The position numbers and the translations under genes are program-made. A stretch of 53,542 nucleotides of DNA from Actinomycetota bacterium (lineage in GTDB: Bacteria; Actinomycetota; Acidimicrobiia; Acidimicrobiales; AC-14), in contig VAWU01000030.1 in assembly GCA_005888325.1 (NCBI GenBank), positions 80,349 to 133,890 of the forward strand. Direction: 5' to 3'. A model generated the notes under the pieces. It did no database searches and had not been told where the DNA came from. It saw only the letters and a program-made list of their open reading frames with translations. Below are positions 1 through 53,542 of the stretch, piece after piece. Each line of letters starts with the position of its first letter. The stretch's first letter is position 1.

Positions 1-2
1 TC

Positions 3-2777
3 GACGGGCGACTCGCCCCCATCGGGGTCGACGACGTGGCACCGGACTTCGCCTGGCAACTGGCACCTGGCCCGCGCGGCTCGGTTCAGTCCGCGTACCG
101 CGTCGTGGTGTCGCGGAGATCGTCCACCGCCCCCGCTCGAGGCGATCTCGTGTGGGACAGCGGCCGGGTCGCCTCACGACAGCAGGCATTCGTTCCGTAT
201 CGCGGCCCGGCTCTGCTGAGCGACGCCCGCTACTGGTGGACGGTGCGTATCTGGGATGCCGGTGGACGGGCGAGTCCCTTCGCGACTCCGGTTCGGTTCG
301 ACACGGGTTTGCGGGACCCGGACTGGCGAGCGGCGTGGATTCGCCGCGCGTCTGCAGGCGAACCCGAGGAGTACACGTTCGCGCGCACCGACTTCTCCCT
401 GAAGGCCGCCGCCATCGATCGGGCCGTCGCGTACATGTCGGCATCGCAGCAGGCCGAGTTGTGGATCAACGGCACGCGTGTGGCCCAAGGGCCGTCGTTC
501 GCCTATCCGGACGACGGCTACTACCTGGCCACGGACGTCACCCTGGCGCTTCGCAGCGGCGTGGCGAACGCCATCGGTGCGCTCTACCACTGGTCCGGGA
601 CGGGCAAGGGCCGTCCCGCATCGGAGCCGGGAGTCATCGTGCAGGTCTCCGTCGAGTACGGCGACGGCACGCGCCAGCTCGTCACGACCGACGGCTCGTG
701 GCGGGTGCAGCGAGCGCCGTGGTTGCCCGCGCCGCCGCGGAATCAGGACAGTGGTGACTTCGTCGAAGCACTCGACGGCCGCGCTTGGCCCTTGGGTTGG
801 GACCAGCCCGGCTTCGACGATGCGGCGTGGCAGGTCCCGACCGTCGTCGGCAGGCACCCGGCTCCACCCTTCACGCACCTGACGGCCCAACGCGGCCGCA
901 TCGTCGAGACCCCCGTGCGGCCGGTGGCGTTCACTCGTACCGCGTCGGGCGCCTTTGTGGCCGATTTCGGACGGGTCATCGCCGCCGTAACGGCGATCAC
1001 GTTCCATCGCGGGGTAGCCGGGCGCGCGATCTCTTTGCGCGCGGGATACCTGCTGGACGAGCAGGGAGACGTTTCGACCTCACGAGGCACGCAGGGGACC
1101 GACATGAGCACCCGCTACGTCGAGCGGGCGGGAGAGCAGACGTTCCGCACGTTCTCGTATCTCGGGTTCCGTTACCTGCAGGTCGACGCCCCAGGCGAGG
1201 TGCTCGCGGCGGGCGACGTCGTGGCATACGCGCGCCACTCCGACGTTCCAGACGAGCACGCCGCGTCCTTCTCGTCCTCCGACCCGACACTCGACGCTGT
1301 CTGGGAGCTGGCTCGTCACTCCGCGCTCTTCGCGTCCCAGGAGCAGTTCATCGACACACCGACGCGAGAGAAAGGGCCTTTCCTCCGTGACGCGTTCAAT
1401 GAGTCGGAGACCGCAATGCGCGCCTTCGGCGAACAGAACCTCACCCGCCAGGTCCTGTTGGAGTTCGCCCGATCGCAGTCGCGGTACTGGCCCGATGGAC
1501 GGCTCAACGCCGTGTACCCCGCGGGTCAGGGCAAGCGCGACATCCCGGACTACACCGAGATCTATCCCGAGTGGGTGTGGCAGTACTACGAGAACACGGG
1601 TGACCGCGGGCTACTCGACCAGCTCTATCCGGTGCTGGTGAACATCGCCGACTACGTCGCTCGCTACGTCGACCCGACGACCGGTCTGGTGACCGACCTG
1701 GCGGGCGGAGGGGACGAGGACTACAAGTTCGGGATCGTCGACTGGCCGCCCGCGATGCGTTACGGCTACGACGTGTCCACGGTCGCGCGGACGACCGTCA
1801 ACATCCTCGCGATCGACGCCCTCTCGCGTGTCGTGGAGGTCGCCGCCGCACTCCGGCGCCCGTCCGCCGAGGTGGACACCCAGCGACGGCGGGCGGAAGC
1901 GCTGACCGAGGCGGTCGGCGCGCACCTCACCCGACCCGACGGTGTCTACGTCGACGGCTTGCGAGCCGACGGCACCCAGAGCGGGCACGCGTCTCAACAG
2001 GCGAACGCCATGGCCCTGGCTGCCGGCTTGGTGCCCGCTCTGCGGCAGAAGACCGTCGCGGACCACGTCGTGCGCCTCGGGATGGCGATGGGGCCGATGA
2101 CGGCGGAGGCGCTGCTCCGCGCCTTGCACGCGGCCCGTCGCGATGGAGACCTCGTGGCCACGCTGACGAACCGCCACCAGCCGGGCTGGGCGAACATCCT
2201 CGACCGTGGGGGGACGTTCACCTGGGAGGCGTGGGACCCGATCGACGCCGAGGGCGACAGCATGTCGCACGGGTGGGGCTCGACGGTCCTCGTGGCCATG
2301 CAGGAAGCGCTGCTCGGCGTTCGCCCGACTGCTCCGGGTTGGGCAACGCTCGACATGGTGGCGCCTGCAACCCTCCACCGCGTCGAGGGTGTAGTGCGCA
2401 TCCCTGCGGGACGGGTGACCGTGTCGTGGGTGCGGACGCGAGCCGATCCACGCGCGCTGACCGCCCATGTGACGATCCCTCCGAATGCCACGGCGACAGT
2501 GCACGTGCCCGCGAAGCGAGCGTCCGACGTGACAGAGGGGGGTGGGGCCGCGGCCCACGCGACCGGCGTCCATCTGCTGAGCCTCGAGAGCGGCACCGCG
2601 GTCTTCCGCGTGGGCTCAGGCACGTACACGTTTCGCCGATGCAGCGCCTGCACGCGCGGCAGTCATCGCGCTGTCGCGCTGTTCACGGGTATCGCCGGTG
2701 TTGTTCTCGCTTCGCTGGTGACGCTCGTGGCCGTCCGTCGGAGGCGGAGCCGCGCGCTGCGGCGAGCTCAGGGTTGA
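3..2777 (+). CDS. alpha-L-rhamnosidase (GH78). The 5' end is partial: the frame is open to the window edge. The C-terminus carries a hydrophobic anchor.
   Basis: The 913-aa ORF has GH78-typical motifs (ARYWWTVRIWDAGG near the N-terminus; catalytic six-hairpin region). No stop is seen upstream in frame from nt 3. A C-terminal TM helix (VALFTGIAGVVLASLVTLVAV) is followed by an Arg-rich tail. Confidence 0.7.
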   Translation, partial: DGRLAPIGVDDVAPDFAWQLAPGPRGSVQSAYRVVVSRRSSTAPARGDLVWDSGRVASRQQAFVPYRGPALLSDARYWWTVRIWDAGGRASPFATPVRFDTGLRDPDWRAAWIRRASAGEPEEYTFARTDFSLKAAAIDRAVAYMSASQQAELWINGTRVAQGPSFAYPDDGYYLATDVTLALRSGVANAIGALYHWSGTGKGRPASEPGVIVQVSVEYGDGTRQLVTTDGSWRVQRAPWLPAPPRNQDSGDFVEALDGRAWPLGWDQPGFDDAAWQVPTVVGRHPAPPFTHLTAQRGRIVETPVRPVAFTRTASGAFVADFGRVIAAVTAITFHRGVAGRAISLRAGYLLDEQGDVSTSRGTQGTDMSTRYVERAGEQTFRTFSYLGFRYLQVDAPGEVLAAGDVVAYARHSDVPDEHAASFSSSDPTLDAVWELARHSALFASQEQFIDTPTREKGPFLRDAFNESETAMRAFGEQNLTRQVLLEFARSQSRYWPDGRLNAVYPAGQGKRDIPDYTEIYPEWVWQYYENTGDRGLLDQLYPVLVNIADYVARYVDPTTGLVTDLAGGGDEDYKFGIVDWPPAMRYGYDVSTVARTTVNILAIDALSRVVEVAAALRRPSAEVDTQRRRAEALTEAVGAHLTRPDGVYVDGLRADGTQSGHASQQANAMALAAGLVPALRQKTVADHVVRLGMAMGPMTAEALLRALHAARRDGDLVATLTNRHQPGWANILDRGGTFTWEAWDPIDAEGDSMSHGWGSTVLVAMQEALLGVRPTAPGWATLDMVAPATLHRVEGVVRIPAGRVTVSWVRTRADPRALTAHVTIPPNATATVHVPAKRASDVTEGGGAAAHATGVHLLSLESGTAVFRVGSGTYTFRRCSACTRGSHRAVALFTGIAGVVLASLVTLVAVRRRRSRALRRAQG

Positions 2778-2819
2778 CGGCACAGCTATGGCGATGCCGA
2801 CCTTGTACCGTCTGCGTCG

Positions 2820-3767
2820 ATGATCAGGCGCGCATTCGCCGGTCTCGCGGTTGGCGCCGCGCTGGTCGCTCCCGGTTGCGGTGGGGGCGACAACAGTGTC
2901 GCCACGACGACGACCAGCAGCGCCGCCGCATCGACCTCGACCCGCGCCGCGTCCGGTGGTGTCGATCTCACGAAGCTGCCCATCGGCGATCAGCGGTACG
3001 CGACGAGCGCGGTGAAGGGCTCGGTCTACTCCTGCATCACCCAGTTCAACGGCGGCGGGGCATTCCGGGACGGGCCGTGGATCCACGCCGTCACCAACAC
3101 CTGGGACGCCACCGCGAAGATCGCGGTCAGCGGTTCGCTGGACCAGCACGGCCAGATCACGGGAAAGGAGTCGACCGGCGGCGAGACGCTGACGGGCAAC
3201 GGCCTGCCGACGGTGCCGACCGGCGTCTTCCCGGTTGCTTCCGGCGATCCCGCCTACGCCTACGACCGCAACCCCAACTCGATCAGGGGGTACACGCTCT
3301 CGGTGACACTTCCCGAGCCGCAGCTCGCCGCATCGCCCTCGTGCGTCGGCGGGACGATCGGCGTCAGCGTGCTCGGCGTCCCCATCTACAGCGCCTTCGA
3401 CGCGGGCGGTCGCGACGCGGTCGCGCATGAGGTGCAGGACCGCTGCGACGGGCATCCCGAGATGACCGGGCAGTACCACTTCCACTCGCTTTCGGCGTGT
3501 TGGAAGGACACGGCGGGTTTCGACCCCGGTCTCTTCGGCTACGCGCTCGACGGCTTCGGGATCTACGTCGACCATGATTCGTCGGGCAACCTCCTCGCGA
3601 GCGTGGACCTCGACGAGTGCCATGGCCGCACGAGCTCGATCACCTGGCACGGTCAGCGAACCGTGATGTACCACTACGTCGCCACGCCGGACTTCCCGTA
3701 CCTGGTCGGCTGCTACCGCGGCACGCCGATCACGAGCGCCACCGGCCTTCATCTCGGCCGCCCCTGA
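2820..3767 (+). CDS. YHYH-domain-like lipoprotein
   Basis: The signal peptide has a lipobox (LVAPGC). A Thr/Ser/Ala-rich linker follows. The C-terminal region has DECHGRT...HFHS...MYHYVATPDFPY motifs reminiscent of the YHYH domain family. Confidence 0.5.
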   Translation: MIRRAFAGLAVGAALVAPGCGGGDNSVATTTTSSAAASTSTRAASGGVDLTKLPIGDQRYATSAVKGSVYSCITQFNGGGAFRDGPWIHAVTNTWDATAKIAVSGSLDQHGQITGKESTGGETLTGNGLPTVPTGVFPVASGDPAYAYDRNPNSIRGYTLSVTLPEPQLAASPSCVGGTIGVSVLGVPIYSAFDAGGRDAVAHEVQDRCDGHPEMTGQYHFHSLSACWKDTAGFDPGLFGYALDGFGIYVDHDSSGNLLASVDLDECHGRTSSITWHGQRTVMYHYVATPDFPYLVGCYRGTPITSATGLHLGRP

Positions 3768-3798
3768 CACCCAACCCCCGCCGCGTGAGGGAGAGAAC

Positions 3799-4050
3799 AT
3801 GGCAGACGAGCCAAAGCCCGAGGCCGATGCGCTCGAGCAGGCGCAGCCTCTCGTCGACGAGGAGGACGACGTCTCGTTCGGAGCCGACGACCCCGAGGTG
3901 GCGGAGGCCGACCTCCTGGATCAGCGACGGGCGGTCGCATCGTCGTCCGACGACGCCGTTCGCACGAGCCCCGATCCCGAGGTGCCGGACGCCGATGCGG
4001 CCGAGCAGCGTCGAGCCGTCGCCGATGATGAAGAGGGTCGCCCTGATTGA
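3799..4050 (+). CDS. small acidic protein with internal repeats
   Basis: An RBS (gagggagagaac) lies 5 nt upstream of the ATG. Third codon positions are GC-rich. The motif E(V)(A/P)(E/D)AD(L/A)(L/A)(D/E)QRRAVA occurs twice. The protein is very acidic. Confidence 0.55.
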   Translation: MADEPKPEADALEQAQPLVDEEDDVSFGADDPEVAEADLLDQRRAVASSSDDAVRTSPDPEVPDADAAEQRRAVADDEEGRPD

Positions 4051-4075
4051 CCCCTCGCGACGGAGAAAGGGCGCG

Positions 4076-7000
4076 CTAGGTCGACGACTCGCGGAGCGCC
4101 TCGGCGCCGCGGCGCACGGCCTGCATTCCCAGCCGCTCGGCTTCCGCGACGATCGAATCGATCAGCGGGCGAACGGCGTCGCGGTCACCGGTTGCGTTCC
4201 GCGCGAGGAGCATTCGCACGTACTCGAGCCGCGATCGCGTGTGGAACGGGGCCGCTCCCAGCCGGGCGTGGCGAGCGATCGCATCTTCGAGGTGGTCGGC
4301 GGCTTCGTCCCAGGCTCCTCGTGTGAGGGCGAGTATCCCGAGGTAGTGCGACACCGATCCCATGAACACCACGGCGAACGTGAGCAGGATGATCTGCTCG
4401 CGGTGGGGGAGAAGCAAGGCGAACAACACGTCGGCGCGCCGGCTGTCACCGAGTCGCGAACAGATCTCCGCGAGCATCGCCAGCGTGACCGACCGAAACA
4501 GGTCATCGGGTACGTCGGCGAAATCTGCCGCAGCAATCGCGTCGAACTCGAGGCGAGCGCTCTGTTCACGGCCTGACTCGACGTCCGCCAGGATTCGTGC
4601 CGCTCGCAATGGGAGATCGATGGACCCCGTCGCGGCCACAGCGATCGCCCGGAATTCCTCGATGCGACCCTGCTCGCGGCGGAGTATCGCGAGCTGGGCG
4701 CCCATCATCTGCAAAGCCACCGTTCGGCCCGCGCGCTGGCCGATCTCGAAGCCTTCGTTCACGGTCACCTCGGCGTCGGCGAAGCGTCCCTCCAGGATGG
4801 CTCGCATGGCGGCGTAGAGGGTGGTGGTCCACTGGTAATAGGGCGCGTGGAGCTCGCGGGCCGCGGCCTCGAGCGCCTCTGCATCTGCGTCGGCGCGCCT
4901 GACATCGCCGAGCTCCATCAGATCGACGAACCGGAACGAGAGCGCCTGCATCACCAGCTCTCGCTGATCGAGCGCCTGTGCGAGCTCCAATGCCTCGTTG
5001 GAAACGGCGAGCCGGTCGCGCATGTTCGCGAACTGCCACCGCGCCATGCGCCAGAACAGAAGCGCCTGTACGAGCGTGGCGGGATCGTCGGTGCGGCGAG
5101 CCATCGCGAGTGACTCGTCGGCGAGCCGTTGTCGCCGATCGGTGTCGCCGAACACGAAGAGCTGTTGCGCGAGCGAGCCGAGCAGCTTGACCCGAAGCGC
5201 GGAGTCGCCGCGGTCGAGCACGTCGAGGGCCTCCTCGAGCAGCTTCACGAGGACGTCGTCGACGAGCCCCTGCTCGGTCCACCACGGGCGAAAGCCGGCT
5301 CCGCCGAGCCCGAGCGCCGCGTTTGCGAGTCGGATCGGGTCGCCGATCCGGCGGGCGAGCTCCGCGGCCTCAAGAAAGCTCGCGCGGGCGCGCTGGACCT
5401 CGCTCGTGCGCCATGCTGCGTCACCAACCGCACGGAGCAGGTCGTACCGCCGCGTGACGTCACCCGGTGCGGATGCCTCGAGCACTTCGAGTGCCATCAG
5501 GTACTGACGGCTGGCGTCCTCGTACGCGAGGAGATCCGTCGATCGATCGCCCGCCTGCCACGCGTAGTCGATCGCCTTGGCGGCGTCGCCGAAGCCGGCG
5601 GCCTGCCAGTAGTGGTACGCGAGCTCAGCCAGCGGCGGCTCGAACGCACCGGTGAAGAGCGCCTCGAGCGCGTCGCCGACGCGGCGGTGCAGTCGGGCGC
5701 GACGTGTGGTCGTCAGCCCTTCGTAGAGCGTCTGGCGCACGAGCGCATGCGAGAAGACGTACACGCCAACTGTGCCCCGCATCTCCGCGACGAGACCGGC
5801 GTGCACCGCGTCATCCAGCGTCTCGAGCAGACTCTCCTCGTCGAGGTCCATGACTGCAGCGAGCACGTCGAACCGGAACTCGCGGCCGATCACGGCAGCC
5901 GCGGCGAGCACTCGGCCCGCGGGCTCGATGAGGCGAGCGACGCGCTGGGCCACCACCCCCCGCACCCCACTGGGAACCTCGAGGCGACTGAGCCCCGCAT
6001 CGGACACCCATCGACCACCCTGTTCGTGGATGGCGCCGCTCTCGGCGAGGTGGCGCAGCATCTCACCGATGAAGAACGGGTTGCCTTCCGTTCCCTCGCA
6101 CAGCGTTCGCGCGAGCGCCGATGTCCGACCATCCGGCTGTCCCGCGCCCGTCGTCGTGTCGAGCAGTGCCGTCACATCCGCATCACCGAGCCCGGTCAGC
6201 CGAATTCGGCTGACGGACTGCTCGCGACGATCAGCGTCTCCGCGAATGGCGTCGACAAAGACACACTCTCGTCGCGACACGTCGCGAGCACGACGAGCCC
6301 CGTCAGATCCGCGTGGCGTGCCAGATGGCGGAGCAGGAGCAACGTCGCCCTGTCGGCCCAGTGGAGGTCGTCGAGCACGAGCAGTACCGGCGCACCCCGC
6401 CTCAGCTCCATCAGGAATGCCGCGACCGCCTCGAACAGCCGGAACCGTTCCGCGTCGGCATCGCTCCAACGGGGCTGGGCGAGGCCCGGCACCCGATCAC
6501 CCAGCTCGGGCACCAACCGGCCGAGCTCGGTGACGAAGCGACCCAACCGGTACTGAAGCTGGTCGGCGGGAAAGACGCGGAGGTAGCTGCTCAACGCCTC
6601 GGCGAATGGCTGATAGGGCCGCAGCACCTCCTCGTCGCATCGACCGAACAGCACCGTCGCGCCCCGCTCGTGGACCGCCGCGGCGAACTGCGCAGCGAGG
6701 CGCGACTTGCCGATCCCCGGTTCACCGCTGATCAACACCATACGGGCTCCGATAGCGTTCGGCGTTTCCCACTCGACGTCGAGCTCGGCCAACTCCGCGT
6801 CCCGACCCACGAACACACCACCGTCGCTGCTCGCGAGCGGCGCGGGCAACGGGACCTCACCGCCGACGAGGAGGTCGCGCGGGCGTCCCGATCCCGACTG
6901 CAGCGGCGGAAATTCGGTGGGAAGCTCAGGGTGGCAGAGCTGGTAGACGTGCTCGGGGTGCAGCAGCCCACGGAGCTCGTGCACTCCCATGTCGCGCAAC

Positions 7001-7461
7001 GTCACATCGTCCGACAACTGGTCGCGCACGACCTGCGCGGTGGCCTCCGACAGGACGATCTGACCACCGTGGGCGAGACCACGCAGGCGCGCACACCGAT
7101 GTACGGCCGAACCCTTGTAGTTTCCCTTCGACAGTTCGGCTTCCCCCGTGTGCAGCGCCATCCGAACGCGGATCGCTGCGTCGTCGGGCCACGCCTCGGC
7201 GAACATCGCGCGCTGGAGCGCAAGGGCGCACCCGAGCGCGTCGGTGGCCCGGGCGAACACGGCGAACGCGCTGTCCCCCTCACCCTGGTCTCTGGGGCGG
7301 CCACCGCCGAACGACGCGAGGTGTTCGGCCACGAGGGCGTCGTGGCGCTCGAACCCGGCCCGCGCCCGGCTGGGGTCGGCCTCCCAGATTCGTGTCGACC
7401 CCTCGACGTCGGTGAGGAGAAACGTCACCATGCCCGACGGCAGCGAGGGCTCGCCCATCAA
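4076..7461 (-). pseudogene. large signalling regulator with a class III adenylyl/guanylyl cyclase domain, an AAA/STAND ATPase and TPR repeats. The reading frame is broken near nt ~6225 (frameshift, or an assembly error).
   Basis: ORF 6196..7461 encodes a cyclase domain (FLLTDVEGSTRIWE...RVRMALHTGEA) and a P-loop (LISGEPGIGKSRLAA), then LVVLATCRDESVSLSTPFAETL, and stops. The overlapping ORF 4076..6469 continues in another frame with ADRREQSVSRIRLTGLGDADVTALLD and a long TPR-like C-terminus. No LuxR HTH is present at the C-terminus. Confidence 0.65.
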
Positions 7462-7557
7462 CCGTCAACGCTACTGCTCGGCTCATGCCTGCCATCGGGC
7501 GCGAACCGCCGCGGACATGGCGTAACCGGCGGGCGACAGTCGTGAGAGGCTGAGCCG

Positions 7558-8670
7558 TTGAGCCACGAGATCAGCACTACCGGGCCCTTCCCCTCGCGCC
7601 GGAGGACGCCACTCACACTGCTCGCGATCGTTTCCGCGGCGGGGGCGGTCGCGCTCGCCCTCGTCTGGTTGATCGTGGCGGTCGTCGTGCCGCTCGTCAG
7701 CGAGTCCAAGTGCGCGGGCGTCGAGTTTCGAACCGCGGTGAAGGCGAGCCCGCTCGCCTCCCGCCCCCGCATCGGTGGGGCGAGCGGTCTCGCCGGAGAG
7801 GTCCGCAGCGCGCTGCGCGGCGACACCCCCGCGGTCTACTGCAACGATTTCGCCGATCCCTACGTGCTGCGCGTGGGCGACACCTACTACGCCTATTCGA
7901 CGAACACCGAGCATCGGCGGGTGCCGGTGCTGACATCGGATGGGCTGTTCGGGACGGGTCGACGCTCGGAGGCGCTCGCCCGACTCGCGCCGTGGTCCTC
8001 ACCCGGCAGGGTGTGGGCGCCCTCGGTGCTCGTCCGCCCGGGCGGCTTCGTCATGTACTACAGCACTCGCGCGCCGGACCCCGACCGCCAGTGCCTGTCG
8101 CGGGCGGTGGGATCGAACCCCAAGGGACCGTTCGTCGACAACTCTGCTGCGCCCCTGGTCTGTCCGAAGGATGGCGCCATCGACGCCAGCCCTTTCGTCG
8201 ACGCTGATGGCCGTGCCGTCCTCATCTGGAAGCACGCCGCGCCCGGCATGACCGGCATCGTCGCCCAGCAGCTCACCCCCGACGGGCTCGGCCTGGTGGG
8301 GCCGAGGCGGCTTCTGTTGCGGGCAGACCAACCCTGGGAGGGCGGGAACGTCGAGGGCCCGAGCATGGTGGCCCACGCGGGTCGCTACTACCTCTTCTAC
8401 TCCGGCAACGACTTTGCGACTGCGAACTATGCGATCGGCTACGCCACCTGCGAGACACCTTTCGGGCCGTGCAGGAAGGCGCCCGGGCCCTGGCTGGGCT
8501 CGAGTGCCGATGCCAAGGGCCCCGGTGGCCAGGAGGTGTTCAGTGACAGCGCGGGGCGCCTGTGGCTCGCGCTGCACGCGTGGATCCGCGGGCACGTCGG
8601 CTATCCCGGCGGGGCCCGCAACCTGTTCGTGCTGCCGTTGACCTTCGTGGATGGTGTCCCCGTGGCGTAA
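7558..8670 (+). CDS. glycoside hydrolase family 43 protein, N-terminally membrane anchored
   Basis: There is an N-terminal TM segment. GH43 motifs include DPYVLRVGDTYYAYST, VWAPSVL, AIDASPFVDADGRAVL and EGPSMVAHAGRYYLFYSGN. Confidence 0.7.
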   Translation: MSHEISTTGPFPSRRRTPLTLLAIVSAAGAVALALVWLIVAVVVPLVSESKCAGVEFRTAVKASPLASRPRIGGASGLAGEVRSALRGDTPAVYCNDFADPYVLRVGDTYYAYSTNTEHRRVPVLTSDGLFGTGRRSEALARLAPWSSPGRVWAPSVLVRPGGFVMYYSTRAPDPDRQCLSRAVGSNPKGPFVDNSAAPLVCPKDGAIDASPFVDADGRAVLIWKHAAPGMTGIVAQQLTPDGLGLVGPRRLLLRADQPWEGGNVEGPSMVAHAGRYYLFYSGNDFATANYAIGYATCETPFGPCRKAPGPWLGSSADAKGPGGQEVFSDSAGRLWLALHAWIRGHVGYPGGARNLFVLPLTFVDGVPVA

Positions 8671-8688
8671 CGGGCGCCGGCCGTCGCA

Positions 8689-9708
8689 TCACCTCGTCAC
8701 GACGAGCTTCATCGGCGGGTCGGCGAGGGCGGCGGGCGCGTCTTCCCACATCACAATGGCGCTGGTCACGATGGACGGATCGAACCCGCCGGCGATGAGC
8801 GCGAGGACGCGGTCGATGGCGGGCCGCGCGTGGACCCGTCCGGTGTGGAAGGTGCAACAACGCGAGTACATCGACAAGAGGGGCAACGGCGGGTCTGTCA
8901 GGTAGACGGATGGGCTGGTGCAAGTGCCGTCGAACGCGGTGCTGTTCAGTGCACAGCGCACGCCGTCGTGGTCACCGCTGGCATCCACGGTGATGGGGAA
9001 GGCGCCGATCTTGCGCGGCAGGGAACCTTCGCGTGTCTCGGCGCCCAGCCGGGCCGCGATCGCGAGGCGCTCGGCGTTATGATCGGCGTAGACGACTCGT
9101 GAGGCGTCGAGGGCGACGGCGATCCCGACGGCGTAGAGACCAATCGAGTTCGGGCCGCCGTCGCCGCCGATGACGAGGACGTCTCCGTGTGGCTCTTGTT
9201 CGAGCTGCGGGCCGACGGTACGCCATGCATCCGAGATGTTGTCGCTGACGCTTGCCGCCGCGGCGGGGTCGACGCCCTCAGGTAGCCGCACGAGCATGGC
9301 GTCGGCGTGGGGAACGAGCGTCAGGTCGGCGAGCAGACCGCCCCACCCGAGCCCGCCCATCGGCCCGAGCCCGAAGGTCGACAGCGGTGGGTGTGCCGCA
9401 CAGTTACCGGTGCGGCCGCGCGCACACGGCGGGCATCGCCCGCAGGAGATCTGGAACGGCACGACGACGATGTCGCCGACCGCGACCGAACGAACTCCGG
9501 CGCCAACCTCGACGACCTCTGCCACGCCCTCGTGGCCGAAGGGGTAGGGGCCTTCGAGCGGGAACCGGCCCCGCAGGACGGCGACGTCGAGGTCGCACGT
9601 CGCCACTGCGACGGGCCGGACCACGGCGGCGTCCGCGCCCGACAGCTGCACGTCGGGCACCTCGTCCCACCGCACCGCGCCTGGCCCATCGAGCATCAGC
9701 TGTCGCAC
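8689..9708 (-). CDS. zinc-binding alcohol dehydrogenase (MDR superfamily)
   Basis: Motifs include GHEGVAEVVEVGAGV, a cysteine cluster (CGRCPPCARGRTGNC), and the Rossmann segment VLVIGGDGGPNSIGLYAV. Confidence 0.7.
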   Translation of the reverse strand: MRQLMLDGPGAVRWDEVPDVQLSGADAAVVRPVAVATCDLDVAVLRGRFPLEGPYPFGHEGVAEVVEVGAGVRSVAVGDIVVVPFQISCGRCPPCARGRTGNCAAHPPLSTFGLGPMGGLGWGGLLADLTLVPHADAMLVRLPEGVDPAAAASVSDNISDAWRTVGPQLEQEPHGDVLVIGGDGGPNSIGLYAVGIAVALDASRVVYADHNAERLAIAARLGAETREGSLPRKIGAFPITVDASGDHDGVRCALNSTAFDGTCTSPSVYLTDPPLPLLSMYSRCCTFHTGRVHARPAIDRVLALIAGGFDPSIVTSAIVMWEDAPAALADPPMKLVVTR

Positions 9709-9730
9709 GAGGTCTCCCTGTGAAGCACGT

Positions 9731-10687
9731 CTACGACGAGCTGCCGGCCCATCGCCCGGCGACCTCGATCATCACCTCGTGGAACTCGGTGACCGTGCGG
9801 TCGATGATCGTCGCGACGGGTTCGATCGAGCGGATCCGACCGGCGACCTGTCCGCCGAACACGAAACCGGCATCGAGGTCGCCCTCGAAGTACACCTTCA
9901 GGAGCTGATCGAGCGCGGGAAACGCGACCCGTTCGTCACGTTCGCGGGCCTCGGAGTACGGCGTCGCAAGGACGCGGAACGCCGGCTTTCCCCATCGGTT
10001 GAGCATCACGCTGTCGGTCTCGGACGAGCGTACGATCAGCTCCTTCCAGTTCGAGTGCACCGGCGACTCGGCGGCCGACACCATGCGGGTTCCCATCTGC
10101 ACGCCCTCGGCGCCGAGCACGAACGCGGCCGCCATCGACCGGCCGTCGACAATGCCGCCGGCGGCGATCACCGGAACGTCGACCGCACCGCATATCAAGG
10201 GCAGCAAGACCATCGTGGCGACGTCGCGCGACTGCTTGAAGCCACCGCCCTCACCGCCTTCGACCACCAACCCGTCGACACCGGCGGCGATCGCCTTCAT
10301 TGCGCCACGCAGGTGGGGGACGACGTGGAACACGGTGATGCCGACGTCGTGCAGGCGCGCGGTGAGAACGCTCGGGTCGCCTGCAGACGTCGTCACGAAC
10401 CGGACACCCTGCTCCGCGACGAAGGCCACGATCTCGACGGGGTCGCGCACGAACAGCTGGGCGATGTTCACCCCGAACGGCTTGTCGGTGAGATCTCGCA
10501 TCCGGCGGATCTCCTCGCGCACGTCCTCGAGCTGACCCGACGAGGTCTCGATGATCCCGAGACCGCCGGCGTTGGACACGGCCGAGGCCAGCGGCGACCG
10601 GGCGATGTAACCCATCGGGGCCTGCACGATCGGGTACCGGACGCCGAGGAGGTCCGACACCCTCGTGCTGATCGCGGCCGCGGTCAC
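9731..10687 (-). CDS. nitronate monooxygenase (NMO, 2-nitropropane dioxygenase-like), FMN-dependent
   Basis: Motifs include YPIVQAPMGYIARSPLASAVSNAGGLGII, KPFGVNI and VIAAGGIVDGRSMAAAFVLGAEGVQMGTR. Confidence 0.75.
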   Translation of the reverse strand: MTAAAISTRVSDLLGVRYPIVQAPMGYIARSPLASAVSNAGGLGIIETSSGQLEDVREEIRRMRDLTDKPFGVNIAQLFVRDPVEIVAFVAEQGVRFVTTSAGDPSVLTARLHDVGITVFHVVPHLRGAMKAIAAGVDGLVVEGGEGGGFKQSRDVATMVLLPLICGAVDVPVIAAGGIVDGRSMAAAFVLGAEGVQMGTRMVSAAESPVHSNWKELIVRSSETDSVMLNRWGKPAFRVLATPYSEARERDERVAFPALDQLLKVYFEGDLDAGFVFGGQVAGRIRSIEPVATIIDRTVTEFHEVMIEVAGRWAGSSS

Positions 10688-10780
10688 GCCGGGGAACCGT
10701 AGCGCCCGTGCGTTGCACCCACTCCGGTCGCACAGACACGCAGTGAGACAACGCGCCGCCTAGTCGGCCCGGGCCGGGTA

Positions 10781-11191
10781 GTGGTCGACGATAGGGTGCC
10801 GAGCGTGGTGACTCTCGAGGAGGTCGCTCGGCTCGCATTGGCGTTGCCCGAGGTCACTGAGGGCGAGCGCCGCGGCACGCGGACCTGGAACGTCGCCGGC
10901 AAGGCCTTCGCTTGGGAGAGACCTTTCAGCAAGGCCGACATCAAGCGGTTCGGCGACCAGACTCCGCCGGATGGGCCGATCCTCGCCGTTCGGGTCGAGG
11001 ACCTCGGCGAGAAGGAGGCCGTGCTCGCGGCAAGTCCCAGGGGCTTCTTCACGATCCCTCACTTCGACGGTTACGCCGCAGTGCTCGTTCAGCTGAAGAC
11101 CGTCACCAAGCGGCCGCTGCGCGAGGCGCTCGTCGACGCCTGGCTGGCGTGCGCGCCACCCGACCTCGCCATGAAGTACCTCGAGCGATAG
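10781..11191 (+). CDS. MmcQ/YjbR family DNA-binding protein
   Basis: The 136-aa ORF has the characteristic LEEVARLALALPEVTEG...HFDGYAAVLVQL layout. Confidence 0.55.
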   Translation: MVDDRVPSVVTLEEVARLALALPEVTEGERRGTRTWNVAGKAFAWERPFSKADIKRFGDQTPPDGPILAVRVEDLGEKEAVLAASPRGFFTIPHFDGYAAVLVQLKTVTKRPLREALVDAWLACAPPDLAMKYLER

Positions 11192-12213
11192 TGCGCTCAC
11201 AGCCTGCGCGACTCGCCGAGGCCGACCTCGTCGCGGCCCTCGAGCGCGGTTGGGACATCCCGGCGACCGCCGTGTCGTATTTCGCCGTGGGTGCCGGCAG
11301 TCATCACTGGCGGGTGGAAGATCGCCACCACCAGGCGTGGTTCGTCACCGTCGACGACCTGGATGGGCGGCGCTCCGGCCCCCGAGAGTCGCGGGCCGAC
11401 GTGTTCGATCGTCTGGTGGCGGCGCTCGCCACCGCGCACGCGCTCAAAGCCGACGGCGCCGACTACGTCGTTGCACCGATCGCGGAGCGGACCGGCGGCG
11501 TGCTCCATCGTCTCGGCGACGAGTGGGCACTTGCCGTCTATCCGATGATCGATGGCGAGACGTTCCGCGGCGGCCAGGCCCTGCCGGTTGCCGACCGGCT
11601 GGCCGTGGTCGATGTGATCGCTCGACTCCACACCGCATCGCTGCCGACTCCGTTGCACGCCCGATCCGACGACTATCAGCTGCAGAACCGGGCCGATCTC
11701 GAAGCCGCGATCGCAGACCCCGACGGGCACGCCGATGCCGGCCCGTACTCGCGGCCCCTGGCCGGCCTCCTGGCGGAGCATCGACAGCTGATCGTCGACA
11801 TGCTCGCGGAGTACGACGACCTGGCGGGCGCGGCGCGAGCACACAACGATCGCACCGTCTTGACGCACGGAGAACCGCACGCCGGCAACAGCGTGCGCAC
11901 GCCGAGCGGTTGGATGCTGGTCGACTGGGACACCGCCCTCCTCGCCGCACCAGAACGCGACATGTGGCTCCTCGAACCAGGAGACGGACTGGCCAGCGCC
12001 GCCTACGCCGCGGCAACCGGGGTCGAGGTCCTGCCGGATCGACTCGCGCTGTTCCGGCTCCGCTGGGACCTCGCCGATCTCGGTGTCGACCTCGCACGCC
12101 TCTGCGCTCCACATGCGAACAACGCGGACGACGCCCGATCGTGGGACGGCATCTCCCACGTACTCACCCGCCGGCGCTCCGGCGACGCCGTCCCCCGCGC
12201 TGCCTGGAGATGA
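11191..12213 (+). CDS. aminoglycoside/phosphotransferase (APH) family kinase
   Basis: The GTG start overlaps the upstream stop (taGTG). The Brenner-like motif HGEPHAGNSV and DWDTALLAAPERDMW (DxD) are typical of the phosphotransferase enzyme family. Confidence 0.65.
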   Translation: MRSQPARLAEADLVAALERGWDIPATAVSYFAVGAGSHHWRVEDRHHQAWFVTVDDLDGRRSGPRESRADVFDRLVAALATAHALKADGADYVVAPIAERTGGVLHRLGDEWALAVYPMIDGETFRGGQALPVADRLAVVDVIARLHTASLPTPLHARSDDYQLQNRADLEAAIADPDGHADAGPYSRPLAGLLAEHRQLIVDMLAEYDDLAGAARAHNDRTVLTHGEPHAGNSVRTPSGWMLVDWDTALLAAPERDMWLLEPGDGLASAAYAAATGVEVLPDRLALFRLRWDLADLGVDLARLCAPHANNADDARSWDGISHVLTRRRSGDAVPRAAWR

Positions 12214-12268
12214 CACCCTGGCTGCCGCGGCCGAGACGCCCGCTCGGACGCGCTTGACGAACGTAGAT

Positions 12269-12301
12269 GTAAGTCGTAACTTACCGTAAGTGGCTACTTA
12301 C
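12269..12301. promoter_or_regulatory. AT-rich double palindrome (GTAAGT-N4-ACTTAC, twice), a candidate ArsR/SmtB autoregulatory operator
   Basis: GTAAGTcgtaACTTAC lies at 12269-12284 and GTAAGTggctACTTAC at 12286-12301. This is the only AT-rich island in the region. The second palindrome overlaps the GTG start of the ArsR-family gene. Confidence 0.55.
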
Positions 12302-12637
12302 CAGAAGGCGCTTACGGCGCTTGCCGACCCAACCAGGCGGAGCATCTTCGAACGCCTGGCCGCCGGCCCTCGGCCTGTCGTCGAGCTCGCCCGGGGGCTC
12401 CCGGTGAGTCGCCCCGCGGTCTCCCAGCATCTGCGGGTGCTGAAAGGGGCCGGTCTCGTGGTCGACCGGCAGGCCGGTGCCCGCCGGCTCTATCAACTCA
12501 ACCCGGACGGGTTGGGCGCGCTGCGCGCCTACCTGGACCGGTTCTGGGATCAGGCGCTGGCCGCCTTCAAGGCGGCGGCAGAGGCCGAAGAAGCAGAGGC
12601 CGAACAAGCAGAGAGCGAACAAGGAGAAGGGACATGA
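12290..12637 (+). CDS. ArsR/SmtB family transcriptional regulator
   Basis: A winged HTH (LADPTRRSIFERLAAGPRPVVELARGLPVSRPAVSQHLRVLKGAGLV) is followed by an acidic Ala/Glu-rich tail. Confidence 0.8.
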   Translation: MATYQKALTALADPTRRSIFERLAAGPRPVVELARGLPVSRPAVSQHLRVLKGAGLVVDRQAGARRLYQLNPDGLGALRAYLDRFWDQALAAFKAAAEAEEAEAEQAESEQGEGT

Positions 12638-13101
12638 CCGTGACCGATCGGGCCGTTCACAAGCGCGTGACCGTCGAGGCGTCGATGGACAAGGCCTTCC
12701 GTGTGTTCACCGAGGGCATCGATCGGTGGTGGTCGCGCGAGCACCACATCGGGAAGGCCGACCTCGAGCGGGCCGTGCTCGAGCCTCGGGAGGGCGGTCG
12801 CTGGTACGAGATCGGCGTCGACGGGACTGAGTGCGAGTGGGGACGCGTCCTGCACTGGGAGCCACCGAGCCGGCTCGTGCTCGCCTGGCAAATCGACGGA
12901 AGCTGGACCTTCGACCCGACCCTCGTGACGGAGGTCGAGGTGCGCTTCGTGGCCGAGACGCCGAGCCGCACCCGGGTCGAGCTCGAACACCGCGATCTGG
13001 AGCGCTTCGGTGATGCGCAGGAGCCGGTCCGCGCCGCGTTCGACTCACCCGGCGGCTGGCAGGGTCTGCTCGACGGCTTTGCGCGAGCGACGGCCGCGTA
13101 G
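12634..13101 (+). CDS. SRPBCC (AHSA1/Aha1-like) domain protein
   Basis: The start overlaps the ArsR stop by 4 nt. The motif FRVFTEGIDRWW... places it in this family. An ArsR-SRPBCC pair is a common arrangement. Confidence 0.65.
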   Translation: MTVTDRAVHKRVTVEASMDKAFRVFTEGIDRWWSREHHIGKADLERAVLEPREGGRWYEIGVDGTECEWGRVLHWEPPSRLVLAWQIDGSWTFDPTLVTEVEVRFVAETPSRTRVELEHRDLERFGDAQEPVRAAFDSPGGWQGLLDGFARATAA

Positions 13102-13199
13102 GCCGTCGACGGCACTCGGCGCTCGGCGCTCGACGCTTGCCTCGCCGGCCCGTCGAGGCAGATCTTCTCTACTTGTCGGTGCAGCGCTAGAAAGACGAC

Positions 13200-14075
13200 A
13201 TGCAGATCGGAGTCGTGTTCCCTCAGACCGAGATCGGAGCCGCGGTCGAGGGTGTGCGCGCGTACGGGTTGCGGGTCGAGGAGCTCGGGTTCGCGCACGT
13301 GCTCGTGTACGATCACGTGCTCGGCGCCGATCCAGAGGTGCACAAGCCGTGGAACGGCCCGTACAACGTGCACACGACGTTCCACGAACCGTTCGTGCTG
13401 TTCGGCTACTACGCCGCGATCACGTCGCTCGAGTTGGTGACCGGCATCATCATCCTTCCCCAGCGCCAAACCGCGCTCGTGGCCAAGCAGGCGGCGGAGG
13501 TGGATCTGCTGACCAACGGCAAGTTCCGGCTCGGCGTCGGCCTCGGCTGGAACGCCGTCGAATACGAGGCGCTCGGCAAGGAGTTCACCAACCGCGGCGT
13601 ACGGATGGAGGAGCAGATCGCGTTGCTCCGCCGCCTGTGGACCGAGCCGGCGGTGACGCATGACGGTGCCTTCGAGCGAGTGACCGCGGCCGGCATCGCT
13701 CCGTTGCCGGTCCAGCGACCGATCCCGACCTGGCTCGGCGCGCAGTCGAAGCGCGCCTACGAGCGCGTCGGTCGACTCGCCGACGGCTGGTTCCCGCAGG
13801 TGCCTCCCGGCCCGAAGCTCGACGAGGCCCGAGCCATCGTCGACCAGGCCGCGCGCGACGCGGGCCGGGATCCATCCACGCTCGGGATGGAAGGACGGGT
13901 CAGCTGGACCGACGCGGGACTGGAGAAGGTCGTCGAGCAAGTCGGCAGGTGGCGCGACGCGGGCGCGACGCACGTGTCGATCAACACCATGAATGCCGGC
14001 CTCGGCTCGGTCGACGGCCATCTCGAGGCGCTGGCGACCACCGCGCGCGCCCTCGAGCTCCTGAGCTCCGTCTAG
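13200..14075 (+). CDS. LLM-class F420-dependent oxidoreductase (luciferase-like)
   Basis: The ORF has an RBS (agaaagacgac). Motifs such as GFAHVLVYDH...LGVGLGWNAVEYEALG are luciferase-like. Confidence 0.7.
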   Translation: MQIGVVFPQTEIGAAVEGVRAYGLRVEELGFAHVLVYDHVLGADPEVHKPWNGPYNVHTTFHEPFVLFGYYAAITSLELVTGIIILPQRQTALVAKQAAEVDLLTNGKFRLGVGLGWNAVEYEALGKEFTNRGVRMEEQIALLRRLWTEPAVTHDGAFERVTAAGIAPLPVQRPIPTWLGAQSKRAYERVGRLADGWFPQVPPGPKLDEARAIVDQAARDAGRDPSTLGMEGRVSWTDAGLEKVVEQVGRWRDAGATHVSINTMNAGLGSVDGHLEALATTARALELLSSV

Positions 14076-14112
14076 TCCGTCGTTCCGGTCGTCCGAGTCG
14101 TCGAGGCGCTCG

Positions 14113-15105
14113 TCACTGCAGACTCGGGCGGCGAGGCTCGAGCCCGGCAGCGCGGTACGCGGCGTCGATCACCCGCATGTTGGCGATCGAGTCGGCGGGA
14201 CCGGTGAGGATCGGCTCCCCGCGGAGCACCGCGCCGGCAAAGGCGCGCAGCTGGAACATGTATGTCGGCTCCCGCGAGGCGCGCGGCTCGGTGCGCTTCT
14301 TGCCGTTGGTGCTGACGGTCACGCGGCTGAAGTAGTGCGGCGCGTAGGGATTCAAGACTCGCAACTCGCCCTTGTCACCCTCGACGCGGGCGCCGAGCGA
14401 CAACAGCCTCGGCGACAGCATCGACGCGGTCACCTTGCCCGTCGCCCCGCCGGCGAAGCGCATGTCGGCTTCCATCCATCTGTCGATCCCGATCGAGCGC
14501 TCGCGGGCGGAGGCTCCGACGACCGTTGGCTCCTCACCGGCGAGGGTGCGCAACAGGTGGATCGTGTAACACCCGACGTCCATGGTCGACCCGCCCGCGA
14601 GGTCGAGCTGCCAGCGGATGTCGCGGCGCGACGGCAACGGAATGATCATCCACGTCTCGACGTGGCGGACCGTGCCCAGCTCGGCGCGAACGATCTCGAG
14701 GATGCGGTCGATCAACGGGTGGTATCGGTAGTGGAACGCCTCCATCACGACGCGTCGGGAGCGGTCGGCCACGGCCGCGACCGCCTCGGCCTCGTCGGCG
14801 TTCGCGGTGAACGGCTTCTCGCAGAGCACGTGCTTGCCCGCCTCGAGCGCGGCGATCGTCCACCTGCCGTGCAGCCCGTTCGGCAGCGGGTTGTAGATCG
14901 CGTCGATGCTCGGGTCGTCGATCAGGGCCTGATAGCCGTCGTGCACGTTGGGGATCCCGTGCTTGGCGGCGAAGCTCTCGGCCTTCGCCCGATCGCGCGC
15001 CGCGATCGCACGGACGTCGATCTCGTCGAGCTTGCGGGCGGGCTTGATCAGCGCCGCCGGCGCGATCTTCGCGGCGCCGAGCACGCCGATCCGCACAGGT
15101 GCCAT
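14113..15105 (-). CDS. Gfo/Idh/MocA family oxidoreductase
   Basis: An internal ATG at 15105 gives MAPVRIGVLGAAKIA (Rossmann) ...EKPFTANADEAEAV. The listed ORF carries a spurious N-terminal extension. Confidence 0.7.
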   Translation of the reverse strand: MAPVRIGVLGAAKIAPAALIKPARKLDEIDVRAIAARDRAKAESFAAKHGIPNVHDGYQALIDDPSIDAIYNPLPNGLHGRWTIAALEAGKHVLCEKPFTANADEAEAVAAVADRSRRVVMEAFHYRYHPLIDRILEIVRAELGTVRHVETWMIIPLPSRRDIRWQLDLAGGSTMDVGCYTIHLLRTLAGEEPTVVGASARERSIGIDRWMEADMRFAGGATGKVTASMLSPRLLSLGARVEGDKGELRVLNPYAPHYFSRVTVSTNGKKRTEPRASREPTYMFQLRAFAGAVLRGEPILTGPADSIANMRVIDAAYRAAGLEPRRPSLQ

Positions 15106-15198
15106 CGGCCCATCCTGCCTCAAGCGCCGGCGATGAGTCCTGGTCGCTCGAGCCGTCAGATGGGAGAGACTCACCTCATCCACTCCCTGGAGGAACCG

Positions 15199-15621
15199 AT
15201 GCCCTTTCACCCGTACCTGTACTTCGGTGGCAACTGTCGCGAGGCCTTCACCCGGTACCAGGAGATCTTCGGTGGCGATCTCGTGCTGCTGGCGCTGAAG
15301 GACGCGCCATCGGACGAGCCGGTGCCCGCCGCTCAGGCGGATCTGATCATGCACGCCGCGTTGAAGTTCGACGACAACCTGCTCATGGCCTCCGACGACC
15401 CGACCACCGACAGCTTCGGCCCGGTGCAGGGGATGCAGGTCAACTATGCAGTCGCCGACGTCGACGAGGCGAAGCGGGCTTTCGAGGCGCTCGCGGACGG
15501 CGGCGAGATCACGCTGCCGATCGGCGCGACGTTCTGGTCGCCGATGTTCGGCATGTGCGTCGACCGGTTCGGGACGCCCTGGATGGTCAGCGCCGAAGCA
15601 CCCGGCGAAACCGTCGGCTGA
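15199..15621 (+). CDS. VOC/glyoxalase-fold protein (PhnB-like)
   Basis: An RBS (ggagga) precedes the ATG at 15199. The protein begins MPFHPYLYFGGNCREAF... Confidence 0.6.
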   Translation: MPFHPYLYFGGNCREAFTRYQEIFGGDLVLLALKDAPSDEPVPAAQADLIMHAALKFDDNLLMASDDPTTDSFGPVQGMQVNYAVADVDEAKRAFEALADGGEITLPIGATFWSPMFGMCVDRFGTPWMVSAEAPGETVG

Positions 15622-15706
15622 CCGTCTCAGGTTGGCGGCCCGCGTCGATAGAATTGTGCCGAGAACGCGACGGAAGCCCGCGATCTGAACGACGACGGAG
15701 GGGCTG

Positions 15707-16126
15707 TTGAGCTGCAGGAACTGCGGAGGCGAGTTCTCCGCGGAACGGGCCGAGCTGGGATACGACTACTGCACGAAGCCGGAATGCGTCGAAGCGTGCC
15801 TGGAGCCGCTGAACGTCGTGGCGGTGTCGGTCAACAAGGCGGCCGACCAGTACGTCCTCCGCGAGCATCTCCGCCTGCCGAAGCACATCACGGAGAGCTC
15901 GATCGACGCGGGGCCGGGCTCGCTCGGCCTTCGCTTCAGGAAGCCGACGACACCGCGGCGGCCCAGGAGCACCTCGGACGCCATCGCCGAGCTCGAGAGA
16001 GAGCTCGAGACGCAGCTCGCCGGTGAGCACGATCCCGCGCGGCGACGGAAGCTGGTGAACGACCACAACGCCAAGCTCCGCAGGCTCAACATTCGCTACC
16101 GCCGGATCGCCCAGCGCCGACCGTAA
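15707..16126 (+). CDS. hypothetical protein with an N-terminal CxxC...CxxxxC zinc ribbon and a basic C-terminus
   Basis: Start is TTG, RBS ggagggg; the protein begins SCRNCGG...CTKPECVEAC. Third codon positions are GC-rich. Confidence 0.45.
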   Translation: MSCRNCGGEFSAERAELGYDYCTKPECVEACLEPLNVVAVSVNKAADQYVLREHLRLPKHITESSIDAGPGSLGLRFRKPTTPRRPRSTSDAIAELERELETQLAGEHDPARRRKLVNDHNAKLRRLNIRYRRIAQRRP

Positions 16127-16187
16127 AGATCGCCCCGACCCGATCCCGGCGCTGCCCTCGCCACGTGACCGGAACGGGATCTACGGT

Positions 16188-16604
16188 GTGCTCATGCGGT
16201 TCAACCACATGGAGCTCACCTTCGAGCGGGGAACGCTGACCGACGAGTTCCGGGAGGAGGTCGACGCCTTCTACGGCTCCGTGTTCGGCTGGAAGGCAAC
16301 CGACACCGAGGTCGTGGGCCAGCTCTGCCACATCCTGCTCCCCGACGCCGACCAGTTCATCCTGCTGGCCGAAAGTGGCAAGCCGATGAGCTCACCGGGT
16401 TTCGATCACCTCGGGTTGCTCCAGGACACCCGAGCCGAGGTCGACGATCTCCTCGAGGCATGCAAGCGCTACCGGGACAAGGACGACCGCGTTCAGATCC
16501 AGGAGTACGAGGACCTGGTGTACCCGCAACTCACCGTGCATGCGTTCTACGTGAAGTACCTGCTACCGATCTACTTCGACGTCCAGTCGATGGAGCGGTC
16601 CTAG
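16188..16604 (+). CDS. VOC family protein
   Basis: The glyoxalase-like fold shows in HMELTFERG...GFDHLGL. Confidence 0.5.
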   Translation: MLMRFNHMELTFERGTLTDEFREEVDAFYGSVFGWKATDTEVVGQLCHILLPDADQFILLAESGKPMSSPGFDHLGLLQDTRAEVDDLLEACKRYRDKDDRVQIQEYEDLVYPQLTVHAFYVKYLLPIYFDVQSMERS

Positions 16605-17335
16605 CGCTCAGGAGGCCGTTGTCTGAGCGACACGCGGGCTCGGATCGGCAGGTGGTCCGACTCGCCCACGCGAACGACCTCGGCATCGGTTGCGACGATC
16701 GGCGGCGTCGCGAGCAGATGATCGAGCTGGAACACCGGCTGTCGGGACGGCCACGTCGGGCCGCGCACGGTGTCGCGCCAGCCTGGCACGATGAAGCGTG
16801 CCACCCACCGCCACATGTTGAAGTCGCCCATGAGCACGGCGGGGTGGTGGGTCTCCGGCAGCACGCCCCGCAGGCGCCAGCGGAGCAGCGGCGAGATGTG
16901 CTCGAGGTGCGGGAAGTGGGACGCGCACACCGTGAGGCTCGCGCCGTCGAGCTCGATGTCGGTCGTCATGACCGCGCGGTCGTTGGGATCGAAGAGGAAC
17001 CCGTCCAGCCGGTGCTCGATCACCGGCCCCCGAGGCACACGCGTCAGCAGCGCTTGGCCCCAGTCGCCGGTACCGACCGGATCGCCGGTGTGCCCGACGG
17101 TGCGGCACGTCGGCTCCACGACCGCGCGGCCGGTCCACATCTCGTGGATCTCGTAGCCGAGCTTGTCGGCCACCTCCTCGGGGACGCTCGTCTCGTGGTC
17201 GGGCCGCCACACCTCCTGCAGCGCCAGCACGTCGGCGTCGAGCCGGCGACACGCCTCGAGGACGTCGAACGGCTCGTACGAGCGCGGATGACGGCCCCAG
17301 TGGATGTTGAACGAAGCGAGAACGAGGCTCTGCAC
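16601..17335 (-). CDS. endonuclease/exonuclease/phosphatase (EEP) family protein
   Basis: Motifs LASFNIHWG, LALQEV and ESDHLPI are EEP signatures. Confidence 0.65.
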   Translation of the reverse strand: MQSLVLASFNIHWGRHPRSYEPFDVLEACRRLDADVLALQEVWRPDHETSVPEEVADKLGYEIHEMWTGRAVVEPTCRTVGHTGDPVGTGDWGQALLTRVPRGPVIEHRLDGFLFDPNDRAVMTTDIELDGASLTVCASHFPHLEHISPLLRWRLRGVLPETHHPAVLMGDFNMWRWVARFIVPGWRDTVRGPTWPSRQPVFQLDHLLATPPIVATDAEVVRVGESDHLPIRARVSLRQRPPER

Positions 17336-17392
17336 TGGCGGCTGAGGCTAGGGCGCGACCACCGGTTCGCGTCCGCAGGTGGAGCGCTTCAG

Positions 17393-18673
17393 TCAGCTGC
17401 GACCGGCGAAGTACTTGGCATAGCCGTCGGCGAGGGCACGTAGCTCCGGGTCCTTCGCGAACAGCGGCTCGAACTTCTCGCGGGCCTTCGCCCGCTTCGC
17501 CGGGAAGTACTCGGTCGGCCAGTAGCCCTCATGGGGCCGGTAGCTCTTGAGCACGTTGCGGGCGACGGTGGCCTTGTGCACTTCGTCGACGCCGTCGGCG
17601 ATGCCCATCGTCGGCGCGCCCGCGTACATCGCCTGGAGCGGCGTGAGGTTGGTGGTGCCGAGCGAGCCCAGGATGTGCAGCGCGTTGAACGACACCTCGC
17701 GCAGCACCTTCGCCATGGTGTACTTCACCGCGGCGATGTCGGTGCGTGTCTCCTGCGTGCTCGTGTTGTCGATCTTCCACGCAGTCTCGAGCACGAACAG
17801 CCGCAGCATCCGGATCGACGCGTAGGAATCGGCGATCTTCTCCTGCACCATCTGGTGATCGGCGATGATCTTGCCGTGTGACTCGCGGCTGAGCGCCCGC
17901 TCGCACATCATGTCGAAGGCCAGCTTGCACTGCGCGATCGTGCGCATCGCGTGGTGGATGCGGCCACCCCCGAGGCGCCGCTGGGCCAGCACCTTGGCGC
18001 CGTCCTCGGGTCCGAGCAGGTGGTCGGCAGGAATGCGGACGTCGCGGTAGATGATGTGGTTGTGGTTGCGCGGCTCGGGCTGGATTTCGACGCCCGGCGT
18101 CTCCCGCGGCACCACGAACATGCCGTTTGTGCACATCACGAACAGGATGTCGGCCACCCGGCCCGCGCTCGTGAACCACTTCTCGCCGTTGATGACCCAC
18201 TCGTCGCCGTCACGTGTCGCGTGCGTCCGGAACAGGTTGGGATCGGAACCGCCCTGCGGTTCGGTCATCGAGTAGGCCGACCACAGCTCCTGGTTGAGCA
18301 TGGGCTTGAGCCAGCGCTCCTTCTGCTCCTCGGTGCCGTACGCCGCGAGCATCTCCATGTTCCCCGTGTCGGGTGCCGCGGCGCCGAACATCTGCGGCGC
18401 CGACGGGTAGCGACCAAGGATCTCGTTGAGCAGCCCCAGCTTCAGCTGCCCGTAGCCCGGCCCCCCGAGCTCTTCGTCGAGGAAGATCGCCCACAGGCCC
18501 TGCGCCTTGATCTCGTCCTGCAACCGCTTCACGAGGGCCTTGATCCTCTGATCCTTCGATCGCACCGCGTAAGGGAAGACGAACTCGAGCGGCTCCACCT
18601 CCTCGCGGCAGAACTCCTCGACCCAGTCGAGCTTCTTCTGGAACTGCGGATCAGTGGAGAAGTCCCACCCCAT
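17393..18673 (-). CDS. acyl-CoA dehydrogenase family protein
   Basis: The protein is 426 aa. Motifs include SAYSMTEPQGGSDP, and an ACAD C-terminal domain is present. Confidence 0.75.
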   Translation of the reverse strand: MGWDFSTDPQFQKKLDWVEEFCREEVEPLEFVFPYAVRSKDQRIKALVKRLQDEIKAQGLWAIFLDEELGGPGYGQLKLGLLNEILGRYPSAPQMFGAAAPDTGNMEMLAAYGTEEQKERWLKPMLNQELWSAYSMTEPQGGSDPNLFRTHATRDGDEWVINGEKWFTSAGRVADILFVMCTNGMFVVPRETPGVEIQPEPRNHNHIIYRDVRIPADHLLGPEDGAKVLAQRRLGGGRIHHAMRTIAQCKLAFDMMCERALSRESHGKIIADHQMVQEKIADSYASIRMLRLFVLETAWKIDNTSTQETRTDIAAVKYTMAKVLREVSFNALHILGSLGTTNLTPLQAMYAGAPTMGIADGVDEVHKATVARNVLKSYRPHEGYWPTEYFPAKRAKAREKFEPLFAKDPELRALADGYAKYFAGRS

Positions 18674-18804
18674 CGGATGACCCCCGTGTCGGTGCGGTGC
18701 TGCGTGTGTGCCAGGTGATCTTAGGATCTCACGGCCGAGGTGAGAGTCACGGGTTCGAGCTCAGTCCCTCTGAACGACTGCGGCCTCTCCATTAGGGTCG
18801 GATC

Positions 18805-19680
18805 GTGACCGACGCGGACCCGCTCGACTTCGACGTACCACTGTCGCACCTACGACCGCAGGAGAAGGCAGCGCGCGCGGGAAGCTTCGGCGAGGCGGCC
18901 TCGCACTACGAGCGCTACCGTCCCGGACCGCCCGCTGCCGCCGTGGACTGGATCCTCCCGACGAAGGTCGGCACGGTCGTCGACCTCGGGGCCGGCACCG
19001 GAGCATTGACCAGGCTCTTGATCGGGAGGGCCGAAGAAGTGATCGCGATCGAACCGGACGACCGGATGCGGTCGGTACTCACCGCACAGGTCCCCGGCGT
19101 CCGGGCGCTGATGGGTCGCGGCGAGTCGATGCCCATCCCCGACAGGAGCGCAGACGCCGTGCTGGCCTCCTCGTCATGGCACTGGATGGATCCGGTCCCG
19201 ACCCTCCACGAAGTGGGCCGCATCCTGGTGCCGGGCGGCATCCTCGGCGCCCTGTGGTCGGGGCCCGACCCCGAGGGCCCGTTCGTCGTCCAGGCGCAGG
19301 CGCTTCTCGCCGAACAGTCGCGGGCCGGCGCCAGCGTGGCAGCGGGTGACGAGCGCGACCCGCGCGAAAGCGGGGTCGCGGGCCTCATCATGGGTGACGC
19401 GCGTCGCCCTCTACCGAGTCTCGAGATCCCTCCCGGAGTCCCGTTCGACCAGCCCGAGCACGAGGTGTTCACATGGGATGTCGCGCTCGACGCCGACGAG
19501 CTGATCGGTCTGCTGGGCACGTTCAGCTGGATCATCACCATGCCCGAGGAGACGCGCCACCGCGTGATCGCTGAGGCCCGACGACTCCTCCGGGACCTGC
19601 TGGGTGTCGAGGGCGAGGTGACCGTCGATGTGGCGTTCCGCGCGGATGCCTGGCGGTCCCGCCGAAAAGAGCCCGCCTGA
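18805..19680 (+). CDS. class I SAM-dependent methyltransferase
   Basis: Motif I is VVDLGAGTGALT and motif II is ADAVLASSSWHW. Confidence 0.65.
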   Translation: MTDADPLDFDVPLSHLRPQEKAARAGSFGEAASHYERYRPGPPAAAVDWILPTKVGTVVDLGAGTGALTRLLIGRAEEVIAIEPDDRMRSVLTAQVPGVRALMGRGESMPIPDRSADAVLASSSWHWMDPVPTLHEVGRILVPGGILGALWSGPDPEGPFVVQAQALLAEQSRAGASVAAGDERDPRESGVAGLIMGDARRPLPSLEIPPGVPFDQPEHEVFTWDVALDADELIGLLGTFSWIITMPEETRHRVIAEARRLLRDLLGVEGEVTVDVAFRADAWRSRRKEPA

Positions 19681-19741
19681 GCTGTCGATTTCGTCGCTCC
19701 TCGTTTGTCTTAGAGGTGACCATGCCGAGCAGGAGGAAGCG

Positions 19742-20098
19742 ATGAAGTACATGATGCTGATCTATCAGGGCACGACTCCGACGCCTCCGTCGGAAGAGTG
19801 GGACAGGCTCCCGGAGGACGAGAAGAAGGCGGTGTACGCCGCGTACAAGGCGCTCAACGAGACGCCCGGCGTCACCGCCGGCCTCCAGATGCAGCCCGCC
19901 GAAACCGCGACCACGGTCCGGGTACAGGACGGCAAGACGCTGACCACCGACGGGCCGTTCGTCGAGATCAAGGAGGCGATCGGGGGGTACTTCTTCTTCG
20001 AGGCCGACGACCTCGACGCAGCGATCGAGGTCGCCTCGCGGGTCCCTGCGGCTCGCATGGGCGGCGCGATCGAGGTCCGCCCGATCGTCGCGTGGTAG
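19742..20098 (+). CDS. YciI-like (YCII-related) family protein
   Basis: The start is MKYMMLIYQG with an RBS (ggaggaagcg). Its stop overlaps the start of the sigma factor gene. Confidence 0.7.
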   Translation: MKYMMLIYQGTTPTPPSEEWDRLPEDEKKAVYAAYKALNETPGVTAGLQMQPAETATTVRVQDGKTLTTDGPFVEIKEAIGGYFFFEADDLDAAIEVASRVPAARMGGAIEVRPIVAW

Positions 20099-21270
20099 CG
20101 ACGATCGAGCAGGCCTTCCGCGAGCAGTGGGGCCGTGTCCTCGCTGCGCTCATCGGCTTCCTCGGCGACTTCGACCTCGCCGAGGAAGTCGCGCAGGAGG
20201 CGTTTGCGATCGCCGCGGAGCGCTGGCCGCTCGACGGAGTCCCGCGGAACCCCGGTGCCTGGTTGCTGACGACGGCGCGCAACCGGGCACTCAATCGCAT
20301 TCGCCGCGACCGCACCCTGGTCACGAAGACCCGCCTGCTCCAGGTGCCTGAGGAAGCGGAGGACACGATGGACGCCACCTCATTTCCAGACGAGCGACTC
20401 GAGCTCATCTTCACCTGCTGTCACCCGGCACTCGCCACCGAGGCGCAGGTCGCGCTCACCCTGCGGACGCTCGGCGGTCTCACCACCGACGAGATCGCCC
20501 GTGCCTTCCTGGTGCGAGAGGCGACGATGGCCCAGCGGCTCGTGCGGGCGAAGCGCAAGATCAAGGCCGCGGCGATCCCGTTCCGGGTTCCTGCCGACGA
20601 CGTGTTGCCCGAGCGGCTCGCCGCCGTGCTCGCAGTCGTCTACCTGATCTTCAACGCGGGCTACGGCGGCCGCGACGAGCTGGCGAGCGAGGCGCTCTGG
20701 CTCGGGCGCGCGCTCGCCGAGTTGATGGCCGACGAGCCGGAGGTGCACGGCCTGCTCGCGATGATGCTGTTGCTCGACGCCCGCCGAGAGGCGCGGGTCC
20801 GGGACGGCGACCTCGTGCTCCTCGCCGACCAGGACCGATCGCTCTGGGACACGGCACAGATCACAAAGGGCCGTGAAGCGCTCGACCGCGCCCTGGCGTT
20901 GGACGGCCGAGGCCCCTACGTCGTGCAAGCAGCGATCGCGTCCCTGCACGCCGAGGAGCCGCGCGACTGGCCCCAGATCGCCGCGCTCTACGGCGAGCTC
21001 ACCCGGCTCACCGACTCGCCGATCGTCGAGCTGAACCGAGCCGTCGCGGTCGCCGAAGAGGAGGGTCCCGAGGCGGGGCTCGAGATCATCGATCGCCTCC
21101 CCCTCGAGGACTACCACTACCTACACGCGACGCGAGGCGAGCTGTTGCGGCGCATCGGCCGCATCGCAGAGGCCCGCGTTGCCTACAGCCGTGCGCTGGC
21201 GCTCGTCCACGACGACGCCGAGCGGCGTCTGCTCCAACGACGGCTGTCGGAGGTCCCGCGGTCGGGGTGA
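20092..21270 (+). CDS. ECF-type sigma-70 factor with a long C-terminal TPR-like extension (DUF6596-type)
   Basis: The GTG start overlaps the YciI stop. Region 2 is FREQWGRVLAALIGFLGDFDLAEEVAQEAF and region 4 is LTTDEIARAFLVREATMAQRLVRAKRKI. About 200 further residues follow. Confidence 0.7.
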   Translation: MVATIEQAFREQWGRVLAALIGFLGDFDLAEEVAQEAFAIAAERWPLDGVPRNPGAWLLTTARNRALNRIRRDRTLVTKTRLLQVPEEAEDTMDATSFPDERLELIFTCCHPALATEAQVALTLRTLGGLTTDEIARAFLVREATMAQRLVRAKRKIKAAAIPFRVPADDVLPERLAAVLAVVYLIFNAGYGGRDELASEALWLGRALAELMADEPEVHGLLAMMLLLDARREARVRDGDLVLLADQDRSLWDTAQITKGREALDRALALDGRGPYVVQAAIASLHAEEPRDWPQIAALYGELTRLTDSPIVELNRAVAVAEEEGPEAGLEIIDRLPLEDYHYLHATRGELLRRIGRIAEARVAYSRALALVHDDAERRLLQRRLSEVPRSG

Positions 21271-21306
21271 GCGACCGAACCGCCGGCGCCGTGACACGAC
21301 GCCGCC

Positions 21307-21961
21307 TTACGGATCATCTGTTGGTGCAATCGCCGACGTTCGCAGTCGGTCGCGGGCGTGGGTGAGGCCGACGGCAAGCACGATGATGCCTGCCCCCGGG
21401 ATGATCCACGGCGGGAAGAGGTTGGCGACGAGCGCTCCGATTCCGACTCCCCTCGTGACGCGCTTGAGCGCCAAGAGCACGATCGCCACCAACGTCGCCG
21501 CGATGAGCACGAGCAGGATCCCCTTGTCGGTCAGATTGTGGCCCGACGTGTATCCCGTACGCGCCGTGCCGAGCGCGTCGGCCTGCGTATCGCTCCAGTT
21601 GTCTTTCCCGATCGCGTTCACCACTCGCACGTTGCCGACCTACGGCCCGTCGGCCACCGGGGACGGCCCACAGGATGACGGCGACGAGGGCGACGACCGG
21701 GGGCACCACTTCGGCGGATTCCAGATGCCCGGCGCCGTGGCCCTTGCGCCCCGGGAAGATCTGATCCATCACCAGTCCCCCGACCACGCCGACCACGATG
21801 AAGGCGGCGATCGGCCACCAACGGCGCAGGATCGAGCGAGCCTCGATCGGTCCACGAGGCTCCCTCAGTCGAAGACGGATCGAGGGGACGACGGTCTTGC
21901 GTGCCAGTAGCCAAATGCAGATCAGCAACGCCGCCATCAGGGCGTACAACACGACGACCAC
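21307..21961 (-). pseudogene. multi-TM membrane protein whose reading frame is broken near nt ~21640 (frameshift or assembly error)
   Basis: The N-terminal half (21961 down to ~21645) has GC-rich third codon positions and three TM helices, including VVPPVVALVAVILWAVPG. The C-terminal half continues in another frame (21630..21307) with two further TM helices (GILLVLIAATLVAIVLLAL, IIPGAGIIVLAVGL). Confidence 0.45.
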
Positions 21962-22004
21962 CCCAGTCCAGAACGCGATCAGCAGTGAGACGATATCGCG
22001 GCGC

Positions 22005-23408
22005 TTACGCCACGCCGGGGTCCGATCTCAGAGCGGGGTTCGGCAGGTTGGGTGGCCTCTCGAACGCGGGCGGGCCCGACAGGTCGAGCGAGTCGAGCAG
22101 GTCGTCGGCTTCGGCGTCACGCCGTGTCAGCGGAGGCAGGTTCCACTTCGTCTCGATGAGCTTGAGTATCGAGGTGTGGTCGTGAACGACGTGTGAGACA
22201 TAGTCCGGCCGGGCATACGGCGAGACGAGGACCGCAGGCACCCGGAAGCCGTAGCGGTCGAACCGCCAAGGTCCGCCGGTCTCGATCGGGTGGTCGTCGG
22301 GCTCGACGGCCGAGGGTGGCGGCACGTGGTCGTAGTAGCCACCGTGCTCGTCGTACACCCAGATCAGCAAGGTTCCCATCCATCCCTTGCCGGCCATGAC
22401 CGCATTGATGATGCGAGCCGCGAACGCTTCGCCGTGTTGGATGTCCTGCGGGTTCTCTTCGGAGTTCTTGCGGAAGTCGGGGTCGACGATGCTGACGGAG
22501 GGAAGTCGCCCGGCCGCGGCATCGCTGATGAAGCGATCGATGGAATGCACATGAGAGAGGTAACGCAGGATGCCGACGGGATAGGCGTCGGCGGTGAACT
22601 GGAGGAACGACTTGGCCTCGGTTCCGACGTTCCCAAACCGACGGTTCAGACCCTTCAGGATGCTTCTGACGCGGCGCGAGAGGCGGAGGCCGTGCACACC
22701 GAGGCCGCGTTTCAGCGCGGGCCCGCGATGGGGGACCGAGTGATAGTTCGCCCAACTGATTCGATGGGTCGTGAGCAAGTCGAACACCGTCCCGTTGGCG
22801 GGGTGGTCGAAGGTGTGGGCGATGCTGTCGGTTGTCAGACCGTTGGCCGTCCCGGCCACCAGGAACCGCCGATTCGGGAACGTCGGGCCCAGACATGACG
22901 AGAACCATCGGTCGGCGACCGGGAACGCCCGGGCGAGTCCGTAGTAGAACGGCAGATCGACGTCGTTCCAGCAGCCCATCGCCACGCTCGGGTCGACGTC
23001 GGAGCGTTGACGTTCGGCGCTGCGAACGAAGCCATCGTTGTTCCCGTTCGCCCATTGCTCGTGGCTCGCCTCCCATGACTGTGACGGCACTCGGGCATGC
23101 TGCTCCGTCGTCGCGAACCGCTTGGAGCCGAGGAGCCGACCGCCTGCGGTCGCATTGACGGCGTCGGGATTGCCGTCCGCGTCGACCGGCAAGCCGTCAC
23201 CGCGACCGAGCACACCCAGGTAGTTGTCGAAGGAATGGTTCTCCATCATCAGGACCACGATGTGACGAATCTGGGGCAGCGTGTCCGAGCCAACGGGCAC
23301 GTCCGGGTTCGGCGGCGGGAAGCGGTGCTGGTCGCCGGAGCGCTCGAAGCGTCGAGCAAGGCGTGCTTCCATGCCCTGCAGGACACGGCTGATCGAAGCC
23401 ATCGCCAT
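22005..23408 (-). CDS. phosphoesterase family protein (phospholipase C / acid phosphatase AcpA family)
   Basis: The hallmark IRHIVVLMMENHSFDNYLGVLG lies ~45 aa from the proposed ATG at 23408. No N-terminal signal peptide is evident. Confidence 0.65.
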   Translation of the reverse strand: MAMASISRVLQGMEARLARRFERSGDQHRFPPPNPDVPVGSDTLPQIRHIVVLMMENHSFDNYLGVLGRGDGLPVDADGNPDAVNATAGGRLLGSKRFATTEQHARVPSQSWEASHEQWANGNNDGFVRSAERQRSDVDPSVAMGCWNDVDLPFYYGLARAFPVADRWFSSCLGPTFPNRRFLVAGTANGLTTDSIAHTFDHPANGTVFDLLTTHRISWANYHSVPHRGPALKRGLGVHGLRLSRRVRSILKGLNRRFGNVGTEAKSFLQFTADAYPVGILRYLSHVHSIDRFISDAAAGRLPSVSIVDPDFRKNSEENPQDIQHGEAFAARIINAVMAGKGWMGTLLIWVYDEHGGYYDHVPPPSAVEPDDHPIETGGPWRFDRYGFRVPAVLVSPYARPDYVSHVVHDHTSILKLIETKWNLPPLTRRDAEADDLLDSLDLSGPPAFERPPNLPNPALRSDPGVA

Positions 23409-23488
23409 CCTGCTCACGAGAAGCGACCGGTGGTGTCGCCAGGCGGCTGGGTCGGAGCGCAGCCTTGCACATCTGCCGGCGCGACAAG

Positions 23489-24322
23489 ATGGGCGAGATG
23501 GCGTACGACCCGACCATCTATCGAGGAGCAGCGCGGCACTACTGCAACGGCCGACCGCCCTACTCGGCCGACCTCGCCGGCGTGCTCGGCCGCGAGCTTG
23601 CACTCGGCCTGGGCGGGAGACTGCTCGACGTGGGGTGCGGCCCGGGGGTGTTGACGCTCGAGCTGGCCGCGCACTTCTCAGAAGCCATCGGCCTCGACCC
23701 CGACCCGGACATGCTCGCGGAGGGCGCCCGGCGAGCCCGCGAGCTCGGCGTTGGCAACGCGCGATGGATCCGCGCGCGGGCGGAGGAGATCGTCGGGCTG
23801 GATCTCGGCCCGTTTCGCCTCGTCACCTTTGGCCAGTCCTTCCACTGGACGGAACGTGAGCGGGTCGCGGAGGCGGTCTTCGACATCCTCGAGCCTGGCG
23901 GCGCGGTGGCGTTGATCGCGCACACCGTGGAGGGTCGGACCTTCCCCCCGAGACTCGATCACCCACTGATCCCGCACGACGAGATCAAGCAACTCGTGGC
24001 GCGCTATCTCGGATCGAACCGACGGGCGGGGCAGGGATGCGCGCCGGACTCGACGGATCGTTACGAGGATGCGTTGGCGCGCACTCGGTTCGGTCGACCG
24101 CGTCAGGTCTTCGCGCCCGGTCGACCCGACATCATTCGCGACACCGACAGCATCGTGGATGGTTACTTCTCGATGTCGTCATCCGCGCCGCACCTGTTCG
24201 GAAGCAGCCGCGATCAGTTCGAAGCCGACCTCCGAGATCTGCTCCAAGAGCATTCGGCCGACGGGCTGTTCTGGGATTGGCCAGGTGACACGGAGATCGT
24301 CGTGGGCGCCAAGCCTGCGTGA
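23489..24322 (+). CDS. class I SAM-dependent methyltransferase
   Basis: Motif I is LLDVGCGPGVLTLELAAHF and motif II is FRLVTFGQSFHW. Confidence 0.65.
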   Translation: MGEMAYDPTIYRGAARHYCNGRPPYSADLAGVLGRELALGLGGRLLDVGCGPGVLTLELAAHFSEAIGLDPDPDMLAEGARRARELGVGNARWIRARAEEIVGLDLGPFRLVTFGQSFHWTERERVAEAVFDILEPGGAVALIAHTVEGRTFPPRLDHPLIPHDEIKQLVARYLGSNRRAGQGCAPDSTDRYEDALARTRFGRPRQVFAPGRPDIIRDTDSIVDGYFSMSSSAPHLFGSSRDQFEADLRDLLQEHSADGLFWDWPGDTEIVVGAKPA

Positions 24323-24671
24323 GGGTCTCGCCGGGCGCCCGTCAGAAGCCTGGCCTTCGCCTGGCTCGCTTGGCGCGGGCTTCTCTTTGCCGCTCTTCTA
24401 TCTCTGCGTCCAGCCGTCGCCAGTACGCGCGTCGTTCCTCTGGGCTCATCGCTCCTTCGCGAGCTGGGGGCGTCGCCGCGGTCGAGCGTCGGCGGTCCTC
24501 CCGTGCAGCACGAACGGCGGCGGCCCACGCGGCGGGACGGGACGAGGGCCAACCTGCCCCGTCCTTCGCTAGGTTCGTCATTCCTTCCCCCGAGTGCCCG
24601 TCCCCCCGAGCGCACGGAAGTCTGCCGGACACGAGGGACGGCGCGCCAGCCACGCCTCTCGGCGACGACGA

Positions 24672-25955
24672 TCAAGCGCCGGCTTGTCCGCTGCGTTCCA
24701 GTGGAGTCGGGAGCATGCCGTTGTTCCCGGCGGCGTTGTTCCCCGCGGCAGCCGTCGACTTCTTGAGCGTGTCGAGAATCGACAAGCCCTGCCCGACGAG
24801 CCCGGCGACGACCTCGTTGATCCCCTCGGTGCCGTTGAGGATGGTCAGGTTCGACCCGGCGATCCCCTGGGCCGCGGCCTGCACGATCGACGGAAGCGCC
24901 TCGATGATGCGGTTGGCTGCAATGAGCTCCTGGTTGCCGTCCCTCAGCGAGCCGGCCCGGGCCTTGTTGGCGTCGGCTTGCGCGTCCGCGGTCGTCCGCT
25001 CGGCGTACGCGGTTCCGTCCGCTTGGATCTTCACCGCTTGGGCTTCGGCCTCCGCGAGCGTCGTCCTGCGGTAGGCGTCTCCCTCCGCACCGAACTTCGC
25101 CTGGTCGCGCTGAGCCTCGGCCAGGGTGCGCTGCTTGTACGCCTCTGCGTCGGCGGGCCGGCGGACGTCGGCCTCGAGGCGTTGGGCGGCGAGGTCGGCT
25201 TGGCGTTGCGCCAGGGCCGTCTGCTGCTCGATGACGTCCTGCGACGCCTTCGCCTCGGCGAGCAGTCCCGCCTGGGCGGCCTGGGCGTTGGCTTGCTCGG
25301 TCTCAGCTTGGAACCCTGCACGTTTGATGGCGGTGTCCCGCTCGTACTGGGCCTTCAGGGCCGCGGCCTGCTGTTCCCGCTCTGCTGCCTCCTGGTCGGC
25401 CTTCGCCTGGGCGATGCGCGCCTGGCTGGCCACTGCGGCGGCATGCGGGGCGGCGAGGTTGTTGATGTAGCCGGAGGCGTCTTCGATCTCTTGGATCTGC
25501 AGCGCGTCGACGACGATGCCCAGCTTTTCCATCTCGGCGTGACTGCCGTCCTTGATCTCCTGGGCGACGCGATCGCGCTCCCGGATGATCTGCTCGACGG
25601 TGAGGCCGCCGATGATGGACCGGAGGTGGCCCGCGAAGACCCGACCGACGAGCTCCTCCATGCGATTCTGCTCGGACAGGAAGCGGCGGGCGGCGTTGGC
25701 GATCGACACCGCGTCGTCGCCGACCTTGAACACGGCGACGGCCCGAACCTTGAGGCGGATGCCCTGGTTCGTGACGCAGTCCTCGACGATCTCGGCCTCG
25801 CGCAACGCCAAGGCGAGGATTCGAGCCTTCTGCTTGACCGGGAGGACGAAGCTTCCGTGCCCGGTGACGATGCGGAACTGCGTGTCCTGCGCTTGGCGCT
25901 TCGAGCCAGAGATCAGCAGGGCCTCGTTCGGCGCCGGAACATGCCAGAAGAACAT
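24672..25955 (-). CDS. flotillin / SPFH (band 7) domain protein
   Basis: The N-terminus (MFFWHVPAPNEALLISG) is flotillin-typical. An SPFH domain is followed by a long Ala/Glu/Gln-rich coiled coil. Confidence 0.8.
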   Translation of the reverse strand: MFFWHVPAPNEALLISGSKRQAQDTQFRIVTGHGSFVLPVKQKARILALALREAEIVEDCVTNQGIRLKVRAVAVFKVGDDAVSIANAARRFLSEQNRMEELVGRVFAGHLRSIIGGLTVEQIIRERDRVAQEIKDGSHAEMEKLGIVVDALQIQEIEDASGYINNLAAPHAAAVASQARIAQAKADQEAAEREQQAAALKAQYERDTAIKRAGFQAETEQANAQAAQAGLLAEAKASQDVIEQQTALAQRQADLAAQRLEADVRRPADAEAYKQRTLAEAQRDQAKFGAEGDAYRRTTLAEAEAQAVKIQADGTAYAERTTADAQADANKARAGSLRDGNQELIAANRIIEALPSIVQAAAQGIAGSNLTILNGTEGINEVVAGLVGQGLSILDTLKKSTAAAGNNAAGNNGMLPTPLERSGQAGA

Positions 25956-25976
25956 GGGGACTCCTTTGGTGACGGG

Positions 25977-26189
25977 CTACGGGAAGGGCGTGACGATGAC
26001 CGAACGTGCGGACGTGCAGTCGATGACCAGGACGCGGGTGTGCTTCTCGATCTCCTCGTCCGACCAGGCCGCGAATGCCTCCGTCCCGCCACGTACCGGA
26101 AGGAGCACCTCACCCGGACCATCGGCCGGGATGGGGACGGTCACCCACCCGACCATGCCGAGCACGCTCTGTTCTGCGTCAGCCGGCAC
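25977..26189 (-). CDS. NfeD-like C-terminal OB-fold protein (no TM segment)
   Basis: The 70-aa ORF lies immediately upstream of the flotillin gene. GEVLLPVRGGTEAFAAWSDEEIEKHTRVLVIDCTSARSVIV resembles the NfeD beta-barrel. Confidence 0.55.
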   Translation of the reverse strand: MPADAEQSVLGMVGWVTVPIPADGPGEVLLPVRGGTEAFAAWSDEEIEKHTRVLVIDCTSARSVIVTPFP

Positions 26190-26299
26190 GCCCGACCGCC
26201 GTCATTGCCCTCTGCCGCATCTCGACTCCTTAGCAGTGGCCACTCTACCGAGTGGTGACGGAAATGATCTGAGCCCCATTCCGGGGTCGATCCGTCGGG

Positions 26300-27780
26300 T
26301 CAGGAGCGCCGAGGCCTCGCCGGAAGCTGGTTGATCGCGTGATGGCCGGCGCCCCAGAGGTGCTGGACCGCGTAGGCGCGCCACGGGCGCCACCTTCGGG
26401 CTCGTTCGGTCAGGGCAGCAGGCGAGCTCGGTAGTCGCCGCGTCTTCGCCCCGAGCCGGACACCCAGATCGGTCGGAAGAAACGCATCGGGATCGCCGAG
26501 CGCGCGCATCGCAATGGTCGAGCGCGTCCACGGTCCGACTCCCGGAACGTCGGCGAGTCGTTCGAGCGCGGTGCCCCACTCACCACCCACGCTGAGATCG
26601 ACCTTGCGTCGGCGAGTGCCTGGGCGAGCGCGATGAACGTGCGACGCCGGCTGCCGGGCATCGCCAGCGTGGTGGGGTCGACCTCGGCGATGGTCGTGGT
26701 CGCGGGGAAGAGATGCGTGAGACCGCCGCTGGGGTCGTCGATCGGCTCACCGGACGCGACGACGAGCCCGCCCGCGAGTGTGCGTGCCGCGGCGGTGCTG
26801 ATCTGCTGTCCCAGCACGACGCGGAGCGCGAGCTCGTGCTCGTCGACCGTCCGCGGGACCCGTGGACCGGGTGACGCCTTGATCAGCGGTCGCAGAGCAG
26901 GATCCTTGGCCAGCGCGGCATCGACTGCGACCGGGTCGGCATCGAGGTCCAACAAGCGTCGGCAGCGCGCGATCGCAGTGGAGAAGTCCCGCATGTCGGT
27001 GAGGGTGAGCCGGCAACTGACGTGGTCGCGCTGTGGTGAGAGGGCGACGATCCCCGACCCGAACGGCAGGCGCATCGTGCGCCGGTAGGCACCGTCGCGC
27101 CACTCTTCGACCCCGGGCACAGCCGTCGCCGCGAGGTGGCCGAAGAGGCTGTCGGGCCAGAGGGGCGATCAGAACGCGAGCCGCACCGTCACGGACCCGG
27201 GCGTCGACGGCGCCCTGACCTCGGCCGCTGCCCGCAGCGCGGAGGGCGACGTCGCGAACACCTCGCGGACGGTGTCGTTGAACTGCCGGATGCTGCCGAA
27301 TCCCGCCGCGAAGGCCACATCGCTCATCGAGAGGACCGTCGTCTCCAGCAGCACCCGAGCGGCCTGCGCTCGTTGCGCGCGCGCGACCGCGACCGGTCCC
27401 GCCCCGAGAACCGCGGTCATCTGACGCTGAAGCTGCCGGCGGCTGTATCCGAGGCGGTGGGCGAGGCCGTCGACTCCCTCGCGATCCACGATTCCGTCCG
27501 CGATGAGACGGAGCGCGCGCGCGACGAGGTCAGATCGTGTGTCCCATTCGGGCGAGCCCGGGGCGGCGTCGGGACGGCAGCGCTTGCACGCACGGAACCC
27601 GGCTGCCTGTGCGGCGGCCGCGGTGGGCAGGAACCGCATGTTCTCGGGCTTGGGCGGAGCGACCGGGCAGCTCGGCCGGCAGTAGATGCCCGTCGTGACC
27701 ACCGCGCTGACGAACTGTCCGTCGAAGCGGCCGTCGTTCGAGAGCACGGCTCGCAAGCACCGCTCGGTGTCCCGGAACAC
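26300..27780 (-). pseudogene. alkA: ada-alkA fusion: an Ada Zn-finger/AraC-HTH regulatory domain plus DNA-3-methyladenine glycosylase II. It is interrupted by an in-frame TGA (27169-27171) and a frameshift near ~26600.
   Basis: The Ada N-domain (CRPSCP...AraC HTH) ends at a TGA. The same frame continues as SPLWPDSLFGHLAATAVPGVEEW, which aligns with the E. coli AlkA N-terminus PPYDWSWMLGFLAARAVSSVETV. The HhH-GPD part (GVGPWTRSTIAMRALGDPDAFLPTDLGV) sits in a different frame, after LAQALADA. Confidence 0.65.
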
Positions 27781-27871
27781 GGCCCCAGTGTGCCTGCGCG
27801 GGGGCGAGCTTCTCTAGCGGAAATGCGACATCGAGTCGACGGGTGGTCCGCTGCGTCCGGCTTGGTGACGA

Positions 27872-28810
27872 TCAGGCGCCGGTGAGCTTCGCGACGATGG
27901 GTGCGAAGTCACTGGCCTTGTCGCCGGGCACCACCGTGTAGGAGTAGCCCCACCGCTCCCGTCGTTCGAGGAGCCGTTCGCCGATCTCGGTCGGCGCTCC
28001 GACCAGGCTGAGCGGCGATGCGAGCACCGATGCCGGGTCGGTCGCGAAGACGGTGGCGAGCACCTCCGCGAGCTCGCCGCTGGTCTCGGTGACCTCGGCC
28101 ACCGCGAGCCACGCGTTGATCTCGAGATCGTCGAAGCGCTCTCCCGCACCCTCCTGCAGCCATCTCACCTTCTCGTCGATCCGCTCGGGGAGCGAGTCCT
28201 GCGCGGCCGCGGTGTCGACCTCGCCGGAGTGGATCGACGCGTTCACGCCCACGATGTCGGCGACGGCGCCGGCGAATCGCAGCACCCGCGGCGCGCCGCC
28301 GCCGATCAGGAACGGGGGACCGCCCGGGCGGTGCGGCTTCGGTGTGCCGTCGAGATCGGTGATCGAGTAGTGGGTGCCGGCGAACGTGAAGGGGCCGTCC
28401 GCGAAGAGGCCCTTGAGCACCTGGGCGTGTTCGATCATGCGATCGACGCGGACCTTCGGGGGGTCCATCGCGATCCCCGAGCGCTCGTAGTCGAGGCGCT
28501 TCCAACCGGCACCGATGCCCACCTCGAGTCGTCCTTCCGACAGCACGTCGATGCTCGCCAGCTCGCGGGCGAGCACCGCCGGATGGCGGAAGTCGCAGTC
28601 GAGCACCAGCGTTCCGAGGTTGATCGTGGTCGTCACTGCCGCTGCCATGGCGAGCGCCGTGATCGGCCCGAAGCCCTCGTCGAAGTGGTCGGGAACGAAG
28701 AGGGTCGAGTAGCCGAGCCCCTCGACCTCGCGAACCGTGTCGAGCCACGAGCTCCCCTCGAAGGGCTGGTGCAGGTCGACGCCGAAGCGAAACCGACGCG
28801 GATGTGACAT
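27872..28810 (-). CDS. F420-dependent LLM oxidoreductase (TIGR03621-like)
   Basis: The internal ATG at 28810 gives MSHPRRFRFGVDL...LGYSTLFVPDHF. The long listed N-terminal extension is Arg/Asp-rich junk. Confidence 0.65.
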   Translation of the reverse strand: MSHPRRFRFGVDLHQPFEGSSWLDTVREVEGLGYSTLFVPDHFDEGFGPITALAMAAAVTTTINLGTLVLDCDFRHPAVLARELASIDVLSEGRLEVGIGAGWKRLDYERSGIAMDPPKVRVDRMIEHAQVLKGLFADGPFTFAGTHYSITDLDGTPKPHRPGGPPFLIGGGAPRVLRFAGAVADIVGVNASIHSGEVDTAAAQDSLPERIDEKVRWLQEGAGERFDDLEINAWLAVAEVTETSGELAEVLATVFATDPASVLASPLSLVGAPTEIGERLLERRERWGYSYTVVPGDKASDFAPIVAKLTGA

Positions 28811-28885
28811 CGGTCCCAACCTATTTCGAATCACGTTGCGGCGTCGGCGCGGACATCGACCTCCCGGGCCGCGTATGGTGCTCCG

Positions 28886-29530
28886 GTGCATCTTTCGTCC
28901 TCGCCCAAGCCGCGTCTGCGCGGCTGGCTCCACGAGGTCGCGTTCTTCGTGTCGATCCCGGCCGGGGTCGCGCTCGTGGCGCTCGCCCGGGGCGCTGAGG
29001 GCCGGGTGGCCGCGGCGATCTTCGCCGCAAGCCTGACCGGGCTCTACGGCGTGAGCGCCACCTATCACCGCGGCCGCTGGTCGGTCGGTACGCAACGAGT
29101 TCTGAGGCAGCTCGACCACTCCATGATCTTCGTGCTCATCGCCGGCTCCTACACACCGATCACCCTGCTGGCGCTCCGGCCCGCGTGGGGGATCACGCTC
29201 CTCGCGATCGCCTGGACCGGCGCGGCCGTGGGAGTCCTCATCACGGTCTTGCGGCTCGAACGCTGGCACGTCGTCGGGTTCGTGATGTACCTGGCGCTCG
29301 GCTGGCTCGCGGTCGTCGCGACCCACCAACTGCTCCGCACGCTCTCGCCGGTGGAGCTGGCGCTGCTGATCACCGGCGGCCTGCTGTACACCGTCGGCGC
29401 GGTCGTGCTCGCGTGCAGGCGTCCGGACCCACGCCCGGCGGTGTTCGGCTACCACGAGGTCTGGCACTCGTTCGTCGTCGGTGCAGGCGTCTGTCATTTC
29501 GCGCTCGTTCTGCTCCTCGTCCGCGCCTGA
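28886..29530 (+). CDS. hemolysin III / PAQR family membrane protein
   Basis: It has 7 TM helices. The motifs LRGWLHEVAFF...HSMIFVLIAGSYTP...HEVWHSFVV are typical of HlyIII. Confidence 0.75.
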   Translation: MHLSSSPKPRLRGWLHEVAFFVSIPAGVALVALARGAEGRVAAAIFAASLTGLYGVSATYHRGRWSVGTQRVLRQLDHSMIFVLIAGSYTPITLLALRPAWGITLLAIAWTGAAVGVLITVLRLERWHVVGFVMYLALGWLAVVATHQLLRTLSPVELALLITGGLLYTVGAVVLACRRPDPRPAVFGYHEVWHSFVVGAGVCHFALVLLLVRA

Positions 29531-29630
29531 CGCGGTGCGGTCGACTCCAGAGGAGCCGGCGGACCGATACGGTGCCCCATGAGCCCCACCGTCTGTCACG
29601 AGGAAGGACCGTCACAAGGAGGATCGTGCG

Positions 29631-30735
29631 ATGCGCACAGCGGCCACTGACCTCATCGGCATCGACGTCCCCATCTTCGGCTTCAGCCACTGCCGCGACG
29701 TCGTCGCGGCGGTGACCAACGCAGGCGGGTGCGGCGTCCTCGGTGCCGTCGCGCACACCCCCGAGCAGCTCGACATCGACCTCCGCTGGATCGAGCAGGA
29801 GGTGAAGGGAAAGCCGTTCGGCGTCGACCTGCTGGTGCCCGAGAAGTTCGCGGGCGCCGACGAGGGCGGTCTCGATCGCAGCGAGCTCGTCAAGCTGCTT
29901 CCCGAGGAGCACCGGCACTGGGTCGACGAGCTGCTCGCTCGCTACGACGTGCCACCTGCGCCCGCGGATCGACCCGAAGAGCATGGCGCCGCTCCTCGAC
30001 GTGCTGTTCGCACACGACACACACCTCGTCGCATCGGCGCTCGGGCCGCCGCCCGCACACTTCATCGAGCGGGCCCACGCCGCCGGCATCCCCGTCGCCG
30101 CGCTCGCAGGAGCGGTGGTGCACGCGGAGCGCCACGTGCGTGCCGGCGCCGACCTCATCGTCGCCCAGGGAACCGAGGCGGGCGGTCACACCGGGATGAT
30201 CGCCACCATGGTGCTGGTGCCCGAGGTCGTCGACGCGGTCGCGCCAGTGCCCGTCCTTGCCGCGGGAGGGATCGCCCGCGGTCGCCAGCTCGCGGCGGGC
30301 ATGGCTCTGGGGGCCGACGGCGTGTGGTGCGGCTCCGTGTGGCTCACGACCGACGAGGCCGAGACGCCGCCCTCGGTGAAGGACAAGTTCCTCAAGGCGG
30401 GCCTGGGCGACACCGTGCGGTCGCGCTCGATGACGGGCAAGCCGGCCCGGATGCTGCGGACGGCGTGGACCGACGAGTGGGAGAGAGCCGACGGCCCCGG
30501 TCCCCTCCCCATGCCGCTCCAGCCGATGCTCATCAGCGACGCGATGCGTCGCATCCATCGCGTCGCCTCGAAGGAGGGCACGGGCGCGAACGATCTCGCC
30601 ACGTACTTCGTCGGCCAGGTCGTCGGCAGCATGAACACGGTCCGGCCTACCCGCCGAGTCGTCCTCGAGATGGTGGAGGAGTTCATCGACACGGTGGAGC
30701 GGCTCGACAACCTCGTGAGCGAGGAAGACGGATGA
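29631..30735 (+). pseudogene. nitronate monooxygenase (NMO) whose frame is broken near ~29960-29970 (a 1-nt indel in a CCC run)
   Basis: The N-terminal part (29631..~29960) is in frame 0: DVPIFGFSHCRDVVAAVTNAGGCGVLGA...KPFGVDLLVP. The C-terminal part (from ~29965) is in frame +1: IDPKSMAPLLDVLFAHDTHLVASALGPPP...AQGTEAGGHTG...VLAAGGIARG. Confidence 0.6.
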
Positions 30736-30789
30736 AGGTGCGGACCCTGCCCGGTGACCATCGGCTCGTAACCGCACATGTTCGTTCTT

Positions 30790-30826
30790 GTCGTAGTTAG
30801 CCGTTTTCAGGACGGCTAACTACGAC
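30790..30826. promoter_or_regulatory. perfect 15-bp inverted repeat with a 7-nt loop (GTCGTAGTTAGCCGT tttcagg ACGGCTAACTACGAC)
   Basis: The palindrome sits between the NMO stop (30735) and the start of the first Gfo/Idh/MocA gene (30851). It is relatively AT-rich and no U-tract follows. Confidence 0.5.
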
Positions 30827-30850
30827 GCGAAGCGAGGCGCGAGGCACGCC

Positions 30851-31933
30851 ATGAGTGATCTGAATGCAGTCGTCGTCGGCACCAGCTTCGGCTGTCTCAC
30901 GCACGTTCGGGCCTTGCGCGCCGCGGGCTTCACCGTCAGCGCGCTCGTGGGACGCGATCCCGGGCGGACCCTCGAGCGGGCCAAGCGGTTCGACGTGCCG
31001 GTGGGCACGACATCGTTGGACGAGGCGCTCGCGCTCCCTGGTGTCGACGCGGTCACGATCGCGACACCGCCGCACACCCATGCGCCGATCGCGTCGGAGG
31101 CGATGCGCGCGGGAAAGCACGTCCTGTGTGAGAAGCCGTTCACGCGGGACGCGGCGGAAGCGCGCGCACTGCTCAAAGTGGCCCAGGACGCGGGAGTCGT
31201 CCACCTCCTCGGTACGGAATTCCGCTGGGGTACCGGGCCCGCGCTGATGGCCCGGGTGGTACGCGGCGGCGACATCGGCGAGCCCCGTCTGGCGACCTTC
31301 CTGCTGCACATCCCGCTCCTCGCCGATCCGGCGAGCGAGGTTCCCGAATGGTGGTCCGACAAGAGCCAGGGCGGGGGCTGGCTCGGCGCGCACGCCGCGC
31401 ACGTCGTGGATCAGGTGCGATCCACGCTGGGTGAGATCGCCGGCGTGAGCGCGTCGCTTCCCTCGTTGTCGGACCGGGCGTGGACGGCCGAAGACACCTA
31501 CGTCGTGCACTTCCGGACACACGGTGGCTGTGCCGGGATCATGCAATCGTCGGCGGCCGACCGCGGACCGTTCCTCATCACCTCACGCATCGCGGGCACG
31601 AAAGGCACGGTGTGGACGGAAGGCGATCGGGTTCAGATCGCCGACGCCTCCGGCCCCCGGGACGTGCCGGTTCCTGACGACCTGGTGACCGGACCGCCCG
31701 AACCACCGCCCGCCGACCTCCTCGTCACTGCGTACGACCTCCTCCACGCCACGGGGATCGACATCGGCCCGTACACGCGGCTGGCGGAGACGTTCCGCGA
31801 CCTCATCCTCGGCCGCGCGCCGGCCGAGGACCCCGCCCCGGCGACGTTCGTCGACGGCGTGGCGGTCATGGAGGTGCTCGATGCCATCCGCCGGGCGGCT
31901 GCCGAACGGAGCTGGGTTCCCGTCGATGGGTGA
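30851..31933 (+). CDS. Gfo/Idh/MocA family oxidoreductase (tandem paralog 1)
   Basis: Motifs include VVVGTSFGCLTHVRALRAAGF and EKPFTRD. Confidence 0.7.
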   Translation: MSDLNAVVVGTSFGCLTHVRALRAAGFTVSALVGRDPGRTLERAKRFDVPVGTTSLDEALALPGVDAVTIATPPHTHAPIASEAMRAGKHVLCEKPFTRDAAEARALLKVAQDAGVVHLLGTEFRWGTGPALMARVVRGGDIGEPRLATFLLHIPLLADPASEVPEWWSDKSQGGGWLGAHAAHVVDQVRSTLGEIAGVSASLPSLSDRAWTAEDTYVVHFRTHGGCAGIMQSSAADRGPFLITSRIAGTKGTVWTEGDRVQIADASGPRDVPVPDDLVTGPPEPPPADLLVTAYDLLHATGIDIGPYTRLAETFRDLILGRAPAEDPAPATFVDGVAVMEVLDAIRRAAAERSWVPVDG

Positions 31934-31984
31934 GCAGCGTCGGACGGACCTCGACGACCGGCGGGCGCGGGACGGGACGCGCGG

Positions 31985-33097
31985 ATGATCGGTGCCGTCG
32001 TGGTCGGCACGGGATTCGGCTGCATCACCCATGTGCGGGCGCTTCGGGCGGCCGGTTTCGATGTCGTCGCGGTCGTCGGACGTGATCCGGCGCGCACGGC
32101 GGAGAGAGCCGCGCGCTTCGGTGTGGAGAACGCATGCACGTCGCTCGCGGCCGCGCTCGAGCTGCCCGGTGTCGACGCCGTCACGATCGCGACACCGCCG
32201 CACACACACGCCGAGCTCACGCTCACGGCTGTCGCCGCGGGTCGGCACGTGCTGTGCGAGAAGCCGCTCGCCCGCGACCGGGCCGAGGCCGTCGAGGTCC
32301 TCGGGGCGGCCGAGGCCGCCGGCATCGTCCACCTGCTCGGGACCGAGTTCCGTTGGGACCCCGGACAGGCGACCTTGGCCCGGGCCGTCGCCTCGGGGCT
32401 CGTCGGCGAGCCGCGGTTGGTGACGGCCATCCTGCACGTGCCCGCCCTCGCCGACCCGGTCGCGCAGGTCCCGCCGTGGTGGGCCGATGTCTCGAGCGGG
32501 GGAGGGTGGCTCGGGGCGCACGGTTCGCAGGTGATCGACCAGGTCCGCGTGGCCCTGGGCGAGTTCGCCGGCGTCAGCGCATCGCTCGTCCGTGTCCGCG
32601 GCGCGGCGATGACGGCTGAAGACTCGTTCGTCGTGCACTTCCGGCTGAGATCGGGTGTCGTCGGAGTGCTGCAGAGCAGCGCCGCCGACTGGGGTCCCTA
32701 CATGATCGAGACCCGCATCGCCGGGAGCGCGGGCACGGCTTGGATCGACGGCATCAGCGCCGCGGTGTGGGTGAGCGACGCGACCGGCACCCGACGGCTG
32801 CCGATCGGCGACGACCTTCCGCAGCTGCAGCGTCCCGAGCCGCTGCCGGCCGGCGTGTTGCATACCGCGTACGACCACATGATCGCCCACGGCCTCGATC
32901 TGCCTCCGTACACGCGGCTGGCCGAAGCGTTCCGCGACCGGATCCTCGGGCGGCCTGTCGTGGACGACCCCCGTCCGGCCACCTTCGTCGACGGCGTCGA
33001 GGGCATGGCCGTGCTGGACGCCGTCCGCCTGTCGGCATCCGAAGGTCGCTGGGTCGACGTCGAGGCCGCGTCTACCGTGGAGGCGATTGGGCGGTGA
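31985..33097 (+). CDS. Gfo/Idh/MocA family oxidoreductase (tandem paralog 2)
   Basis: It is collinear with the upstream gene and similar over the whole length (VVVGTGFGCITHVRALRAAGF...EKPLARD). Confidence 0.7.
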   Translation: MIGAVVVGTGFGCITHVRALRAAGFDVVAVVGRDPARTAERAARFGVENACTSLAAALELPGVDAVTIATPPHTHAELTLTAVAAGRHVLCEKPLARDRAEAVEVLGAAEAAGIVHLLGTEFRWDPGQATLARAVASGLVGEPRLVTAILHVPALADPVAQVPPWWADVSSGGGWLGAHGSQVIDQVRVALGEFAGVSASLVRVRGAAMTAEDSFVVHFRLRSGVVGVLQSSAADWGPYMIETRIAGSAGTAWIDGISAAVWVSDATGTRRLPIGDDLPQLQRPEPLPAGVLHTAYDHMIAHGLDLPPYTRLAEAFRDRILGRPVVDDPRPATFVDGVEGMAVLDAVRLSASEGRWVDVEAASTVEAIGR

Positions 33098-33609
33098 GCG
33101 GCGAGCGCATCCCCCCGCCGCCGGTCGACGCGCTCGACCAGGCCACCGCAGAGCTGCTCCGCCTCGCCTCGGGCTCCGACGGCGAGCCGTTGCTCACGAT
33201 CGCAGTGCTCGCGCATCACCCTCCGCTCGTCGGCCCGTTCCTGGGGTGGGCGGCCGCGCTCGCGTTGCAGGGCGCGCTGTCGACGCGCGATCACGAGCTG
33301 CTCGCGCTGCGCACCGCCCGGCTCTGCGACTCGGACTTCGAGTGGGAAGAGCACGTCCGCTACGCGGAGGCCGCCGGGCTCAGCGCAGAAGAGATCGAGC
33401 GGGTGCGAGCCGGCCCCGATGCCGGGTGGGGCGAGCGCGAACGGTCGCTGTTACAGGCGGCCGACGAGCTGCACCGCGACCAATCGATCACCGATGCCAC
33501 GTGGTCCGCCCTTGTCGCACAGCACGATCGGGCTGCCCTGGTCGAGCTGCTCTACGTGGTCGGGCAGTACACGATGCTCTCGATGGTGGCGAACGCGATC
33601 AAGGGGTGA
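33094..33609 (+). CDS. carboxymuconolactone decarboxylase (CMD/AhpD-like) family protein
   Basis: The GTG start overlaps the upstream stop (GTGA). The CxxH-type region LCDSDFEWEEHVRYA is present. Confidence 0.55.
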   Translation: MSGERIPPPPVDALDQATAELLRLASGSDGEPLLTIAVLAHHPPLVGPFLGWAAALALQGALSTRDHELLALRTARLCDSDFEWEEHVRYAEAAGLSAEEIERVRAGPDAGWGERERSLLQAADELHRDQSITDATWSALVAQHDRAALVELLYVVGQYTMLSMVANAIKG

Positions 33610-33613
33610 TCGC

Positions 33614-34231
33614 TCACGGTCGCTGCGCGTCGACGTACAGCCGCCCGGTCTCGGACTCCGATGGATACGGCGCCCGCCGTTCGGCGAGCGCAACCTCGAG
33701 CCCGGCGGCCCGGCTCCATGCGGTCAGCTCGTCGAGCGCGAAGAAGGTCGCGGCCATCGGCACCGGCTCGTCGAGCAGTGTCTCGAGCTCGACCTCGCCT
33801 TCACCCTCGTGCGCGGAGAAGAGCACGCGACCCCCGGGCCGGAGCACCCGGTGGAACTCCCGCAGAACAGCAACCACCTCCGAACGTCGGACGTGGATCA
33901 ACGAGTAGAAGGCGAGCACCCCGCCGCACCCCTCGGTCGCGAGCGGCAGCGCACGCATGTCACCCGCCAGTGCGCCGTCGAGCCGACCGCCGGCGAGCCT
34001 CGCCATCTCGAGGCTGAGATCGATCCCGACGACGCGCCGCCCGCGCCGCCGCACGAAGTCGCCGATCTGGCCCGGCCCGCACCCGACCTCGACGACCGGA
34101 TCGCCGACTGACGCCGCGAACGTGGCGAGCAGCTCCCTGTCGCGGGGCTTGCCTCGTAGCTCGTGGAGGAAGCGGGTCTCGTACTTCCCCGCGACGCGGT
34201 CGTACGACGAGCCCACGCGATCCCACGTCAC
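33614..34231 (-). CDS. class I SAM-dependent methyltransferase
   Basis: Motif I is VVEVGCGPGQIGDFV and motif II is VLAFYSLIHV. Confidence 0.65.
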   Translation of the reverse strand: MTWDRVGSSYDRVAGKYETRFLHELRGKPRDRELLATFAASVGDPVVEVGCGPGQIGDFVRRRGRRVVGIDLSLEMARLAGGRLDGALAGDMRALPLATEGCGGVLAFYSLIHVRRSEVVAVLREFHRVLRPGGRVLFSAHEGEGEVELETLLDEPVPMAATFFALDELTAWSRAAGLEVALAERRAPYPSESETGRLYVDAQRP

Positions 34232-34271
34232 GCCGTCATCCTGTCAAGCGGTGGTGCCACGATGGGCGACG

Positions 34272-34691
34272 ATGACGGTCGACCCGGATCGAGTCGGCGA
34301 GACGCACGCCGATGGCCCCACACCCGTGACGGCGTGGGCCGGTGTGACCATCGACTGTCACGATGCGCGGCTCCTCGCCGGGTTCTGGTCGACGCTGCTC
34401 GATGTGCCCGCGAGACCGGCGGGAGCGGACCGGGCGGGCTGGTACCGCATCGGCCCGGCCGTTCGAGGCGGTCCCGTCCTGAACTTCCAGCCCGTGCCCG
34501 AGGAGAAGGCGGGCAAGGCGCGCGTCCACCTCGATCTCTGGGTCGACGATCTAGAGGAATCGATCGAGCTGGTGGAGCGTCTGGGGGGAGCGCGCCGCGG
34601 CGCCGTGCAGGTGCTCGAGCGTGGCCGGATCGCCGTCATGTCCGACCCGGAGGGGAACGAGTTCTGCCTGATCGCAAATCCGGCCGTGTAG
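34272..34691 (+). CDS. VOC/glyoxalase-like domain protein
   Basis: The ORF starts at the ATG at 34272 and is 139 aa. Motifs include VTIDCHDARLLAGFW and MSDPEGNEFCL. Confidence 0.55.
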   Translation: MTVDPDRVGETHADGPTPVTAWAGVTIDCHDARLLAGFWSTLLDVPARPAGADRAGWYRIGPAVRGGPVLNFQPVPEEKAGKARVHLDLWVDDLEESIELVERLGGARRGAVQVLERGRIAVMSDPEGNEFCLIANPAV

Positions 34692-34799
34692 ACCGGGCCG
34701 CTGCGACCCATCGCCTCCACGTCGGAGATGGAACCCTTCGCGAGGCGGCCGGTGTAGGGATGACTGTTGGTCCTGGCGCCGGAAGGGACGTGACGCGCG

Positions 34800-36725
34800 A
34801 TGTGCATGGTGAGGCGATTGGCGTGCGCGGCGACCATCGTGACGCTGATGACGGCACCCGCGTGCACGGGTGACAACGAGAAGGCGACGGCGCCTTCGGC
34901 GACCGCCGGCGCGAGGGTGCGTCCGCTGCCGCCTCCCGTCCAGGTCCGACCCGAGCCGGAGGGGGTCACGCTTGGCGATCCTGCGTTCGTGCCGTTGCCC
35001 GGTGCGCGCGCCGACTTCGGACGGCTCGGCGGGGCGGTGTACCGGATCGAGTTGCCCGAGCACTGGAACCGCCGCCTCGTGCTGTTCATGCACGGCTACG
35101 AGGAGCTCGGACCGGAAGCCCACGTCACCGCGCCCGACATTCGGAGATACCTGATCGCCAACGGCTACGCGTGGGGCGCTTCGAGCTTCAGCAGCACGTC
35201 GCTCATCCCGGGCCGGGCGGCCGACGAGACGGCCGCGCTCTGGGACCACTTCGCCCGGAAGTACGGGAGGCCGACGCGGACCTATGTGACCGGCCTCTCG
35301 ATGGGCGGCATGGCGACGCACATCGCGGCCGAGCGCTACGCCAGCCGCTTCGACGGCGCGCTCGCCCTGTGCGGCAGCGCGGGGCAGACCCCTGCCGTGA
35401 TGGCCAACGTCGACTTCTTCGTCGCCGGCGCCTTCATCGCGGGTGTCACCCAGCCGGAGCTCGACGCCGGCACCGACATCGCCGGCCTCGTGCGCGATCG
35501 CATCCTTCCCGCGCTTCGAGACCCGACCGCGCACGAGCGATTCGAACGGATCGTGCTCGACCTGACGGGCGGGCCGCGCTCGTCGGACCGCGAAGGCTTC
35601 AGCCTGGAGGAGGACACGAACTGGAGACGAGGTGAGCTGCTCGTTGCCGCCCACCTGGCACCGAACCGCGACACCCACTACGAGCTCGGACCGCTCAGCA
35701 CCGTCTCGAGCGACGAGTTCAACCGGGCCGTCGTACGCCTTCAGACGAACGACCCGCTCCTGCGCTCGTTCGTGGAGGGCAATGAGACCACGGGCCACCT
35801 CCGGATGCCTCTCTTGACGCTGCACACCACGGGCGACGGCCAGGTGCCGATCGAGCAGGCGCGCATCCTTCAGCGGCGCGTCGACGCGGCCGGCGCACGC
35901 GACCTGCTCGTGCAGCGGGTCATGCGCGACGCGAGCCACTGCGGGTTCACGAGCACCGAGGCGGAGGCCGGCCTCGAGGCTCTCGTCGCCTGGGTGGAGC
36001 ACGGCGTGAAGCCCAAGGGCACCAACGTCCTGGTCAAGGACCTGCGACGGTTGGACCGGACCTTCGAGCTCAGCCCGCGGCCCGGTACGCCGGAGGCGAG
36101 CTCGGTCAAGGGTGCCGGCGACCGTGTCGTGGTGCGCGGCCAGCTCACCCTCGACGGCGCCCCGTTCGACGCCAAGTGGCTCGGCGCGGTCGTGCGCAGG
36201 GCCGGGTTGGTCACTCCCTGCCAGTACACGCTCTCGCCGGTCACGAACGGTCGGTACGAGATCACCGTGCTCGCCGACGGCGAGGGGAGCGGATGCGGCG
36301 CGCCCGGTGCGGAGGTCGTGCTCTGGACGTTCGCTCGGAAGAAGCAGCTCTACAGCCGCGAGGCGGTGCGTTGGCCGGGAAACGGCGCCACGACGAGCTT
36401 CGACGCCACCTTCTCGACCTCGAGCCCGCAAGGCGCGGCTCCACCGACCTCGGACTTCGCAGGCGAGGTCTTCGCTCGCAACGGCCGGCAGTTGCCCCCC
36501 GGCACGCGGATCGAGGCATATGTGGGCGGGACGCGATGCGGCGTCGCGTCCGTGCGGCGCACGGGGAACTTCTCCGGGTACACCCTCTCCGTCGTCGGTC
36601 CCGACTCCATCGCCCGATGCGGACGCGGAGCAACGCTCACCTTTCGCATCGACGGCCGACGCGCGACGGACACCGCTGTCAACGAACCTTCCGGTCACGA
36701 ATCGTTCGACCTGACCCGGCCCTGA
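34800..36725 (+). CDS. lipoprotein with an alpha/beta-hydrolase domain (GLSMGG nucleophile elbow) and a C-terminal domain of unknown function
   Basis: It has a signal peptide plus lipobox (TAPAC). GxSxG is TGLSMGGMATH. Third codon positions are GC-rich. The 898-aa antisense ORF is Arg-rich junk. Confidence 0.65.
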   Translation: MCMVRRLACAATIVTLMTAPACTGDNEKATAPSATAGARVRPLPPPVQVRPEPEGVTLGDPAFVPLPGARADFGRLGGAVYRIELPEHWNRRLVLFMHGYEELGPEAHVTAPDIRRYLIANGYAWGASSFSSTSLIPGRAADETAALWDHFARKYGRPTRTYVTGLSMGGMATHIAAERYASRFDGALALCGSAGQTPAVMANVDFFVAGAFIAGVTQPELDAGTDIAGLVRDRILPALRDPTAHERFERIVLDLTGGPRSSDREGFSLEEDTNWRRGELLVAAHLAPNRDTHYELGPLSTVSSDEFNRAVVRLQTNDPLLRSFVEGNETTGHLRMPLLTLHTTGDGQVPIEQARILQRRVDAAGARDLLVQRVMRDASHCGFTSTEAEAGLEALVAWVEHGVKPKGTNVLVKDLRRLDRTFELSPRPGTPEASSVKGAGDRVVVRGQLTLDGAPFDAKWLGAVVRRAGLVTPCQYTLSPVTNGRYEITVLADGEGSGCGAPGAEVVLWTFARKKQLYSREAVRWPGNGATTSFDATFSTSSPQGAAPPTSDFAGEVFARNGRQLPPGTRIEAYVGGTRCGVASVRRTGNFSGYTLSVVGPDSIARCGRGATLTFRIDGRRATDTAVNEPSGHESFDLTRP

Positions 36726-36739
36726 AGCCGAGTGTCGGC

Positions 36740-37079
36740 AGCCCTCAATCGCTCCTGACGCCGCGGCGAGCCCCGGCGTGCTCCAGACGTGCCTGCGGGC
36801 GAGGGCGCCCGTGGCGAATGCGTCGGCGGTGGCGAGATCCGGGCCCAGGACCGTGACCGACGCCAGGTCGAGCGCGGCCCTGCCGGTGTGGGGATCGAAG
36901 ACGTGGGCGCCGCGTTCCGCAGTGCCCGACGTGGCGACCGCGCCATCGCCGAGCGACAGCACCGCGCAGCGGGCGTCGCGCACGAGCGGGTGGGCGATCC
37001 CGACCTGCCAGATGCGGCCGGGTTCCGGCTCGCCTCGCATGCGTACGTCGCCTCCCGCGTTGACGCAGTGATCCGCGGC
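36740..37079 (-). pseudogene. C-terminal fragment of an ApbE-family FAD:protein FMN transferase
   Basis: LVNAGGD-like AADHCVNAGGDV...WQVGIAHP...LGDGAVATSGTAERGAHVFDPHTGRAALDLASVTVLGPDLATADAFATGAL matches the ApbE C-terminal consensus. The ~220 N-terminal residues are absent. Confidence 0.5.
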
Positions 37080-37099
37080 ACCGCCCGCCGATCTCGTTG

Positions 37100-37449
37100 G
37101 CCTGCACCGCGGACAGCTCACCCGCCCGCATCGCTGTGTCCACCGCCGGCAGCTCGCCGAGCCGCGCCGCGGTCTCGAGCGCCGCCATCGCCGCACCCAC
37201 CGACGAGCCCGCCCGGCGCGCCAGCCAGTGGGCGGCGGAGCGCTCACCCGAGCCCCGCTACGGGTCCGAGGCCGCTACCTGCCGGGCGGCCAGCGCCCGG
37301 CCCGCATCGGCCAGCCTCTCGATGGTGGCAAAGGTGTCGACCAGACCCGCCGCCGCCTCGGCAGGCAGCGTCTCGGGCTCGAGCCCGGCCACGACCTCGC
37401 GCAATTCCGCTTCCACGTCGCACAGACGCATGACGTACTCCAACGCCAA
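37100..37449 (-). pseudogene. N-terminal DUF222 fragment of an HNH endonuclease / REP13E12-type protein. It has an internal stop and a frame change; the HNH part is missing.
   Basis: ...AGRALAARQVAASDP*RGSGERSAAHWLARRAGSSVGAAMAALETAARLGELPAVDTAMRAGELSAVQANEI matches the DUF222 consensus (g.rstaaWLa.rl.ls..eA...v..ar.L..lP.t.aalaaGeis). It is fused directly to the ApbE fragment. Confidence 0.5.
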
Positions 37450-37604
37450 GGACTACAGCTCACGGGGAAGCGAACATGCGTTCGATGGTAGCGGACCCCA
37501 ACGACAAGGCAACGTCTCGCCGCACCCCTTCGCTCAGGACGAGCCACTTCTAGTGTGAGTGCTCGTCGTTCGTGTCTCCACGCCGGGGAAAGAGGTCCGA
37601 GCCG

Positions 37605-38312
37605 ATGAGAGCGATCATCCTGGCTGCGGGGGTCGGACGGCGTCTCGGGGACAGCGTCACGGAGCGCCCGAAGTGCCTCCTCGAGCTCGAGGGCCGGACA
37701 CTCCTCGATCGGATGCTCGATGCGCTGGGGGCCGTGGGCGTACGCGACATCGTTGTCGTCATCGGCTACCTGGGGGAGCAGATCCGTGAAGCGGTGGCCG
37801 GCCGACAGGGTGTCCGCACGATCTTCAACCCGGAGTACCGAAAGGGCGCGGTCGTGTCGCTCTGGCGCGCGCGGGACTACTTCGACGACGACCTGCTCAT
37901 CATGGACGCCGACGTCCTCTTCCCGACGGAACTGCTCCGGCGTCTCGTCGACTCGCGCGACGAGAACTGCTTTCTGATGGACGCGTCCGGCGCAAACGAT
38001 GGTGAGGCGCAGATGCTGATGGCGCGTGAAGGACGCACCGTGGACATCACGCGTGGTCTCCGCGGCGAGTATGACGCGTGCGGCGAATCGATCGGCTTCC
38101 TGAAGCTCAACCAGGAGACCGCTCAGGTGCTCCTCCGGCTCATGGAAGGAGCAATGCGAGCGGGCCGAGACACCATCGAGCACGAGGAGCTCTACCCCGA
38201 CCTCATGCGCGAGTGCCGGATCGGCTACGTGACAACCGACGGCGTGCCGTGGACCGAGATCGACTTTCCCGAAGACGTGGAACGGGCGCGGCGAATGCTG
38301 AGCGCGCGATGA
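37605..38312 (+). CDS. nucleotidyltransferase, an IPCT / LicC-like alcohol-phosphate cytidylyltransferase
   Basis: An RBS (aagagg) precedes the ATG. The G-loop reads MRAIILAAGVGRRLG. The C-terminal WTEIDFPEDVERARRML resembles the end of an IPCT domain. Confidence 0.65.
   Translation: MRAIILAAGVGRRLGDSVTERPKCLLELEGRTLLDRMLDALGAVGVRDIVVVIGYLGEQIREAVAGRQGVRTIFNPEYRKGAVVSLWRARDYFDDDLLIMDADVLFPTELLRRLVDSRDENCFLMDASGANDGEAQMLMAREGRTVDITRGLRGEYDACGESIGFLKLNQETAQVLLRLMEGAMRAGRDTIEHEELYPDLMRECRIGYVTTDGVPWTEIDFPEDVERARRMLSAR

Positions 38313-53542: not shown

Follow-up and report, generated by a model that had tools for sequence, protein, structure and literature searches.

Probable recent decay of an adaA-alkA fusion gene in an uncultured soil actinobacterium

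Intact adaA-alkA fusion genes join a methylphosphotriester-sensing Ada N-terminal domain and an AraC-type activator to a 3-methyladenine DNA glycosylase II within one protein. In Rv1317c of M. tuberculosis (alkA, or ada/alkA), the order is Ada zinc domain, AraC helix-turn-helix (HTH), AlkA_N, and HhH-GPD, over ~490 aa. The AdaA of Bacillus subtilis is a stand-alone protein of ~210 aa that natively consists of the first two of these domains, the Ada zinc domain and the AraC HTH, and has AdaB as its partner. In E. coli, ada and alkA are separate genes, and the C-terminus of Ada is an O6-methylguanine methyltransferase domain rather than AlkA. The adaA-alkA gene fusion of M. tuberculosis is accompanied by a separate ogt (PMC5751216), and the operon partners described for adaA of M. 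tuberculosis and Streptomyces are alkA and ogt rather than alkB (PMC2790896). Decay of the fusion gene is also on record. Specifically, a natural amber allele of ada/alkA (Trp79>TAG) occurs in Haarlem isolates of M. tuberculosis and in M. bovis AF2122 (Nouvel et al. 2007, PMC1891112), and it has been proposed to act as a mutator or, citing E. coli, to yield a truncated, constitutively active Ada (PMC1891112). No report of an ada/alkA pseudogene in M. leprae turned up in a search of the literature.

The locus described here lies on the minus strand of the window, as the whole 53,542-nt stretch of DNA that was analysed is called below. It follows the domain order of Rv1317c, but its reading frame is broken twice. 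Its features are as follows.

26300..27780, minus strand: whole adaA-alkA fusion pseudogene, 493 codons once repaired
27780-27778, minus strand: start codon GTG, opening a 203-codon ORF
27780-27169, minus strand: first ORF, 203 aa, with Ada_Zn_binding and HTH_18
27568..27759, minus strand: Ada zinc-binding (methylphosphotriester sensor) domain, residues 8-71, PF02805
27229..27465, minus strand: AraC-type helix-turn-helix DNA-binding domain, residues 106-184, PF12833 and PF00165
27171-27169, minus strand: in-frame TGA (lesion 1), CGA (Arg) in relatives
26842..27189, minus strand: AlkA_N domain, repaired residues 198-313, PF06029
26607..26608, minus strand: 1-bp deletion (lesion 2) at repaired Gly392, GAC GGC AAG to GAC-GC AAG
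26410..26606, minus strand: out-of-frame tail of ~65 codons, the upstream frame after the deletion, ending at TGA 26412-26410
26303..26606, minus strand: C-terminal part of the HhH-GPD glycosylase domain, in the other frame, placed by translation and alignment to PDB 1diz
26302-26300, minus strand: original stop TGA of the fusion gene

The first ORF encodes a well-preserved sensor and regulator. The Ada_Zn_binding match covers profile positions 2-65 of 65 (Pfam PF02805, E=2e-29), and the translation keeps all four zinc-binding cysteines, C34 and C38 in CRPSC and C65 and C68 in CKRC. The same part of the protein matches the N-terminal domain of E. coli Ada (PDB 1u8b and 1adn; E=2e-19 over Ada residues 4-132), and the helix-turn-helix is recognised by PF12833 (HTH_18; E=8e-19, profile positions 1-79 of 80) and by PF00165 (E=4e-7). 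Past the TGA, the frame continues as SPLWPDSLFGHLAATAVPGVEEW and matches AlkA_N in Pfam (E=3e-32). With the stop bridged, this match extends to the full profile over residues 198-313 (positions 1-118 of 118; the repaired protein matches PF06029 with E=6e-34), which places the TGA ~6 residues inside the AlkA_N domain rather than between two genes. The original prediction, in which the Ada domain ends at the TGA and the same frame runs on into AlkA_N, is borne out, and its pairing of FGHLAATAVPGVEEW with LGFLAARAVSSVETV is reproduced in the alignment to E. coli AlkA (1diz).

After ...FIALAQALAD, homology moves to another frame, reading KVDLSVGGEWGTALERLADVPGVGPWT and onwards until the TGA at 26302-26300. 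This stretch contains the HhH motif LADVPGVGPWT and an Asp codon, GAT (26470-26468), which corresponds to D438 of the repaired protein and is aligned with D238 of E. coli AlkA in the 1diz alignment. D238 is the catalytic aspartate of the E. coli enzyme; the equivalents of both D238 and W218 (1diz, 1mpg) are present in the window DNA. E. coli AlkA residues 14-273 align to repaired residues 211-477 (1diz, E=8e-33), and the NCBIfam AlkA model (PRK10308) aligns to residues 201-478, in both cases in a single stretch that spans the two lesions. The score for the NCBIfam AlkA equivalog, 155, is below the cut-off of 229, and the window gene thus ranks as a member of the AlkA family rather than as an equivalog. 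In a tblastn search with the repaired protein, the locus is matched by two HSPs that lie in different frames and overlap at 26602-26629. A chance resemblance can be set aside, because an intact protein from metagenomic data, P0001, shares 98% identity with the repaired translation over 485 aa. No RNA family was found by Rfam within the window.

In its ancestral state, the gene encoded Ada and AlkA in one continuous frame, like Rv1317c of M. tuberculosis, as the original prediction had supposed. Each of the 120 best homologues listed is a single protein, 460-558 aa long, in which Ada, HTH, and AlkA_N domains occur together, and the best 80 genome loci, including those of Actinomadura, Streptomyces, Amycolatopsis, and Pseudonocardia (65-70% identity), match query residues 1-488 continuously. 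Separate ada and alkA orthologues with the same boundaries, which would have spoken for two genes from the outset, were not found in the comparison with these homologues. The closest homologues from isolates are only 65-70% identical, and the nearest relatives are metagenomic, all with uninterrupted ORFs: P0001 (98%, contig L081), P0003 (91%, L083), and P0002 (90%, L082). The first of these is particularly close, since L081 shares 99.4% nucleotide identity with the window and its ORF is intact over 493 codons. At the DNA level, then, the window holds the Ada, HTH, AlkA_N, and HhH-GPD parts of a Rv1317c-type fusion. The one uninterrupted reading frame of that family is missing, owing to the TGA at 27171-27169 and the 1-bp deletion at 26608/26607, which makes the locus a pseudogene descended from the AdaA-AlkA family and not one of its functional members.

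Exact-sequence look-ups of the three ORF fragments returned no match, as would be expected if the source record gave none of them a protein accession. The flanking proteins, TML90569 and TML90570, have consecutive accessions, a hint that the locus may already count as a pseudogene at NCBI. A single pseudogene, rather than an adaA gene and an alkA gene, is the appropriate annotation for the fragments.

Taken as a whole, the locus is very probably an actinobacterial adaA-alkA fusion gene that fell into decay only recently, and contigs of the same population bear on each of its lesions. The flanking LLM oxidoreductase, flotillin, and hemolysin-III proteins were found by exact sequence in many metagenome contigs. 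Ten conspecific contigs (L088-L097; 99.4-100% nucleotide identity) were obtained through the exact LLM oxidoreductase protein, and L099 was added by a single metagenome pattern scan with the deletion-site pattern.

The frameshift is the better documented of the two lesions. After ...ALAQALAD, where the frame switches, the window reads GAC-GCAAGG against GACGGCAAGG in L081, L082, and L083, one G of a GG pair having been lost between 26608 and 26607; the missing G that the original prediction had proposed for this GG run is thus confirmed by alignment to three relatives. The same deletion is present in six other conspecific contigs (L088, L089/L098, L090, L094, L095, and L099), and among conspecifics the G is kept only in L081. 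Each of the six has its own assembly or sample accession, and no fewer than two assembly styles are represented (there are MEGAHIT-style k141 contigs, CRIT18-1 scaffolds, and one JGI contig); elsewhere in the gene, they carry differing combinations of SNPs. Some of the ENA or Logan assemblies may share reads with the sample behind the metagenome-assembled genome (MAG), but at least the JGI contig, L099, stems from a different project. Because it recurs in different assemblies and on different SNP backgrounds, the 1-bp deletion is authentic and is an older, common allele in the population. The locus thus has an intact orthologue in a close relative (L081), and its deletion is reproduced in other sequence data. 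In L088, L089, and L090, the gene is called as a 456-aa product (5531-6901) made up of Ada, AlkA_N, and the out-of-frame tail.

The HhH motif and D438 both lie 3' of the deletion, so that no product of the upstream frame contains them. The remaining 96-codon ORF would hold the HhH motif and the Asp without the rest of the domain, and glycosylase activity is confidently predicted to be abolished, because the motif and the catalytic Asp have been put out of frame. With the TGA, the product would be a 203-aa protein holding only the Ada_Zn_binding domain and the AraC HTH. This AdaA sensor/regulator half is intact and might still work. The inactivation of alkylation repair that had been put forward for the gene as a whole would accordingly apply to the glycosylase half, with its HhH motif and Asp predicted to be out of frame, and not to the AdaA half, with its four cysteines and HTH intact.

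The evidence on the in-frame TGA is of a different kind. The window has TTC TGA TCG where L081 has TTC CGA CCG in the nucleotide alignment, and lesion 1 is a C>T transition on the coding strand that turns Arg204 into a stop. CGA stands at this site in ten other conspecific contigs and in L082 and L083. None of the 10 other conspecific contigs covering the site has TGA, which is private to the window, and L090 equals the window over 1751 bp except for that one base (27171). Unlike the deletion, then, the TGA is not reproduced in other data (0/10); it rests on one consensus sequence and would be a private mutation of very recent date or else an error in that consensus. Of the two readings that the original prediction had offered, authentic lesions or consensus errors, the first holds for the frameshift, found in six other contigs, and either may hold for the TGA. 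The TGA and the Pro>Ser change directly beside it (27168, CCG>TCG) are unlinked, the latter being a common polymorphism that also occurs in L090, L091, L094, L095, L097, and L099. At position 27195 nearby, three states are seen, namely T, C, and, in the outgroups, A.

Two further private differences bear on how the consensus should be read. The NMO-family gene (nitronate monooxygenase, PF03060) at 29631-30735 on the plus strand lacks 35 bp (ACGACGACACGTCGGGAGGGGGAATCGGTGGCATG) at ~29964 and is frameshifted; the gene is intact in six conspecific contigs (L088-L093, 379-aa ORF), and the deletion, private to the window like the TGA, may be genuine or may have arisen in assembly. On the minus strand, 29 nt are missing at 21639/21640 relative to scaffold L098, breaking the frame of a gene for a 227-aa predicted membrane protein (~21300-21990). 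L098 itself has a 10-N gap exactly at 21640, beside a short CCTGTGGG repeat, and the position looks like a hard-to-assemble spot. A GC3/ORF heuristic combined with Pfam, applied to 20 pairs of neighbouring ORFs, gave no sign of a further split domain and missed the 35-bp and 29-bp deletions. The clean assembly that this screen would suggest is contradicted by the conspecific comparison, which shows both. Because two other private frame-breaking deletions lie within 6 kb, the MAG consensus is not beyond doubt for private features, and the window's private differences may include assembly artefacts. The case shows how conspecific metagenome contigs can tell an authentic lesion from one that may be an artefact when no reads are at hand.

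Against this background, it is possible, if somewhat doubtful, that the TGA alone is an artefact or a minority variant and that the true genome carries the frameshift-only allele with its 456-aa product. The restriction of the TGA to one contig, the difference of L090 from the window at that base only within the gene, and the imperfect consensus suggested by the two other private lesions all speak for such a reading. Substitution errors, however, are rare in short-read consensus sequences, and CGA>TGA is a common spontaneous transition; moreover, a further nonsense mutation would be neutral in a dead gene and would be expected sooner or later.

Substitution patterns place the decay in time. 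Relative to L082 and L083, dN/dS is 0.04-0.06 in the Ada part and 0.15-0.17 in the AlkA part. Because these long-term values are equal for the window and for intact L081, the decay is recent, the gene having been under purifying selection until shortly before. The window differs from L081 by 21 substitutions and one indel over 3452 aligned bp; 17 of the substitutions, and the indel, fall within ada-alkA, which makes up 42% of that length (binomial P=3e-4). Eleven of these 17 substitutions are non-synonymous (the nonsense change included) and six are synonymous. In the AlkA part, the comparison gives a dN/dS of ~0.76 (eight non-synonymous and four synonymous changes), a value that fits relaxed constraint although the counts are few and recombination confounds it. 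Two contigs illustrate the latter. L093 equals the window down to 27203 and then shows 21 differences in 165 bp (its match covers window 27900-27037), and in L092 the Ada part differs at 32 positions over 591 bp (window 27900-27310), although its flanks are ~99.6% identical. These patterns indicate recombinant or imported alleles within the population, and part of the excess divergence may stem from recombination rather than from relaxed selection.

A rival reading is a functional fission, in which the 203-aa AdaA or the 456-aa product would be kept as an alkylation-sensing transcription factor, possibly a constitutively active one, and only the glycosylase half given up. The four zinc cysteines and the AraC HTH are intact, the TGA sits almost exactly at the domain boundary, and the upstream motif described below and the start region are unchanged; the same idea has been offered for the truncated Ada of M. 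tuberculosis (PMC1891112). The Ada part is also the more strongly constrained, with its low long-term dN/dS and, within the population, one non-synonymous and two synonymous changes, which are, however, too few for statistical power. In addition, the 53-kb window holds no Ada-regulated target in the form of ogt, alkB, or a second alkA, and the TGA is private and shows no sign of selection. Such a fission is accordingly considered unlikely. The 203-aa product does share both domains and nearly its length with B. subtilis AdaA; unlike that native protein, it would be the by-product of a nonsense mutation, with a putative function.

A related and quite improbable proposal is that of a maintained polymorphism, in which the population sheds AlkA (and earlier shed alkB) while keeping an AdaA-only sensor/regulator, the alleles coexisting through recombination. 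Beyond the intact Ada half, it has no positive support. Were it true, both alleles would persist either because losing the base-excision repair of alkylated bases modulates the mutation rate or because the truncated Ada is constitutively active, and the amber alleles of ada/alkA in M. tuberculosis and M. bovis would have a counterpart in a free-living organism.

That both lesions are sequencing or assembly errors in an organism with an intact fused gene is very improbable: the window does come from a metagenome-assembled contig with other private frame-breaking indels nearby, one of them at another assembly's N gap, and the TGA is in no other contig, but the deletion recurs in six contigs that differ in assembly, in pipeline, and in SNP background, and comparable short-read metagenome assemblies recover the intact allele (L081) and the neighbouring genes without indels. 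Programmed recoding, in which TGA read-through or selenocysteine insertion plus ribosomal frameshifting would yield the full-length protein, is rejected, because all relatives have in-frame Arg (CGA) and Gly (GGC) codons at the two sites, no slippery heptamer or homopolymer is present at GAC GCA AGG (GACGCAAGG), and TGA is the ordinary stop of 15 of the 19 genes checked; the open, conserved frames on both sides of each lesion are equally expected of a young pseudogene, and a simple indel is all that distinguishes the deleted allele from the intact one at that site.

The preferred reading, recent decay of a fusion gene, extends to the gene's former neighbour. In the closest relatives outside the population, alkB (2OG-Fe(II) oxygenase, 229-238 aa) lies directly after ada-alkA (L082 and L083, 90-91%; L086/L087, 80%), and its start overlaps the ada-alkA stop in all of these, an arrangement that suggests translational coupling. 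It is missing from the window and from all conspecifics. The features concerned are the following.

L083 3130-3819, L082 2417-3106, and L086 1712-2428: alkB in relatives
26262..26320, minus strand: junction at which ~770 bp of L083 (the last alkA codons plus the 229-aa alkB) are replaced by 59 unalignable bp
27812..27834, minus strand: upstream motif TCGATGTCGCATTTCCGCTAGAG, ~50 nt before the start codon and intact in the window

The 59-bp junction stretch supplies the present C-terminus and stop of the window gene. Among more distant relatives, one at 77% has ogt downstream and one at 79% has no partner. The partnership with alkB is apparently restricted to the window's nearer relatives, because tblastn found no alkB within 4 kb of ada-alkA in the best 80 genome loci. 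Parsimony on L082, L083, L086, and L087 suggests that alkB was lost here rather than gained elsewhere, and that this loss came before the other changes.

A three-step course of decay can be proposed on this basis. First, alkB, coupled to ada-alkA in the nearest other relatives, would have been lost in the ancestor of the population. Next, one G would have been lost from the Gly392 codon, shifting the frame ahead of the HhH motif and catalytic Asp and abolishing the glycosylase; this allele now predominates in the population, with an intact allele still circulating. Finally, CGA would have mutated to TGA at codon 204 on an already dead background, trimming the product to a 203-aa, AdaA-only protein. 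The order of events, like the loss of enzyme activity, is a reconstruction from sequence comparison. If it is right, a widespread soil actinobacterial population would largely lack an inducible 3-methyladenine glycosylase, having earlier lost alkB, while the intact allele persists. These losses may affect alkylation tolerance or mutation rate, as has been proposed for the ada/alkA mutants of M. tuberculosis (PMC1891112).

Compared with the described systems, the arrangement differs from that of M. tuberculosis in that the downstream partner in the closest relatives is alkB, not ogt, and in that the window population has no partner. The amber allele of M. tuberculosis and M. bovis is likewise a natural nonsense allele of the same fusion gene segregating within a species. 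Its stop, however, is at codon 79, inside the Ada part, whereas the window's is at codon 204, at the Ada/AlkA boundary. The window's stop furthermore sits atop an older frameshift, unlike the Mycobacterium allele, and the host is an uncultured soil actinobacterium. The window case is thus a further, free-living example of known ada/alkA decay, differing in its stop position, its added frameshift, and its lost alkB partner; it is a case of ordinary gene decay, and the current understanding of the Ada response is not challenged by it.

The upstream motif TCGATGTCGCATTTCCGCTAGAG is identical in all conspecifics and near-identical in L082-L085. At about -50, it also occurs in distant genera (L031, L045, L047, and L078), and a variant, GTCGCAAAACCGCCAGA, is found in L005 and L050. 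Its reverse complement (GCGGAAATGCGAC) resembles the Ada box of E. coli, AAAGCGCA. The motif (also written TCGATGTCGCATTTCCGCTAG) may be regarded as a candidate actinobacterial Ada operator or promoter element.

Elsewhere in the window, three paralogous GFO/IDH/MocA oxidoreductase genes are encoded at 30797-33097 (plus strand) and 14113-15765 (minus strand), two of them adjacent and in the same frame, and a rhamnosidase gene is present at 3-2777. Together, these genes suggest a sugar-catabolism neighbourhood unrelated to ada-alkA.
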